NCBI GenBank assembly: GCA_965242865.1
Contig: CBDETK010000013.1
Coordinates: forward strand, 736,001-800,000
Source of the DNA: Candidatus Latescibacterota bacterium
GTDB lineage: Bacteria > Latescibacterota > UBA2968 > UBA8231
DNA length: 64,000 nucleotides
Direction: 5' to 3'
Under the pieces are notes generated by a model. The model had not been told where the DNA came from. It worked only from the letters and a program-made list of their open reading frames with translations, and did no database searches. Below are positions 1 through 64,000 of this stretch, one piece after another. Made by a program: the position numbers and the translations under genes. Position 1 is the first letter of the stretch; the number at the start of each line of letters is the position of its first letter.

Positions 1-139
1 GAGGACGAGGACGAAGAAGAAACCGAGGACGAGGACGAAGAAGAAACCGAGGACGAGGAAGAAGAAACCGAGGACGAGGAAGAAACCGAGGACGAGGAAG
101 AAGAAACCGAGGACGAGGAAGAAACCGAGGACGAAGAGC
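1..139 (+). repeat. Coding tandem repeat (18-24 bp units, EDEEET / EDEEEET / EDEDEEET)
   Basis: Directly visible gaggacgaggaagaaacc-type units; unit order differs from the array at 12513-12719. Confidence 0.95.
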
Positions 140-636
140 CGGCTGTGGAAGGACAGGCCGAAGGCGAGCAGACAGCGGAAGCCCCCGCCGAGGGCGATCA
201 GACCGAAGAAGGCGAAGACGAACAGACCGAAGGCGAGGGCGAGCAGACCGAAGAAGGCGAAGACGAACAGATGGCGGAGGCCCCCGCCGAAGACGAACAG
301 ACCGAAGGCGAAGAAGAGCAGACCGAAGAAGCCCCCGCGGCCAAGGTCGCCCTGCCCGACGCCGCCCTAGCCGCCCGAGCGGCCCCCAACCCATTTAATC
401 CGACCACGACCCTACACGTCCAGCTACCCGCCAGCGGCCCCGTCCGGCTGACCCTATACAACGTCGCCGGGCAAGTCGTGCATACCTTGGTGGACACCGC
501 GTTGGACGCGGGCTATCATACCTTCTACTGGGATGGACGAGACCAACACGGACGCCCCGTAACGTCGGGCGTGTACCTGTATCGGCTGGTAGCGGGACCG
601 CACGTCGTCGTGGGCAAAATGGCCCTGATCCGCTGA
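1..636 (+). CDS. 3' end (partial, runs off window start) of a giant surface protein; acidic linker + FlgD-Ig/T9SS type A-like C-terminal domain; paralog of 4359-13163
   Basis: Frame 1 is open from base 1 (EDEDEEET...) to TGA at 634-636; ends APNPFNPTTT...YNVAGQVV...WDGRD..G..V.SGVYLYRL...KMALIR, nearly identical to the end of the protein at 13163. Confidence 0.9.
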   Translation, partial: EDEDEEETEDEDEEETEDEEEETEDEEETEDEEEETEDEEETEDEEPAVEGQAEGEQTAEAPAEGDQTEEGEDEQTEGEGEQTEEGEDEQMAEAPAEDEQTEGEEEQTEEAPAAKVALPDAALAARAAPNPFNPTTTLHVQLPASGPVRLTLYNVAGQVVHTLVDTALDAGYHTFYWDGRDQHGRPVTSGVYLYRLVAGPHVVVGKMALIR

Positions 637-663
637 GGAAAGAGCATGAGGAGGACATACTTA

Positions 664-795
664 ATGCACATACGCCACATCGCAACGAATCATACCCTTA
701 TGGCAATTGGAAGCCTTGGACTCCAGTGCGCGTTACCTGTGGAGTTCCAACGCGAGATGTACTCCGCGCTGCATCCTCGCCCGGAGACGCCGTAA
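664..795 (+). CDS. 43-aa small ORF (MHIRHIATNHTLMAIGSLGLQCALPVEFQREMYSALHPRPETP), copy 1
   Basis: GAGGAGG RBS upstream of ATG 664; stop TAA 793-795 overlaps the next ATG (TAATG). Below the ORF-track cutoff. Confidence 0.5.
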   Translation: MHIRHIATNHTLMAIGSLGLQCALPVEFQREMYSALHPRPETP

Positions 796-2444
796 TGCGC
801 CGGGGCATGGCTCGCCTTGCGGCTTTGGGATGCGCCCTGTGCTTGGGGCCGCCGTGGCTGGCGGCCGACGAATGGGTGATCGGGGGGCATGGCTTGCCGT
901 GGGGCGAGCTCGTTCAGGTGCGCGCCCAAATCGACGACCAAAGCAGTCCGGGCGCGATCCAGTTGCGCGGCTTTACGCCCGACGAGAACATCATCACCTC
1001 GCTGGCGTGGGCGTATGGCAAGCCCAACGACTTGGTCAGCGAAGGCCATGCCGCGCTGTGGGACAATACAGCGGCCAAGAATTCCCGGTCGCTGTCCATC
1101 GTCGATGGCGACGACACCACCAGCACCGCCGACCTGTTCAAAACGGCCGGCGTCGATCAAGACGGGCGCACGTTCTTTTTGGACCTGGGTTCGCGCGTGC
1201 CCGCCGACAGCTTGGTGTTCTTTCCGCGGCAAGAGGGGACGTATGCCAATGGCAAGCCCTTTAGCGCCGACTTTGTCCGCAAGCACCGGATTTCCGTCAG
1301 CGACGGGCTGACATATATCAACAAGCAGCCGCTGTTCACCTTGCTGCGCGACATTCCGGTCAACCCCAACAGCGTGTTCACCATGAAGTTCCCCCAGCAG
1401 TTCATTCGCTTTATTCAATTGCGCGTGGGGTCGCGCAGTCCCTTTGAGATCGCCGAATTTGAACTGTACGGCAATGGGTTTGTGCCGCGGGCGACGTATC
1501 GCAGCCAAGTCATTGACTTGGGCGAGGTGTCCAACTACGGCACCATCTCTTGGGTGCAGCGCACGCTCGCCTTGGCCGATGGCGCATTGGTTGCATTGTC
1601 CGAGCCGGGGCAGACCTCGGTGGCGGTGCGGATGAAGACCGGGCAAGACGACAGCCCGCGGGTTCACTTTCAGAAGGTGGTGGACAATGAAACGCGCGCG
1701 GTGAGCCAAGAGGTGGTCTCGGAAGCGGACTACAACAAGCTGCCTTCGGGACAGAAGGGCGACATTGAGGACGACGCCGACAACTGGAGTCCGTGGTCGT
1801 TGCCGCTCGCGTCCGGGCAGTTGATTCCGCTGCCGAGCCCGCGGCCGTACTTTCAGTTGCAGATCGTCATGGAGAGCCAGTCCGTGACGCAGACGGTGCG
1901 CATCGACTCGTTGCGGATTGAGCATTCGCTGCCCCCGGCGTCGGCGGTCGTCGGCGAGATTTCCTTGGCGGCCGAACCCAACCCACCGGCCGACATCGGC
2001 GTCATCGACAAAGACGATACCGTGGTGCTGCCGAGTATTGACGGGGGCGAAGAGGTGCTCTTTGCCTACGACGTGCGCGCCGTGATCAACGCCAACCAAA
2101 ACGGCTTTGACGCCTTGCGCATCGACACGCCGACGCCGGTGCGCTTTGTCGGCTTGCAGATGGGCGAGCCGCTCGCGCCGGTAGAGCCGGATCGCGTCAG
2201 CGCGGGCGACCGCAGCCTCGAAGTGGTGTTCACCAGCCACAAGATAACCTTTGCCAACAACGTGCCGCTGCATATCCCTGCTCAGTTGGGGTCGATTGAA
2301 ACAGAAAGGACTGTGAGATGCGCTTTATTTTGCTGGTCTTATGGCTACTGCTCGCCCTTTGGGAGCCAGTGGCGGCTCGGACGATTCGGGTCTCAGAAAA
2401 GGAATCAGAACATGGGGAACTGGCCTTATATATGGCCCTGTTAG
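795..2444 (+). pseudogene. Truncated copy of the 13322-15283 gene, broken at the duplication junction
   Basis: Near-identical to the intact gene up to ...FANNVPL (2271), then reads into unrelated out-of-frame sequence; lacks the PNGDG CTD. Confidence 0.85.
2272..2316 (+). pseudogene. 3' remnant of a fourth beta-helix paralog (ISLLSWGRLKQKGL*)
   Basis: atatccctgctcagttggggtcgattgaaacagaaaggactgtga matches the gene ends at 2948-2992 and 3624-3668 with three substitutions (tcgattg vs ccaactg). Confidence 0.85.
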
Positions 2445-2992
2445 AGGCGGCTCCGCACGATACGTTGCTCGTCGCTGCCGGGTATTATGAGGGGGGTGGT
2501 ATTGACAAACCCCTGACGCTCATTGGGGCCGGAGCCGATAGCACAATAGTGGCAGGTCCCTACACGGCAATCGGGATAGGAGCCGAAGGGGTAACCATTG
2601 AAGGATTTTATATACTGGGCTTTGGGAAATGTCGTCTGACGAGTGCTATTTATTGTAATAATTGTTCTGCAACGCTCAAGCACAACATTCTCGAAGGGTG
2701 TTACTCGGTGATTACCACCGATGGTAATGCTCGACTAACCGTCAACTACAACCACCTAATAGCAGGAACCTTCGCCTTTGACATTTTCCCCTTTGACCCT
2801 CCGAGTGCTATTGACGCTCGCTTCAACTGGTGGGAGACGACGGTTGAACAGGAGATACAGGCCAAGATAGCCGCGGCGATGGACGAGGTGGTGTATCGGC
2901 CTTGGCTGCAAGGTCCCGAGGAAATCTTCCGTGATCTCCCTACCTTTATATCCCTGCTCAGTTGGGGCCAACTGAAACAGAAAGGACTGTGA
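2318..2992 (+). CDS. Secreted right-handed beta-helix (pectin lyase-like / NosD-like) protein, paralog A, C-terminal SWGQLK motif
   Basis: Signal peptide MRFILLVLWLLLALWEPVAA; DTLLVAAGxY..IDKPLTLIGAGADST..VTIEGFYI beta-helix cap pattern; IDARFNWW motif. Confidence 0.75.
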   Translation: MRFILLVLWLLLALWEPVAARTIRVSEKESEHGELALYMALLEAAPHDTLLVAAGYYEGGGIDKPLTLIGAGADSTIVAGPYTAIGIGAEGVTIEGFYILGFGKCRLTSAIYCNNCSATLKHNILEGCYSVITTDGNARLTVNYNHLIAGTFAFDIFPFDPPSAIDARFNWWETTVEQEIQAKIAAAMDEVVYRPWLQGPEEIFRDLPTFISLLSWGQLKQKGL

Positions 2993-2993
2993 G

Positions 2994-3668
2994 ATGCGCT
3001 TTATTTTGCTGGTCTTATGGCTACTGCTCGCCCTTTGGGAGCCGGTGGCGGCTCGGACGATTCGGGTCTCAGAAAAGGAATCAGAACACGGGTACATGGC
3101 CTTGTATTGGGCTCTGATTGAGGCGGCTCCGCACGATACGCTGCTCGTCGCCGCTGGCTTGTACGAAGGAGGCAGCATCGATAAACCCCTGACGCTCATT
3201 GGCGCAGGGGCCGATAGCACCAGAGTGGCGGGTGCTTTCACGGCTCTCGGGATAGGAGCCGAAGGGGTAACCATTGAAGGATTTTATATACGGGGCCATG
3301 GGAAATGTCGTCTGACGAGTGCTATTTATTGTAATAACTGTTCCGCAACGCTCAAGCACAACATTCTCGAAGGATGTTACTCGGTGATTACTACCTCTGG
3401 TAATGCTCGACTAACCGTCAACTACAACCAACTACTAGCAGGAACCTTCGCCTTTGACGTTTTCCCCTCTGACCCTCCGAGCACTATTGACGCTCGCTTC
3501 AACTGGTGGGAGACGACGGTTGAACAGGAGATACAGGCCAAGATAGCCGCGACGATAGACGAGGTGGTGTATCGTCCTTGGCTGCAAGGTCCCGAGGAAA
3601 TCTTCCGTGATCTCCCTACCTTTATATCCCTGCTCAGTTGGGGCCAACTGAAACAGAAAGGACTGTGA
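2994..3668 (+). CDS. Beta-helix protein, paralog B
   Basis: 676-bp tandem unit; 20 amino-acid differences from paralog A over 224 aa (counted by eye). Confidence 0.75.
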   Translation: MRFILLVLWLLLALWEPVAARTIRVSEKESEHGYMALYWALIEAAPHDTLLVAAGLYEGGSIDKPLTLIGAGADSTRVAGAFTALGIGAEGVTIEGFYIRGHGKCRLTSAIYCNNCSATLKHNILEGCYSVITTSGNARLTVNYNQLLAGTFAFDVFPSDPPSTIDARFNWWETTVEQEIQAKIAATIDEVVYRPWLQGPEEIFRDLPTFISLLSWGQLKQKGL

Positions 3669-3669
3669 G

Positions 3670-4353
3670 ATGCGCTTTATTTTGCTGGTCTTATGGCTAC
3701 TGCTCGCCCTTTGGGAGCCGGTGGCGGCTCGGACGATTCGGGTCTCAGAAAAGGAATCAGAACATGGGTACTTTGCCTTGTATTGGGCTCTGATAGAGGC
3801 GGCTCCGCACGATACGCTGCTCGTCGCCGCTGGCTTGTACGAAGGAGGCAGCATCGATAAACCCCTGACGCTCATTGGCGCAGGGGCCGATAGCACCAGA
3901 GTGGCGGGTGCTTTCACGGCTCTCGGGATAGGAGCCGAAGGGGTAACCATTGAAGGATTTTATATACGGGGCCATGGGAAATGTCGTCTGACGAGTGCTA
4001 TTTATTGTAATAACTGTTCCGCAACGCTCAAGCACAACATTCTCGAAGGATGTTACTCGGTGATTACTACCTCTGGTAATGCTCGACTAACCGTCAACTA
4101 CAACCAACTACTAGCAGGAACCTTCGCCTTTGAGATTTTCCCCTCTGACGAATTGCGAGGCAATAGTGGTATTGAGTCACTCAATAACATGAGTTCCATT
4201 GACGCCCGCTTCAATTGGTGGGAAACGGAAAAGCAGGCCGAAATCCAAGCAAAAATAGCTAGCCCTAGAAAGGATCTAATCAACATTTCTGGCCATCTAA
4301 CCGAGAGCACCAAGAAATTAGTTATCAACCGGGAAAACAAGGAAGATAGGTGA
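3670..4353 (+). CDS. Beta-helix protein, paralog C, with divergent C-terminus lacking SWGQLK
   Basis: Identical to B to residue 154 except M35F, then diverges (insertion before IDARFNWW, different tail). Confidence 0.75.
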   Translation: MRFILLVLWLLLALWEPVAARTIRVSEKESEHGYFALYWALIEAAPHDTLLVAAGLYEGGSIDKPLTLIGAGADSTRVAGAFTALGIGAEGVTIEGFYIRGHGKCRLTSAIYCNNCSATLKHNILEGCYSVITTSGNARLTVNYNQLLAGTFAFEIFPSDELRGNSGIESLNNMSSIDARFNWWETEKQAEIQAKIASPRKDLINISGHLTESTKKLVINRENKEDR

Positions 4354-4358
4354 TTACG

Positions 4359-7300
4359 ATGAACCGTGCTATACTCAAAACAACCGTTCTGCTTGCTCTA
4401 TTACTCGTTGGTACTGTCCATTCGGCGACCATAACCACGTCAGGTCGTAAGGTACTAATAGACGGGGAGCCTTTCTTTGCTCTTGGCGTTTACTACCAAA
4501 GGGTGGATACGTATAATACGTCTTTCACTTCATGGCAAACGCTAGCGGATCATCGTTTTAATCTACTAAATCTATCCGATCCTTTTCCTATTACGCCCAT
4601 TGATTCCCAAACGGATCCGTACGCCTTCTCTTTTAGAGGCTTTATTACGGCGGACTTACCGTGGATGCAAAACACTCACCAGTCCCCCCAGCCCCCCCGG
4701 CCCCCCCAGCCCCCTTACAACAACCCTACTAATGCACAAGCTATAATGCAGAACGCGGCGGCTCATGGTATTTACGTCATCGCAGACCAAGCTCCTTTTA
4801 CACCTGATGGTGCCAGAGCATTAAACGGAACTAACCTGAGGACTTATGGCATTGATGCCATGAGAAATGACGTCATAAATGCTACTAAGAGACAGGAATT
4901 CATTAACAATTTAGCATTGCCATCTCCTCAAGGGTGGTCTCATTTCGGTATAGATCATGACAATTTTTTTGGGTGGAACAGTTTGGACGAACCCGTATGG
5001 TTTTGGGGACCTTATGAAGGTACGCGCTATAAGGGGATGCCGATTCCCTATAACAGAAATCAAAATGTAGTACCTATGTATAATAACCTGATCTTGGATA
5101 GCTACAAAAAGATCAAGGCTGTCGATAGCACTCACGTCGTATTTATGAACTTCGCATACGCTCACGGATCCGCTACTAGTAATAGGAATACTGCCTCATG
5201 GAATGCGGATGGCGAGTTGGTCGTCGGAGGGGATAACATTGTCGATAATTATGTGGACGACTTAACACTGTATAGTGGAGCGGCTGACATTATTTCTGTG
5301 GATATTTACCCGATACATAGCTATGGAGGCCAGACGCTCGGTACTTGGCCTGATCGCTATTGCCTGTTCGATGATAGAAGCTTATCCGTTATTGGAAAAT
5401 ATCAGAAATTGCTCAATGAGCGCGTCGTAACCGATAAGCCTGTTTACCAAGTACTACAGGCGTGGACTGGTCGTATGAGGCGACCTTTGACAGCCACTGA
5501 AGTTCGATTTCAAGCGTATGATGCAATCATCAACGGGGCTGCGGGCCTACTTTGGTTTGGCTGGCATGTTCCTGAGGCATCTAGCGGGCATGATGATACT
5601 TGGGAGCGCACCAAGGTGCTCGTGCGCAACGAGTTAAGCGATCCCATTCTCTATCCCGTCTTGTCGGCGGATACGTCTCCCCTCCACAGTTCGGTCTCCG
5701 TCAATACGCCTGATATTGAATTCTTACTCAAGGAATACAATGGCCAGTCGTATCTTTTCGCGGCTAATACTTCTTCCACGACGACCCACAGCGCAGTAAT
5801 TTTTAGGGGGTTGTGTTCACAGGCGACGAGTGCTGAGGTGCTATTCGAGTCGCGCATGGTCACTTGCCGCAATGGGGAAATCCAAGACAGCTTCGATCTC
5901 TACCAAGTGCATGTGTATAAACTCGACAACTGGTCGGGAACACTGGCTCAGAATACGACTTGGAGCGGCACCGTCCGAGTCTCCGGTGATATAACGGTTG
6001 GTTCGGGTACTACACTGACATTGGAGCAGGGGACCGAGGTTCGCTTTCTGGCTAACACGGATGATACCAACGGCGGCGACGACACCGCTCGCTCGGAACT
6101 GATCGTCGAGGGCACACTCAACGCGAACGCCGGCACCATCACCTTCCGCTCGGCGAGTGCTTCTTCGTCCAATACTGATTGGTATGGCATCCGCGTGGTC
6201 ACCGGCGGTCGTGCCGATGTGTCCAACGCAACGATCCGCGATGGGATGCACTGTGTGCAGACCCATCAACTCAACTCGGTCACGCTGACCGGCCTGACCT
6301 GCGGTAATGGTGCTTCGCCGGTGCGCTTTGCCGAAAACAGCACGGACGCGGTAGCTACTTACCAAGTACCGGGAGCCTCGTCGGTTATGTGGACGCTGGG
6401 CGGCGCGGATGAGACACTCTTTACCATAAATGCTACCGGTCAGTTGAGGTTTGCTACCCCCCCGAACTTTGAGATGCCAAGTGGTAGTGGTGCGAATCGC
6501 GATAATACTTACGAAGTAACGGTGGAGGGGTATGCCGGGGAAGTCTATACGCTCTTCCCGGTGGTTGTGCAGGTGTTGAATGTGGAGGAGGAGGGGTCGG
6601 TTTCGCTGACGGGGGGGAGGCCGGAAGTGGGTCAGGTGGTGGTGGCGACCTTGACCGATCCGGATGGCGTGGTGGGGGTTCCGGTTTGGTGGTGGGAACG
6701 GGGGTCGAGTACGACGGATACGTGGACGGAGATTGCGTTGGCACATGCTGAGTCCTACAAGCCGCAGCGGGATGATATAGGGTATCAGCTACGGGCGACG
6801 GCGCATTACACCGACCGTCATGGCTCCAACAAAAGTGCGTCGGGGGCCACGAGTGCGTCGGTGGTCGGTCGGCCGAGTGCGCCGCGGGAGTTTGAGGCGG
6901 TCCCGGGCGCGGGTGCCGGGGAGGTGGTCTTGCGTTGGCAGCCGCCGGCGTCGGATGGGGGGTTGCCGATTGATGTTTATAAAGTGCTGTATTTTTCGGA
7001 GACGCAGCCGAATACGGATAAGGCTGGTTTTTCGGCGGTGTCGGGGGGTTCGTCGGCACAGGACACGACGATTAAGGGGTTGACCAACGGGACGCGGTAT
7101 GTGTTTCGGGTGGTCGCCCATAACGAAGTGGGCAACGGGGACCGGGCCGAGGCAAAGGCGACGCCGCAGGTTCCCTGTCAACTGACGGGGGCGACGGATC
7201 CAACGTTTGCAGAAAACGCCACTGGGGCGGTGGGCACGTACACGGCCAGCCCTGGGTGTGATTCGGCGTTGTCGTGGGGGTTGGCGGGGACGGACGAGAG

Positions 7301-10300
7301 CTTCTTTCGGTTGGCAGGGGAGGGCACGTCTCGGACGCTTGAGTTCAAGGATCCTCCTCCCAACTTTGAGCAGCCTGCCGACGCTGGCAAGAACAACACT
7401 TACGCGGTGTCGGTGTCCATCGGCGACGTGTCGGTGCCGGTCATCGTGTCGGTGACCGATGCCAACGATGCCGGTGTCATTAGCCTTTCGACGACCGCGC
7501 CGCGAGCGGAGGAATCCCTCACGGCAACGCTGTCGGACGAAGATGGGATTGCAGAGCCGGTGCATTGGACACCCCATTATGAGAGTGCCTCGGACGGGGA
7601 TGGCGTAACCGAGCCGGCGTCGGAGGCGACACAGACGTGGACGCTGACCATCCCCAGCAGCCGTGTGGGACAGTCCCTGCGCCTCCAAGCCGATTACACA
7701 GACTCTTTTGGTGCAGCGTCGGCGACGAGTGCTTTGACCTCGCCGGTGCGCCCGGCCTCCAACCGCGCCCCGTCGGTGTCGGGTCCGGCGTCGGTGGACA
7801 TAGCCGAAAACAGTTCCTCACCGTGGTTATTGGGCACTTATATCGGCCGCGACCCGGATGGCGACGATCTGACGTGGAGTATAACAGGTACGGATGCCAG
7901 TGCGTTTGAATTGAAGGAGCCAGCGTCGCCGGGGACGGAGCCATCGCGGGAACTCCATTTGGCGAGTGCGGCCGATTACGAAACCCAAGATAGCTACGAC
8001 GTGTGGGTAAAGGTCTCCGACGCGGCGCTGTCGGACAGCCTGCGGGTGTCGGTGTCGGTCGTCAATCAGAACGAGGATGGGTCGGTGGTGCTGACGGGGG
8101 GGCTGCCGCCGGAGGTGGGCACGGCAGTGGTGGCGGGGTTGACCGATCCGGATGGGCAGATTACGGGGGCGTCTTGGCAGTGGCAGCGTCGGTTGGGCGC
8201 GACGGGAGCATGGGAAGCGATTGGGTCCGGGGTGTCGGGGGCTTCATCGGCGGTGTCGGGTGCGGCCTCGGCGTATCCTGAGCTATCGAGTTACACGCCG
8301 GTGTCGGGCGATGTGGGGTGGCAGTTGCAGGCGACGGTGCGCTACCGCGATGGGCACGATCCCAACGCGGAACGGACGGCCGCGAGTGCGGCGAGTGCGG
8401 CGGTGTTCGGCCCTCCGGCCGCGTCGGTGACGGCTGGGTGGGGCCGTATTCGGGTAGAGTGGCCGGCGGTGGCGTCGGCGACGAGCTACGATGTGCAGGG
8501 GCAGGGCAAACCCTTTGATAGGGGCCCTTGGCCGGCGGCTTGGTCGTCATTGGCGACCAACATCACCGCTCTGCGGTATGCCCACCGGGGGGTGTCGCCG
8601 GATAGCCTGTATCGGTATCAGGTGCGCTCGCGGACAGATGCGGCGGTGAGTGAGTGGTCGGACCCGCTGCCGGATGCGGCCGGGGTCCAGCCCGGCGTTG
8701 ATGCTCCGACGGGGTTTCGGGCGGCGGCGGGGGCTGGTCAGGTGACGCTTCGGTGGACGGGTCCGGATCACGCCAGTATTACCCAGTGGCGGTATCGGGA
8801 TGTGACGGCGGAGGGGGCCGATACGGATGGGGATTGGCAGGACGCGACGGTCAGCGGCAGTGCCTCGACGGCGTGGGTGGCTACGGTAGAGGGCTTGACG
8901 GCCGGTCAAGCGTATCGGTTTCAGGTGCGGGCGGTCAATGGGGCCGGCGGCGGTCGGCCTTCGGTGGTGAGCAATACGGTCACGCCGTGGTTAGCTCGGC
9001 CCACGGGCGGTTCGGTTTCGGTGCAGGCCGGTCCGGCGCTGAAGGTTGCTTGGTCGGCGGTGGCATCGGCGACCGGCTATGAGGTGGAGGGGCAGAGCAA
9101 GCCGTATGACGGCGGGTCGTGGCCGTCGGCGTGGACGACGCAGCAGGCCAACGGCGCACAGCCCTATGTGCATCGAGGGGTCGATGCCGACCGCCGCTAT
9201 CGCTACCGAGTGCGGGCGCGGGTCGGCGAGACGGTGAGTGCCTGGTCGGATACGCTGCCGGGGGTGGCGGGAGTGCAACCGCCGCCGGGTGCGCCCACGG
9301 GCTTGACGGCCACGCCGGGCATCCGACAGGCGACGCTGACGTGGACGGGGCCGACGCACACCAGCATCCGCGAGTGGCAGTATAAGCGGGGCCAGATTTT
9401 GGAGCCGATCACCGCGTGGGGAGGGTGGCTGTCCATGGGCACGGCGGCGATGACGCGGTCGTTTATAGTGCGGCATCCGCTGGTGGATGGGGGGTCTTAT
9501 CGGTTTGAAGTGCGGGCGCGCAACGGCGGAGGATGGTCGGCGACGACGCGGACGGATACGGTGACGTTGCCGGTGGATACCAAGGGAAGTGTGGCGCTCT
9601 CGACGACCACGCCGCGGGTCGGCGACGACCTGACGGCGACGTTGACCGACCCGGATAACCCGACGGATGTGGGGTTTACTTGGTCGTTTTCCCTGCCGGC
9701 GGGGGTGTCGGGGGCCAATGGGGCCGATCCGCCGCCCAGCGCAGTGCAGTCGGAGCCGTTGCGGGTGAGCACAGTGCATTTGGGGTTGCAGATCCGGGCG
9801 CGGGTGTCCTATGCCGATGACTATGGTCGGCAGCAGGTGCAAAGTCCCAAGACGTCGGCGGTGGTGGGGCCGCCGTGGGCGCCGCGGACGTTTACGGCGA
9901 CGGCCGGCGACGGGCAGGTGGCGCTTGCTTGGGAGGTGCCCTTGAAAATCGGCGGCTCGGCGATCACCAGCTATCAATACCGCTACAAGAAGACCAGCGG
10001 CAGTTGGCCGGAGAGTTGGACGAATGCCGGCACGGCGACGAGCGCGACCGTGACGGACTTGACCAACGACACTCCGTACTCCTTTGCGGTGCGGGCGGTC
10101 AATGGCTACGGCGACGGCACGGTCGCCTCAGCGTCGGCGACGCCCCAGCCGAAAAACCGCGCCCCGGATGTATCGGGTCCGGCGTCGGTGTCGGTGGCCG
10201 AAAACAGCCCCCCATCCACGTCATTGGGCACGTACACTGCCCGCGACCCTGACGGCGACGAACTGACTTGGAACTTGACGGGGACAGATGCGAGTACGTT

Positions 10301-13163
10301 TGAGTTGAAGACGCCGACGCCGCAGGGGACGAACCCGTCGCGGACGCTGCACTTCCGCAACAAGCCCAATTACGAGACCCAGGATGACTACCAAGTCAGC
10401 GTACAGGTCTCCGACGGGTCGCTATCGGACAGCCAGTCGGTCGCGGTGTCGGTCACCGATATAAATGACGCCCCGGTGCTGAAGGGTCCGGCGTCGGTGT
10501 CGATAGCCGAAAACAGCCCCCCATCCACGTCATTGGGCACGTACCCCGCCAGTGATGAGGATGGCGACGAACTGACTTGGAACTTGACGGGGACAGATGC
10601 CAATGCGTTTGAGTTGAAGACGCCGACGCCGCAGGGGACGAACCCGTCGCGGACGCTGCACTTGCGTAGCACGCCCAATTACGAGGTCAAGAATAGCTAC
10701 ACCGTCTGGGTGCAGGTCTCCGACGCGGCCCTCTCGGACAGCCTTATGGTGTCGGTGTCGGTCACCAATGCGGACGATGCGGGCAGCGTAACCCTGTCCA
10801 CGACCCAGCCCCAAGTCGGCCAGAAGATCATTGCGACGCTCACAGACGACGATGGGCGGGTCGTGGTGACTCGGTGGGCTTGGGAGCGGTTTCCCGAACC
10901 CTTTGGCGCGACGGGCGCGTCAGGGCTGGCCACGGACGAGTACACGCCGGTGGCCGGGGAGGTCGGCCAGTATGTGCGGGTAACGGCCTATTACAACGAT
11001 GGGCACGGGGAGAACAAGCAGGCGCAGAGCGCACAAACCGCGGCGATTGTGGGGGTGCCGGGGGCCCCGGGTCTGTCGGCGTCGGCCGGCGACGGGCAGG
11101 TGGGGCTTTCTTGGACTGCGCCGACGTCCGATGGGGGGTCGAAGCTTACCGGCTATGCGTATCGCTACAAGACCGCGTCGAGCACGTGGACCCAGGCACA
11201 GGCTTGGCCGACCACGGCGAGTCTGACTGCGACGACGACGAGCCAGACCATCCGCAGTTTGACCAATGGGACGCAGTACACCTTCCAAGTGCGGGCGTAC
11301 AACAAGGTGGGAGCGGGCTCCGTGGCGGCGCAGTCGGCCACGCCCCAGTCGAGCAACCGGCCCCCCTCGGTGTCGTGTACAGTGAACTCGGTGGCCGAAA
11401 ACAGCACCCAATCGGCGGGTTCCTGCACCGCCCGCGATGCGGATGGCGACGACCTGAGTTGGAGCGTGACGGGCACGGATGCCGATTCCTTTCGGTTGAC
11501 AGGGTCGGGTTCGTCGCGGACGCTCCGTTTCCGCAGTGCGCCCAATTACGAGGCCAAGGAGCGCTACCAAGTCAGCGTGCGCGTCTCCGACGGGTCGCTG
11601 TCGGCCAGCCAAGCCCTCACCGTGCCGGTCACCGATGTCAATGAAACCCCGGAGGTGTCGTGTTCGGCGAGTTCGGTGGCCGAGAACACCACCGGCACGG
11701 CGGGTTCCTGCACCGCCCGCGACCCGGAAGGCAACACGCTGAGTTGGAGCGTGACGGGCACGGATGCCGGTTCCTTCCAATTGACAGGTACGGGCACGTC
11801 GCGCACCCTCTACTTGGGGAGTAAAGCTAATTACGAGGCCAAGAGTCGCTATCAGGTCAGTGTGCGCGTCTCCGATGGGTCGCTGTCGGATAGCGAAGCA
11901 CTCACCGTGTCGATTACCAATGCGGAGGAGGCGGGTTCGGTGGCGCTGTCTCCGGCCGTGCCGCGGGTGGGCAGGCTACTGACCGCGACGCTTACCGACC
12001 CTGATGGGGTGACAGGGTCTCCGTTGTGGGCTTGGACGCCCCTCGGCCCATCCGGGGCCGACGACGACGATGCCGCCGAGCCTGCGGCGGTGTCTGGGGC
12101 CAATGGCTCCGCCACGAGCACCTACACCCCCACCACGGCCGGCGTTCGGATGCAGGCGACTGCGTTCTATACCGACGGCCATGGCCCCAACAAACGGGCG
12201 CACGGAACGTCGGGGGCTGCCATCGACAAACCGGGGCCGCCGGGGGCCCTGTCGGCGCGGCCGGGCAACATCTACACGCGCGTAGATTTGAGTTGGACCG
12301 AGGCGGCGGCCAATGGTTCACCGATTACGGACTATCAGTATCGCTATAAGCGGAACGGCACCAGCCGGTGGTCGGGTTGGTCGAGTGCAGGGACGGGAAC
12401 CAGCTACACGGTGTCCGGCCTCACGTCCAATACGGACTACAACTTTGAGGTGCGGGCGGTCAACGCGGTGGGGAGCGGGTCGGCCGCGTCGGCTACGGGT
12501 CGGTCGCGAGCTGAGGACGAGGAAGAAGAAACCGAGGACGAGGAGGAAGAAGAAACCGAGGACGAGGAAGAAACCGAGGACGAGGAAGAAGAAACCGAGG
12601 ACGAAGAAGAAACCGAGGACGAGGAAGAAACCGAGGACGAGGAAGAAACCGAGGACGAGGAAGAAGAAACCGAGGACGAAGAAGAAACCGAGGACGAGGA
12701 AGAAACCGAGGACGAAGAGCCGGCTGTGGAAGGACAGGCCGAAGGCGAACAGACCGAAGGCGAGGGCGAGCAGACCGAAGAAGGCGAAGACGAACAGATG
12801 GCGGAGGCCCCCGCCGAAGACGAACAGACCGAAGGCGAAGAAGAGCAGACCGAAGAAGCCCCCGCGGCCAAGGTCGCTTTGCCCGACGCAACTCTGGCCG
12901 CCCGAGCGGCCCCCAACCCATTTAATCCGACCACAACCCTACACGTCCAGCTACCCGCCAGCGGCCCCGTCCGGCTGACCCTATACAACGTCGCCGGGCA
13001 AGTCGTGCATACCTTGGTGGACACCGCGTTGGAAGCGGGCTATTATACCTTCTACTGGGATGGACGAGACCAACACGGACGCCCCGTAACGTCCGGCGTG
13101 TACCTGTATCGGCTGGTAGCGGGACCGCACGTCGTCGTGGGCAAAATGGCCCTGATCCGCTGA
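4359..13163 (+). CDS. Giant secreted surface protein: glycoside hydrolase-like TIM-barrel head, cadherin-like and fibronectin type III repeats, acidic VNTR, FlgD-Ig/T9SS type A-like CTD
   Basis: Signal peptide MNRAILKTTVLLALLLVGTVHSA (alternative GTG at 4350); GEPFFALGVY / GWNSLDEP / ADIISVDIYP / INGAAGLLWF head; repeated AENS..DPDGD.LTW..GTDA..F..PNYE..Y.V.V.VSD (cadherin) and GQV.L.W..P..L.NGT.Y.F.VRA.N (Fn3) units; terminal PNPFNP CTD. Confidence 0.9.
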   Translation: MNRAILKTTVLLALLLVGTVHSATITTSGRKVLIDGEPFFALGVYYQRVDTYNTSFTSWQTLADHRFNLLNLSDPFPITPIDSQTDPYAFSFRGFITADLPWMQNTHQSPQPPRPPQPPYNNPTNAQAIMQNAAAHGIYVIADQAPFTPDGARALNGTNLRTYGIDAMRNDVINATKRQEFINNLALPSPQGWSHFGIDHDNFFGWNSLDEPVWFWGPYEGTRYKGMPIPYNRNQNVVPMYNNLILDSYKKIKAVDSTHVVFMNFAYAHGSATSNRNTASWNADGELVVGGDNIVDNYVDDLTLYSGAADIISVDIYPIHSYGGQTLGTWPDRYCLFDDRSLSVIGKYQKLLNERVVTDKPVYQVLQAWTGRMRRPLTATEVRFQAYDAIINGAAGLLWFGWHVPEASSGHDDTWERTKVLVRNELSDPILYPVLSADTSPLHSSVSVNTPDIEFLLKEYNGQSYLFAANTSSTTTHSAVIFRGLCSQATSAEVLFESRMVTCRNGEIQDSFDLYQVHVYKLDNWSGTLAQNTTWSGTVRVSGDITVGSGTTLTLEQGTEVRFLANTDDTNGGDDTARSELIVEGTLNANAGTITFRSASASSSNTDWYGIRVVTGGRADVSNATIRDGMHCVQTHQLNSVTLTGLTCGNGASPVRFAENSTDAVATYQVPGASSVMWTLGGADETLFTINATGQLRFATPPNFEMPSGSGANRDNTYEVTVEGYAGEVYTLFPVVVQVLNVEEEGSVSLTGGRPEVGQVVVATLTDPDGVVGVPVWWWERGSSTTDTWTEIALAHAESYKPQRDDIGYQLRATAHYTDRHGSNKSASGATSASVVGRPSAPREFEAVPGAGAGEVVLRWQPPASDGGLPIDVYKVLYFSETQPNTDKAGFSAVSGGSSAQDTTIKGLTNGTRYVFRVVAHNEVGNGDRAEAKATPQVPCQLTGATDPTFAENATGAVGTYTASPGCDSALSWGLAGTDESFFRLAGEGTSRTLEFKDPPPNFEQPADAGKNNTYAVSVSIGDVSVPVIVSVTDANDAGVISLSTTAPRAEESLTATLSDEDGIAEPVHWTPHYESASDGDGVTEPASEATQTWTLTIPSSRVGQSLRLQADYTDSFGAASATSALTSPVRPASNRAPSVSGPASVDIAENSSSPWLLGTYIGRDPDGDDLTWSITGTDASAFELKEPASPGTEPSRELHLASAADYETQDSYDVWVKVSDAALSDSLRVSVSVVNQNEDGSVVLTGGLPPEVGTAVVAGLTDPDGQITGASWQWQRRLGATGAWEAIGSGVSGASSAVSGAASAYPELSSYTPVSGDVGWQLQATVRYRDGHDPNAERTAASAASAAVFGPPAASVTAGWGRIRVEWPAVASATSYDVQGQGKPFDRGPWPAAWSSLATNITALRYAHRGVSPDSLYRYQVRSRTDAAVSEWSDPLPDAAGVQPGVDAPTGFRAAAGAGQVTLRWTGPDHASITQWRYRDVTAEGADTDGDWQDATVSGSASTAWVATVEGLTAGQAYRFQVRAVNGAGGGRPSVVSNTVTPWLARPTGGSVSVQAGPALKVAWSAVASATGYEVEGQSKPYDGGSWPSAWTTQQANGAQPYVHRGVDADRRYRYRVRARVGETVSAWSDTLPGVAGVQPPPGAPTGLTATPGIRQATLTWTGPTHTSIREWQYKRGQILEPITAWGGWLSMGTAAMTRSFIVRHPLVDGGSYRFEVRARNGGGWSATTRTDTVTLPVDTKGSVALSTTTPRVGDDLTATLTDPDNPTDVGFTWSFSLPAGVSGANGADPPPSAVQSEPLRVSTVHLGLQIRARVSYADDYGRQQVQSPKTSAVVGPPWAPRTFTATAGDGQVALAWEVPLKIGGSAITSYQYRYKKTSGSWPESWTNAGTATSATVTDLTNDTPYSFAVRAVNGYGDGTVASASATPQPKNRAPDVSGPASVSVAENSPPSTSLGTYTARDPDGDELTWNLTGTDASTFELKTPTPQGTNPSRTLHFRNKPNYETQDDYQVSVQVSDGSLSDSQSVAVSVTDINDAPVLKGPASVSIAENSPPSTSLGTYPASDEDGDELTWNLTGTDANAFELKTPTPQGTNPSRTLHLRSTPNYEVKNSYTVWVQVSDAALSDSLMVSVSVTNADDAGSVTLSTTQPQVGQKIIATLTDDDGRVVVTRWAWERFPEPFGATGASGLATDEYTPVAGEVGQYVRVTAYYNDGHGENKQAQSAQTAAIVGVPGAPGLSASAGDGQVGLSWTAPTSDGGSKLTGYAYRYKTASSTWTQAQAWPTTASLTATTTSQTIRSLTNGTQYTFQVRAYNKVGAGSVAAQSATPQSSNRPPSVSCTVNSVAENSTQSAGSCTARDADGDDLSWSVTGTDADSFRLTGSGSSRTLRFRSAPNYEAKERYQVSVRVSDGSLSASQALTVPVTDVNETPEVSCSASSVAENTTGTAGSCTARDPEGNTLSWSVTGTDAGSFQLTGTGTSRTLYLGSKANYEAKSRYQVSVRVSDGSLSDSEALTVSITNAEEAGSVALSPAVPRVGRLLTATLTDPDGVTGSPLWAWTPLGPSGADDDDAAEPAAVSGANGSATSTYTPTTAGVRMQATAFYTDGHGPNKRAHGTSGAAIDKPGPPGALSARPGNIYTRVDLSWTEAAANGSPITDYQYRYKRNGTSRWSGWSSAGTGTSYTVSGLTSNTDYNFEVRAVNAVGSGSAASATGRSRAEDEEEETEDEEEEETEDEEETEDEEEETEDEEETEDEEETEDEEETEDEEEETEDEEETEDEEETEDEEPAVEGQAEGEQTEGEGEQTEEGEDEQMAEAPAEDEQTEGEEEQTEEAPAAKVALPDATLAARAAPNPFNPTTTLHVQLPASGPVRLTLYNVAGQVVHTLVDTALEAGYYTFYWDGRDQHGRPVTSGVYLYRLVAGPHVVVGKMALIR
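4684..4714 (-). other. Four adjacent C-runs (C6-C7-C7-C5); potential G-quadruplex on minus strand / slippage tract
   Basis: cccccc ag ccccccc gg ccccccc ag ccccc; encodes SPQPPRPPQPP within an otherwise AT-richer region. Confidence 0.6.
12513..12719 (+). repeat. Coding VNTR, ~11 units of EDEEET/EDEEEET
   Basis: Directly visible 18/21/24-bp units, all multiples of 3. Confidence 0.95.
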
Positions 13164-13190
13164 GGAAAGAGCATGAGGAGGACATACTTA

Positions 13191-13322
13191 ATGCACATAC
13201 GCCACATCGCAACGAATCATACCCTTATGGCAATTGGAAGCCTTGGACTCCAGTGCGCGTTACCTGTGGAGTTCCAACGCGAGATGTACTCCGCGCTGCA
13301 TCCTCGCCCGGAGACGCCGTAA
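13191..13322 (+). CDS. 43-aa small ORF, copy 2
   Basis: Same sequence as 664-795, same RBS and TAATG overlap. Confidence 0.5.
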   Translation: MHIRHIATNHTLMAIGSLGLQCALPVEFQREMYSALHPRPETP

Positions 13323-15283
13323 TGTGCCGGGGCATGGCTCGCCTTGCGGCTTTGGGATGCGCCCTGTGGTTGGGGCCGCCGTGGCTGGCGGCTGACGAAT
13401 GGGTGATCGGGGGGCATGGCTTGCCGTGGGGGGAGCTCGTTCAGGTGCGCGCCCAAATCGACGACCAGAGCAGTCCGGGCGCGATCCAGTTGCGCGGCTT
13501 TACGCCCGACGAGAACATCATCACCTCGCTGGCGTGGGCGTATGGCAAGCCCAACGACTTGGTCAGCGAAGGCCATGCCGCGCTGTGGGACAATACAGCG
13601 GCCAAGAATTCCCGGTCGCTGTCCATCGTCGATGGCGACGACACCACCAGCACCGCCGACCTGTTCAAAACGGCCGGCGTCGATCAAGACGGGCGCACGT
13701 TCTTTTTGGACCTGGGTTCGCGCGTGCCCGCCGACAGCTTGGTGTTCTTTCCGCGGCAAGAGGGGACGTATGCCAATGGCAAGCCCTTTAGCGCCGACTT
13801 TGTCCGCAAGCACCGGATTTCCGTCAGCGACGGGCTGACATATATCAACAAGCAGCCGCTGTTCACCTTGCTGCGCGACATTCCGGTCAACCCCAACAGC
13901 GTGTTCACCATGAAGTTCCCCCAGCAGTTCATTCGCTTTATTCAATTGCGCGTGGGGTCGCGCAGTCCCTTTGAGATCGCCGAATTTGAACTGTACGGCA
14001 ATGGGTTTGTGCCGCGGGCGACGTATCGCAGCCAAGTCATTGACTTGGGCGAGGTGTCCAACTACGGCACCATCTCTTGGGTGCAGCGCACGCTCGCCTT
14101 GGCCGATGGCGCGTTGGTTGCATTGTCCGAGCCGGGGCAGACCTCGGTGGCGGTGCGGATGAAGACCGGGCAAGACGACAGCCCGCGGGTTCACTTTCAG
14201 AAGGTGGTGGACAATGAAACGCGCGCGGTGAGCCAAGAGGTGGTCTCGGAAGCGGATTACAACAAGCTGCCTTCGGGACAGAAGGGCGACATTGAGGACG
14301 ACGCCGACAACTGGAGTCCGTGGTCGCTGCCGCTCGAATCTGGGCAGTTGATTCCGCTACCGAGCCCGCGGCCGTACTTTCAGTTGCAGATCGTCATGGA
14401 GAGCCAATCGGTGACGCAGACGGTGCGCATCGACTCGTTGCGGATTGAGCACTCGCTGCCTCCGGCCGCGGCGGTCGTCGGCGAGATTTCCTTGGCGGCC
14501 GAACCCAACCCACCGGCCGACATCGGCGTCATCGACAAAGACGATACCGTGGTGCTGCCGAGTATTGACGGGGGCGAAGAGGTGCTCTTTGCCTACGACG
14601 TGCGCGCCGTGATCAACGCCAACCAAAACGGCTTTGACGCCTTGCGCATCGACACGCCGACGCCGGTGCGCTTTGTCGGCTTGCAGATGGGCGAGCCGCT
14701 CGCGCCGGTGGAGCCGGATCGCGTGCTCGCAGGCGACCGCAGCCTCGAAGTGGTGTTCACCAGCCACAAGATAACCTTTGCCAACAACGTGCCGCTGCGC
14801 GTGCTCTTTGAGGGGTCGGCCGTGGTGTTCGGCACGATTTTTACCGGCACGGTGTGGGACACGCAGGCCGATATCCTCGGCCAGCCCGTGCTCGAAGGCG
14901 ATGCCAATTTCGACGTCAGCACCAACTCGCTGCGCGTGGCCCTAACCCAGAAGTCCGTGGGCGAAATCGTCCGCGCCATAGCGTTTAGCCCCTCGGTCTT
15001 TACCCCGAATGGCGATGGCGTCAACGACCGCATCGCCATCCAATACACCGTAATCCAGATTTCCGAGCCCAAGCCCATTGCGGTGGCCGTGTACGACTTA
15101 GCCGGGCGGTTGGTGCGCGTCTTGGCCGACCGCGAGCAGACCGGCGGGATTTACACCGAGCGGTGGGATGGGCGCAACGATAGCGGCGAGGCCGTGCCCC
15201 CGGGCACGTACGTGGTCTCGCTCGCCGTGGACAGTGGAATCGGCAACTTCAGGCGGGTCGGCGTCGTGGGCGTGGCCTATTGA
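13322..15283 (+). CDS. Secreted protein with discoidin-like segments and CHU_C / T9SS type B-like CTD
   Basis: Signal peptide after ATG 13322; IDLG, AEFELYGNGF, WSPWS, FDALRI motifs; VFTPNGDGVND...YDLAGRLVR...WDGR...PGTY; ends VGVAY. Confidence 0.8.
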   Translation: MCRGMARLAALGCALWLGPPWLAADEWVIGGHGLPWGELVQVRAQIDDQSSPGAIQLRGFTPDENIITSLAWAYGKPNDLVSEGHAALWDNTAAKNSRSLSIVDGDDTTSTADLFKTAGVDQDGRTFFLDLGSRVPADSLVFFPRQEGTYANGKPFSADFVRKHRISVSDGLTYINKQPLFTLLRDIPVNPNSVFTMKFPQQFIRFIQLRVGSRSPFEIAEFELYGNGFVPRATYRSQVIDLGEVSNYGTISWVQRTLALADGALVALSEPGQTSVAVRMKTGQDDSPRVHFQKVVDNETRAVSQEVVSEADYNKLPSGQKGDIEDDADNWSPWSLPLESGQLIPLPSPRPYFQLQIVMESQSVTQTVRIDSLRIEHSLPPAAAVVGEISLAAEPNPPADIGVIDKDDTVVLPSIDGGEEVLFAYDVRAVINANQNGFDALRIDTPTPVRFVGLQMGEPLAPVEPDRVLAGDRSLEVVFTSHKITFANNVPLRVLFEGSAVVFGTIFTGTVWDTQADILGQPVLEGDANFDVSTNSLRVALTQKSVGEIVRAIAFSPSVFTPNGDGVNDRIAIQYTVIQISEPKPIAVAVYDLAGRLVRVLADREQTGGIYTERWDGRNDSGEAVPPGTYVVSLAVDSGIGNFRRVGVVGVAY

Positions 15284-15324
15284 TGAGCCGACCAACAGAC
15301 AGATTCAACAGGGAGGTTTTTAGC

Positions 15325-17961
15325 GTGAGACACGTTTTCTACTTAGCAGTGGCCGGCGTCGTGCTTTTGGGCGATGCGGCCCTTGCCCAGCGGGTCGGCT
15401 TTCTCACCGGGCGCGAGCCGCGCGGCGTGGATGTCTATGAGATGGCCATGACGCCGGCGCAACGGAAATGGCAGTATCCGCAAAGTCTGTACCAATTTTA
15501 CCGCTGGACCGGCGAGGAATACAGCAACTACGCCCGCGAAAACTACGAGCGGTACGTGGGGACTGAGCTGGAGGGATTTCGCACGTACGATCTGTACGGC
15601 AACTACATCACGCGCGGCTTTGAGGTGTACACTTGGGCGATCGACAGCCCGGTGACCTCCGGCAGCGAGGTGCGCAAAGGGCGCTACTACTCGGGGTGGT
15701 TCAGCGGCCTGATCGTCTCGTCCATGTCCAAGGGGCAGTTCTACTCGTCGATGACCATTGGCGAGGCCCTGCGCACCACCCTGACGCCCCTGACCTTCTC
15801 CAAGCCCACCTTCAACGGGGTGCAGTGGGACTTTGCCGCCGACAAGTACCAGATGACCCTGTTGGCGTCGCGCTTGGCCTCCCCGGGCACGGCCGTGGCC
15901 CTTGAAAACTCGCTCGGCCAGATTTTGGGCGACATGACCAATCTCTTCGGCGCCCACACCAAGGTCCAGCTCGGGGATTTTTCCAAGCTGGGCTTTACCT
16001 ATCTGAACATTGCCAACTTTTCCACCGGTCGTAAGCTGGGCGACAACTCGCTCAAAGGCGTGTTGACCGAGGCCCAAAACGGCGGCAATGTCGAGACGAT
16101 CGTCCTGCGGCTGTCCGACGATTCGCCCGAAGACGGCGTCGGCGGTGCCCAGCTTTTTGCCGAGCGCATCATCATCAATGGGGTCAATCACCCCGAGATC
16201 GTCCCCTCGCCGCGCGGCGGGGTGCGGCGCGCTGGCGTGATCGAGGCCAATGGGGCCGAAACGCTGGAGCTGACCTACAACATCGCCCGCGACTTCCGCC
16301 AGCAGCCCGACGACGAAATCACCACGTTTCAGGAGATCCGCGACATCGAGTTCGAGCTGGTCATTGCCAACGACTACCGCATTGAGAGCACCTCCAACCT
16401 GCAAGTCAACGCCCAAGGCGAGCCGGTGTTTTTGGAGGTCGAGCGCGCCCACGGCAACGTCAGCGACGGGTCCAACCAGCGCTTCATCCGCTTTGAATAC
16501 GGGCTGCCCACCGGCAAGGACATCATTGGCCTCAACTTTGACGTCGACGATGTCAAGGGCTTTAATCTGCGCTCGGAGATCGCCCTCAGCCGGGCGTTTC
16601 GCCGCTTTCCCAACCAGAACTTCCAAGAACACACCCTCACCCAAGACAATGGCTTGGCGTACTACCTCACGGCCTCGCAGGATGCGTATCCGTTCTTTGC
16701 GTACGGAGAGTTTTACCGCCTAGAGCCGGAGTACCAGACCAATGCGTTTATCACGGATGCGCGGGGGTTTATCGACTACGAACACCCCGAGCGCCACACC
16801 TTTGAGCTGGTGGATGACAACGACGATCAAGACCGCTTTCCCGACTGGAAGCGCCTGTGGCAAAACGGCGACAATGCGTTTGGCCAAACGCCCTTTGGCA
16901 CCGGCGGCCAAGCCGACCCGCAAGTCTTTCCCGGGTACGACGAAAACGCGGACTTCATCTCGGACTTCAACCAAAACGACAACGCGCAGCCGGATTTTGC
17001 CGAGCCGTTTTTGCGCTACAACGTCGATCCGCCCGAGTTCCTCTTTGGCGTGGATATGAACAACAACGACGTCATCGACCGCTTTGAGAACGACACCTTT
17101 GCCGACTATCCCTACCGGCACGACCGCGACGGGTACAACGTGTACGGCGGGGCGTACCTGACCGAAGGTATTAAGCTGACGGTCGGGTACTCATCGGCCG
17201 ACGAAATAAGCTCCAAGCGCCGCGCCCAGATGAGCTATGCGGTGCTCACCGGCCAGTGGAAATGGCCGGGCATTGAGGCCCAAGCGTTCCAATACGTCCG
17301 CTCGGTGCGAGACGACATTGAAGACGACGTGATCGAGTGGGTCGATCCCGACGGCTTTCGCGAAAGCCTGGACCCGCTCATCGCCCAAGACACCTTTGTC
17401 TGGACCGGCTACCTGACGTTCGATTACCTGCGCCTCAAAAACCTGAACATCTACAACAAGGTGAAGTACGATTGGTTCCGGCAGCGCGGCGATCAGGGTC
17501 AGCCCGAGTTCGGAAACAAAGACAATCGCCTCTTTTTGGGGGTGATCAACAAGGTGGATTATCCGCTGCCGATTACGGACAACCTGTCGTTCTGGCCGCG
17601 CTACAAGAGCGTCTTCCGCAAGATCAACCCGACCTTTAGCACGGACCTCGACATCACTGAGTGGTCGCAGTTTTACATGCTGACCTCCAAGTACTTCGTC
17701 CTGCCCGGGACCTTTATCGAGTACGGCGTGGAGTTCAACCTCTTCCGCAACCTCGAAGAGCGCCCGGAGATTTTGCCGCCCGGGTACGTGGATGACTTCA
17801 CGGGTTCGGTGCTGGCCTTGCAGCTTTCCAACAAGTCGGCGTACCTCGGCTACGCGCTGACCATGAATACGGGCTTTCGCTGGGAGCGCCGGGCCTTTGC
17901 CGAAGCAACCGAAACCAACTCCCTGCTCTTCATTCGGGTCTTCGTGGGGCTCCAAGAGTAA
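15325..17961 (+). CDS. Large exported hypothetical protein, putative outer-membrane beta-barrel with Ca-binding-like Asp-rich loops
   Basis: GGGAGG RBS then GTG 15325; signal peptide ending ALA-Q; DDNDDQDRFPD, DENADFISD, DMNNNDVID motifs; alternating amphipathic aromatic-rich C-terminal strands. Confidence 0.65.
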   Translation: MRHVFYLAVAGVVLLGDAALAQRVGFLTGREPRGVDVYEMAMTPAQRKWQYPQSLYQFYRWTGEEYSNYARENYERYVGTELEGFRTYDLYGNYITRGFEVYTWAIDSPVTSGSEVRKGRYYSGWFSGLIVSSMSKGQFYSSMTIGEALRTTLTPLTFSKPTFNGVQWDFAADKYQMTLLASRLASPGTAVALENSLGQILGDMTNLFGAHTKVQLGDFSKLGFTYLNIANFSTGRKLGDNSLKGVLTEAQNGGNVETIVLRLSDDSPEDGVGGAQLFAERIIINGVNHPEIVPSPRGGVRRAGVIEANGAETLELTYNIARDFRQQPDDEITTFQEIRDIEFELVIANDYRIESTSNLQVNAQGEPVFLEVERAHGNVSDGSNQRFIRFEYGLPTGKDIIGLNFDVDDVKGFNLRSEIALSRAFRRFPNQNFQEHTLTQDNGLAYYLTASQDAYPFFAYGEFYRLEPEYQTNAFITDARGFIDYEHPERHTFELVDDNDDQDRFPDWKRLWQNGDNAFGQTPFGTGGQADPQVFPGYDENADFISDFNQNDNAQPDFAEPFLRYNVDPPEFLFGVDMNNNDVIDRFENDTFADYPYRHDRDGYNVYGGAYLTEGIKLTVGYSSADEISSKRRAQMSYAVLTGQWKWPGIEAQAFQYVRSVRDDIEDDVIEWVDPDGFRESLDPLIAQDTFVWTGYLTFDYLRLKNLNIYNKVKYDWFRQRGDQGQPEFGNKDNRLFLGVINKVDYPLPITDNLSFWPRYKSVFRKINPTFSTDLDITEWSQFYMLTSKYFVLPGTFIEYGVEFNLFRNLEERPEILPPGYVDDFTGSVLALQLSNKSAYLGYALTMNTGFRWERRAFAEATETNSLLFIRVFVGLQE

Positions 17962-17984
17962 GGATCGGCGGTACGCTAGCGGAG

Positions 17985-19214
17985 ATGCCGAGCGCTGTAC
18001 TGCTCATGGCGGTGGCTTTAATCGGGCTTGGCTGCGACGCCCCGCAACGCCACATCCCGGCCAAGCCGGCCGCGCTCCAGCCCCTGGCGTTTTACCAGCG
18101 CGCCTACGAGCAAAATCCCGCCGACCCGGAGGTGCTCTTGGCCTTGGGGTGGCTCTACCTGCAAAAGGACCGCACGCGCCGCGCGGTCGCCGTGTGGTCC
18201 GAGTGGGTCGCCCTCGCGCCCGACGATGCAGACGCCCACTACTACCGCGGGGTCGCGCTCGCCAAAGAGCACCGCAAGAGCGAAGCGATCGCCTCCTTTA
18301 CGCGCGCACTCGACCACGCGCCGGCTTTTGCCGAGGCGCACTGGGCCTTGGCCCTGTTATACAATGAAAGAGGCGATGGGTATCAGCAGGCGATTGCCGC
18401 GGCCGAAGCCGGCTTGCAACGGGCCGGGCGGAGCGGCTATGGGCACTTTGTGTTGGGCTTTGTGCTGTGTTCGCGCGGCGACAATGAAAACGCCGAGACC
18501 GCGCTGTTGCAGGCCATTGAACTCGACCCCGGGTTGGCCCACGCCCATTACTACTTGGCGCTCGTGTACTTGCGGGCGCAGGACGACGAGCGCGCCATGG
18601 CCGCGATGGAGCGGACCATTGCGGCCGACCGCGGGTACACCGCGGCCTATTACAGCTTGGGCACGCTCTATGCGCGCACGGGCCGCGTGGCCGAAGGGGA
18701 GCGCATGATCGAGGTTTTCCAGCAGTTGAGCAGCGCGACCATGGACGAAGATCACTACCGCCGCTTGCTCTACCGCCAAGCCGTGCCGCTCGCGGCCGAC
18801 CAGCGGGCGGCCACGCACTTTAACTTGGGACAGGTGTATTGGCGCGGAAACGAGCTCGCGGCCGCCCTAGAGCAGTTTGAAGCGGCCTTGGCCTTGGACT
18901 CCACGTACGCGGAAGCCAGCCACAACATCGGGGTGATCCATTCGCTGCAAGGGGACCACGCGGTGGCGCGGCCCTTTTTGCAGCGCGCGGTGCGCCACAA
19001 GCCCGACTACGCTCTGGCGTTTGAAAACCTCGGCAACAACAGCTTGGCCCTCGGCCAGTACGAAGCCGCGGCCGCCGCGTTTGACCGCGCCTTGGCCCTC
19101 GACGCGAACCGGCCCTCGGCCCTCGACGGCTTGGGGACAGCCCTGATCCAGCAGGGCCGCGTGGCCGAAGGCCGGGCCGCCCGCGCCGAAGCAGCCGCCT
19201 TGAGAGCGCAGTAG
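17985..19214 (+). CDS. Tetratricopeptide repeat protein, probable lipoprotein
   Basis: LIGLG-C lipobox-like; many TPR units (AHYYRGVAL, AHYYLALVY, AYYSLGTLY, HFNLGQVY, AFENLGN). Confidence 0.85.
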   Translation: MPSAVLLMAVALIGLGCDAPQRHIPAKPAALQPLAFYQRAYEQNPADPEVLLALGWLYLQKDRTRRAVAVWSEWVALAPDDADAHYYRGVALAKEHRKSEAIASFTRALDHAPAFAEAHWALALLYNERGDGYQQAIAAAEAGLQRAGRSGYGHFVLGFVLCSRGDNENAETALLQAIELDPGLAHAHYYLALVYLRAQDDERAMAAMERTIAADRGYTAAYYSLGTLYARTGRVAEGERMIEVFQQLSSATMDEDHYRRLLYRQAVPLAADQRAATHFNLGQVYWRGNELAAALEQFEAALALDSTYAEASHNIGVIHSLQGDHAVARPFLQRAVRHKPDYALAFENLGNNSLALGQYEAAAAAFDRALALDANRPSALDGLGTALIQQGRVAEGRAARAEAAALRAQ

Positions 19215-19286
19215 CAAATGCGGTTGGCGTACTACGCGACACCCACTCCAGCTTTCCATAGACGCAACGGGAACACCAGAAAAGGT

Positions 19287-20990
19287 ATGTGCAAAGTACG
19301 GGTCGCGTACTGGTTGGTACTCGCGGTTATTTCGACATCAGGGTGCTCCAGCGAGGAGGCGCGGCCCCGGTTCGTGGATGTAGCAGCCCAAGCGGGCGTT
19401 GACGTGCGCACTGTATCGGGAACCCCGCAAAAGGAGCACATCGTCGAATGCAACACCGGCGGGACCGCCCTGTTCGACTACGATCTCGACGGCGACGTGG
19501 ATATTTTCATCGTCAATGGCGCGCGTCTCGCTGGATACGCCCCGGGCCGCGAACCCCGCGCCGAGCTGTACCGCAACGACGGGGCGTGGCGTTTTACCGG
19601 CGTTGGCCGCGAGGCGGGCGTGGCGCACGTGGGCTGGGGCATGGGGGTTGCGGCGGCCGACTACAACGGCGACGGCTGGCCGGACCTGTACTTGGCCAAC
19701 TTTGGCCCCAACGCCCTGTACGAAAATCAGGGCGACGGCACGTTTGTCGATGTAGCGGCCGAGCGGGGCGTCCACTTTGGCGGCTGGAGCTCGGCGGCGG
19801 CCTTTGGCGACTACGATCTCGACGGCGACTTGGACTTTTACTTGGCCAATTACATCGACTTTGACCCGGCCTTCCGCCCGGCCGATCCGAGTTTTTGCAC
19901 GTGGCGCGGGCTGGATGTATTCTGCGGCCCCCGCGGGATGCCGGGCGAGCGAGACCGCTTCTATCGCAACGATGGCCCCAGCGCGGGTTGGGCCTTTGCC
20001 GAGGCGAGCGCGGCCATTGCCGACTACGAGTACTATGGCTTTGCCGCGCTGGCCGGCGACTGGGACGAGGACGGCGATTTGGATATTTACGTAGCCAATG
20101 ATTCGACGCCGAATGTGCTTTACCGCAACGACCAAGGCGCGTTTGCCGACATCGCGCTGTTGTCGGCCACCGCGTACAGCGAGGACGGTCGCGAACAGGG
20201 CGGCATGGGCTTGGCGGCTGGCGACTACGATCGCGATGGCGATTTCGACCTCTTCGTCACCAATTTCTCGCACGACAACAATTCGCTCTACCACAACAAT
20301 GGCCGGGGGTTTTTCACGGACGCTAGTTTTAGTTCGACCTTGGGTCGGGCGAGCATCAGCTCCTTGGGGTGGGGCACGGGTTTTTTCGATTGGGACAACG
20401 ATGGCGACGACGATCTGTTCGTCGCCAACGGCCACGTGTACCCGGCCGTTGACCGCCGCGACTTGGGGACCCGCTACGCCCAGCGCAACCACCTGTTTGA
20501 GAATCGCGGCGGCGCGTTCGTCGAGGTGGGCGCAGTCGCTGGCCCGGGCCTAGCGGTGGAAAAGTCGAGCCGCGGCTCGGCCACGGGCGATCTGGACAAC
20601 GATGGCGACTTAGACTTGGTGATAGTCAACATCGACGATACCCCGACCTTGTTGCGCAACGACGGAGGCAATCGCCACAACTACCTGATGGTGCGGCTAA
20701 TTGGTACAGGCGGCAATTTAGACGCCATTGGGGCGCGGGTGGCGGTGGCGGTGGGCGGCGCTGTGTCGATGCGGGAATTGCGCGCCGGCACGGGGTACTT
20801 GTCGCAGGACGACCTGCGGTTGCACTTTGGCTTGGGGCTGGCGACCGAGGCCGACTCGGTCGTGGTGCGCTGGCCCGATGGGGTGGAAGAGTGCCTCGAC
20901 CGAGTGGCCGGCAATCGGCTGGTCACCATCCGGCGCGGCGCGGGTCTCATCGCCGAGGGATTTGGGCCGGTGCCGAGGCCGGGGTTGTGA
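19287..20990 (+). CDS. CRTAC1-family protein (FG-GAP/VCBS repeats + ASPIC/UnbV domain)
   Basis: Repeated DYDxDGDxD motifs; C-terminal DAIGARV...GYLSQDDLRLHFGLG...VRWPDG. Confidence 0.9.
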   Translation: MCKVRVAYWLVLAVISTSGCSSEEARPRFVDVAAQAGVDVRTVSGTPQKEHIVECNTGGTALFDYDLDGDVDIFIVNGARLAGYAPGREPRAELYRNDGAWRFTGVGREAGVAHVGWGMGVAAADYNGDGWPDLYLANFGPNALYENQGDGTFVDVAAERGVHFGGWSSAAAFGDYDLDGDLDFYLANYIDFDPAFRPADPSFCTWRGLDVFCGPRGMPGERDRFYRNDGPSAGWAFAEASAAIADYEYYGFAALAGDWDEDGDLDIYVANDSTPNVLYRNDQGAFADIALLSATAYSEDGREQGGMGLAAGDYDRDGDFDLFVTNFSHDNNSLYHNNGRGFFTDASFSSTLGRASISSLGWGTGFFDWDNDGDDDLFVANGHVYPAVDRRDLGTRYAQRNHLFENRGGAFVEVGAVAGPGLAVEKSSRGSATGDLDNDGDLDLVIVNIDDTPTLLRNDGGNRHNYLMVRLIGTGGNLDAIGARVAVAVGGAVSMRELRAGTGYLSQDDLRLHFGLGLATEADSVVVRWPDGVEECLDRVAGNRLVTIRRGAGLIAEGFGPVPRPGL

Positions 20991-22600
20991 AGGCGCGGTA
21001 CGGCATGGTGCTGCTTTTTTGGTGCAGTGCGGCGGCCGAATCGCGCTTTGTCGATGTCGCGCAATCGGCCGGGATCGATTTCGTCCACCGCAGCGGCGCG
21101 AGCGGGGCGCGCTACTTGCCCGAAACGTACGGCTCGGGGGTCGCGTTTTTGGACTTTGACGGCGATGGCGCGCTCGATCTCTACTGGGTCAACGCCGGCC
21201 GCCTGCCCGGGCTCTCGACCGCGCCCGCAGCCGCCAACGCGCTCTTTCGCAACGCGGGCGCGGGCCGGTTCTCAGCGCAGGATGCTGGCGTCGGCGACCG
21301 CGGCTACGGCATGGGCGCGGCCGTTGGCGACTTTGACAACGACGGCTGGGCCGACCTTTACGTCACCAATTTTGGCCCCAACGCGCTCTTCCACAATCGC
21401 GCGGGCCGCTTTGCCAATGTCACGGCCCCGGCCGGCGTGGGCTGCCCGCGTTGGGGGACGAGCGCGGCCTTTGCCGATGTAGATCTCGACGGGGATTTGG
21501 ACCTATTCGTGGGCAACTATCTCGACTATCCGACCGACGATCCGCTCGTGTGCCGCATTGGAAACAGCGCGGAGCGGCTCTATTGCGACCCGCGCAAGTT
21601 CGATGGCGCGGTCGACCGCCTCTACATCAACGAGGGAGTGGGCTTTGCTGACCGCACGGCGGCCTTTGGGCTGGTCAGCACGGCCGGCAAGGAGCTGGGG
21701 GTCGTTTTTGGCGACTACGACCAAGACGGCGATCCCGACCTGTACTTGGCCAACGACCTCGTGCCCAACATGCTCTACCGCAACGACGGTGCGCGCTTTG
21801 TCGACCGCGGGCTGGCCAGCGGTACGAGCCTCAATGGCGAAGGGGGCGTCGAGGCCGGGATGGGGGTGGACATGGCCGATGCCGACGGCGACGGCGACTT
21901 GGATTTGTTCGTGACCAACTTCCAGTGGGAGAGCAACACCTTGTACAGCAACTTGGGCGGCACGTTCTTTGCCGACGCCACCGTATCGGCCGGAATCACC
22001 CGCGCCAGCATGGCCTTTTTGGGGTTTGGCACGGGGTTTTTCGACTGGGGCCACGACGGCGATCTCGACCTGTTCGTGGCCAATGGGCACGTGTACGACA
22101 ACGTGAAACAGGTCGATCGGGCGGCCGAGTACGCCCAGCGCAATCAACTTTTGGAAAACGTCGGCGCGGGTGCATTTGTCGATCGCAGCGATCTCGGCCC
22201 GGGTCTCGCGCTGGTTCAGGTCAGTCGCGGGAGTGCCTTCGGCGACATCGACGGCGACGGCGACCTAGATATTGCGGTGAACAACTCCAACGACCGGCCG
22301 GCCCTGTTGCGCAACGACGCGGTCGGCGGGAATTGGTTGGGGCTTAGGCTACAAGGCGCGGCGAGCAATCGCGACGCCATTGGGGCGCGGATCGAGCTGA
22401 CCACCGGCGGCCGCACTCTGGTGCGCGAGGTGCGCCGCAACGCGAGCTACCTGTCGTCGCACGACCCTCGCGTGATCTTTGGCCTCGGAACCGCCGAGGT
22501 CGCCGAGCGCGTTAAAATTCGCTGGCCGTCCGGCGTCGTCCAAGTCGTCAAGGGGCTGCCGGGGCGACGATACGTGGCTATTGAGGAGGATACTCGGTGA
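20987..22600 (+). CDS. CRTAC1-family protein (FG-GAP + ASPIC/UnbV)
   Basis: GTGA overlap with upstream stop; DFDGDGALD repeats; NRDAIGARI...SYLSSHDPRVIFGLG...IRWPSG. Confidence 0.9.
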   Translation: MKARYGMVLLFWCSAAAESRFVDVAQSAGIDFVHRSGASGARYLPETYGSGVAFLDFDGDGALDLYWVNAGRLPGLSTAPAAANALFRNAGAGRFSAQDAGVGDRGYGMGAAVGDFDNDGWADLYVTNFGPNALFHNRAGRFANVTAPAGVGCPRWGTSAAFADVDLDGDLDLFVGNYLDYPTDDPLVCRIGNSAERLYCDPRKFDGAVDRLYINEGVGFADRTAAFGLVSTAGKELGVVFGDYDQDGDPDLYLANDLVPNMLYRNDGARFVDRGLASGTSLNGEGGVEAGMGVDMADADGDGDLDLFVTNFQWESNTLYSNLGGTFFADATVSAGITRASMAFLGFGTGFFDWGHDGDLDLFVANGHVYDNVKQVDRAAEYAQRNQLLENVGAGAFVDRSDLGPGLALVQVSRGSAFGDIDGDGDLDIAVNNSNDRPALLRNDAVGGNWLGLRLQGAASNRDAIGARIELTTGGRTLVREVRRNASYLSSHDPRVIFGLGTAEVAERVKIRWPSGVVQVVKGLPGRRYVAIEEDTR

Positions 22601-24090
22601 CTAAATGGGCTAAGTACGCGACCCTCGCTTTGGGTATGCCTTTTCTGGCGTGGCCGATGCGCCGGGCGCGAGTGAGGGGTCATTCCCGCGAACGCGGGAA
22701 TCCAGTCCTCGGAAGGTGGGTTTCTCTCGCCTTGGGCGTCGCGTTGACCGCTGGCTGCCAGCCCGAGCCCGCGGCCCCGCCCGCGCCGCCGGTAGTGCAG
22801 CCGCGGCCGGTTGAGGACCCGCTGCTGCTCGGGCGCGCCCTGTTGCGGCAGAAGCGCTACGCGGACGCGCTGGCCGCGTACGAGCAAGCGCGGCTGCGCC
22901 ATCCCCAGTCCGGCGAGGTGCTGGCGACGCTGGGCCGAATTCACTTGGCCTTGGGCCAGCCCGACGAAGCGACCCAGTTCTACGAAATGGCCGTGGCCCT
23001 CGAAGCCGACCAACCCGAATGGCTGGTGGCTTTGGGCAATGTGCATCTCAAGCTCAACCGCTACGACCCAGCCCACGCGGCCTTTGCCGCGGCCTTGGCC
23101 TTGGACTCGACCTACGCGCCAGCGCGGCGCAACAAGGCGGCCGTGTACAGCAAGCAAGGGCGCTGGGGCGACGCAGCGCACGAATACGAGCGCGCCTTGG
23201 CCTTGCGGCCCGAACACCTCCACACCCGCTTCAACCTCGGGCTGGTGTACGCCCGCTTGGGCCGCTATGCCGACGCCAGCGAGGCCCTGCAACAGGTCTT
23301 GGTGGCCGCGCCGCAAAACGCCCGCGCCCTCTACGCGATGGGGGAAATTTGGCTGCAAGAAGGCGACGACCCCAAAGCGACCCAGTACTTTGAGCGCACG
23401 CTGGCCGCGGACACCACGTACGCGGAGGCGCACCTGCAACTGGGGCGGATTCGGATGCGCCAAAACGACCTCGGGGCCGCGGCCGATCGCTTCCGCCGGG
23501 CCATCCTCCTCGAGCCGGGGCTGGCCGAGTCCTTCCGCCTGCTGGGCCAAATTCACCTGCGGCAGGGCCGCGCCACGGCCGGCGAAAAATCCCTCGCGGC
23601 CTACGAAAAGGTCAAGCAGGTCGAGGAGGAGATCCAGCACTACCGAGAGCGGCTGCGCAGCGATCCAGACGACGCCGAAGCGCATTACAGCTTGGGGTTT
23701 ACGTACAATCGCTTGGGGTTTACCGGCGTGGCCCTGCCGCACTACGCGCAGGCCGTGCGGATCAATCCCGCGCACGTGCGGGCGCTGAACAACATGGGCA
23801 ACATCTTGTTGCGCACCGGCCATTTTGAGCAAGCGGCCGCAGCCTATCAGCAGATCATCGAGCAAGACCCCGAGCACGTGGCCGCTTTTGCCGCGCTCGG
23901 GCAGGTCTATTTGAATCAGCAGCGCGAGGACGAGGCCATCGCCATGCTCAACCGCGCCCTCGCGCTCGACGAAAGCTATCTCAGCGCTCACCAAGCCTTG
24001 GCCGAAGCCTACAAGCGGCTGGGGCAAGTCGCCAAAAGCCAAGAACACAACCGCATGGCCGAAGCCTTGCTTAGAAAGCCAAGAGAATGA
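22597..24090 (+). CDS. TPR protein, probable lipoprotein; N-terminal extension contains a palindromic repeat
   Basis: LTAG-C lipobox-like at about residue 54; >10 TPR units; start uncertain. Confidence 0.85.
   Translation: MTKWAKYATLALGMPFLAWPMRRARVRGHSRERGNPVLGRWVSLALGVALTAGCQPEPAAPPAPPVVQPRPVEDPLLLGRALLRQKRYADALAAYEQARLRHPQSGEVLATLGRIHLALGQPDEATQFYEMAVALEADQPEWLVALGNVHLKLNRYDPAHAAFAAALALDSTYAPARRNKAAVYSKQGRWGDAAHEYERALALRPEHLHTRFNLGLVYARLGRYADASEALQQVLVAAPQNARALYAMGEIWLQEGDDPKATQYFERTLAADTTYAEAHLQLGRIRMRQNDLGAAADRFRRAILLEPGLAESFRLLGQIHLRQGRATAGEKSLAAYEKVKQVEEEIQHYRERLRSDPDDAEAHYSLGFTYNRLGFTGVALPHYAQAVRINPAHVRALNNMGNILLRTGHFEQAAAAYQQIIEQDPEHVAAFAALGQVYLNQQREDEAIAMLNRALALDESYLSAHQALAEAYKRLGQVAKSQEHNRMAEALLRKPRE
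22679..22707 (+). repeat. REP-like palindrome GTCATTCCCGC-N4-GCGGGAATCCAGTC (ATTCCC-N8-GGGAAT core)
   Basis: Seen directly; second copy inverted at 26603-26631. Confidence 0.85.
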
Positions 24091-25820
24091 CCCATATTGC
24101 GAGAAAATGGGCGGGGCTCGCCGCCTTCGTCCTGTTCTGTTGCGCCGAAGAGCCGGTCGCTCCGGGCGCGGGCGGCTTAGTGGTGACCGGGACCGCTTTG
24201 GCCCAAGTCGGCGACCGCCCGATTGACGAGCGCGAATTTCGCCGCTACGAGGCCCGAATTCAATCGCAGCACCGCTCGTTGGCCGAGGGCGTGCAAAAGC
24301 ACCGCGAGCACCTGTTGACCTTGATCGACATCAAGCTCATGGCGCGCGAGGCGCGGGCGCGGGGGCTGGACCAAAGCCCCGACTGGGCGAAGGCCGTGTC
24401 GCTCGCTCGGCACAAGGCCATGGTCGAAGCCTATATCCGCGAGCAGGTCGGCTTGCAAATCGAGATTTCCGAAGACGAGCTGCGGGCCAATTTTGCCGCG
24501 CACCCGGCTCGCCACGCGGTGCGCGGTGCGCACATCCTGCTCGACAGCCGCGCCCGGGCGGATTCCATCTACGCGGAGATACAGGCCGGCCGGGCCACTT
24601 TTGAGGATATGGCGCGGGCGCATTCGCTGGACGAGGTCACTGCGGCCGAGGGGGGTTGGTTTGCTTCGTACTATGCCTTTGACCGGGTTTCAGACCGGGT
24701 GTACGAGCGCGTGTTCTCGCTGGACGTCGGCGAGGTCAGCCCGCCTTTCCGCACGCCCCAAGGCTGGGAACTCGCCAAGGTCGTCGATAAGAAGGAGGTG
24801 TCGTTTGAACGGTACCGCTCGGTCATTCAGCGGGCGACCTTCCTCGAAAAAATCGAAAACTTGCGCAGCGAGCACATCGATAAATTGGTGGCCGAGAGCA
24901 GGTTGCGCCCGGTGCCTGAGCAGGTGCGGCGCTTTGTCGCGGCTTGGAACGAGCAGCCGGGGTCGCCCCAGTTTGCGCCCGAGGAGTGGGACGCTCCCCT
25001 GTACGAGTACGACGGCGGCGTCATCAGCGTGCAGCAGGGCAGCTATTTGCTGCACAACACGCGGCTGGGCAACACGCGCATCGACAGTGCCTTGCTCGAC
25101 GACCGCATCCGCCGCCGGGGCGCGCCAGACCTGCTCTTGGGCTTGGCGGCCGAGCGCGGGGGATACGCCGAGCGACCCGAGGTGCAGGAGAAGGTAGCAG
25201 CCGAAAGGGAGCGGCTGCTGGTGCAAGCGTTGTGGCAAGAGCGGCTCGAAGGGGCGGCCCTGCCGGTGAGCGAAGCGGAAGCCCGCGCCCACTACGACGC
25301 GCACCCCGAGATGTACTATGCACCCGAAGAAATCGTCGTCCAAGAAATCATGGTGGCCGACGAGGTGCTCGCCCAAACGCTGCTGGAGCAAATTCGCAAC
25401 GGGGCTGACATGGCCGCGCTGGCCACCAAGCACAGCATCCGCCGCGACGCGGACGAAAACGGCGGCCTGTACGCGCTGCGTAGCTTTGAAAAGATCGTGT
25501 ACAAGGAGTTGATGGATGCAGCCGTAGCCGCGCCGGCAAGGGAATTGCAGGGGCCGATTGAGTTGGTCGAGCCCCTGCCTTCTTCTTTGCGCGACCCGCG
25601 CCCGCTAGAACGGGCCTTTTCGGTCTTCAGGGTGTTGCAGCACCGGCCCAAGCGGGTGCAAGAATACGACTTGAGCCAACAGAAGGCCCACTACTTGGCG
25701 CGCCAAGAAAAGCAGCAGCGCACCCTGCGAACCCTCAGCCTCGAACTGCGCGACAGGTGGCACCGCGAATGGGGCATCAACCCGGACGCGCTGGCTGAGT
25801 ACGCGCTGGCCGAGCGCTGA
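24087..25820 (+). CDS. Parvulin (PpiC-type) peptidyl-prolyl isomerase, SurA/PrsA-like foldase
   Basis: AHILL...FEDMARAHSLD...GG...GEVSPPFRTPQGW domain plus a second (QEIMV...GADMAALATKHS..ENGG); signal peptide. Confidence 0.85.
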   Translation: MTHIARKWAGLAAFVLFCCAEEPVAPGAGGLVVTGTALAQVGDRPIDEREFRRYEARIQSQHRSLAEGVQKHREHLLTLIDIKLMAREARARGLDQSPDWAKAVSLARHKAMVEAYIREQVGLQIEISEDELRANFAAHPARHAVRGAHILLDSRARADSIYAEIQAGRATFEDMARAHSLDEVTAAEGGWFASYYAFDRVSDRVYERVFSLDVGEVSPPFRTPQGWELAKVVDKKEVSFERYRSVIQRATFLEKIENLRSEHIDKLVAESRLRPVPEQVRRFVAAWNEQPGSPQFAPEEWDAPLYEYDGGVISVQQGSYLLHNTRLGNTRIDSALLDDRIRRRGAPDLLLGLAAERGGYAERPEVQEKVAAERERLLVQALWQERLEGAALPVSEAEARAHYDAHPEMYYAPEEIVVQEIMVADEVLAQTLLEQIRNGADMAALATKHSIRRDADENGGLYALRSFEKIVYKELMDAAVAAPARELQGPIELVEPLPSSLRDPRPLERAFSVFRVLQHRPKRVQEYDLSQQKAHYLARQEKQQRTLRTLSLELRDRWHREWGINPDALAEYALAER

Positions 25821-25867
25821 TGTAGAGAAAACAGGGCCGCTTTATTACATTGCTAACCAACGTGCTA

Positions 25868-25923
25868 GCAGTGTAGGGCGATGCCCCCGTGCGCAGTGTA
25901 GGGCGATGCCCCCGTGCTCGCCC
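25868..25923 (+). repeat. GTAG-type REP-like element with an exact 25-bp tandem duplication
   Basis: gcagtgtagggcgatgcccccgtgc x2 (25868-25892, 25893-25917); second copy completes the hairpin GGGCGA...TCGCCC. Confidence 0.75.
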
Positions 25924-25950
25924 GAAGACACATTCGTTGGAGGAACAGAA

Positions 25951-26175
25951 ATGGCAAAACAAATAACCGTGTTGGTCGATTCCGAGATGGCCGACGTCTA
26001 TCATTCGGCTTCGGACGAGGAACGCCGCAAACTGGATTTGCTCATCAATTTCCGCTTGCGCGAGGCGACAAAGTCTAGGAAATCGCTGCTCGAAGTTATG
26101 TCGAGGATCAGCCGCAACGCGCAACGGCGAGGCCTGACGCCGGAAATTTTGCAGTCGATCTTGGCGGAGGAATGA
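25951..26175 (+). CDS. Putative antitoxin (74 aa)
   Basis: GGAGG RBS; ends AQRRGLTPEILQSIL; ATGA overlap with PIN gene. Confidence 0.7.
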   Translation: MAKQITVLVDSEMADVYHSASDEERRKLDLLINFRLREATKSRKSLLEVMSRISRNAQRRGLTPEILQSILAEE

Positions 26176-26579
26176 GCCGCGTCGTCTTGGATACCAACAT
26201 CATTGTCAGCGCGGCACTCGCCAACGATTCCGTGCCGGGCCAAGTGTTCATTCATGCGTTGGAGCACGGTACAATTCTGGTTTCTCGGTCATTGATAAAG
26301 GAACTAGACGGTGTGCTCAGGCGGGCCAAGTTCGATAGGTACGTCTCTCTTGAAGATCGCGGCGAATTCCGTGACGCTCTGATACACGCATCGGACCTGA
26401 TAGAAATTACCGAATCAATCCATGTATGCCGCGATCCTAAAGACAACCAAATTCTGGAATTAGCCATCTGTGGGAGTGCTGAATTCATCGTTACGGGCGA
26501 TGACGACCTGCTTGCCCTGAACCCATTTCGCGGTGTGCAGATTCTAAAACCCGCCGAGTTCCTGAAATTGTCGACTTAA
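26172..26579 (+). CDS. PIN-domain toxin (putative TA toxin, PIN_3 / TIGR00305-like)
   Basis: RVVLDTNIIVSA, CRDPKDN..LELA, IVTGDDDLL motifs. Confidence 0.9.
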   Translation: MSRVVLDTNIIVSAALANDSVPGQVFIHALEHGTILVSRSLIKELDGVLRRAKFDRYVSLEDRGEFRDALIHASDLIEITESIHVCRDPKDNQILELAICGSAEFIVTGDDDLLALNPFRGVQILKPAEFLKLST

Positions 26580-26602
26580 ATTTTCTTTTTTACATCCTTC
26601 AA

Positions 26603-26631
26603 GACTGGATTCCCGCTGTTGCGGGAATGAC
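26603..26631 (-). repeat. Second REP-like palindrome, inverted relative to 22679-22707
   Basis: Reverse complement GTCATTCCCGC-AACA-GCGGGAATCCAGTC; just downstream of the PIN gene. Confidence 0.85.
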
Positions 26632-26641
26632 GACTCATAGC

Positions 26642-26670
26642 TTGCAAGTCATTTAGGATTGCTGTATAAC
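26642..26670 (+). promoter_or_regulatory. Putative sigma70 promoter for the 26691 operon
   Basis: TTGCAA-17 bp-TATAAC, 20 bp upstream of ATG with GAAGG RBS. Confidence 0.6.
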
Positions 26671-26690
26671 GTGCTAGCGGGAGAAGGTTT

Positions 26691-28736
26691 ATGAAACGTC
26701 CAGCGAATTGGTGGCTTTGGTTTTTTGCGGTTGCAGCGGCTACGAGCGCGGCGGCCGACATTGCTCTGTGGCAGATCGGCGGCAGCCGCCTCCGTTGGGC
26801 CGACAGCGACTCGGCCCAAGTCATGATCGACTTTACCGGCCCGAACAACTCGATCCAGCCGGTGCTCGTCCGCGCCGATACCACGGTCTTTCCCCTGCTC
26901 GACAACTGGTCGCCGAAAAAGAATCCTGACGAGCTGGGGTTTGTCGATGGCGAGCGTCCCCGCGCGTGGAAGGGCTGCTGCGGCACCTCCTCCACGGTGG
27001 ACAACGCGCTCAACCTCATCGACGGCAGCGGCGCCACGTACAATCCGGTCACCAGCAACAGCATTGGCAGCGAGTACTATACCATTGATTTGGGCGTGCC
27101 CGTGCCCCTGTTTCGCTTTGCCATGACCACGCCGGATAAGGGGTTTTTTCGCTCGGACGGAACGCCGCTCGAAGAAGACGCCATTCCGGCCTTTGAGGTG
27201 TCGATTGCCGGCGATACCAACCCGGACGTGCTGAACACGGCCAACCCCATCGGCGCGATCATCGCGGAGGCGCGGGAAAATGTCGCGGCCAAAATCGCGG
27301 CCAACTTTCCCCTGCAATACGTGCGCTACGTGCGCTACAAGCGCAAGAATTCGATTCTCGACGAGGCGACCAACCAGTCGTCCGGGCATTCGGGCACCGC
27401 GCGCAAGGGGACGGTGGCCGAGTTTTTCCTCTGGGGCGAGGGAATCCCCAAGCGGGCCACGTACAAGACGACCATTTTCGATCTCGGCACGGTCGTCAAT
27501 TTGGGGCGGCTGTTCTGGAAGGCTACGCCCATGCGCCTCGTCAATGGCGTGGCCGAGGAAGCCCCGGATGCCAACGTGTGGGTCGAGGTTGAAGCGCGCA
27601 CCGGGATCGACGCGAGTCCCGACATTTACTACGAGTTCACGGACATGGGGACGCGCGTCGTGGTGGAGCAGGGCCGCTATCAAGGCGTGCTAAAAAACCA
27701 GAGCTCGCCCGTGACCAATGCCGACGGACTAGGCGGCACTCTGACCCTTTCCACGCGGCCCAAGCCGGGAATCCGCGCCGGCATTGAGTACGACCAGCAA
27801 AACTGGACGTTTTGGTCCTTTCCCACGACCGAGTCCGACCGGCCCCTCAACCTCAACCGGGGGTCGCACCTGCAAGTCAAGGTGGTGCTGCACAGCGAGC
27901 GGTTCGACGAGTTCGTGCGCCTCGATTCCCTGTGGATCGAGACCTCGCCGGTCTTGGCCCGGCGCGTCGTGGCCGAGGTGGCCGAGCGCGACCAACCTCA
28001 TCCGGTGCGCGGCGTGGCCGAGGTGCCCCTAGGCGAGATGACGGAATTCACCTACGACATCCAAGCGGAATTTGCCGCCAGCGAGGTGGGGTTTGACGCC
28101 CTGCGGATTCGCACCGGCAGCTCTCAGACCGAGTTCAAGGGGCTCGAAGTGAATGGGGTCGCCACCGACCCGGCCGGGGTGGAGGTGATAGGCGACGACT
28201 TTGTCGTGCAGTTGCCGCAGCGCGTAACCCGCGCGTACAACCCGAGCTTGCGGGTGATCTTTGCGGCCGAAGTCTTTGACTTTGCCCACACCTTTGGCGG
28301 CGAGGTCTTCAACGCCGGCAGCGCGGACCTGCCCCAGCCGGTCGAGGGCGGGGACGTCAGCGACGCGATTGGCACCAATAGCCTGCGGGTCTTGGCGGCC
28401 AGCGCGGCCAATCCGCAGTTGGTGCAGGACGTGCAGCTTTCCAGCGGCGTGGTCACGCCCAACGGCGACGGGGTCAACGACGAATTGGTCATTTCCTACT
28501 CGCTGTTCGCGCTGCCGCAATCGGTGCCGGTGCGGTTGCAGGTCTTTTCGCTGGACGGCCGGCGGGTGGCCCAAGTCGAGCGCGGCCCGCAGGGGTCCGG
28601 CCCCCAGCGCTTGCACTGGGACGGCCGCGACCAGCGCGGCGCGATCCTCGCTCCGGGCCTTTATCTTTTGGGCATTGGCATTGAGGCCGAAGACGAGAGC
28701 GGCCTACAGTTGCGGCCCATTAACCTCGCGTATTGA
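26691..28736 (+). CDS. Secreted protein with CHU_C / type B-like CTD (paralog of 13322)
   Basis: Signal peptide; IDLG, FDALRI; VVTPNGDGVND...WDGRD; ends INLAY. Confidence 0.8.
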   Translation: MKRPANWWLWFFAVAAATSAAADIALWQIGGSRLRWADSDSAQVMIDFTGPNNSIQPVLVRADTTVFPLLDNWSPKKNPDELGFVDGERPRAWKGCCGTSSTVDNALNLIDGSGATYNPVTSNSIGSEYYTIDLGVPVPLFRFAMTTPDKGFFRSDGTPLEEDAIPAFEVSIAGDTNPDVLNTANPIGAIIAEARENVAAKIAANFPLQYVRYVRYKRKNSILDEATNQSSGHSGTARKGTVAEFFLWGEGIPKRATYKTTIFDLGTVVNLGRLFWKATPMRLVNGVAEEAPDANVWVEVEARTGIDASPDIYYEFTDMGTRVVVEQGRYQGVLKNQSSPVTNADGLGGTLTLSTRPKPGIRAGIEYDQQNWTFWSFPTTESDRPLNLNRGSHLQVKVVLHSERFDEFVRLDSLWIETSPVLARRVVAEVAERDQPHPVRGVAEVPLGEMTEFTYDIQAEFAASEVGFDALRIRTGSSQTEFKGLEVNGVATDPAGVEVIGDDFVVQLPQRVTRAYNPSLRVIFAAEVFDFAHTFGGEVFNAGSADLPQPVEGGDVSDAIGTNSLRVLAASAANPQLVQDVQLSSGVVTPNGDGVNDELVISYSLFALPQSVPVRLQVFSLDGRRVAQVERGPQGSGPQRLHWDGRDQRGAILAPGLYLLGIGIEAEDESGLQLRPINLAY

Positions 28737-28747
28737 GGAAAGTACTT

Positions 28748-31204
28748 ATGTACCAGCGAGCCATTGCCTTAGCGTTGCTACTTGCCGGCCCGGTCTGGGC
28801 CGAGTTTCTCACCTTCGACCGCCGGGCGGCTTGGGAAGCCAACTGGGTGCTCAAGCCGCAGCTACATGTCTTTACCCCGCAGGAACACTTGGGGTTGGTC
28901 CAGTTCCGCAAGGACATCAACGCCACGCTCGACGCCCATCTCTTCACCCACCCGACGAATGAGCGCGGGGATGTGGCCGGCGGTATCTGGTCCGCGCTGA
29001 GCAACCCCAACGACGCCCCCCGGATCATCGACGGGGACCCCGCCACCTTTTGGCGGCCGGCCGGCGGGGACCCGCTCGACAAGTGGATCGTGCAAATCGA
29101 CTTGGGCCGGGCCGTATTGGCCAAAGAGATCCGCATCCACTTCCCGGACGAAGCGGGGGCCAAGCCCTTCCGCCAGTTCAGCGTCTTCGCCTCAACCGGG
29201 GCGCACGTAGCGGCCTTGGAGGACGTGTACCGCTTCGCAGCCGTCTATCGCACGACCAAGCCCAACTTAGACAGCTACGTCCGCTTTGGCTTTAAGCCGG
29301 CCGTGGAGGATACCACCCGCGCCGTAGAGCAGCTCAGCGCCGCCGGCGGCCGGGCCGATTTTGCCGCGCCCGAGTTCACCGGCGATGCCAACACCGCCAC
29401 GACCGGCGGCCGCAACAAGCCGGTGGCGACCGGCCAAGCCAATTCGCGGGTAGAGGCCAACGCTCGCTGGCAGATGATCCAGTTCATTCGCTTCATCGTG
29501 GATGAGCACCAGCTCGACGGCGCGCTCGCCGAGATCGAGGTCATTGCCGTGGGCGACAACATCAGCTTGGGGGTAGAGGAAAAGGGCGGCACGTACATCA
29601 ATGGCTCGCGGGCGACCGATCCCTTCTTCTGGCTCGACGGCAATCTCAATACGTACGGGGTCATCGAGGTCCATCAGCAGTTTACGGAATCGCGCGGCAC
29701 GGCCTTTGAAGGGGGCTTGTGGTGGCAGGTGGATCTGGGGGCTACGTACTGGGTTGACGACGCGTTCGTCTATTGGCAAAAAGCCGGCGAGCGCCTCGCG
29801 GACTTTCGCTTGGGCACCAACAACGCCGGCACTGGGTACACCTTTTTCTCGTCCGACGGCACCGAGACCCTGACCGGCGACATCGACTTTGACCCGTGGA
29901 TTTTTGAACCGGAGTGGACCAATGCCCGCGAGCAATACAAGCGGCACTACCGCTATTTGTTCAATCCGCGCAAGGTGCGGCACATCTTCTGGCTGGCCCT
30001 GCACGACTTGGGCTGGCGCGCCCATCCCATGGAGCTGCAGATGTTCTCCCCGGGCTACCCGGCCGAAGTCGCGATCGAATCGAGGTTTTTGGACCTGAGC
30101 GCACTCGCCGGCGACGGGCAGCCCAAGGTGATCAAGGCCCTCCACTACGACGCGGACCTGCCGCCCAATACCCAGATCGAGTTGCGCTCCCGGTCGGGCA
30201 ACGCCATGGGCGAGGTGTACACCTTTCACAACAAGATCGGCGAGGTCGTATCCGAGGAGAAGTGGAAGAGCTCGCCCAAAGTGCTGCGGGGCCGCGTGGA
30301 TACCTCGGTTGTGGTCGGGGAGGATTGGAGCGCGTGGAGCAATGGGTACAAGCTGGCGGTCGAGCCGTTTAAGTCGGACTCGCCGCGCAAGTTTGTGCAA
30401 CTCGCGCTGGTGATGCGGACGGAGGACCCGGCCGTAGCTCCCACAGTGCGCTCGGTCTCGCTGGAGTACGTCGATGCGCTGGTCAACGAGGCCCACGGGT
30501 CGATCCGACCGCGCCAAGCCAAGCCCAACGAGGCCACTCGCTTCACCTATATGCTGTGGCCGTCGGTGACCCCGGACAACGCTGGCTTTGACCGGCTGCG
30601 CTTGGTCGTGCCCGACTTAGTGCAGGCCGAGGCGGTCGAGGTGCAGGTCGCTGGCCAAGCGGTTGAACTCGCGGCCATGGACATTACAGCCGATTCGCTG
30701 CGGATCGACTTGCCGCAGGTGGTGCAAGGCGACTCCGTGCAGGTGGCTTTTACCACGCGGCTGGTGCAAAACGCGGCCGTGATCGACGCCGATCTGGGCC
30801 TGAGCGACGCGCCCGGCCTGTGGCAGGATGTCGAGCCGGCCGCGCGCCGGTCCAACGTGGTGCTCCTGCCCGAGCTGGCCGACAGCGACCGCTTGATCGG
30901 CGACTTGCAGCTTTCGACCCGGGTGTTCACGCCCAATGGCGATGGGGTCAACGATGCGGTGGAACTCAGCTTCGTGGTCTTCAAGGCCCAACAGGCCGCG
31001 CCGCGGGTCGAGGTGAGCGACTTGACCGGCCGGGCCGTCGCTTCCCTGACGCCGGTCGCCCAAGGACCGACCCGCCGCTTTGCGTGGAATGGCCAAGACG
31101 CAACCGGCGCCTTGGTGCCCCCGGGCATCTATCTGTGGCGCATAGACGTAAACGCAGACTCGGGCGACGCCACGGCGTTGCGCGTGGTCGAGGTGGCCTA
31201 CTGA
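28748..31204 (+). CDS. Secreted protein with discoidin-like domains and type B-like CTD
   Basis: Signal MYQRAIALALLLAGPVWA; IDGDPATFW, IDLGR; VFTPNGDGVND; ends VEVAY. Confidence 0.8.
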   Translation: MYQRAIALALLLAGPVWAEFLTFDRRAAWEANWVLKPQLHVFTPQEHLGLVQFRKDINATLDAHLFTHPTNERGDVAGGIWSALSNPNDAPRIIDGDPATFWRPAGGDPLDKWIVQIDLGRAVLAKEIRIHFPDEAGAKPFRQFSVFASTGAHVAALEDVYRFAAVYRTTKPNLDSYVRFGFKPAVEDTTRAVEQLSAAGGRADFAAPEFTGDANTATTGGRNKPVATGQANSRVEANARWQMIQFIRFIVDEHQLDGALAEIEVIAVGDNISLGVEEKGGTYINGSRATDPFFWLDGNLNTYGVIEVHQQFTESRGTAFEGGLWWQVDLGATYWVDDAFVYWQKAGERLADFRLGTNNAGTGYTFFSSDGTETLTGDIDFDPWIFEPEWTNAREQYKRHYRYLFNPRKVRHIFWLALHDLGWRAHPMELQMFSPGYPAEVAIESRFLDLSALAGDGQPKVIKALHYDADLPPNTQIELRSRSGNAMGEVYTFHNKIGEVVSEEKWKSSPKVLRGRVDTSVVVGEDWSAWSNGYKLAVEPFKSDSPRKFVQLALVMRTEDPAVAPTVRSVSLEYVDALVNEAHGSIRPRQAKPNEATRFTYMLWPSVTPDNAGFDRLRLVVPDLVQAEAVEVQVAGQAVELAAMDITADSLRIDLPQVVQGDSVQVAFTTRLVQNAAVIDADLGLSDAPGLWQDVEPAARRSNVVLLPELADSDRLIGDLQLSTRVFTPNGDGVNDAVELSFVVFKAQQAAPRVEVSDLTGRAVASLTPVAQGPTRRFAWNGQDATGALVPPGIYLWRIDVNADSGDATALRVVEVAY

Positions 31205-33558
31205 TGCCCCTTTTTTCCCCGAGGATTTGCTACCTGCTCGCGGTGTTGTTGGTCTGCGGTCCGAGCCGCGCCGAGGAGGTCCGCTTTGACTCCCCGGCCG
31301 AGTGGGCTAGTTGGGACATGCCCGTGGACATCGTCCAGTTTGCCGACGACGGCTCGCTGGAGCTGAGGAAGTTTCGCAAGCAGATCAACGCCACCCTCAA
31401 TGCCCATCTGTTTACCCAGCCCACCCAGACGCGCGGCCGAGTTGAGGGCGGCATCTGGCAGGCCGGGTCCAATCCGGCCGCGGCCGGCCGCATCATGGAC
31501 GGCGATCGGGCCACAGTGTGGCGTCCGAGCCCGTCGGACGATCTCGTCGATTGGGTCGCGACCATTGACTTGGGGCGGCCGGTGCTGGCCGAGCGCATCC
31601 GCTTGGTGTTTCCCGACCGCGCCGGGGCGCGTCCTTGGCGGCAATTCAGCGTCTTTACGGCCAATGGGGCGCGCATTCAGCCACGTGACGATGTCTTCAA
31701 GTTCGACCAAGCCTTTCAGACGACCCAGCCCAATCAAGCGCGAGTCGTCGATATCGAGCTCGTCGGGGAGCGCGACGTAACGCGGGTCATCGACGAAAGC
31801 CTCGGGCTGGAACCGGCCGCGCTGAACACCTTTCGCATGGTGCGGTTTGTGCGCGTGCGCGCCGACGAAAAAAGCGCGGACGCGGCCTTGGCCGAAGTGG
31901 AGGTGCTGGCCGTGGGCGACAACATCAGCCTCGGGGTTTTGGCGCGCGGCGGGAGCTTTGACAACGGGCTGTTGGCGCGCGAGCCGCAAAACATGTTCGA
32001 CGGCATCACCGACACCTACGGCAATATATTCACCGTCCAGACCAAGGGCGGCTGGCGCGAGAGCGGGGTGTGGTGGGCCGTTGACTTAGGGGCGTTGTTT
32101 TGGCTCGACGAAGCCTTCATCTACTGGCAGCATCGCGGCGAGGGCCAGTCGAGCTTCCTGTTTGAGGGGTTGCAGGCCGGCACCGGCTACCAAATCCTCT
32201 TTTCCGATGGCCGGCGCACCATTGCCGGCGACATCGATTACACGCCGCTCATCGTAGAACCTAGGCCGATCACCAGTGCGGAGTGGGCCTTGCGCCACCA
32301 CCGCTACGTGTTTGCCCCGCGCAAAATTCGCTACCTGTTCTGGCATTCCCTGACGGACACGGGCTGGTTTTCTCACCCCATGGAGCTGATGCTGTTCTCG
32401 CCGGGCTATCCCGCGCAAGTGGTTTTGCGGTCGGGGTTTATCGACCTCGGCCAGCTCGCCGGCGACGACCGCCCCAAGGCCATTAAGCGCTTGCGCTGGG
32501 AGGCCACGACGCCCGAGCAGACGCGGTTGCAGGTGCGCTCGCGGTCGGGCAATACCTTGCAAGAGCTGTACACGTTTTACGACAAAAAGGGCGATGAAGT
32601 CACCCAGACGCGCTACAACAGCTTGCCCAAAGTCATCCGCGGCCCCATTGACACCCTAGTGGTCGTCGGGGCCGATTGGAGCGCGTGGAGCAATTTTTAC
32701 CAGTTTTCCGGCGAGGCGTTTAAGTCGGAGACGCCGCGCCGCTTTATCCAGTTGGAGCTAATGCTCTCCACCGAGGACCCCGCCATCGCGCCGGTGTTAC
32801 ACGCCCTCAGCCTCGATTTTGAGGACGCGCTGGTCACTTGGGCGGCCGGGCAGGTCTGGCCGCGCCAGGCCGCGCCCAACGAGGCAACGCGATTTACCTA
32901 CGCGCTGCAGACGAGCGCGGACGAGGCCGACTCGGGCTTTGATCGGCTGCGCTTTTCCACGCCGAGTGCGGTGGATGCCGAGGATGTGCGGCTGTGGATC
33001 GGGGGGGCCGAACGCGCCGCACACGTGCGCGTAGCCGGGGATTCCCTGTTGTTCGTGGATTTGCCGGAGACGGTGCGCACCGATTCGATCGCCTTGGCAT
33101 TTACGACCAAGGTGCTGCGCAACGCCACGGTCTTTGCCGCGGATTTGGGGCAGGAGGCGCGGCCCGGGCTGTGGCAATCGGTGGAAGCGGCCGAGCGGCA
33201 GGCCAACTTGGTGTTTCTGCCCGATTTGCCCGGCAACGAGCGGTTGATCGGGGATTTGCAGATCGCGCCATCGGCCTTTTCGCCCAATGGCGATGGCATC
33301 AACGACCGCCTGCAGATTCGCTTTGCCTTGTTCAAGGCCGTTGATGTCACCCCGAGCGTACGCATTTTCGACCTAGCAGGGCGGGAAGTGGTGCGCCTCG
33401 CAGGGTCGGCTGGGGGCGATGTGTTGCAATCGTTTAGTTGGGGTGGGTTGGACGCGTCGGGGGATCGGGTCGCGCCCGGGATGTACGTGTGCCGCATTGA
33501 CGCGGGCGCGGACGCCGGGCAGGGCCAAGTCGTCCGCACCATCGCCGTAGCCTATTGA
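31204..33558 (+). CDS. Secreted protein, close paralog of 28748-31204
   Basis: TGATG overlap; shared FRK.INATL.AHLFT.PT, AVGDNISLG, HPMEL..FSPGYPA, RSRSGN, DWSAWSN; AFSPNGDGIND; ends IAVAY. Confidence 0.8.
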   Translation: MPLFSPRICYLLAVLLVCGPSRAEEVRFDSPAEWASWDMPVDIVQFADDGSLELRKFRKQINATLNAHLFTQPTQTRGRVEGGIWQAGSNPAAAGRIMDGDRATVWRPSPSDDLVDWVATIDLGRPVLAERIRLVFPDRAGARPWRQFSVFTANGARIQPRDDVFKFDQAFQTTQPNQARVVDIELVGERDVTRVIDESLGLEPAALNTFRMVRFVRVRADEKSADAALAEVEVLAVGDNISLGVLARGGSFDNGLLAREPQNMFDGITDTYGNIFTVQTKGGWRESGVWWAVDLGALFWLDEAFIYWQHRGEGQSSFLFEGLQAGTGYQILFSDGRRTIAGDIDYTPLIVEPRPITSAEWALRHHRYVFAPRKIRYLFWHSLTDTGWFSHPMELMLFSPGYPAQVVLRSGFIDLGQLAGDDRPKAIKRLRWEATTPEQTRLQVRSRSGNTLQELYTFYDKKGDEVTQTRYNSLPKVIRGPIDTLVVVGADWSAWSNFYQFSGEAFKSETPRRFIQLELMLSTEDPAIAPVLHALSLDFEDALVTWAAGQVWPRQAAPNEATRFTYALQTSADEADSGFDRLRFSTPSAVDAEDVRLWIGGAERAAHVRVAGDSLLFVDLPETVRTDSIALAFTTKVLRNATVFAADLGQEARPGLWQSVEAAERQANLVFLPDLPGNERLIGDLQIAPSAFSPNGDGINDRLQIRFALFKAVDVTPSVRIFDLAGREVVRLAGSAGGDVLQSFSWGGLDASGDRVAPGMYVCRIDAGADAGQGQVVRTIAVAY

Positions 33559-33566
33559 GGAAAGCC

Positions 33567-35441
33567 ATGACTGTCGCCCCGGCCGTGTACCGCGAGCAAA
33601 AGTGGATCATCTCGCCTTTTGGCGACCTGTTCTTTTTTATTGGCACGCCCCTGCTGTGCTTGGTGACCATGCTGCCGTTGCGGGCCGCGTTTGACTCCCA
33701 GACCATTGCGTTCTACGCGCTGGCTCTGTTTGCCACCGGCCATCACTTGCCCGGGTTTATGCGCGCCTACGGCGACCCGGCGCTGTTTAGCACCTTCAAG
33801 GAAAAGTTCGTAGTCGCGCCGCTCGTCGTCCTCCTAGTGGTGGCGCTGGCGCAGTTCAACACCCTGCACGGGTTGTTCCTGATCGTCTTGGTGTGGGAGA
33901 TCTGGCACCTCTTTATGCAGCACTACGGCATCATGCGGATCTACGATGCCAAAAACAAAATTTTCTCCAAAATTGACGCCCGGCTCGACTGGCTGCTGAC
34001 CTTGTGCGCCTTTGTCACGGTGGTCATCTACAGCCCGGAATACTTCCATCGCATCCTAGACCACAACCAGCGCGTTGGCGTGCCCTTTCTGTCGGCCGAG
34101 TGGACATTCCTGCTCAAAAAGGGGCTGTTCTATGGCACGATGGCCGTGCTCGCGGCTTACTTGGCCAACATCGTCCGGCGGGCGGTCACCGGCCAGAAGA
34201 TCAGCCTGCCCAAGATCGCGGTGATGGCGACGACCGTGTTCATCATCTACTACGGCTGGATCCACATCAACGACCTCGTCATTGGCTACGCGGCCTTTGC
34301 CGTTTTCCACGACATCCAGTACTTCGCCATCGTCTGGGTTTACAACAACAACCTCGTCAAACGGCAGGAGCGCACCACCAAGCTCCTGCGCACCTTCTTC
34401 ACCACGCGCACCGTGCCGATACTGGTCGCGTACATGCTGGTGTGCTTTGCCTACGGCAGCATCAACATGATGGAGGGCTTTCTCAAGTCCGAGCAGGCCA
34501 TCAAAATGGTCGAAATCTTCGTCATCACCTCGACGCTTTTGCACTACTACTTCGACGGGTTTATCTGGAAAATCCGCGACCGCAAAAACCAAGCCAATCT
34601 GGGGATCAGGGCCGAGGCCGGCGCGGACCGCATTGGCCTGCGGGCCTTGCCCAGCGGCGTGGTCGCGTACGTGCGCGAGGCCGGCCGGCAGGTGGCCTAT
34701 TTTGCGGTGCCGGTGGTGGGGCTGTCGCTCTTTCAGTTTTACTGGACGGCCAACGAGGCCGAGGCGCGGGAGAAGATGGTCGAACTGTTCCCGGACTTGG
34801 CCGGCGCTCACAACAACCTCGGCGTCTTTTATGCGCGGCAGGGCGATTGGGAGCGGGCGGCCGGCGAGTATCAGCGTGCGCTCGAGCTGGACGCCGGGGC
34901 TTATGAGGCCCACAAGAACCTCGGCCTGCTCTATGCGCGGCAGGGCTTGCTCGAGGAGGCGCACCGTCACTACCAGCAGGCCATAGACCGCAAGCCGCGC
35001 TACGTCGAAGCGCTCAACGCGCAGGGCTTAGTCTTTTTGCAGCGGGGCGAGTTTGCCCAAGCCGAGCAACGCTTCCGCGAGGCCCTCGACGAGTTTGACT
35101 ACGCCCCGGCGTACAACAACCTCGGCACGGCCTATTTGCAGATGGGCAATGTGCCGCAGGCGTTGGCGGCCTACGAAAAGGCCGTCGCGCTCGACCGGCT
35201 CGACGCCTCTCATCACTTCAACTTGGGGTTGGCCTTGCAGAAAGCGGGCGAGGACGAGCGGGCAATCGCCGCGTTTGCCGCGGCCCTCTCCGTCCAGCCG
35301 CGCCACGTCAAAGCCTATTTGAGCACGGCGCTGTCCCACCAGCGGCTGGGCCACCTCGCCGAAGCGCGGCAGGCTTTGCAGCAGCTATTGGCGGTGGACC
35401 CGAACCATGCCACGGCCGCACGGCTGCTGGCCCGGCTCTAG
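33567..35441 (+). CDS. Polytopic membrane protein with conserved-looking His motifs fused to C-terminal TPRs
   Basis: About 9-10 hydrophobic segments; GHH, WHLFMQHYG, FHDIQY, LHYYFDGFIWK; TPRs AHNNLG, AHKNLG, AYNNLG. Confidence 0.8.
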   Translation: MTVAPAVYREQKWIISPFGDLFFFIGTPLLCLVTMLPLRAAFDSQTIAFYALALFATGHHLPGFMRAYGDPALFSTFKEKFVVAPLVVLLVVALAQFNTLHGLFLIVLVWEIWHLFMQHYGIMRIYDAKNKIFSKIDARLDWLLTLCAFVTVVIYSPEYFHRILDHNQRVGVPFLSAEWTFLLKKGLFYGTMAVLAAYLANIVRRAVTGQKISLPKIAVMATTVFIIYYGWIHINDLVIGYAAFAVFHDIQYFAIVWVYNNNLVKRQERTTKLLRTFFTTRTVPILVAYMLVCFAYGSINMMEGFLKSEQAIKMVEIFVITSTLLHYYFDGFIWKIRDRKNQANLGIRAEAGADRIGLRALPSGVVAYVREAGRQVAYFAVPVVGLSLFQFYWTANEAEAREKMVELFPDLAGAHNNLGVFYARQGDWERAAGEYQRALELDAGAYEAHKNLGLLYARQGLLEEAHRHYQQAIDRKPRYVEALNAQGLVFLQRGEFAQAEQRFREALDEFDYAPAYNNLGTAYLQMGNVPQALAAYEKAVALDRLDASHHFNLGLALQKAGEDERAIAAFAAALSVQPRHVKAYLSTALSHQRLGHLAEARQALQQLLAVDPNHATAARLLARL

Positions 35442-37873
35442 CGGCGAGCCAGCGCGAGGGGATAGATGGCTAGCGGCTCTAAGGCCGCGGCGTCTTCGCG
35501 CACCCAGTACACTCCATCGGACGGCACGTCGGTGAAAACTTGCACCGTGCCCGACGGCCAATGCAAAGTCAGTTCGTCGAGTCGCTCCGCGTTCCCCAGC
35601 CCGATTTCCTGTTGTAAGGTCGAAGCCCCAAAGCTCGCGCCCGTGCCGGCGAGGATGTGGATGGTGCGCGCCCCGGCGCGGGCTTGAATCCGCGTCCCGA
35701 TCCCGGCGCGATTCGACCGAGTGCCCTCCAGCTTGAGAGTGATATAGTGGTTGCCGTGCCCGGGGTTTTCAAAGAGCACATTGGTGTACACGTCCCCGGA
35801 ATAGGCCCCGCCGATCACGGCGTAGAGGTCTTGATCTCCGTCGTTGTCGAGATCGCCGAAGGCGACGCCGTGGCCCTTTTGCAGGTGCCCGAAGCCGCCG
35901 GACGTGGTCACGTCTTCAAAACGCTGCCCGCCGGCGTTGCGGAACATGCGGTTGGGCATGAGCGAGCGGTAGTCTGGGTCGCCGGTGCCCACGTAGAAAT
36001 CGAGCCAGCCATCGTTGTCGAGGTCGCCGAAGTTGCAGCCCATGGTGTAGAGCACTTTGTCGCTGTGGGTTGGTGCGGCTACATCGACAAAGGTGCCGTC
36101 GCCTTGGTTGCGGTAGAGGCGCGGCGGCTCGCCCTTGTGCGGCAGGCCGAGGTAATCGGCGGCCACATCGCCGGCGTCGGCCTTGTAGCCCGACGCGAAC
36201 AGGTCGAGCCAGCCATCGTTGTCGTAGTCCCAAAACCACACCGGAAAGCTGAACGTCGGTTGGCTCACCCCAGCGCGGGCGGTGATGTCGGAGAAACGCC
36301 AGCGGCCGTCGGCGTCCGGGCCGTCGTTGTGGAAGAGCAGGTTGGGCTGGCCGAGGCGGGAGATGTACAGGTCGGGCCGGCGGTCGTTGTCTATGTCGCC
36401 CCAAGCTACCCCTTTGACAAAACCCACCACATCGAGGCCGACGGCTGGGGCCACATCGACGAAGGTGCCGTCGCCTTGGTTGTGGAACAACTCGCAGGGA
36501 TGCCGCTGTTGGGCGGAGGACTCGTTGCCCACGAACAGGTCGAGCCAGCCGTCGTTGTCAAAGTCGGCCCAAGCCGCCGTCTGGGTGGGATGCAGCGTGA
36601 GCAGCCCGGCCGCTTGGGTCACGTCGGCAAAGGTGCCGTCGCCTTGGTTGTGCAACAGCGAGTTGGGATGAAGCCCGTCGGCCCCAAACCAGCCGCCGCG
36701 CAGGACGAGCACATCGGCAAAGCCATCGTTGTCAAAATCCGTCTGCACGGCGTTGAGCCCGCCGACTAGGCCGGTCAAGCCCGCCGCGACCGTGCGGTCG
36801 GCAAAGGTGCCGTCGCCTTGGTTGCGGAAGTAGCGCAGGGGATCGCTGAGGCCCCAAGAAGTGGCCATGATGTCGAGGAAGCCGTCGTTGTCAAAGTCTT
36901 CCATGATGCCGCCTCCGGCCAAGCCGAGGGCATTCAAGCCGAGGGCCGGGGCGCGGTCCGGGAAGCGGCCAATGTCGGCGTCCGAGGTAAAGACTGCTGG
37001 GGGAATGAGTTGGGCGGCGGGCACTGCGTGGGGATATTCGCCCACGGTCATGTAGGCGATATTGAGCAACCAGCGTGCGGTTAGGTCGTAGGGCTTTTTG
37101 GCCAACAGGGCGCGGTAATAGGCCATGGCCGTGCGCGATCCGGCTTGTATCTGGTGGACGCCCTCGGCCGCGATGGGCAGCAGGCAGGAGGCGAGGTTGT
37201 GGTGGTCGATACAGTTTTGCTGCTCTCCGAGCCGCAAATAGGCGAGGGCGATCATCTCGTCGAGGCTCGGTCGGGTGCGGAAGCGGTGGGCGTCGGCTTG
37301 GGCGCGCACCTGCTCAAACAGGGTAGCGGCCTCGGCGGACGCGCCAGCGCGCAACAGCTCTTTGGCCAGCTCGACCTGTTGGCTGAGTTGTTGCACTGGG
37401 TCGTCGGGTACAGGCTGGCGGCGCAGATAGTCAACTCGGCGCTGACTCAAATAGATGTTGTCTGCGGCATTGGCCTGCGCGGCTAGAGCGGCGAGTTGCT
37501 CGGCCATGCGCTGAGTGCCGGGCGCCTGATAGGGCTCGGGTGTGCAGCTCGCCAGCGCGAGGACCAAGACTAGGACACGACCCAGGCGTTCGCCGCCCCG
37601 GGATCGAGGGCATCTTGCCCTCGTCAAGGGCGGGACGCCCTCGATCCCAGGCGTTTGTCGCCGTTGAGTCGCTCGTCGCCTCGTCGAGGGCGGGACACCC
37701 TCGCTCCCGGCCGCTCGTCGCCTCGTCGAGGGCCTCCCGGACGTTCGCCACCGTTGAGCCGCTTGTAGCCTCGTTGAGGGTGGGACGCCCTCGCTCCCGG
37801 CCGCAGCCGGACCAGCCGAAAACGGGCGAGGACGCAGCCGGACCAGAAGAAAATGCCTCGCGTACTTAGACAC
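35438..37873 (-). CDS. CRTAC1-family lipoprotein (TPR-like + FG-GAP + ASPIC/UnbV); start uncertain because the N-terminus is repeat-derived
   Basis: LALAS-C lipobox; DFDNDGxLD repeats; GHLQKGHGVAFGDLDNDGDQD; SNRAGIG...QEIGLG...WPSG. Confidence 0.85.
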   Translation of the reverse strand: MSKYARHFLLVRLRPRPFSAGPAAAGSEGVPPSTRLQAAQRWRTSGRPSTRRRAAGSEGVPPSTRRRATQRRQTPGIEGVPPLTRARCPRSRGGERLGRVLVLVLALASCTPEPYQAPGTQRMAEQLAALAAQANAADNIYLSQRRVDYLRRQPVPDDPVQQLSQQVELAKELLRAGASAEAATLFEQVRAQADAHRFRTRPSLDEMIALAYLRLGEQQNCIDHHNLASCLLPIAAEGVHQIQAGSRTAMAYYRALLAKKPYDLTARWLLNIAYMTVGEYPHAVPAAQLIPPAVFTSDADIGRFPDRAPALGLNALGLAGGGIMEDFDNDGFLDIMATSWGLSDPLRYFRNQGDGTFADRTVAAGLTGLVGGLNAVQTDFDNDGFADVLVLRGGWFGADGLHPNSLLHNQGDGTFADVTQAAGLLTLHPTQTAAWADFDNDGWLDLFVGNESSAQQRHPCELFHNQGDGTFVDVAPAVGLDVVGFVKGVAWGDIDNDRRPDLYISRLGQPNLLFHNDGPDADGRWRFSDITARAGVSQPTFSFPVWFWDYDNDGWLDLFASGYKADAGDVAADYLGLPHKGEPPRLYRNQGDGTFVDVAAPTHSDKVLYTMGCNFGDLDNDGWLDFYVGTGDPDYRSLMPNRMFRNAGGQRFEDVTTSGGFGHLQKGHGVAFGDLDNDGDQDLYAVIGGAYSGDVYTNVLFENPGHGNHYITLKLEGTRSNRAGIGTRIQARAGARTIHILAGTGASFGASTLQQEIGLGNAERLDELTLHWPSGTVQVFTDVPSDGVYWVREDAAALEPLAIYPLALARR
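37600..37803. repeat. Cluster of REP-like palindromes (GAGGGCGGGACGCCCTCGCTCCC family)
   Basis: Inverted pair 37600-37648 plus copies at 37686-37710 and 37776-37800; translate as GSEGVPPST on the minus strand. Confidence 0.85.
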
Positions 37874-37894
37874 AGGGGTTCATTCCGTCGGCTT

Positions 37895-40783
37895 TTACTT
37901 TACCAAGGTCAAGTGCTTGGTGGCCGAATAGGCTCCGGCGTGTAAGCGGTAGAAATAGGTGCCGCTGGCGACTGCGCGACCGGCGTCGTCGCGGCCATCC
38001 CACTCGGAGCGGTAGCGGCCGGCCGCGAGATGGCCGGTGACCAAGGTGCGGACCTGTTGGCCGATTGCGTCGTAGATGGCCAATTCGACCGCGGCCGGGG
38101 CCGCTAGCTGGAAGGCGATCGTCGTGGTCGCATTGAAGGGGTTGGGGTAGTTCTGGGCGAGGGCCGAGGCGGCCGGGGGGACCGCTTTGGCCGCGCCCGC
38201 GTCGAGGTCGGCGATCCACGCCGCGATGAGCTCGGCCCCTTGCTCATCGACGACGGACGAGGCCAGCGGCGGCATGCGAAAGGTGCCCGACGTCAGCATC
38301 CGCAGGTAGAGCGTGGAACGCTGGGGTGCTCCCGGGGTGAGGATGCGGGCTTCTAACTCGCCCAAATCCCCGAGCGTGGGGAACGCCCCAACGGTATGGG
38401 TTGCGGCCAAGGGCGTGTCGTAGCGCAGGTCGATGATGGTGCGGCCCACGCTTTCGGGCCGGTGGCACGGGGCGCAGTTGACGTGCAGGTACGAGCGGGC
38501 GCGCAAGTCGAGCGGGACGCTGGGGTCAAAGGGGTTGGGCAGGCGGGGCACAGAGGACAGGTCCGCGGGCAGGTCTGCGGTGAAAAGGCCCTGTTGGGCG
38601 AGGGTGTGCAACTGGTCCGTGTGGAGTTGGGCCGTTTGGACGCCGAGGACTTGGCCCGCGCCTTTGGTGTGGCAGACCGCGCAGTCTTGGCGTGCGGGAA
38701 AGTAGTAATCCTGCAAGAAAAAGCCCACGGGATCTTGCGGGTCGTCGATTACGTAGGTAACGGTCGTGCTGTCGGCGAGCAATGAGGCGTCGGTGCCGGC
38801 TTCGTTCCACTGGTAGCTATATCCGTCCCAGCCAGCGCCGCGCTTTAGGAGGAAGCGCGTTTCGACAATGCGCCGGCTGGCTAGGTCGCCGCGCACCAAG
38901 TCGAGGTAAAAGTTCTTGATCAGGAGGGTTTGGTCGGGAAAGCGCCAAGGGCCGCGGCCGGCAAAGTCAATGCGCTCGCCGGGCGGCAGACGAATAAACC
39001 GCGTTTTGGTCGCCCCATCGGACCAAAACGGCGCGTTGACTTCGTACGGCACCACGCCGGCCGCCGGGGTTTGCGCGCCTAAATCGCTGAAAACCTGCGC
39101 GTCCGCCAAGCGCGGCGGCGGGAACTCCTCCGGCGGCAGGGTGATTTCCCACAACCCGCGCTCGCCGCCCCATTCAATTACATAGAGGCGATGGCCGATG
39201 ATTTCCGCGTCAATGGGGTTGGAAAACCCACCGACGAGGCGGGTGACGTGCGCTTGGTACTGGTCGCCGACTTTTTCTAAATCGAGATGCAGCAAGTCTT
39301 GGCTGGGATCGTTGAACGGGCCGTTGACGCTGTCGCCGTTGGGATCGCCCGGGGTCCAGCTAAGGACGAAGCCATCGCCGCGCAATGGTTCGGCTAGGGC
39401 TTGATCCGCGTCGAACACCAAGCCGAGCGGCGAGCGGTGGGCGGTAAAGGTGCCGAAGCGCACGCCCTCGTCGCTGGCGTCTTTGATGCGGCCATCGGCT
39501 GGGTCGCGGTACGCGTCCGCGTCCGGGCCGAGGTTGATCACCGGATCGGTAAAAGCGCGTGGCGGGGGTGGGTACGAGGGATCGTTGTGGTAGTAGCCTT
39601 CGCGCACGGCTGTGGAGCGGGGGGAGAGCAGCAAGTCGGTGGCTGGGTCGTAGTCGGGGAATTGCTGGGGGGTATCGTCGAGTCCCATGCGCCACGGGAA
39701 GCCGTAGTGATGCCTGGGGCGCAGCCAGTTGAGTTCCTCGGGCATGTCGCGGCCCGGCCCGTTTTCCGTGGCAAAGAGGTCGCCGTTGGGCGCGAACGCG
39801 AGGTCGTAGGCGTTGCGCAGCCCCTCGGCAAAGAGGAAGCCGCGGTCGAGCAGGGCATAGCGGTCGTTGGGCAGCACGAGGTCGCGGGCATCGGTGGGGA
39901 CGCGCAGGATTATCGCGGTGAGGGCGGTTTCGCGCAGGTCGGGGAAGGCCCCGTTGCCGTCTTGGATTTCGCCGTGGTCCGTGCGGGAGCCGCTGTTGAT
40001 GAACAGGGAGCGGTTGTCCGGGCTGACGACGAGTCCGTTGACCTCGTGGTTGTAGATGCAGTCGCACCGCTCGTAGGGCGCGGTTTCTGCGAGGGTGAAA
40101 AAGGTGCGCTCGCCACTGGTTGGATCGACCTCGCCCTTGGTGATGGTGGCGATGTTGTACATGGACAGGTCGATGCGCTTGAGGACGTAAAAAGTGCCGG
40201 CGTCGTCGATAAACAGCGCGCTGGGGCGGGTCAAGCCGTGATCGGCCGCTGTGTATATCGTGCCCGAAGGTACGAGGGTAATGTCGCCGTTGGCCTTGAG
40301 CGCGTAGCGGGTGTTGGTGGTGGGATCGCGGCCAAAAGCGTTCGCGGCGAGGATGGCGTCGATGGGGATGTCGGCGGGCAAATGGTCCGGGTCGAGCGGT
40401 TCCCATTGGCGGGCGTCGTCGTCGAGCAACACGCCGTGTGCGAGGGCAAATTGGCCGCTGTCGCGGGGGCCGTGGCGATTGGACGCCAAGTAAAACGAGC
40501 CGTCCGGGCCGATGGCAAAGCCGGTAAAGCCGCTGCCAATGCCGTGGTCGCGGTGGGAATAGGCTGGGACGCGCTCGGCCGCCGCTAGGTCAACGCGCTC
40601 GATCGCGCCGTCCTGCCGCAAGAGGTAAAGGACGTCAGTGCGGGGATCCTTGGCGATGCGGATGGTGCCTTGGGCGACGCCGAGGACGCGGCGGATTGCA
40701 AGGTCGTCGCGGGTAGCCTGCGGATCAGCGGCCGCGGCCGAGCAAAGGACGACGAGCGCGGCGAGGACCTTGGCAAAGCTCAT
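37895..40783 (-). CDS. Secreted glucose/sorbosone dehydrogenase-like beta-propeller + diheme cytochrome c domain + type A-like CTD
   Basis: FAEGLRNAYDLAF..NG.LFATENG...EELN..HYGFP, FTAHRSPLGL; YEVNAPFWSDGATKTR, CAVCH, CAPCH, RMPPL; ALAQNYPNPFN CTD. Confidence 0.8.
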   Translation of the reverse strand: MSFAKVLAALVVLCSAAAADPQATRDDLAIRRVLGVAQGTIRIAKDPRTDVLYLLRQDGAIERVDLAAAERVPAYSHRDHGIGSGFTGFAIGPDGSFYLASNRHGPRDSGQFALAHGVLLDDDARQWEPLDPDHLPADIPIDAILAANAFGRDPTTNTRYALKANGDITLVPSGTIYTAADHGLTRPSALFIDDAGTFYVLKRIDLSMYNIATITKGEVDPTSGERTFFTLAETAPYERCDCIYNHEVNGLVVSPDNRSLFINSGSRTDHGEIQDGNGAFPDLRETALTAIILRVPTDARDLVLPNDRYALLDRGFLFAEGLRNAYDLAFAPNGDLFATENGPGRDMPEELNWLRPRHHYGFPWRMGLDDTPQQFPDYDPATDLLLSPRSTAVREGYYHNDPSYPPPPRAFTDPVINLGPDADAYRDPADGRIKDASDEGVRFGTFTAHRSPLGLVFDADQALAEPLRGDGFVLSWTPGDPNGDSVNGPFNDPSQDLLHLDLEKVGDQYQAHVTRLVGGFSNPIDAEIIGHRLYVIEWGGERGLWEITLPPEEFPPPRLADAQVFSDLGAQTPAAGVVPYEVNAPFWSDGATKTRFIRLPPGERIDFAGRGPWRFPDQTLLIKNFYLDLVRGDLASRRIVETRFLLKRGAGWDGYSYQWNEAGTDASLLADSTTVTYVIDDPQDPVGFFLQDYYFPARQDCAVCHTKGAGQVLGVQTAQLHTDQLHTLAQQGLFTADLPADLSSVPRLPNPFDPSVPLDLRARSYLHVNCAPCHRPESVGRTIIDLRYDTPLAATHTVGAFPTLGDLGELEARILTPGAPQRSTLYLRMLTSGTFRMPPLASSVVDEQGAELIAAWIADLDAGAAKAVPPAASALAQNYPNPFNATTTIAFQLAAPAAVELAIYDAIGQQVRTLVTGHLAAGRYRSEWDGRDDAGRAVASGTYFYRLHAGAYSATKHLTLVK

Positions 40784-42753
40784 TTGAGCAGAATAAGCGG
40801 CCGAGTGGCGACAAAATCGCCGGCCGATAGCCGGTAGAGATACGCGCCGCTGGCTACCCGCTTGCCGCTATCGTCGCGGCCGTCCCATTGCCGGCGGTGC
40901 GGCCCGGCCGGCAGCGCGCCGCTGATTAGGGTGCGCACGCGCTGCCCGCTGACGCTGTAAATGGTCAACTCGACGTGGGATGGCCGCCCGAGTTGGAAGG
41001 CAATGGTGGTGCTGGGGTTAAAGGGATTGGGGAAGTTTTGCGCCAATGCAAACGCGGTGGGCGCAACGCCGGCGATCTCGACGACAGCGGTCTCGGCCGC
41101 TTGCGGCAGGGTGATTTCCCACAGCCCGCGCTTGCCGCCCCATTCGATCACATAGAGGCGATGGCCGATGATTTCCGCGTCAATGGGATTGGAAAATCCA
41201 CCGACGAGGCGGGTGACGTGCGCTTGGTACTGGTCGCCGACTTTTTCTAAGTCGAGGTGGAGTAGGTCTTCGCTGGGGTCGTTGAACGGGCCGTTGACGC
41301 TGTCGCCGTTGGGATCGCCCGAGGTCCAACTGAGGGTGAAGCCGTCGCCGCGCAACGGTTCGGCCAGAGCTTGATCTACATCGAACACCAAGCCGAGCGG
41401 CGAGCGGTGGGCGGTAAAGGTGCCGAAGCGCACGCCCTCGGCGCTGGCGTCTTTGATGCGGCCATCGGCGGGGTCGCGGTACGCGTCCGCGTCCGGTCCG
41501 AGGTTGATCACCGGGTCGGTAAAGGCGCGTGGCGGGGGCGGGTACGAGGGATCGTTGTGGTAGTAGCCTTCGCGCACGGCCGTGAACCCGGCCGGGAGGA
41601 GGGCGTCGGTGGCCGGGTCGTAGTCGGGGAATTGCTGGGGGGTGTCGTCGAGTCCCATGCGCCACGGGAAGCCGTAGTGATGCCCTTGGCGCAGCCAGTT
41701 GAGTTCCTCGGGCATGTCGCGATCCGGCCCGTTTTCCGTGGCAAAGAGGTCGCCGTTGGGCGCGAACGCGAGGTCGTAGGCGTTGCGTAGCCCCTCGGCA
41801 AAGAGGAAGCCGGCCGCGCGGAGGGCGACGCGGTCGTTGGGCAGCACGAGGTCGCGGGCATCGGTGGGGACGCGCAGGATTATCGCGGTGAGGGCGGTTT
41901 CGCGCAGCTCGGGGAAGGCCCCGTTGCCGTCTTGGATTTCGCCGTGGTCCGTGCGCGAGCCGCTGTTGATAAACAGGGAGCGGTTGTCTGGGCTGACGAC
42001 GAGCCCGTTGACATCGTGGTTAAAAATGCAGTCGCACCGCTCGTAGGGCGCGGTTTCTGCGAGGGTGAACCAAGTGTACTCGCCGCTGGTTGGATCGACC
42101 TCGCCCTTGGTGATGGTGGCGATGTTGTACTGGGATAGGTCGATGCGCTTGAGGACGTAAAAAGTGCCGTCGGCGTCGATAAACAGCGCGCTGGGGCGGC
42201 TGAAGCCGTGGTCGGCGGCCGTGTACACCGTGCCCTTGGGGACGAGGGTAATGTCGCCGTTGGTCTTGAGCGCGTAGCGGGTGTTGGTCGTGGGGTCGCG
42301 GCCGAGGCTGGTCGCGGCGAGGATGTCGTCGATGGGGACGTCGGCGGGCAGGTCGTCCGGGTCGAGCGATTCCCATTGGCGGGTGTCGTCGCCGAGCAAC
42401 ACGCCGCGTACGAGGGCAAATTGGTCGCTGTCGCGGGGGCCGCGGCGGTTGGACGCCAAGTAAAACGAGCCGTCCGGGCCGATGGCAAAGCCGGTGAAGC
42501 CGCTGCCAATGCCGTGATCGTCTCTGGAGTATGCGGGCGCGAGTTTGGCGGCTGCTAGGTCGATGCGGTCTATCGCGCCGTTTTGCCGCAAGGTATAGAG
42601 GGCGTTGGTGCGCGGGTCTTTGGCGATGCGAAGGGTGCCTTGAGGCAGGTTGAAGATGCGGCGGATTTCGAGGTCGTCGCGGGTGGGTTGCGGGTCGGCG
42701 TACGCGGTGGAGCAAAGGGCGGCGAGGGCAAAGGCGAGGGAACGGGTGAACAT
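40780..42753 (-). CDS. Tandem paralog: beta-propeller dehydrogenase-like protein + type A-like CTD, no cytochrome
   Basis: GAAAGGA RBS before ATG 42753; highly similar to the 37895 gene up to GLWEITLP, then directly FALAQNFPNPFNP. Confidence 0.8.
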   Translation of the reverse strand: MFTRSLAFALAALCSTAYADPQPTRDDLEIRRIFNLPQGTLRIAKDPRTNALYTLRQNGAIDRIDLAAAKLAPAYSRDDHGIGSGFTGFAIGPDGSFYLASNRRGPRDSDQFALVRGVLLGDDTRQWESLDPDDLPADVPIDDILAATSLGRDPTTNTRYALKTNGDITLVPKGTVYTAADHGFSRPSALFIDADGTFYVLKRIDLSQYNIATITKGEVDPTSGEYTWFTLAETAPYERCDCIFNHDVNGLVVSPDNRSLFINSGSRTDHGEIQDGNGAFPELRETALTAIILRVPTDARDLVLPNDRVALRAAGFLFAEGLRNAYDLAFAPNGDLFATENGPDRDMPEELNWLRQGHHYGFPWRMGLDDTPQQFPDYDPATDALLPAGFTAVREGYYHNDPSYPPPPRAFTDPVINLGPDADAYRDPADGRIKDASAEGVRFGTFTAHRSPLGLVFDVDQALAEPLRGDGFTLSWTSGDPNGDSVNGPFNDPSEDLLHLDLEKVGDQYQAHVTRLVGGFSNPIDAEIIGHRLYVIEWGGKRGLWEITLPQAAETAVVEIAGVAPTAFALAQNFPNPFNPSTTIAFQLGRPSHVELTIYSVSGQRVRTLISGALPAGPHRRQWDGRDDSGKRVASGAYLYRLSAGDFVATRPLILLK

Positions 42754-42781
42754 GGGGTCCTTTCGGGGAAGGTGAGGATGG

Positions 42782-42887
42782 CTAGCTAATCGGGCGTTCA
42801 CACCAGCGGGATGCGTCCGCCAGCTCTTGGGCGTGATGAAATTGTTCGGCGCGGAGATATGCTCTGAGGGAGGTTCGTGGGAACCAA
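42782..42887 (-). pseudogene. Internally deleted remnant of a paralog of 43324-43767
   Basis: First 12 codons (VPTNLPQSISP) match the intact start; in another frame HHAQELADASRWCERP matches the intact end HHTQDLTNASRWRERP. Confidence 0.75.
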
Positions 42888-42892
42888 CCGAT

Positions 42893-43327
42893 TTACTCCT
42901 GTCTTAGTTCATCCAAGGCGTCGCGCAGAAATGTATCCGGCAGTTGGTCCGTATGTGGATACCGCTTGCGCCGATGGTTGCCGTTCATGTTGACCGAGCA
43001 CAGGGCACCGCCATCCGATTCGCACAATAACATAACAGAACGCCGAAACCCACCGGGAACCGTGATCGCAATAACTCTCTCCGGCAGGAGTTCGACCAGA
43101 TATTGACGGGGCAATATGTCATAGATTGCTCGTAGCAGACGGTCTGCGTTGGCAATAGTCGATTCGGAAGGCCGCGCAATGCCTTTTTCGGCGGCCTCGT
43201 CGTTTATCTCGCTAAGATCGCGTAGGGCTTCGGCGAGCGGAGCGGGTACGTCTTCTTCCGTTGCGTTTTTAGAGAGGCTCGTTAAATCTTGGGTCATTTT
43301 AGAGAGGCTCGTTAAATCTTGGGTCAT
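42893..43327 (-). CDS. Hypothetical protein, putative antitoxin, copy 2
   Basis: Paralog of 43773-44207 at 880-bp offset; exact 30-bp tandem duplication at start (MTQDLTSLSK x2, 43268-43327). Confidence 0.7.
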   Translation of the reverse strand: MTQDLTSLSKMTQDLTSLSKNATEEDVPAPLAEALRDLSEINDEAAEKGIARPSESTIANADRLLRAIYDILPRQYLVELLPERVIAITVPGGFRRSVMLLCESDGGALCSVNMNGNHRRKRYPHTDQLPDTFLRDALDELRQE

Positions 43328-43767
43328 TGGTCAATGCTCGTGGAGGCCGGGCGTTCACGCCAGCGGGAAGCATTCGTCAGATCTTGGGTGTGATGTCTTT
43401 GTTTTTTCTGATCCTCCGCTGCGGAATCGGGTAGGATAATATCTGCATGGTATGGGTTGCCGGGTTGTGGAGTGGCAACCACCCGCCGCCCATTGCTTTC
43501 GGCGTCTTCAGCGGCAATGACGGCCCAGCCATAAAACTTACGGCCTCCACTACGGCCAACTGCTACCTTGTCGCCAAGCGTCGCCATCTGCTCAGGTTCC
43601 GCGAAATCAAGCCGGTCAACGGAGATAGTCACTTCCCCGCGCCGTTCGAGAAATACACGGAAGGGTGTTGTACCGCGCTCAGCTCGACGTGCCTGTGTGC
43701 TTGAAAATACGCCCCGTCCCAAAGTCTCGTTCGGAGATATGTTCTGAGGGAGGTTCGTGGGAACCAA
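43324..43767 (-). CDS. Hypothetical protein, putative ART/Tse2/RES-like fold toxin
   Basis: ETLGR, ISVDR, NPYHADI motifs giving an R-S-H pattern; tightly coupled to both neighbours. Confidence 0.55.
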   Translation of the reverse strand: MVPTNLPQNISPNETLGRGVFSSTQARRAERGTTPFRVFLERRGEVTISVDRLDFAEPEQMATLGDKVAVGRSGGRKFYGWAVIAAEDAESNGRRVVATPQPGNPYHADIILPDSAAEDQKKQRHHTQDLTNASRWRERPASTSIDQ

Positions 43768-43772
43768 CCGAT

Positions 43773-44207
43773 TTACTCCCGTCCTAGTTCACTCAAGGCT
43801 TCGCTCAGAAATGTATCCGGCAGTTGATCCGTGTGTCGATACTCCTTGTCCCGATATTTGCCGTTCATATTGACCGAGCACAGGGCACCACCGTCCGATT
43901 CGCAGAACAACATAACTGAACGCCGAAACCCACCGGGAATCGTGATCGCAATAACCCCCTCCGGCAGGAGTTCCACCAGATATTGACGGGGCAATATGTC
44001 ATAGGTTGCTCGTAGCAGACGATCCGCGTTGGCAATAGTCGATTCGGAAGGCCGCGCAATGCCTTCTTCGTCGGCTTCGTCGTTTATCTCGTTAAGATCG
44101 CGTAGGGCTTCGGCGAGCGGAGCGGGTACGTCTTCTTCTATTGCGTTTTCAAAGAGTGCGGCATCAAGAGACGCCCCAAACGTCCTGCTCGTTAAATCTT
44201 GGGTCAT
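43773..44207 (-). CDS. Hypothetical protein, putative antitoxin, copy 1
   Basis: GAAAGGAG RBS before ATG 44207; acidic helix then PS..TIANA..LL, P.G.IAI pattern. Confidence 0.7.
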   Translation of the reverse strand: MTQDLTSRTFGASLDAALFENAIEEDVPAPLAEALRDLNEINDEADEEGIARPSESTIANADRLLRATYDILPRQYLVELLPEGVIAITIPGGFRRSVMLFCESDGGALCSVNMNGKYRDKEYRHTDQLPDTFLSEALSELGRE

Positions 44208-44261
44208 AATGGCTCCTTTCACAGTTACTACGGGGGCCTTCGCTGTTTCACATACCCGTGC

Positions 44262-45443
44262 CTAGGGTGCAGTTGGGGCCTTAATCTTGTAGTCCTCCGG
44301 AACGCTAGCGGGTCTTGGACAAAAGTGTCGGAAATCGCAGGCGGCACAGGTTGCCTCATCTTGGCAGTTCGGAGACCAAGCCTGAAGAATATCGCGGCCA
44401 GTTGCTTCTGCTACGACATCTTCCTCCGCTCGACGAACAACATCATCGAAGGATGCAAGAGCACGATCAATGCTCTCTGGGGAGGCCGGAATAACTCGGA
44501 TGGCCCTACGCAGACGAAAAGCGAGCGATAGTTGGCTTGTATCCATGCCCTCCCGCCACATTCTGACAATCTGCTCATCTTGAGAGCCAACTTCTGGCAC
44601 TACGTCAGTCGAATTATTAGCCAGACCCCGCCTAATCGCCCGCATCTCTGTTCCACCGGGTGTCAACTCGTTTATGTAGATCAGAATGCCAGCAGCCACT
44701 TGAAGGGCATCGGGCTGCCGTGCTCTGAGCCAAGCGTAAGTTTGAATTTGCCAGTCTCCTTGGTCCCAGTAGGCTTCATCAGTCAAGGGGCGTCTCGCAC
44801 CTTTATAGTCCACTATAACCTCGAATTCTCCTTGCAATTTTGGATCACCTTGCAGAACGCACTGACGAATAAGATTGTCGTCGGAGGCTTCAGAGAGAGT
44901 TACGTTAGTCAGGACGTCGATAACACCGTGTACTTCATAGTTATCGCAGCGAAGGTCTTCCTCACTATCTGGCACAGGTCTTGTTCCAATCACTTTGCGC
45001 TCTGTAGAAGCGATAAGTGGAAATAAATGCCGTCTGAGCTCGTTCACCGCAACCTCAATGCGACGGTATGCCGAGTCGCGAGCATCAGCACTACGTGCTT
45101 CCTTGCCTTGTTGCCGTAAAGCATTCTCTACTAAGTCGGCAAATCTACCAATGTCGTAGTTAGCCCAGTTAGGGGAATCTTGTCGCCACTCGCGTTTTGT
45201 GCATGGCCAAGGGAAGTTAGGTGGCTGTTGGCCTTTTTGGCGTAACTCATCCCAAAAGCGATAGGCCATTTCCAAGGTGCCATGTAAAAACTCACCAAAC
45301 CAGAGCTGGACTGGTCTCGATGGAGGCAAAGCACTGCCATTGTGGTATCGATACTGTAGCCGGCAACGCAGATAGGATAGCAGGTCGCCAGTGAGCGAAT
45401 AGGATGGAACGATATGTTCCGGACGTTTGACTTCAAGTTCCAT
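44262..45443 (-). CDS. PD-(D/E)XK nuclease, RecB/AddB/Cas4-like, with probable Fe-S cluster
   Basis: YSLT..L.YLRC..QY, G.FLH..LE, HGVIDVL, IVDYKG, QIQTY, terminal CAACDFRHFCP. Confidence 0.9.
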   Translation of the reverse strand: MELEVKRPEHIVPSYSLTGDLLSYLRCRLQYRYHNGSALPPSRPVQLWFGEFLHGTLEMAYRFWDELRQKGQQPPNFPWPCTKREWRQDSPNWANYDIGRFADLVENALRQQGKEARSADARDSAYRRIEVAVNELRRHLFPLIASTERKVIGTRPVPDSEEDLRCDNYEVHGVIDVLTNVTLSEASDDNLIRQCVLQGDPKLQGEFEVIVDYKGARRPLTDEAYWDQGDWQIQTYAWLRARQPDALQVAAGILIYINELTPGGTEMRAIRRGLANNSTDVVPEVGSQDEQIVRMWREGMDTSQLSLAFRLRRAIRVIPASPESIDRALASFDDVVRRAEEDVVAEATGRDILQAWSPNCQDEATCAACDFRHFCPRPASVPEDYKIKAPTAP

Positions 45444-45469
45444 GGCCAACTCCCGTTGATGCGTTGGGA

Positions 45470-47851
45470 TTATAGAAGCAAAAATGGTGGATCAACTCGT
45501 ACAGGAGATCTGCGAGTACTATATTCTTGTCTCCACGGCCAAGTATTATCACGCCGCCAGCCCAAAGCTATGTTCGGAATTGCCTTTTGGGTGTAATTCT
45601 TTCCGGTTCCATAGAATAGGCAGCTTTCGTTTCCCACGAGCATCAGTACGGACTGTGGACGGCTATAGGCGACGTAATAGAGCCGCGCTAGGTCATCAAA
45701 AGTACGGTCCAAGCCATCACGATCACTTCGGAGTGGACCCGTTAGATGAGGCTCTACGTCATTTTCAGCTCGCACTACACTCGAAATGCGATCAGGAAAT
45801 CTCAAAAATCGCTGCATTCGATGGTTGCGCGTAAAGCGACTTCCAACATCAACGATCACTAATGGAAATTCCAATCCTTTTGCTTGGTGAATTGTCATAA
45901 ATTGCAATCTATCCCGCGGAACGCTTGGTATAATGTCTTCGTCAACATCAACCTCGTTCTCTGCAATCGGTATAAGTGCGTCGCGAACAAAACTCAATCT
46001 GCTTCTGCTTAAACGCACAGGATCGCTATTAGCAGCGGTGTTCTGTAGAAGTTGCATACCATAGGGAGATGCCATACCCGCGCTTGCAATGATGCGCGTA
46101 ATAGCCTCCAGCCATACTTGATGCTCGGGATCACGTTGAAATTCAGGCATCCAAGAGATCAACTTAAAGACAAGTTCCAGAACCGGCCAGTCTTGAGGAA
46201 AAGCATCGGTCGCCTGCCCCAACGCAGCATTTTGCCAGTCTCTGATGAAACCTCTGAGTGCAGGACCATCATTTGGGGGTGGGTTTGAGTCGACAAATTG
46301 TTGAGCACTTTGTCTCCACTGACTAAGGAAGAACCTCGCCTCGTTAGTGGGCATCACTTCACTGATGATGGTATTTTTTGGATCAATTGCCAGAAGGAGG
46401 AGACCTAAGAGAACGCTTACATTGGGAATTGTTCGCAGAGCTTGACCGCGTGGATTGAAAACTTGGAGACCGTTAGCTTTCATTTTCTCTCGCAGTGTAC
46501 CTGGAAATCTCTCCTGTGGTGCACTTTTGTAATGGTCGTACTGCTCTTCTTCAATAGAATGAGCCAAAAACACCGCGTCACCTAAGGCACCGTCCTGTGA
46601 TATCCGAATTTCCTGATCTATTGCGCCAATAGGAAAATTCCGTTGATTAAACAGCCTATTCAGAAATGCCACAAGGTCTGTTGCGAGACTCTCTGGATCA
46701 GCCCTAAACATACCTAACACGCGAATATCTTCGCTTGTCCTAGTTGCCACCACCGAAGGCTTTGGAGGCTTAATTCGTGCAGGCAAGAAATCTGGATCGC
46801 TCGTAATGTAGTCGTTATAAAACTGCACAATTTCCGGCCTTGAGCGGAAGTTTCTGGTCATGTCCACTCGACGGGTCTGGCGTCTTGTTGCTTGCTGACA
46901 ACGCTCTGCAAACTCAGTAAAGAGTTCAACCGATCCACCCCTGAACCTGTACATGGACTGATCGTCATCACCTACAATAGTCATTGACAGGCGGGCCATA
47001 TCAAGCATAGCAAAGTAAATGGCTTCCTGCAGAGGATTTGTGTCTTGATATTCATCGATTAAAATCACTCGTAATCCTTCAAGCCACTCCCTAAGCGATC
47101 CATTGGACAAACGTTGCAGAAATAGTTCCTCTAAAATCGTAAAATCAAAGACGTTTGTTTCAACCGCTCGCTGGCGATAGCGTTCCAGCATCTCGACAAA
47201 CAATTCTTGGGCTTGTCCAGATTGTGTATAACTGTTCAAGTTCACACGATCCTGTATCAAACGTTCAAGTAAGCGCTTCGCCACTTTAAGGGCCTCTCCA
47301 AGATTGCGCGGAGATTTGCCATCGAAGGTGTACCGGCTCAAAAGGATATCAAGAGTGTCTTGATTGGACTTGTACAAATCTCGAAATGCTGACCTCTTCA
47401 AAATTAGGTTACTTGCGGAGGTTTCTGCGACTATAGGCTCGAGTGCTCCCGGCAATCGGTACTCTGTCAGTGCTTGTTGGATAATACTATCCAACGTATC
47501 AATTCTGCATCGGTTAAGGTCAATCTGGGAGAGATTGATAGCAGAATCAGACTCAAGTTCTGCATAAAGGGCAGTACCCCAGTCTAGCCAGCGCGTACGT
47601 AACTCACGGGCAGCTTTCCGAGTGAACGTGGTAATCAGAATGTTTTCAGGCAGAACATTTTCTACGAAGACATACCGTAAAGCGCGAAGCACAAGAACGG
47701 TGGTCTTTCCCGAACCCGGACCAGCAACAATTTGCAGAATGCGGGCGTCCGCGTGGTTGACAGCGTCGAGCTGAGCCGCATTATCTGGATTTAGCAAATC
47801 GCGGCCAAGGCGACTGCTTACTATATCGAGAAAACGATCTTTGCTAATCAT
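45470..47851 (-). CDS. UvrD/Rep-family SF1 helicase (accessory)
   Basis: AGPGSGKT, LIDEYQD, VGDDDQSMYRFRG, NFRS, TIHQAKGLEFP, RLYYVAYSR. Confidence 0.92.
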   Translation of the reverse strand: MISKDRFLDIVSSRLGRDLLNPDNAAQLDAVNHADARILQIVAGPGSGKTTVLVLRALRYVFVENVLPENILITTFTRKAARELRTRWLDWGTALYAELESDSAINLSQIDLNRCRIDTLDSIIQQALTEYRLPGALEPIVAETSASNLILKRSAFRDLYKSNQDTLDILLSRYTFDGKSPRNLGEALKVAKRLLERLIQDRVNLNSYTQSGQAQELFVEMLERYRQRAVETNVFDFTILEELFLQRLSNGSLREWLEGLRVILIDEYQDTNPLQEAIYFAMLDMARLSMTIVGDDDQSMYRFRGGSVELFTEFAERCQQATRRQTRRVDMTRNFRSRPEIVQFYNDYITSDPDFLPARIKPPKPSVVATRTSEDIRVLGMFRADPESLATDLVAFLNRLFNQRNFPIGAIDQEIRISQDGALGDAVFLAHSIEEEQYDHYKSAPQERFPGTLREKMKANGLQVFNPRGQALRTIPNVSVLLGLLLLAIDPKNTIISEVMPTNEARFFLSQWRQSAQQFVDSNPPPNDGPALRGFIRDWQNAALGQATDAFPQDWPVLELVFKLISWMPEFQRDPEHQVWLEAITRIIASAGMASPYGMQLLQNTAANSDPVRLSRSRLSFVRDALIPIAENEVDVDEDIIPSVPRDRLQFMTIHQAKGLEFPLVIVDVGSRFTRNHRMQRFLRFPDRISSVVRAENDVEPHLTGPLRSDRDGLDRTFDDLARLYYVAYSRPQSVLMLVGNESCLFYGTGKNYTQKAIPNIALGWRRDNTWPWRQEYSTRRSPVRVDPPFLLL

Positions 47852-47881
47852 AAAATGTCCTTTAGCCTGATCTCTAATACC

Positions 47882-49600
47882 CTAGACATGCCTACCTTCT
47901 TGGATGCGTTCGTATAACATGAGCGTGTTGTGCGCTCCTCGTCTCCGGTTTCGATTGGCCCCACGGAAGATGAGGATATGGATGCCGATTCTTTGGCAAA
48001 AGGGGCAGTCGCAATTTTGCCAAGGGCGTTCTTCTAGTGTCCGACGGTATTGCCCACGCATGGACTGCATTTCACTGGACCTCGCTAGATGCTGGTCGTA
48101 GCTTACAACAGCGTCGAGAACTTCATTGACGTGGACCTCATCCCTGTCGTATCGGCATAGTAAGCTCAAAACTTCGCGTTCCTCTTGCTCCAATTGAGAA
48201 ATGTCCGCATTTGCTGCTATCAGTCGCTTGCGTGTGCGTCCGTCGCTTGTTATCGGTACTCGCAATGCCGCGTACCACTTACCATTGGTGCCGAGATAAT
48301 TCTGATCAGAGCGAAGCCACGCTTTGCGGAAGTACGTTGCGCTGTCAAAGCTATCAATTTTGAGTTCGCGGAACACATCTTGCAGTTTGGGGCGGAAAAT
48401 CCCAAACAGATGTATCCATGGTCTCTCTTTGAGTTCGTTGGCGGCAGTGATCACTGCTCGTGCAATACTCTCAATCTCGCTATCTTGCTTAGGAACAAGG
48501 CCCCCAAGTGCCAAATAGCGGTATCCGATGTCATAGTAGTGATGAACGGCTTCAGCGTATTGCTCCGGGCTGATGCCTTGTATAGTGCCAACCGGATTGA
48601 ACTGAGCCTTCCGTTTTTTCGCAGCCTCAAAGAATAACGCCGCATTTGCATGAGTGATTCGCACCCTATCTTGACGTTCCTCATCGGAAAGCCCCCTTAT
48701 TTCTCCGTTCTTGTTGATTTTTTGAACGGGAATATGGTCAACAGACGCTCCAAAGTTGAAGTCATATAACTCGTATAACGCGACCGCTTGCTCTACTGAA
48801 ATAGCTGGTTCATCGTCATTCACGTAACTGAAGGCACCACAATCGCCAAATAGCCACTGATTATCCATAAGACCAAATTGTTTGCGTAGCGGCAAAGGAG
48901 ACAAGGCACTGGCTTCGGTGCCTTCCAGCCGCCGCAAGGGGCCTTTCGATGTTCCATGCTGGGCAAGACTGACGAGGATGCCGTCGCACATTTGTTCGGG
49001 CTGCATCAAGATACAACAGTGTTGATCCTCTCTGTCTTCACGAGTTGGCCCCGAGAAGGTGTCTTGCTCGAAGTCAAAATTCGGATCCAAGAGGTCGTCC
49101 CAGTCAGGAAGGAAATAGCAGTGTCTCCCAGCACCACCGTTAACATCAGCCCTCACCCTCTGGACAGGCGGTGTGCTATTGAGAAAAGCCTTTATTTGAC
49201 TCGCTTTCTCGCCTCTGCTGCCTTGAAACGGCGTAACGGGGAGAGAAGTCCGTTTCAGGGCGGGCTCAACGGCGGGAAGATAGTCCTTTCCCAATGAAAA
49301 ATACACGGCATCGTGATAATCAGCCCACTTTTTTAGAATGGCAGAACACTCAGTAGCCTTTTCACGGGCCATAGCTGGAGTCATCCGCGAATCGTAATGC
49401 TCAATCCGCTTCAGACTTCCAAACAAACCGTATTCCGCAGAAAGAATCGCAATAGATAGACCAAGCGGCCATTGATTGTCCCGCAAGAATTTCTTGATGA
49501 CCCGATACTCAGACCCGTTGTAACGGTCAATTGCAGGAAGCCAACCATTACAGTTCCGTTTGGCCTGCGAGCAACTCAAAACGAGTAACTGTCTATTCAT
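47882..49600 (-). CDS. dpdA: DpdA-type DNA 7-deazaguanine transglycosylase with N-terminal YaaA/DUF6884-like domain
   Basis: YFLPDWDDLLDPNFDF, GDCGAFSY, SVDH, ALGGLVP, IHLFG, SFDSA, PW..CDCPFC..IGI..LIFRGANRNRRRGAHN; N-terminal LSCSQAK..PAIDRYNG..ILSAEYGL..IEHYD. Confidence 0.85.
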   Translation of the reverse strand: MNRQLLVLSCSQAKRNCNGWLPAIDRYNGSEYRVIKKFLRDNQWPLGLSIAILSAEYGLFGSLKRIEHYDSRMTPAMAREKATECSAILKKWADYHDAVYFSLGKDYLPAVEPALKRTSLPVTPFQGSRGEKASQIKAFLNSTPPVQRVRADVNGGAGRHCYFLPDWDDLLDPNFDFEQDTFSGPTREDREDQHCCILMQPEQMCDGILVSLAQHGTSKGPLRRLEGTEASALSPLPLRKQFGLMDNQWLFGDCGAFSYVNDDEPAISVEQAVALYELYDFNFGASVDHIPVQKINKNGEIRGLSDEERQDRVRITHANAALFFEAAKKRKAQFNPVGTIQGISPEQYAEAVHHYYDIGYRYLALGGLVPKQDSEIESIARAVITAANELKERPWIHLFGIFRPKLQDVFRELKIDSFDSATYFRKAWLRSDQNYLGTNGKWYAALRVPITSDGRTRKRLIAANADISQLEQEEREVLSLLCRYDRDEVHVNEVLDAVVSYDQHLARSSEMQSMRGQYRRTLEERPWQNCDCPFCQRIGIHILIFRGANRNRRRGAHNTLMLYERIQEGRHV

Positions 49601-49802
49601 GGCATTTACCTCGGCAGAAGCTCAAGAAGGTTGTTGCGATAAAAATAGGAATTATATACAACAGGGCCAAACTGGCACCAGCGGCCACATGCACGGGTGG
49701 TACGCCTTTCAGTACGCACAGCCTCTTGACGGCGATAGACTGCCCGCAGCAGCCCGTTGCTGCTCTCGGCTCAAGCAAAGGACAGATAGTAGGCATCCTA
49801 TC

Positions 49803-52706
49803 TTAGGCGTCAATCCGCGTCTTTTTGCCGCCGTGGACGCTCGGCTCGGCGCACCATTGGGCGCGCAAAATGGCGAGCGGTTCAAGGGCGGCTTCGGGCA
49901 GGTGCAATAGGTCGATCAGGACAGCGCGGTCGAGGGCTTGGCGAGCGTCGTCCCGATACGCCTCGTTAGCTGGGAGGAACTCCTTTTCCTTGAAGCTCGT
50001 AAAGATGGCTTCGGCTTGGGCGAGTTGCTCTTTGCTGAGGGCACGTGGGTCCAGAACCGTCAGACGGGGCAGTTGAGTGATTGTCAGACACGCACGGCCC
50101 TGCTGCTGTCGGGTCCCGACCCACCAGAAGGCGAGGAGGCCTAGAGTTGTGTTGGACCACAAGACGAGGGGGACGCTCCACTCGTCTTGTTCCGATATGA
50201 AGTTGGGCCATGCCCGGCCACCGATGGCTTTAGTTGGCGTAAGGCAAGCGGTGAGGCTCTGCGAGTTGATCTGAAAATCTCGGTTAAAGTGCAGCCGCGA
50301 GGCCGTTTCGTTCCAAACCTCAACCGACAGGGCATCGCAGCCGGGTCGTACCTCGCCTTCGCTATCAGGTCGGACTATGAGACTCCGTTCACGCTTGGCA
50401 TCGTGGCCCCACAACGCCGGATATTGCGGCACACCCTGAATGGGGATGATTTCAAATGGCCCTCGTGGTGTCCCATTGCTGGCTTTCCCGGCGATGTCGC
50501 GGTCGAGCAACCCTTTCTCGCCGAGTTCTCCAAGATGAGTTGTCGCCAGCGGCGCGTCGTATCCTCGCGGTAGCCGGAGCGCCCCTGCCGCCAGACCGAG
50601 GGCAGCATCCGCCAGCGTCGTTTCGCGCAGAGACGCGCACCCTCCTTGATTCAGCGGTGCTCGGATGTACGTGCCAACCGTCTCGCTGTTGCCGATGCAC
50701 AACCGACCCTGCCGAACTTGAGCCGGCAGCCGACGCACGGCCCGCGCCATCTCAAAGGCTTCCGCGATACTGCCCGGTCGATAATAAAGATTGACGAACA
50801 GCGTTTCCCCGCTTTCCCCGTTTCCCGCCTCGCGCCGCTTGTTCGCCACGACGAGGGCCTCGGCCATCCCGGTATCCGCTGAAAACGCCCGATCCGTATC
50901 TCCGTGCGCCGCAATGGTCAGCACTGCCACGTCCTCGTACTCGCGCTCCAACAACCGCCGAAAGTCCCTCCAAGAGCCGCCACTCACACACGCTGCCGGC
51001 AGCACCAGCGCGAGGACGCCACCGGACTTGAGCTTGACGTGGGCTAGGTCGATAAAGTTGGAAGCCAAGCCCGCATTGCCGTGCCCGACCGGATCGGTCA
51101 ACCGCCGCCTGATCTCGACCAGACGCTTGGACATAGCTTGTTGCTCGTCTTGGGTCGTGTTCAGTCCAGCAAACGACGGCACCGGCACCTCGGCCTTTTC
51201 GTGATTGGTGGGCCGCGTAAACGGCGGGTTCATAATCACCAGATCCGCCGTTTCGCGGGGGAGGATCATGTCTTGGCTCCCCTCGGCTTCCACATCCTCG
51301 CCCGTGCCGTGCGCCACGGTGGCACCCGTCCCAAACAGCGATGGCGCGGTGTCGTCCTCAATCAGATCGAGTGCGCCCAACGCCATAGTATGCCGCTTTT
51401 CCTGACTCTGCTGGCCGTAGGGCAGGGTGTGGACGCGGGTGTGGCCAAAGGTCGTCCCCGGATGAGCACTCGACAGGATGGACGCGGTCAAGTGCGTGGC
51501 CGCTGGCATGATGTCGGCCGCGACGAGGGCGCGTTCCATCATTTGCCGATGCAGCGTCTGATCGTCGCCGCCGGTCCGCCGATGCCGTGCCGATAGTGCG
51601 CGATACGCCGCCGACAGCAACGCACCCGTGCCACAGGCTAAGTCCGCGACTTGTAGGCCGATGAGAGCGTCCGGGTCGGACCAATCCGCGTCCGCGTCCA
51701 AACGAGCCACCGCCAACTCCCCGAGCAGAGCCGCCGACGTCGGCAGGGTGTAAAACGTGGCGAGGAACTTGCGGTCCGCGATGAGCCGTTGGAACATCCG
51801 CCCAGAAAGATCGTGCAAGGTGGTCGCGCCCAAGCCCGCTAAGTCGCTGGCCGCTTGCGCGAGGCGGTTGAGAACCGCATTGGCCGCGCCGTCGGGAATG
51901 GGTAGCAGCAAATCGGAGGCAATGCGAAAGATCGGATAGTAGTTGATGTCTTTGAGGATGTGCTGCCAGCATTTGATCAGACGGCTCTTGCTGACGTCGT
52001 TGCGCCCCGGAATCCGCAATTCGTCGATAGTGTCAATCCCGTGCGCTTCGACAATCGCGGTGTGAAAAACGAGCGCGTTGGCGACGATAGCCATGGCCAT
52101 GCGCGAGGTTTGCTCGCCATCCTCTTGATGGAGGGACCGCGCCATATTCTCCAGCGCGTGCGTGCCAGCCGTTTCGCGCAGCTTGCCAGCGGCCTCGCCA
52201 ATGCTCTGCTCCAGAATCTGCGTCCCCTCGGCGAGCAGCCGCTCGGACAGCGACACGTTCTCAACACAGCTCGCCAGATCGTCAATGCTACCGACGAGCC
52301 AGCCGGTGGCCGGCCAGCGCACGGCCCTATCCGCCGCTTGCAGCGCGTGGGTGCAATAGCGGAACTCGGCCGCTGCGATCGCCTGCTCCAAGTCTTGCTG
52401 CGGCACCTCGCTCAGGGCTTGCGGAATTTGGACGGCAATGGTTTGCTCAATCTGCGCACCTTGGTACTGCAAGAACTGCCTCAAGCGTTTGCGGGCGTCT
52501 TCTTCGACGCTGCGCGCCGGTTCAAACTCGGTTTCGAGGACGACCGGAATGCCGCCCGGCGGGCGAATGACGATGTCCGGCCGCTGCGCGGCCTCGCGGA
52601 CGACGCCCTGTTGCTCCGCCCCGGTGCGGTCGCGCCAACGCGGATGCTTGGTCCGCAGCACATTCGACAGGGCGACGTTAAAGGCGATTTCGTTGGTTCG
52701 GGGCAC
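49803..52706 (-). CDS. Type IIG-like fused restriction endonuclease / N6-adenine methyltransferase
   Basis: N-terminal RPDIVI..VLETE nuclease-like motif; FYT, DLACGTGALL (motif I), VIMNPPF (motif IV), GGVLALVLP; C-terminal TRD-like region. Confidence 0.85.
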   Translation of the reverse strand: MPRTNEIAFNVALSNVLRTKHPRWRDRTGAEQQGVVREAAQRPDIVIRPPGGIPVVLETEFEPARSVEEDARKRLRQFLQYQGAQIEQTIAVQIPQALSEVPQQDLEQAIAAAEFRYCTHALQAADRAVRWPATGWLVGSIDDLASCVENVSLSERLLAEGTQILEQSIGEAAGKLRETAGTHALENMARSLHQEDGEQTSRMAMAIVANALVFHTAIVEAHGIDTIDELRIPGRNDVSKSRLIKCWQHILKDINYYPIFRIASDLLLPIPDGAANAVLNRLAQAASDLAGLGATTLHDLSGRMFQRLIADRKFLATFYTLPTSAALLGELAVARLDADADWSDPDALIGLQVADLACGTGALLSAAYRALSARHRRTGGDDQTLHRQMMERALVAADIMPAATHLTASILSSAHPGTTFGHTRVHTLPYGQQSQEKRHTMALGALDLIEDDTAPSLFGTGATVAHGTGEDVEAEGSQDMILPRETADLVIMNPPFTRPTNHEKAEVPVPSFAGLNTTQDEQQAMSKRLVEIRRRLTDPVGHGNAGLASNFIDLAHVKLKSGGVLALVLPAACVSGGSWRDFRRLLEREYEDVAVLTIAAHGDTDRAFSADTGMAEALVVANKRREAGNGESGETLFVNLYYRPGSIAEAFEMARAVRRLPAQVRQGRLCIGNSETVGTYIRAPLNQGGCASLRETTLADAALGLAAGALRLPRGYDAPLATTHLGELGEKGLLDRDIAGKASNGTPRGPFEIIPIQGVPQYPALWGHDAKRERSLIVRPDSEGEVRPGCDALSVEVWNETASRLHFNRDFQINSQSLTACLTPTKAIGGRAWPNFISEQDEWSVPLVLWSNTTLGLLAFWWVGTRQQQGRACLTITQLPRLTVLDPRALSKEQLAQAEAIFTSFKEKEFLPANEAYRDDARQALDRAVLIDLLHLPEAALEPLAILRAQWCAEPSVHGGKKTRIDA

Positions 52707-52719
52707 GGTTCGAGAAAGC

Positions 52720-53280
52720 TCAGTCGATTTGAATGGCGTGAGCGGCTAGTTTTCCGTCCAACTCGGTGGACGGGATAATATCGACCACATCCATCATCTC
52801 TTTAGTCAATGGACTTTTTAGAAAACCTTTCAACCTGTCTCTGTCTGTCAGGTTATCCATCACCATAACGGAATCCGGCGAAGCGGCGGTCGCCACGAGC
52901 CAGAATTGAAACTTGTTCTCCGGCAGAAACGCTTTCACATCGGTCCGCGAGCTCGACAGGCGACACAAGACCAACATGGACCCGTACAGCTTGAGACGGT
53001 TTTCTTTAAGAACTTCATCGTAGAGCAAGTCAGCTTGGTCGTCGTCGTTGAGGTAATCGTATTTTTCTTTGAAGTCAGTGATTGTGCTCGCCAAGTTGGT
53101 CTCCTCGATAAGAATGACGCTTTGTTGATCGTTGCTGACCGTTACGTAGTCGCAGCACTCGCAGGTCCCGAGCTTGGCCGCACGACGCATGTTGGATTCT
53201 TTCGCCGTGCTGTCCATCCGATACGCTTTGAAGCCGCTGGCAGACGACTCTATTGACTCGACGAATTGGGATAAGGGCAT
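52720..53280 (-). CDS. Hypothetical protein, possible degenerate PD-(D/E)XK nuclease partner of the ATPase
   Basis: CCDYV....ILIEET motif; starts 1 bp after the ATPase stop. Confidence 0.55.
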   Translation of the reverse strand: MPLSQFVESIESSASGFKAYRMDSTAKESNMRRAAKLGTCECCDYVTVSNDQQSVILIEETNLASTITDFKEKYDYLNDDDQADLLYDEVLKENRLKLYGSMLVLCRLSSSRTDVKAFLPENKFQFWLVATAASPDSVMVMDNLTDRDRLKGFLKSPLTKEMMDVVDIIPSTELDGKLAAHAIQID

Positions 53281-53281
53281 T

Positions 53282-54643
53282 CTACAGCCCTTTGATGTAG
53301 AGATCGGAGAAAGGCTTCGTCAGCGACTGTTTGACCTCTGCCAGTACCGCATCCATGTCGTCGTTCCATTCGGCATCCGGCGGAAACTTATTCAACCTGA
53401 CCAACTCCCGATCTTCTGGGTTTTTCTTTACATGCACCTCAAGCCACTTGAGAATCGTCATGCTATGGGTAGAGACGACCACGTTGACTCCCTGACGGGC
53501 TAACTCAAAGAGGATCGCCGCCATCTCAACTTGCCAAGCCGAATGGAGATTGGACTCCGGTTCATCGAAAAAAAGAAAAGAGCCGCGCTCTAAGGCCCCT
53601 CGTTCAATCAACAGGGCCAGCATTCCCATATTTGCAACGCCCGCCGACGTGATGGAGAGCGGAATCGACTGGCCGTCTTTTTGAAATTCAAGATCGCCCG
53701 CTTCGCTCAGCACAATTTTTCCGCCAATCGCATCGTGCAGCCCGTTGTGGATTCCGGTGAGAGGATGGTCTATATGCGTCCTTCGGAGGGCAGCGGCTAG
53801 GTCGTAGAAGTAATCTGGGACGCCGTTCAGAGAATGCTCTAAAGGGGAACGCGAGCCGAGCTTAATCGACTCCAGAGGGTTTTTCAGTTTCCAATAAAGC
53901 GGAGACTCTAAATAGAAGACTTCGGGGAATGATTGCCCGTTCTCGACGATTTGCGGGCTGGGAATGAACTCAAAGTCCGCTTCATCTTCTTGTAATTCAC
54001 CTACTCCTTGGACGCTAAAATACAAGAAGGAATCGCCGTCCCCTTCGAACGTAAAAAAATTAGGCACTTGAAAATTTCCATATACATTCTGGCGAACCTT
54101 GTAAGACCATCCGTGGCGAATTGCCCATTCTAGGTCGCTGAAGAACTTTTCCAAATGATCTCTGATGATTTCGAGAGTGCCGTGCATATCAGATGAAGAG
54201 GCGTGGCCACCGGCTTTTCTCGTTTTAATGTCATTTTCGAGGGCGTGTAAGTGGCCCTTTATTTTTTCGGCTTCAACTACCAATGCAGGCTGCACCGCCT
54301 TGAGCGCGTCGAGTTCGCTTTGGCTCGGATAACTTGGGGGTGCCTCCTGTAGGATAGAGTTGATTTTTTTTAGCCCCTTTCTAATGGCGGACAGGGAGTG
54401 TTCTCCTCGCTCGCCATAATAGCGTTGCAAATTCAGGTCGAAGAAAGAGGTAATCTCATTAGAAAATGCTTCAAAAGACACGAAGGCGTGATTTGGGTTC
54501 CGCGCATCAAGTATCGAATACAACATCTTCGCCACGAGCGTCTTGCCGGTATTGTTCGGCCCGGCGAATACCGTGAATGGACCAACTTGGACGGTCGCCG
54601 CGTCGATTGGCCCCAAGTTCGCAATTTTCAACTGGAGGTCCAT
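53282..54643 (-). CDS. ABC-type (AAA_15/AAA_21-like) ATPase
   Basis: LKIANLGPI, Walker A GPNNTGKT, signature-like SAG, Walker B FFDEPESNLH, STHS. Confidence 0.9.
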   Translation of the reverse strand: MDLQLKIANLGPIDAATVQVGPFTVFAGPNNTGKTLVAKMLYSILDARNPNHAFVSFEAFSNEITSFFDLNLQRYYGERGEHSLSAIRKGLKKINSILQEAPPSYPSQSELDALKAVQPALVVEAEKIKGHLHALENDIKTRKAGGHASSSDMHGTLEIIRDHLEKFFSDLEWAIRHGWSYKVRQNVYGNFQVPNFFTFEGDGDSFLYFSVQGVGELQEDEADFEFIPSPQIVENGQSFPEVFYLESPLYWKLKNPLESIKLGSRSPLEHSLNGVPDYFYDLAAALRRTHIDHPLTGIHNGLHDAIGGKIVLSEAGDLEFQKDGQSIPLSITSAGVANMGMLALLIERGALERGSFLFFDEPESNLHSAWQVEMAAILFELARQGVNVVVSTHSMTILKWLEVHVKKNPEDRELVRLNKFPPDAEWNDDMDAVLAEVKQSLTKPFSDLYIKGL

Positions 54644-54709
54644 AAGTCCCTTCCTTTCTTTAGAGCCTCTATGTCCGCAGCCCGTCCAATAGCCGGGCGT
54701 TGAAGGCGG

Positions 54710-56089
54710 TTAGCCGGCGACCCGGTCGCCAAAGAGGGTGTGCGAGGTGGTGCGGGCGATGCGGATGGCTACGAACTCGTTGTGTGCGGCAGGTTGCGGG
54801 AAAATCGCTGTCTTGCCCTGTGGAGTGCGGCCGTAGTAGCGGGGCTGACCGTCGGCTGCTGGCCGCTTGGACGGGCCTTCGACCAAGACCTCGACCGTGC
54901 GACCGACATACCGCTGGTTGAGCTGGCGCGAAATGTCCTCTTGCAGGGCGATGATGTGCTGGAGACGCTCGCCCTTGACGGCTTCGGGGATGTCGTCGGG
55001 CAGCTTCTTGTGGGCGTAGGTGCCCTCGCGCTCTGAGTATTTGAACATGAACGCTGAGTCGTAGCGGATCTCTTCCATTAGGTCGCAGGTCTGGCGGAAG
55101 TCCGCGTCGGTCTCGCCGCAAAAGCCGGTGATGATGTCGGTCGTCAGGGCGAGATCGGGCAGGGCCGCACGCAGCTTCTGCACGAGCTGGCGGTATTGAT
55201 CGATGGTGTACCCGCGCCGCATGCGGGCGAGTTGGGCGTCCGACCCGCTCTGCACGGGCAGGTGCAGGCTCGGGCACACCGGGCCGACCTCGGCCATGGC
55301 GCGGATCACGCGGTCGGTAAAATCAACCGGATAGGGCGAGGTGAAGCGCACCCGCTCAATGCCCTCGACTTGGCTGACTTGCCGCAACAAATCGGCGAAA
55401 TCCACGCGGCCAGCGCGGTAGGAATTAACGGTCTGGCCGAGTAGGGTAACTTCCTTAAACCCCTCGGCCGCAAGGCGCTGGACTTGCTGCACGACCTCGT
55501 CAGCGGGCGCGCTGCGCTCCCGGCCGCGCACAAACGGCACAATGCAGAAGGTGCAGAATTTGTCGCAGCCGCGGATGATGGTGACCCAAGCGTTGGTGCC
55601 GGTGGTGCGCTGGGGGTGAACGCCGCTGTAGTTTTCCGAGCGGTCGAGCCGCACGTCTAAGAGCGCGTCGTCGCTGGATTGGGCGAGAAGCTGGGGCAGG
55701 CGGCGGTAGGAATCCGGCCCCATGACCAGATCGACGAAAGGAGCGCGGTCGGGCAAGGTCTTGCTCAGGTGCTGGGCCATGCAGCCGAGGATGCCCAAGG
55801 TGAGGTTGGGGCGGTGGGCTCGCAGCCCGTTGAGCTGGCTGACGCGGCCAATGACCCGCTCCTCAGCGTGTTCGCGCACCGCGCAGGTATTGAGCAGGAT
55901 GATGGCGGCCTGCTCGGCGCGTTCGGTAATCTGAAACCCAGCGTCCGCGAGGATGCTGGCCACTAACTCGCTGTCGGCCACGTTCATCTGGCAGCCGTAG
56001 GTTTCGATGTACACGCGGCGGCCCGCGGGGCCGGGCCGCGCGGCCACGGGCTGGGGTTCGACCGCGGTGTTGAGGAGAGGCAAGTTCAT
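54710..56089 (-). CDS. miaB: tRNA-2-methylthio-N6-dimethylallyladenosine synthase
   Basis: YIETYGCQMNVADSE, LNTCAVRE, GCDKFCTFCIVP, RVRFTSPYP, LHLPVQSGS, C-terminal TRAM. Confidence 0.95.
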   Translation of the reverse strand: MNLPLLNTAVEPQPVAARPGPAGRRVYIETYGCQMNVADSELVASILADAGFQITERAEQAAIILLNTCAVREHAEERVIGRVSQLNGLRAHRPNLTLGILGCMAQHLSKTLPDRAPFVDLVMGPDSYRRLPQLLAQSSDDALLDVRLDRSENYSGVHPQRTTGTNAWVTIIRGCDKFCTFCIVPFVRGRERSAPADEVVQQVQRLAAEGFKEVTLLGQTVNSYRAGRVDFADLLRQVSQVEGIERVRFTSPYPVDFTDRVIRAMAEVGPVCPSLHLPVQSGSDAQLARMRRGYTIDQYRQLVQKLRAALPDLALTTDIITGFCGETDADFRQTCDLMEEIRYDSAFMFKYSEREGTYAHKKLPDDIPEAVKGERLQHIIALQEDISRQLNQRYVGRTVEVLVEGPSKRPAADGQPRYYGRTPQGKTAIFPQPAAHNEFVAIRIARTTSHTLFGDRVAG

Positions 56090-57405
56090 GGGCGCGCTCC
56101 AAAAGTTAGCTCTTCGCGGGCTTGCTCAATTTGCACCTCCACGAACTCGTTGGGCGTGGCCGGCCCGGCGAAAAGGACCTTGATGTAGTTGTCGCTCAAG
56201 CCGACCTGCAAGCCGGTCGCTCGGTCGGGGCGGCCTTCGGCGAGGACTGGGAGCGAGCGGCCGACAAAGTGCTGGTGGAAGGCGAGCCGCTTGGCTGCGC
56301 CGAGGGCGATGAGCGCTTGGCTGCGCTCCTTTTTGACCGCGGCGGCTTGGGGGTCGGGCAGGCGCTCGGCCGGGGTGCCGTCGCGTTGCGAGTACGAAAA
56401 GACGTGGAGATACGTCAGGGGCAGGTCGGCTAGCAAGGCGCGGGTCTGGGCAAAATGCGCGTCGGTTTCCCCGGGAAAGCCCACCATGACGTCCGCGCCA
56501 AGGGCGCAATCGGGGATGCAGCGGGCAATGCGCTCAATTCGCTCGGCGTAGTAGGCCCGCGTGTAGCGCCGCCCCATGCGCTTGAGGATGCGGTCGTCGC
56601 CGCTTTGCAAGGGCACGTGGAAATGGCGGCACAAGGCCGGGGACGCTGCAACGTGGTCGATCAGCGCGTCGGTGACGTAGCCCGGCTCAATGGAGTTGAG
56701 GCGGATGCGCGCCAAGCCGTTGACTTGCTCCAGCGCGGCGAGCAGCTCGACGAGCGCCCCGGGCCGGCCTTGGTCGTGCCCGTAGCGCCCGGTGTGGACG
56801 CCGGTCAGGGCCAACTCGCGGTAGCCGGCCGCGACCATGCGCTCGGCTTGGGCTAGGACTTCGGCGGCCGGGCGGCTCGCGCTCGGCCCGCGCACGGCCG
56901 GGATGATGCAATAGGTGCAGTGCTCGTCGCAGCCGTCTTGGATTTGCAGGCTGCCGCGGGTGCGGCCTTGGGGCACCGCGCCGTCAATGGCGAGAAATTG
57001 CTCGGTGCGGGGCCGCGCGGCCGAGGGCGCGGGGAGCTCGACGCCGGCGAGATGCGATTCGAGTAGCTCGACGAGCTGGGCCTTGTGCCCGTTGCCCACG
57101 ACCAAATCGGCGCCGGCCGTGGTCAAGTCGGCTGGCCGCCGCTGGGCATAGCAGCCGGTGGCGACGACCTCGGCGCTCGGATTGCGCCGCCGGGCGCGGC
57201 GCACGGCCTTGCGCGAGTCCGCATCGCCGGCGCCGGTGACGGTGCAGGTATTGACTACGTACACGTCGGCTTCCGAGCGGAAGGGCACGATGGAATAGCC
57301 GCGCTCGGCTAGGCGGTGGGCGAGGGCTTCTACTTCGTAGGCATTGAGCTTGCAGCCCACGTTTTGCAGCGCCACGCGCGTATTTTCGGACGTTGGAGTA
57401 CCCAT
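56086..57405 (-). CDS. mtaB: Threonylcarbamoyladenosine tRNA methylthiotransferase
   Basis: GCKLNAYE, VNTCTVT, IQDGCDEHCTYCIIP, LTGVH.G.YG, RLNSIEP, HVFSYS.RDGT. Confidence 0.93.
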   Translation of the reverse strand: MGTPTSENTRVALQNVGCKLNAYEVEALAHRLAERGYSIVPFRSEADVYVVNTCTVTGAGDADSRKAVRRARRRNPSAEVVATGCYAQRRPADLTTAGADLVVGNGHKAQLVELLESHLAGVELPAPSAARPRTEQFLAIDGAVPQGRTRGSLQIQDGCDEHCTYCIIPAVRGPSASRPAAEVLAQAERMVAAGYRELALTGVHTGRYGHDQGRPGALVELLAALEQVNGLARIRLNSIEPGYVTDALIDHVAASPALCRHFHVPLQSGDDRILKRMGRRYTRAYYAERIERIARCIPDCALGADVMVGFPGETDAHFAQTRALLADLPLTYLHVFSYSQRDGTPAERLPDPQAAAVKKERSQALIALGAAKRLAFHQHFVGRSLPVLAEGRPDRATGLQVGLSDNYIKVLFAGPATPNEFVEVQIEQAREELTFGARP

Positions 57406-57473
57406 AAGTACCTAAAGGGAAACGAGATAAACGATAAAGCTAAGGCTGGCCCTTCACTGGGGCAATGGGCCGT

Positions 57474-59702
57474 TCAGGCGGGTTCGAGCTGGGCGTAGGC
57501 GACCGCAATGCGTTTGATCTGGGTCTTAAAGCGGATGGAGAGCTTCATCTTTTCGCCGTGCCCTTCGCGGCTGACGATTTGCCCGCGCCCCCATTGGGGG
57601 TGGCGCACCCACTGGCCGACGGCGAGGAAGTCGTCTTGGGCGACGAGCTCGTCAAACCCGGATGCTGGCTCGGCGTCCCACTCGTAGTGGACGCCTGGGG
57701 GTGCTTTTTCGCGCTTGGGGCGCGGCGGGCTGACGCGCTGCCGGGCGCGGGCCACGCCGCGGTCCAACTCGTAGGTCTGAGCCGTTAGTTCGGAGGGGAT
57801 TTCGCCCAAGAACCGCGAGGGTTCGGTGGCGAGCAGCGAGCCGTACGCGTAGCGGCGCAGGGCATAGGTGAGGCTGAGCTGCTCGCGAGCGCGGGTCATG
57901 CCCACGTAGCAGAGCCGGCGCTCCTCCTCGATGGCTTGGGGATCGTCGATGGCCCGCGCGGTGGGAAAGAGGTTCTCTTCGAGGCCGCAGACAAAGACCA
58001 AGGGGAACTCTAAGCCCTTGGCGCTGTGCAAGGTCATCAAGGTAATGGCGTTGCCGTCGGCGTCGCTTTCGTCGGCCGAGGTCAGCAGGGACTTTTCTTC
58101 GAGATAGGTGGCTAAGGTGGCGTCTGGGTTTTCGTCGGCGTACTCGGTCATTTCGGCCAGCAACTGGTCGAGGTTTTGCAAGCGCGCCTCGGCTTCGGGG
58201 GTGTTTTCAGCCGCGAGCATGGAGCGGTAGCCGCTCTGTTCGACGACGGCAAAGCCCAGCTCGGGCAGGGAGCGCGTCTCGGTCGCGGCCATGAGCTCGC
58301 CAATTAGGTCGGCAAAAGCCGCGAGGCTCTTTTGGGCGCGGCTGCTGAGGCCGGGCACATCGCTGAGGTGGGCCAGCGCGGTGGAAAGGCTCCAGTCTTG
58401 GGTTTGGGCGAAATCCTGCAAGCGGGCGAGGGACTTGGCGCCAATGCCGCGCCGGGGCGTATTGACGATGCGGCGCAGGGCCATGTCGTCGGCCGGGTTG
58501 ACCAACAGGCGCAAATAGGCCAGCACATCGCGAATTTCGCGGCGGTCGTAAAAGCGGATGCCCCCGACGAGGACGTACGGCAGGCCGGCGCGCTGGAGCT
58601 CCTCTTCAAAGAGCCGCGACTGGGCGTTGGTGCGGTAGAGCACGGCCGCGTCCCCGAGGCGGTAGCGGCCCAAGCGGTCGTAGCGGCGGATGCACTCGAC
58701 GACGTGGCGGGCCTCGCGGCGGTCCGAGTCGCATTCGACGACTGCGACCGGGTCGCCCTCGGGGCCGTCGGTCCACAGCTCTTTGCCCTTGCGGCCTTGG
58801 TTGTGGCTGATGACCGCGTTGGCCGCGGCGAGGATGCGGCCGGTCGAGCGGTAGTTTTGCTCCAGCCGCACGCTGCGGGCGTCCGGGTAGTCGCGCTCAA
58901 AGTCGAGAATGTTGCGGAGGTCCGCGCCGCGGAATTGGTAGATCGATTGGTCGTCGTCGCCGACTACGCAGAGGTTGCGGTGGTGTGCCGCTAGCTGGCG
59001 GCAGAGCAAGTACTGGGGCCGGTTCGTGTCTTGGTATTCATCGACGAGCAGGTGCTCAAAGCGCGTTTGGTAGGTTTGCAGAATGCTGGGGTGACGCTCG
59101 AATTGGCGCACGACCAAAATGAGCAAGTCGTCGAAATCGAGGGCTTGGTTGCGGCCCAACTCGCGCTCGTAATCGGCGTAGAGTTCGGCGATTTGCCGCT
59201 GGGGCTCGGTCGCTTGGTCGGCAAATTCCAACGGGCCGAGCATGGCGTTTTTGGCGCGGCTGATCTGGCGGATGACCGCGCGGGGAGCGAGCTCGCGCTC
59301 GTCGATTTGGTGGGCGTCGAGCACGCGGCGCATGGTGGCGCGGCGGTCGTCTTCGTCGTAGATGGAGAAATTGGGATCGAGGCCAAACTCCGCGGCTTGG
59401 CGGCGCAGGATGCGCGCGCAGATCGCGTGGAAGGTGCCGACCCACAGCTCGCTGGCGGCCGACGAGCCGACGAGCTGCTCGATGCGCTCGCGCATTTCGC
59501 CGGCCGCTTTGTTGGTAAAGGTCGCGGCGAGGATGCGCCACGGGGCCACGCCGACCTCTTCGATGAGGAAGGCGATGCGATGGGTGAGGACGCGGGTTTT
59601 GCCCGACCCGGCCCCGGCGAGGATCAACAGGGGACCGCCCAAGGCTTCGGCCGCGCAGCGTTGCGCTGGATTGAGGGCGTCTAGTAGGCTGGGGCTGGCC
59701 AT
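57474..59702 (-). CDS. pcrA: ATP-dependent DNA helicase PcrA/UvrD
   Basis: LNPAQ, LAGAGSGKTRVLTHRIA, TFTNKAAGEM, VDEYQDTN, LEQNYRS, TLHSAKGLEFP, EEERRLCYVGMTRA, Tudor-like tail; start corrected to ATG 59702. Confidence 0.95.
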   Translation of the reverse strand: MASPSLLDALNPAQRCAAEALGGPLLILAGAGSGKTRVLTHRIAFLIEEVGVAPWRILAATFTNKAAGEMRERIEQLVGSSAASELWVGTFHAICARILRRQAAEFGLDPNFSIYDEDDRRATMRRVLDAHQIDERELAPRAVIRQISRAKNAMLGPLEFADQATEPQRQIAELYADYERELGRNQALDFDDLLILVVRQFERHPSILQTYQTRFEHLLVDEYQDTNRPQYLLCRQLAAHHRNLCVVGDDDQSIYQFRGADLRNILDFERDYPDARSVRLEQNYRSTGRILAAANAVISHNQGRKGKELWTDGPEGDPVAVVECDSDRREARHVVECIRRYDRLGRYRLGDAAVLYRTNAQSRLFEEELQRAGLPYVLVGGIRFYDRREIRDVLAYLRLLVNPADDMALRRIVNTPRRGIGAKSLARLQDFAQTQDWSLSTALAHLSDVPGLSSRAQKSLAAFADLIGELMAATETRSLPELGFAVVEQSGYRSMLAAENTPEAEARLQNLDQLLAEMTEYADENPDATLATYLEEKSLLTSADESDADGNAITLMTLHSAKGLEFPLVFVCGLEENLFPTARAIDDPQAIEEERRLCYVGMTRAREQLSLTYALRRYAYGSLLATEPSRFLGEIPSELTAQTYELDRGVARARQRVSPPRPKREKAPPGVHYEWDAEPASGFDELVAQDDFLAVGQWVRHPQWGRGQIVSREGHGEKMKLSIRFKTQIKRIAVAYAQLEPA

Positions 59703-59704
59703 CC

Positions 59705-60736
59705 TCAGTTGGTCTGCGTGCGCTGGGCGCGCTTGACGCGGCGCTTGGCGCGCTCGTGTTCCCGGTTGGTGCGGCTGAAGATGTGGGTGCCGTCGCCGCG
59801 GGCCACGAAGTAGAGATAATCGGTTTTGGCCGGATAGAGCACGGCGAGCAGGGCGGTGCGCCCGGGGTTGCTGATCGGACCGGGCGGCAGGCCGTGGTGG
59901 CGGTACGTATTGAAGGGCGAATCCACCTTTAAGTCGGCATAGGTCAGCCGCTTCTTGGTGGTGCCGAGCGCGTAGTTGATCGTGGCGCACGATTCGAGGC
60001 GGCGGTTGAGCTTGAGGCGGCGTTGAAAGACCCCGGAGATAATGGGCTGCTCCGCAACGGCCACGGCCTCGCGCTCGACGATGGAGGCCAGCGTCACGGC
60101 TTGGTGCAAGGAAAGCCCGAGTTCGTTGAGCCGCTGGTGCAGGGAGTCGGCGAATACGCGGTGGAATTGGCCGACCATGCGGGCGGCGATGGCGCGTTCA
60201 TCCGCGTTGAGGTCGAAGAAGTACGTCTCGGGGAAGAGGTAGCCTTCGAGGCTGGACGCGGCCACCCCGAGCTGGCGGATGAGGCGCGGGTCTTCGGTCG
60301 CGGCGACAAAGCGGGCCGAGTCCGCCACGCCGGCGGCCTGCAACTGCCCCGCGATCTGATGGCGATTCAGGCCCTCGGAAATCAGGGCCGATTGGGTTTG
60401 GATCGGGGCCTTGAGCAGGGCTTGGGCCAGAGCGACGGTCGTGCCCGTGCCGTCGAGGCGATAGGTGCCGGCTTCGAGCCGGTGCCCGAGGCCCTTGAGC
60501 CGGACGATCCACGCAAAGACCTGCGCGTTGTGGATTAGGTTTTCGCGCTCCAGCAACTGGCCGATCCAACGGGCACTCGCGCCTGGGGGGATGTGAATTT
60601 GGCGCGCCGGGTATTCGTAGGTAGGCCGGTTTAAGTGCCACAAGGCCCCCAGCGGCAACGCCGCTCCCACCAACCCGAGTGCCGCGCCGAGTACGAGGGT
60701 GCGGAACCAGCGTCTAGATTTGACTTGAGTTGCCAT
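59705..60736 (-). CDS. mltG: Endolytic murein transglycosylase
   Basis: N-terminal TM; LEGYLFPETY, LASIVEREA, SPFNTY..GLPPGPISNPG, YLYFVA.GDG.H.FS. Confidence 0.95.
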   Translation of the reverse strand: MATQVKSRRWFRTLVLGAALGLVGAALPLGALWHLNRPTYEYPARQIHIPPGASARWIGQLLERENLIHNAQVFAWIVRLKGLGHRLEAGTYRLDGTGTTVALAQALLKAPIQTQSALISEGLNRHQIAGQLQAAGVADSARFVAATEDPRLIRQLGVAASSLEGYLFPETYFFDLNADERAIAARMVGQFHRVFADSLHQRLNELGLSLHQAVTLASIVEREAVAVAEQPIISGVFQRRLKLNRRLESCATINYALGTTKKRLTYADLKVDSPFNTYRHHGLPPGPISNPGRTALLAVLYPAKTDYLYFVARGDGTHIFSRTNREHERAKRRVKRAQRTQTN

Positions 60737-60912
60737 ACGGTCGGCCTAGCGGGAAGGATGGGGGCCGGCACGGGGGCCGGCCCCCACGCCCCAAGGTGGA
60801 TTTTCAGAAAAAGGTGATGCGCCCAGCTATGAGAGGACGCGGGCTGTGAACGCAAGGTAAGGGCTAGTGCAAAAGTGAGGATCGGGAGTTTTTACCGCCA
60901 AGACTGAGAGCG

Positions 60913-60941
60913 AAATTATGAGAAAAGGCCGTCCCTGTCAA
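60913..60941 (-). promoter_or_regulatory. Putative sigma70 promoter for mltG operon
   Basis: Minus strand TTGACA-17 bp-TAATTT. Confidence 0.6.
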
Positions 60942-60955
60942 TCGGCGTCGCTTTC

Positions 60956-60984
60956 TTGACGCTAGCGGGGAATCCGGTTAATTT
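60956..60984 (+). promoter_or_regulatory. Putative sigma70 promoter for ABC transporter
   Basis: TTGACG-17 bp-TAATTT, back-to-back with the mltG promoter. Confidence 0.55.
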
Positions 60985-61028
60985 GCCAACCTTTTGTCTC
61001 GCCGCCTCAACCCGCTAGGAGATTTTCG

Positions 61029-61970
61029 TTGGACCCCCAAGTACGCATCAGCATTTCGCAGCTTTCCCACACCTATGCGGGTACGGGCCGCCGGGCACTC
61101 CACGCCGTCGATCTCGACATCCACGCCGGGGAAACCATGGCCCTGTTGGGGCCTAACGGCAGTGGTAAATCCACGCTCCTGCGCATCCTGACCACTGCGC
61201 TGGTGCCGACCTCCGGGGCGGTGCGAGTCGGCGGCGCGGTCTTGGGGCGAGATTCGGCGGCGGTGCGCCGCCAGCTCGGCGTAGTCTTTCAAGAGCCGGC
61301 GCTCGACGGGAAGTTGACGGTCGGGGAAAACTTGCGGACGGCCGGGCTGCTCTACGGCATGGGCCGGCGCGCCGTGCGCCAGCGCAGCCAACAGTTGCTG
61401 GAGGTCGTGGGCTTGTGGGAACGGCGCCGCGAGCGGGTGGAAAAGCTGTCTGGAGGGATGCGGCGGCGCGTCGAACTGGCCAAGGCGCTGCTGCCAGCCC
61501 CGGCCATTCTCGCGCTCGACGAGCCAACGGCCGGTTTGGACCCGGTGGCGCGCCAAGACTTCTGGGGCCAAGTGGAGGAGCTCAAAGCGGGCGAACCGCT
61601 CACCGTGGTGGTCTCGACCCACCTGTTAGACGAGGCCGAGCGCGCGGACCGAGTGGCCATTTTGCACCAAGGCCAAGTGCTCGTCTGCGGTCCCCCCAGG
61701 GCCTTACAACGCCAGTTGGGGCGCGAAATCCTCACCCTGCGCAGCGACGATGCGGCCGCGCTGCAAGCCGCCCTGCACCGCGCCATGGGCCTAGAGGGCC
61801 TAGTGGTCGGTCGGGATGTGCGCGTGCCGCTCAAAAGCGACGTCAGCCTCGACGAGGTATTCCAGCGGTTCGGTGCCCAGATCCGCTCGCTGTCGCTGGC
61901 GCCGCCCTCGCTCGACGATGTGTTCGTGCGCCACACCGGCCAACACCTCGCGGAGGGGAAGGCCGCTTGA
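61029..61970 (+). CDS. ABC-2 type transporter ATP-binding protein (DrrA-like)
   Basis: GPNGSGKST, LSGGMRRR, LDEPTAGLDP, STH. Confidence 0.92.
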   Translation: MDPQVRISISQLSHTYAGTGRRALHAVDLDIHAGETMALLGPNGSGKSTLLRILTTALVPTSGAVRVGGAVLGRDSAAVRRQLGVVFQEPALDGKLTVGENLRTAGLLYGMGRRAVRQRSQQLLEVVGLWERRRERVEKLSGGMRRRVELAKALLPAPAILALDEPTAGLDPVARQDFWGQVEELKAGEPLTVVVSTHLLDEAERADRVAILHQGQVLVCGPPRALQRQLGREILTLRSDDAAALQAALHRAMGLEGLVVGRDVRVPLKSDVSLDEVFQRFGAQIRSLSLAPPSLDDVFVRHTGQHLAEGKAA

Positions 61971-62731
61971 CCGGCGTCTGGATTCTGGCCCAGCGCGAAG
62001 TGCTGCGCTTTTTCCGCCAGCCTTCGCGGCTTTTGGGGAACTTGGTGCAGCCGCTGATGCTGTGGTTTTTTTTGAGCTCGGGGGTTTCCGCCCGCTTCAT
62101 CAGCGGGGGCCGCGAGGTGAGCTACGGAGAATTCTTCTATCCGGGCGTCGTGCTGATGCTCCTGCTATTCGCGGCGATTTTTTCCACCATCACCCTCATT
62201 GAAGACCGCAGCGTCGGTTTTTTGCAAGGCGTGCTGGTCGCGCCGGTGCCGCGCCTGAGCATCGCGCTGGGCAAGCTGGTCGGCGGTACGCTCATCGCCC
62301 TGTTGCAGGTGTTCGTGTTTTTGCTGCTGGCGCCGGTGGCTGGCCTCGGCTTGGCCGTGGACATGGCCGTGGTGCTCTTGGCTCTGTGCGCCCTGATCGG
62401 CTTGGGCTTTACGGGCTTGGGCTTCATGGTCGCGTGGCAGTTGGATTCCGTGGCGGGCTACCATTCGGTGATGAGCGTGGTTCTCATCCCCTTGTGGTTT
62501 CTTTCGGGCGCACTCTTTCCCATTGAAGGGGCCGCGCCTTGGCTCGAATGGGTGATGCAGTGCAATCCCGTGACCTATGCTTTGGTCGTTTTGCGCCAGG
62601 CGTTCTACTTGGCCCCGGCCCAACTCTTGGCCGATCCCGCGTTTGTGCAGGCCCTGCTGGTCACCAGCGGCTGGACCGGGCTGACGACCAGCGGGGCCGC
62701 TTGGATGGTGGCCCGCAGCCGCCGGTCCTGA
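61967..62731 (+). CDS. ABC-2 type transporter permease
   Basis: TTGA overlap; REVLRFFRQPSR, GFLQGVLVAPV, FLSGALFP, NPVTY; about 6 TM. Confidence 0.9.
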   Translation: MTGVWILAQREVLRFFRQPSRLLGNLVQPLMLWFFLSSGVSARFISGGREVSYGEFFYPGVVLMLLLFAAIFSTITLIEDRSVGFLQGVLVAPVPRLSIALGKLVGGTLIALLQVFVFLLLAPVAGLGLAVDMAVVLLALCALIGLGFTGLGFMVAWQLDSVAGYHSVMSVVLIPLWFLSGALFPIEGAAPWLEWVMQCNPVTYALVVLRQAFYLAPAQLLADPAFVQALLVTSGWTGLTTSGAAWMVARSRRS

Positions 62732-62733
62732 GG

Positions 62734-63147
62734 TCAGAGCCGGTAGAGCATTAGATAGACCACCACGCCGCTGACCGAGACAAAAATCCACATCGGCCAG
62801 ACCCAGCGGGCCAACCGGCGATGGCCGGCAAAATTTTGCTTGTACGCACACCAGACGACGCGGGCCACCAGCGGGGCCTGCACCGCGGCGAGGATCACGT
62901 GGGGGATGAGCACGGCAAAATACAGGGGGCGGGTCCAGTCGTAGTGGGGATAGGGCACGGAACCTACCTGAACATGGTAAATCAAGTACGAACAGAGGAA
63001 GAGCGCGGAGCAGCCGAGTGCGGCCAGCATGGACTTTTGGTGAGCTCGGCGGGCGCCGCGGCGGATCTGCAGGAAGCCGCGCACGAGCAAAACCGTGCAT
63101 ACAGTGTTGAGGCCGGCGTTTAGGGTGGGGAGATCGAGAACGGACAC
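62734..63147 (-). CDS. DUF420-family membrane protein
   Basis: LPTLNA.LN, H.K.ML.A...SALFL.SYL.YH, HRRLAR...P.W..VSVSGVVVYLMLY. Confidence 0.85.
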   Translation of the reverse strand: MSVLDLPTLNAGLNTVCTVLLVRGFLQIRRGARRAHQKSMLAALGCSALFLCSYLIYHVQVGSVPYPHYDWTRPLYFAVLIPHVILAAVQAPLVARVVWCAYKQNFAGHRRLARWVWPMWIFVSVSGVVVYLMLYRL

Positions 63148-63205
63148 GGATCATTAAAAGAGGGCTTGCGCTGCTGGACTTACGGCACAAGCCCTCGTTG
63201 GGGTG

Positions 63206-63281
63206 TGGAGCCGCCACCCGGACTCGAACCGGGGACCTACTCATTACGAGTGAGTTGCTCTACCAGCTGAGCTATGGCGGC
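63206..63281 (-). tRNA. tRNA-Thr (anticodon CGT)
   Basis: GCCGCCATAGCTCAGCTGGTAGAGCAACTCACTCGTAATGAGTAGGTCCCCGGTTCGAGTCCGGGTGGCGGCTCCA, 76 nt cloverleaf with encoded CCA. Confidence 0.97.
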
Positions 63282-63303
63282 TATGCTGTGAAGTAGGACT
63301 AAG

Positions 63304-63332
63304 AAACTAGGCGGGGCTAGCTACCGTGTCAA
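63304..63332 (-). promoter_or_regulatory. Putative tRNA promoter
   Basis: TTGACA-17 bp-TAGTTT, 22 bp upstream of the tRNA. Confidence 0.65.
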
Positions 63333-63353
63333 ACCGCCCCGGGCGGTGCTGGG

Positions 63354-64000
63354 TTAAAAGAAATTGAATAGTTTGCTCAGCGCGTGGGCAAGGCCGTTGC
63401 GGGAGCGGTCTGCGTCGTGCGGCTCGCTTATTGCACTGTGTTCGTTGGCGACAAAGCGCAACAGGCCGATTGCGGTGGCATAGCTGGGGTCGCTGACCGC
63501 GGCTGGGGCGATCACGTCTTGAGGGACGCCGATGCGGACGTGGTGGCCGAGCACCTCCTCGGCGAGCGGGGCGATCTGGTCGAGCGCGGCCCCGCCGCCG
63601 GTGAGCACGATGCCGGCCGCCAAGCGGTCGTTGTAGGGGGTGCTGGCGAGGGTTTGGCGCACGTATTCAAAAATCTCGCGTTGCCGCGCTTCGATGATCG
63701 CGCTGACTTGCTGCCGGGTTAAGGAACAGGCCCGGCCGGCGGTCGTGTGATAGGCGACGGGTTGGTCGTCTTCTTCGCCGGAGCAGCTCACGCTGCCGAA
63801 GCGGCATTTGAGCTGCTCGGCTTCGCGCATGGGGATGCTCAAGACGATCGAGAGATCGCGCGTTATGTCGTTCCCCCCCAGCGGAATCTCTTCCACGTGC
63901 CGCATCGGGCCTGAAAACACGGCTAGGTCGCAGGTGCCGGCGCCGATATCGAGCAGGGCCACGCCCATGTCGCGTTCATCTTGGGATAAGGTGGCGTGGG
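63354..64000 (-). CDS. ftsA: Cell division protein FtsA, 3' part (runs off window end)
   Basis: LSQDERDMGVALLDIGAGT, IPLGGNDITRDL, EAEQLK, GIVLTGGGA, VRIGVP, DPSYATAIGLL, C-terminal amphipathic helix LSKLFNFF. Confidence 0.88.
   Translation of the reverse strand, partial: HATLSQDERDMGVALLDIGAGTCDLAVFSGPMRHVEEIPLGGNDITRDLSIVLSIPMREAEQLKCRFGSVSCSGEEDDQPVAYHTTAGRACSLTRQQVSAIIEARQREIFEYVRQTLASTPYNDRLAAGIVLTGGGAALDQIAPLAEEVLGHHVRIGVPQDVIAPAAVSDPSYATAIGLLRFVANEHSAISEPHDADRSRNGLAHALSKLFNFF

Follow-up and report, generated by a model that had tools for sequence, protein, structure and literature searches.

A DUF6884-DpdA fusion linked to a helicase and an Fe-S nuclease as a probable short variant of the Dpd DNA modification-restriction system

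Three neighbouring genes of a Candidatus Latescibacterota bacterium encode a DpdA-type DNA-guanine transglycosylase fused to a small DUF6884 domain, a UvrD-type helicase and an Fe-S-type PD-(D/E)XK nuclease, and this trio is more than a chance neighbourhood. On the sequence evidence we lean towards the view that the three genes form a single unit spread by horizontal transfer, an abbreviated form of the Dpd modification-restriction system, by which bacteria label their own DNA with 7-deazaguanine. The trio lies in a stretch of 64,000 nucleotides (the window; assembly GCA_965242865.1, contig CBDETK010000013.1, positions 736,001-800,000 of the forward strand).

The three genes and their setting

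ORF calling places three co-oriented ORFs on the minus strand at positions 44262-49600, where the original prediction had them, separated by gaps of 30 nt (gene 1 to gene 2) and 20 nt (gene 2 to gene 3). The features are as follows.

47882..49600, minus strand: gene 1, a DUF6884 (DpdC/YaaA-like)-DpdA fusion of 572 aa (ORF, NCBIfam, PADLOC)
49166..49600, minus strand: N-terminal DUF6884 domain of gene 1, residues 1-145, with the motifs CSQAK and LSAEYG (Pfam, PADLOC, fold match)
47885..49123, minus strand: DpdA DNA-guanine transglycosylase domain of gene 1, residues 160-572 (NCBIfam, alignment to 7ui4)
45470..47851, minus strand: gene 2, a UvrD/PcrA-type SF1 helicase of 793 aa (Pfam, NCBIfam)
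44262..45449, minus strand: gene 3, an Fe-S-type PD-(D/E)XK (Cas4/AddB-like) nuclease of 395 aa counted from a TTG (Pfam, PADLOC, Foldseek)
49651..49678, minus strand: a possible promoter, GTGCCA-16-TATAAT, some 50 nt upstream of gene 1 and matching 10 of 12 consensus positions

Nine such promoter-like sites occur in the region, against 6.6 +/- 3.1 in shuffled sequence. For gene 3 the ATG at 45443 is the more likely start, since it yields a protein of 393 aa like most of the homologues listed; the gap to gene 2 then becomes 26 nt. The trio is AT-richer than its surroundings, as had been noted (GC 0.46-0.52 versus 0.62-0.66 in the wider flanks), and a 967-aa methyltransferase-like ORF is among its neighbours, as is an AAA_15 ATPase with matches of the HEC-02/PD-T4-4 type. 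The proposed defence island thus holds insofar as defence-like genes lie nearby, but none of these local neighbours recurs beside the trio at the other loci examined.

The DpdA half of gene 1 scores 346 bits against NCBIfam NF041059 over residues 162-568 (cut-off 200) and 330 bits against the PADLOC DpdA model, and it aligns end to end with the solved S. Montevideo DpdA (7ui4) over residues 160-567 (E 1.8e-65). The motifs quoted in the original prediction are all found in the three translations, those of gene 1 reading FGDCGAF, IHLFGI, DSFDS, CDCPFC and RGANRNRRRGAHN. Salmonella DpdA has been solved and mutagenised, which provides roles for individual residues (PMC10164549): D253, F257, D288 and D419 of gene 1 are identical to Asp95, Phe99, Asp130 and Asp256, respectively, Asp95 and Asp256 being the catalytic pair; Q341, F399 and W428 stand in for His181, Leu236 and Phe265, and the base pocket and the Zn site CxCxxC..H are retained. 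All 52 family members compared carry D253, D288 and D419. Gene 1 has at least 120 homologues (59-99% identical), and 117 of the 120 listed span 96-100% of the query. Elsewhere DUF6884 and DpdA are fused in both orders and also occur as separate genes; a quick DpdA tree divides cleanly by layout, the fusion clade having an SH-aLRT value of 99. One pattern scan of viral contigs returned no relative of gene 1.

The N-terminal domain scores 27.0 bits against Pfam DUF6884 (E 5.7e-6, residues 7-127), just below the cut-off of 30, and PADLOC matches it to PDC-M57A (25.7 bits) and to DpdC (14.6 bits, E 0.0036), while family searches also return a weak YaaA match. The hallmarks of DUF6884 (PF21818), CxxxK and LSAxxG on a YaaA-like 'cantaloupe' fold (PMC11701544), are all present in gene 1, even though the Pfam score falls short. 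Across 30 fused and free-standing copies no variation is seen at C10, S11, Y27, G29, S54 and A55, and almost none at K14, D28 and L53. The predicted model (pLDDT 91.3) resembles solved YaaA (5caj, Z 11.3) and AF0587 (2q07, Z 10.3), the next match dropping to Z 6.5, and Foldseek returns YaaA-like folds as well. DpdC, a protein of about 300 aa, converts dPreQ0 to dADG, and its putative counterpart in gene 1 is the 145-aa DUF6884 domain only; full-length DpdC at other loci reaches 274 bits in PADLOC versus 14.6 bits for this domain. Since the domain scores below the Pfam cut-off and has less than half the length of DpdC, its chemistry may differ from that of DpdC.

Gene 2 matches Pfam UvrD-helicase (156.9 bits) and UvrD_C, its best NCBIfam match is AddA and its solved relatives are UvrD, AddA and PcrA. 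Its Walker A motif AGPGSGKT retains K49 in 53 of 54 homologues, and DEYQD is present in all 54. Gene 3 matches Pfam PDDEXK_1 (53.8 bits) and PADLOC Cas4 (E 1.4e-6), and it combines the nuclease motifs VDYK and QIQTY with an N-terminal C29 and the cluster C368-x2-C371-x5-C377. The top Foldseek matches of its predicted model (pLDDT 85.1) are the ACE1 Cas4-family structures 9iac/9iab, AddB (4ceh_B), AdnA, Cas4 SSO0001 and Dna2. Among 88 nucleases E53, H56, E60 and D178 are found in all and D214-Y-K216 in 87, while the Fe-S cysteines are kept in 87 (C29, C377) or 86 (C368, C371), and catalytic residues are near-invariant across the family in all three enzymes. HMM and structure searches thereby uphold the three assignments first made from the letters. 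An SF1 motor and a RecB-family Fe-S nuclease, the pair expected of an AddAB/RecBCD-type complex, are both encoded here and lie next to each other in every case, and they may act as one enzyme. Two named systems were considered and rejected. Gene 2 matches GajB models of Gabija (GajA-GajB) with up to 110 bits, but its partner is a PD-(D/E)XK nuclease and there is no GajA match; gene 3 scores 19.2 bits against the CRISPR Cas4 model TIGR00372, well short of the cut-off of 65, and no cas model matches in the 10 neighbouring ORFs.

Conservation, linkage and locus layouts

A query with the nuclease only fetched 80 metagenome loci, and the helicase lies directly upstream of the nuclease in 75 of them, the remaining five having less than 150 nt of upstream sequence before the contig end. 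Of the 25 loci whose flanks reach at least 4.3 kb upstream and at least 4 kb downstream, 23 contain DpdA, although in one of these (L094) the only match is short, 28% identical and encoded on the opposite strand. Both loci devoid of DpdA carry the helicase in pieces. With the fusion as query, both partners are found within about 6 kb in 10 of 14 genome loci; three (L015-L017) have no helicase-nuclease and L014 has a helicase match only, so that, seen from the fusion, the pairing is strong without being obligatory. Within the host phylum the fusion occurs in 9 of 168 genomes and the nuclease in 6, all of them among the 9, where it resides some 3-9 kb from the fusion on the same contig, and within the genus the fusion is patchy (2 of 30 other genomes). 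Pairwise-identity matrices from 38 loci correlate with r 0.95 for nuclease and helicase and r 0.72 for nuclease and DpdA. Loci from related organisms do not count as independent samples. The trio is found across phyla, which answers the original proposal to survey unrelated genomes for it, and trio-type loci are also found on plasmids. The patchy distribution and low GC of the cassette suggest a mobile-defence signature.

The helicase-nuclease pair is found in three settings: beside the DUF6884-DpdA fusion, as in this window; beside separate DUF6884 and DpdA genes; and beside a canonical DpdC-DpdB-DpdA-DpdB-QueC-QueE set, in 10 metagenome loci and on plasmid pB41S5 of Bradyrhizobium sp. 41S5 (the layout with the 274-bit DpdC). 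By tblastn, DpdB is found in 0 of 35 fusion-type loci, and the loci whose DUF6884 gene stands alone give no DpdB match either. QueC/D/E or a YhhQ-type (Vut_1) transporter adjoins the fusion in 12 of the 35, a possible local supply of preQ0. A second motor-nuclease pair, HerA with a NurA-like protein, may be added or swapped in; it is an addition in 8 of 35 fusion-type loci, so that the term 'minimal' suits the three genes seen here but not every relative.

In the host genome, which is 93.6% complete, NF041060, the model for the ParB-like DGQHR ATPase DpdB, finds no match; the same model is also silent in 14 of 14 control genomes and does detect DpdB at locus L067 (439 bits). One model (PDLC02818) finds no separate DpdC. 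Apart from DpdA and DpdC, no Dpd model, and so none of dpdD-K, appears among the PADLOC matches listed for the three genes and the 10 ORFs at 35438-56089, the list for the helicase being the best 25 of 51. QueC (twice), QueD and QueF are matched, as is queE by tblastn with one query, all outside the window. This agrees with the earlier statement that the window holds no recognisable dpdB or preQ0 genes and answers its proposal to look for dpdB/C and queCDE in the rest of the genome, and the presence of QueC, QueD and QueF points to the host as the source of preQ0.

Proposed mechanism and alternative readings

It is appealing to propose that the DpdA half of gene 1 acts on the cell's own DNA and replaces selected guanines with preQ0 supplied by the host queuosine pathway, a step suggested by homology and by the intact catalytic residues, and that it does so without using DpdB. 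The DUF6884 domain, related in reduced form to DpdC, YaaA and the ArcS core, would then act on the inserted base, most likely turning its nitrile into an amide (dADG), as its fusion to DpdA and the known role of DpdC suggest. The other two products, the UvrD-type helicase and the Cas4/AddB-like Fe-S nuclease, may constitute an AddAB-like motor-nuclease degrading unmarked DNA in place of DpdD-K, a step to which their conserved linkage points; the trio probably destroys unmarked foreign DNA. The originally predicted compact modification-restriction unit, with a helicase-nuclease replacing DpdD-K and preQ0 from the host, is consistent with all in-silico tests run. It is also conceivable, though rather unlikely, that the 7-deazaguanine mark acts as a Chi-like 'self' signal to end-resection-type machines. 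Both effector pairs found with a DpdC-like/DpdA writer are processive motor-nucleases. UvrD with the Cas4/AddB-like nuclease, or HerA with the NurA-like protein, would then degrade DNA starting at ends or nicks until modified bases halt them or switch them off, affording defence without a sequence-specific endonuclease. On this reading DUF6884 could double as the modified-base reader, and since its fold lies nearer to the minimal ArcS core and YaaA than to full-length DpdC, a base other than dADG might be the end product.

Perhaps the helicase-nuclease is instead part of the writing machinery, the UvrD motor replacing the DpdB ATPase in opening DNA for DpdA and the nuclease processing or repairing transglycosylation intermediates. 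This would accommodate the missing DpdB in fusion-type loci (0 of 35) and in loci with a separate DUF6884 gene, and a helicase-like role of DpdB ATP hydrolysis has been raised (PMC10164549). However, the pair persists at loci with two DpdB genes, DpdC and DpdA, and DpdA/B/C alone are enough for modification in vitro. The nuclease also keeps D..DxK/QxxxY and the Fe-S cysteines near-invariant (n=88), and the addition or replacement by HerA and a NurA-like protein is a typical effector pattern, all of which makes a writing role quite improbable. A role in DNA repair or maintenance rather than defence, combining base exchange with resection of damaged guanines, could be entertained given that UvrD- and AddB-like proteins are well known from repair, that YaaA is tied to peroxide stress and that the DUF6884 protein YfjM is among DNA-lesion binders (PMC11701544). 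Yet it is hard to reconcile with a patchy occurrence (9 of 168 genomes of the phylum), with a low-GC insert among defence-like genes or with carriage on plasmids and linkage to preQ0 genes, and we regard it as highly improbable.

The original prediction had offered another scenario, akin to Type IV restriction, in which the DpdA fold recognises or excises 7-deazaguanine in phage DNA and passes it to the helicase-nuclease. The glycosylases Dag1/Dag2 attack deazaguanine-modified phages (bioRxiv 10.1101/2025.10.29.685425), and DpdA chemistry begins with base removal. Nonetheless, linkage to genes for preQ0 synthesis or uptake (QueC/D/E, YhhQ) and to DpdB/DpdC is sensible only for writing a mark, the DpdA half has an equivalog-level score and a full transglycosylase site, and the fused DpdC-like domain suggests maturation of an inserted base. 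This scenario is therefore disfavoured and, in our view, very unlikely.

Relation to known systems

PADLOC v2 models name only the DpdA part of the trio, and no description of the three-gene unit was found in the literature that could be searched. It is probably a variant of the Dpd system that dispenses with DpdB and DpdD-K. The trio shares with the S. Montevideo system (dpdA-K) a DpdA that belongs to one NCBIfam equivalog and keeps the catalytic Asp pair and Zn site, a DpdC-related domain, a proposed dependence on preQ0 and a helicase and nuclease in the presumed restriction half. It differs in that DpdB is missing, DpdC is cut to about 145 aa and fused to DpdA, and one UvrD-type helicase and one Cas4/AddB-like nuclease replace DpdD-K, giving 3 genes in about 5.3 kb, where Dpd has 11 in about 20 kb (PMC5699537; GATOR-GC preprint). 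The Salmonella DpdA shows no activity unless DpdB and ATP are supplied (PMC10164549), so activity of a bacterial DpdA without DpdB is an assumption of our proposal, and one that bears on the purpose of the DpdB ATPase.

Like AddAB, AdnAB and RecBCD, the trio has an SF1 UvrD-like motor (best NCBIfam match AddA) and a nuclease with a 1+3 Cys arrangement whose model matches AddB and AdnA. Unlike in those complexes, motor and nuclease are separate small proteins without a second helicase-like subunit and are tied to a DNA-modifying enzyme, not to recombination genes. The BREX-related capture (BRC) system (PMC12839542) likewise has a TGT-family enzyme without DpdB or DpdC in a defence locus, and HerA, which some of the loci considered here also carry. 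However, BRC has seven parts organised around PglZ, DUF6079, STAND and DUF4007, none of which is found here, and it has no UvrD/Cas4-like pair. In phage DpdA modules, too, DpdA acts with preQ0 genes and without DpdB; phage DpdAs are not known to need DpdB, whereas bacterial DpdA works with it. These modules protect phage DNA, while the DpdA of the trio belongs to the bacterial equivalog.

The GATOR-GC preprint (10.1101/2025.02.24.639861) describes Dpd islands 'lacking the restriction operon'. That survey required dpdAB, so the fusion type would be invisible to it, whereas the canonical layout (e.g. pB41S5) has dpdAB and would fall in this restriction-less class. The available text of the preprint names no UvrD or PD-(D/E)XK partner, although its supplementary Pfam tables may list them. 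Islands scored in this way may carry the helicase-nuclease that flanks canonical dpdABC-que operons. A 2025 review notes that restriction linked to ADG 'has not been further explored' (PMC12707154). With a single helicase and a single nuclease, a three-gene unit would offer a much simpler way to study the reading of deazaguanine marks, and the DUF6884 domain would gain a testable function. Such tests are feasible in cultured carriers, for example Bradyrhizobium sp. 41S5 (pB41S5), Picosynechococcus sp. PCC 73109 and Ammonifex thiophilus SR.

The trio and its conserved linkage

The window (G000:C13:736001-800000) that holds the trio belongs to a 5.6-Mb contig of a 6.0-Mb host assembly (93.6% complete, 6.8% contamination), and the closest relatives of the window are Latescibacterota assemblies. 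The original prediction described three co-oriented genes, separated by about 30 bp or less and AT-richer than their flanks. Both parts of this description hold, as the three open reading frames (ORFs) are on the minus strand with gaps of 30 nt and 20 nt, and their GC content is 0.46-0.52 versus 0.62-0.66 in the wider flanks.

Genes of the trio
47882-49600, minus strand: gene 1, fusion of a DUF6884 (DpdC/YaaA-like) domain with DpdA; ORF of 572 aa
45470-47851, minus strand: gene 2, UvrD-type helicase; ORF of 793 aa
44262-45449, minus strand: gene 3, Fe-S PD-(D/E)XK nuclease; ORF of 395 aa from TTG

Gene 3 probably starts at the ATG at 45443, which gives 393 aa, the length of most listed homologues.

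With the fusion as query, 1265 protein clusters are matched at E up to 0.001; the 120 of these that were listed are 59-99% identical at a coverage of 86-100%, with 117 at 96% or more. The 14 genome loci of the fusion that we fetched come from several phyla (Latescibacterota, Chloroflexota, Acidobacteriota, Spirochaetota, Bacillota and Thermomicrobiota), and a survey of their neighbourhoods reveals both partners nearby in 10, a divergent helicase only in one and neither partner in three, so that the triad is conserved across phyla; such a survey in unrelated genomes had been proposed as a check. When the nuclease served as query, the helicase was directly upstream in 75 of 80 metagenome loci, the remaining five having less than 150 nt of upstream sequence. 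DpdA is present in 47 of the 80, and in 23 of the 25 whose flanks reach 4.3 kb or more on the upstream and 4 kb or more on the downstream side. One of these 23 (L094) has a short, weak match only, and the two loci that lack DpdA (L068 and L101) have a fragmented helicase gene. A chance juxtaposition is rejected on these counts (10/14 and 75/80). Many of the loci derive from related organisms or the same campaigns, presence and absence depend on tblastn thresholds, and genes past contig ends are hidden. Within the host phylum (168 genomes), the fusion occurs in nine genomes and the nuclease in six, all within the nine, and in these six both genes share a contig, at a distance of ~3-9 kb. Correlations between identity matrices over 38 loci, inflated by kinship, are 0.95 for nuclease and helicase, 0.72 for nuclease and DpdA and 0.67 for helicase and DpdA (Mantel p 0.001 each). 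It is very likely that the three genes form a single functional unit whose role is tied to 7-deazaguanine in DNA.

No other neighbour in the window recurs beside the trio in the compared loci. Three same-strand ORFs lie upstream of gene 1.

ORFs within window positions 49803-54643
minus strand: methyltransferase-like ORF, 967 aa, PADLOC mad2 and type II MTase matches; GC 0.58-0.65
minus strand: ORF of 186 aa
minus strand: AAA_15 ATPase, 453 aa, HEC-02A/PD-T4-4A-like; GC 0.48-0.52

All three probably belong to separate defence cassettes of a mosaic island, bordered by a gene for a secreted GSDH-like protein and a MiaB-like gene. Three co-oriented small ORFs of 144, 147 and 149 aa (42893-44222) start 39 nt past the nuclease gene; they have no Pfam or PADLOC match and no homologue in related loci, and for the 149-aa ORF adjoining the nuclease, the Atlas returns nothing but unnamed clusters. 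Both sets of ORFs were rejected as members of the unit, since the other loci contain no homologues of them.

Domains and active sites of the three enzymes

The reading of gene 1 as a YaaA/DpdC-like-DpdA fusion proved right, because DpdA family matches, DUF6884 motifs, a YaaA-like model and the link between DpdC and DUF6884 all bear it out. Residues 162-568 match the DpdA models of NCBIfam (346 bits, cut-off 200) and PADLOC (330 bits), and the DpdA part aligns over its full length with the DpdA structure of S. Montevideo (7ui4, E 1.8e-65). Mapping on 7ui4 of the catalytic and base-binding residues described for Salmonella DpdA in section 30 of PMC10164549 places Asp95, Phe99, Asp130 and Asp256 at the identical D253, F257, D288 and D419 of gene 1; His181, Leu236 and Phe265 are replaced by Gln, Phe and Trp, and the CxCxxC..H site is retained. 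The N-terminal domain aligns with Pfam DUF6884 over residues 7-127, with a score (27.0 bits) slightly below the cut-off of 30, and has weak matches to YaaA, PADLOC PDC-M57A and DpdC. The CxxxK and LSAxxG motifs ascribed to DUF6884 in a section of the Pfam paper (PMC11701544) are present, and across 30 copies of the domain, fused or free, they vary little or not at all. In structural comparison, the high-confidence model of the domain (pLDDT 91.3) matches YaaA (5caj, Z 11.3, rmsd 2.7, 140 aligned) and AF0587 (2q07, Z 10.3), the match after these reaching Z 6.5, and Foldseek agrees. A passage of the GATOR-GC preprint gives DpdC as the Dpd protein that bears DUF6884. A free-standing DUF6884 homologue also passes the cut-off of Pfam DUF5591 (26.2 versus 26), which a passage of Cui et al. 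2023 describes as the archaeosine synthase core (ArcS2).

The other two genes had been called an SF1 helicase and a RecB/AddB-like nuclease with a 1+3 cysteine arrangement, and both assignments stand. Gene 2 encodes an SF1 helicase of the UvrD/PcrA type (156.9 bits in Pfam), with AddA as top NCBIfam match and UvrD, AddA and PcrA as solved relatives. Gene 3 is a PD-(D/E)XK nuclease (53.8 bits) with one N-terminal and three C-terminal cysteines, the latter spaced Cx2Cx5C. By sequence it has no match among solved structures at E up to 1; its model (pLDDT 85.1) resembles Fe-S RecB-family nucleases, matching ACE1 Cas4-family proteins, the nuclease domains of AddB and AdnA, Cas4 SSO0001 and Dna2. 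A complex prediction for genes 1 and 3 scored 0.00, which is evidence neither for nor against.

The sites of all three enzymes are intact. In 88 nuclease sequences E53, H56, E60 and D178 are invariant, D214-Y-K216 is kept in 87, and the cysteines are kept in 87 (C29 and C377) or 86 (C368 and C371). The helicase retains K49 in 53 of 54 sequences and DEYQD in all 54, and DpdA retains its aspartates D253, D288 and D419, as well as the cysteines of its Zn site, in 52 of 52. Judging from these alignments, with catalytic positions near-invariant, the trio enzymes are under purifying selection.

Locus layouts and accessory genes

The unit occurs in three layouts. The layout of the window (T1: fusion, helicase, nuclease) comprises 35 loci, with both partners in 31 and DpdB, by tblastn, in none; 12 of the 35 adjoin QueC, QueD, QueE or a Vut_1 (YhhQ-type) transporter. 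All four parts of T2 (a free DUF6884 protein of ~159 aa, helicase, nuclease and unfused DpdA) are present in seven metagenome loci. The order in T3 is helicase, nuclease, full-length DpdC (PADLOC, 274 bits), DpdB, DpdA, a second DpdB, QueC and QueE, as found in ten metagenome loci, three of which end at the contig edge, and on plasmid pB41S5 of Bradyrhizobium sp. 41S5, where RefSeq names dpdA, dpdB and queCDE and annotates the partners as 'DEAD/DEAH box helicase' and 'PD-(D/E)XK nuclease family protein'. Linkage of the genes, both to each other and to preQ0 or Dpd genes, is conserved.

In a quick tree of 52 DpdA domains, every layout falls on one side of a branch (SH-aLRT 99 for T1, 89 for T2 and 100 for T3). 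This separation fits an N-terminal fusion that arose once and then spread horizontally. A 578-aa fusion of reverse order, with DpdA first and DUF6884 C-terminal (locus L082, 10698-12434), sits on its own long branch, apart from the clade of N-terminal fusions, as would fit a fusion event that was independent.

Loci L006 (11637-15361), L007-L010, L015, L016, L023 and L102 have an additional pair, a 633-aa protein with a HerA ATPase. Eight of the 35 T1 loci carry it. It is inserted between fusion and helicase in six of the eight and replaces helicase and nuclease in L015 and L016; window and host genome contain no such pair. The 633-aa protein has no Pfam match, and the Atlas groups it with NurA-bearing clusters (NurA on 14-18% of members), a lead only towards a NurA-like protein. 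A 46-aa HerA remnant in L011 (11761-11898) suggests that the pair was lost there.

Several loci deviate in other ways. In L009, L014, L018, L043 and L045 the helicase gene after the fusion is of the UvrD type but far more diverged, at 28-29% identity to gene 2, and L009 and L018 have no more than a weak nuclease match. This suggests that a second helicase clade pairs with the fusion. The helicase gene of L008, a Latescibacterota locus, is split by ~1.1 kb (16101-17247), each half being 79% identical to gene 2. On a plasmid of Picosynechococcus sp. PCC 73109 (NZ_CP014001.1; L105, 6646-18754), a 384-aa hypothetical gene comes after the helicase-nuclease pair and, ~5 kb beyond, there is a 307-aa 'tRNA-guanine transglycosylase' flanked by two DEAD/DEAH helicases; comparable TGT matches, short and weak, occur on the opposite strand in L094 and L099. 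This arrangement may be a fourth layout. An unnamed ~190-aa protein, absent from the window, recurs beside the system in all three layouts, 10 loci in total (L025 11552-12121, L044 1061-1696, L049 10682-11245, L067 6885-7553 and six more). It shows conserved MY..W.N..R and W..RN motifs along with several stretches that are hydrophobic and membrane-like, and it has no counterpart in Pfam. A role as transporter or effector is conceivable.

Proposed function and its rivals

From an analysis that is in silico throughout we favour, with moderate confidence, the reading of the trio as a short Dpd-type modification-restriction system. Working without DpdB, DpdA would insert preQ0 from the host into DNA. 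The DUF6884 domain would mature the inserted base, most likely to dADG, like DpdC, and helicase and nuclease would degrade unmarked DNA as an AddAB-like pair. It had been proposed to search the rest of the genome for dpdB/C and queCDE, and the host has two matches to QueC and a single match each to QueD and QueF, none of them inside the window. DpdB is without a match in the host genome (93.6% complete), with a model that is positive in 0 control genomes yet scores 439 bits on the T3 locus L067, and DpdC is without a match to PDLC02818, the one model tried. QueC is also present in five of five other fusion-bearing genomes, which is uninformative because 13 of 14 control genomes possess it. The second host QueC match (G000:C13:2567252-2567863) lies within a 444-aa open frame ~6 kb from the QueF match and may be a fused or extended QueC.

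Perhaps helicase and nuclease instead assist the writing of the mark, which would agree with the absence of DpdB. However, T3 loci own two DpdB genes yet retain the pair. Sensing or excision of phage deazaguanine would leave the linked synthesis and uptake genes unexplained. A role in repair fits poorly with a patchy, low-GC, plasmid-borne distribution. As to a phage origin of the unit, one scan of viral contigs with gene 1 as query produced no relative.

The unit shares DpdA and a DpdC relative with Salmonella Dpd, but lacks two features that define the latter: DpdB, and also DpdD-K, no model of which is among the PADLOC matches listed for the trio and 10 neighbouring ORFs. With no GajA match it is not Gabija, gene 3 is not a cas-linked Cas4, and the trio differs from BRC as outlined in part of PMC12839542, a seven-part HerA/TGT system. 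A named PADLOC system was rejected as well, since the single-model matches of the proposed check were confined to DpdA, to PDC-M57A in the DUF6884 part, and to Cas4 and generic GajB/RTasHel models. The full-text literature searched, a scope short of supplements and some key dpd papers, contains no description of DpdA with a UvrD/Cas4-like pair or of a DUF6884-DpdA fusion; given this scope, an earlier description is possible.

The host genome carries a second, co-directional cluster with DUF6884 and TGT-family proteins outside the window, which may be a further deazaguanine-linked defence locus.

Members of the cluster at G000:C13:3033233-3043169 (L103 3233-13169)
1: HmaB-like DUF1156 methyltransferase, 941 aa, PADLOC 1005 bits
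2: DUF6884 protein, 195 aa, 35% identical to the N-terminus of gene 1
3 and 4: ORFs of 360 and 306 aa without known family
5: BrxD-like ATPase, 395 aa
6: TGT-family protein, 392 aa, Pfam TGT 80.8 bits
7: PD-T4-4A-like AAA_15 ATPase
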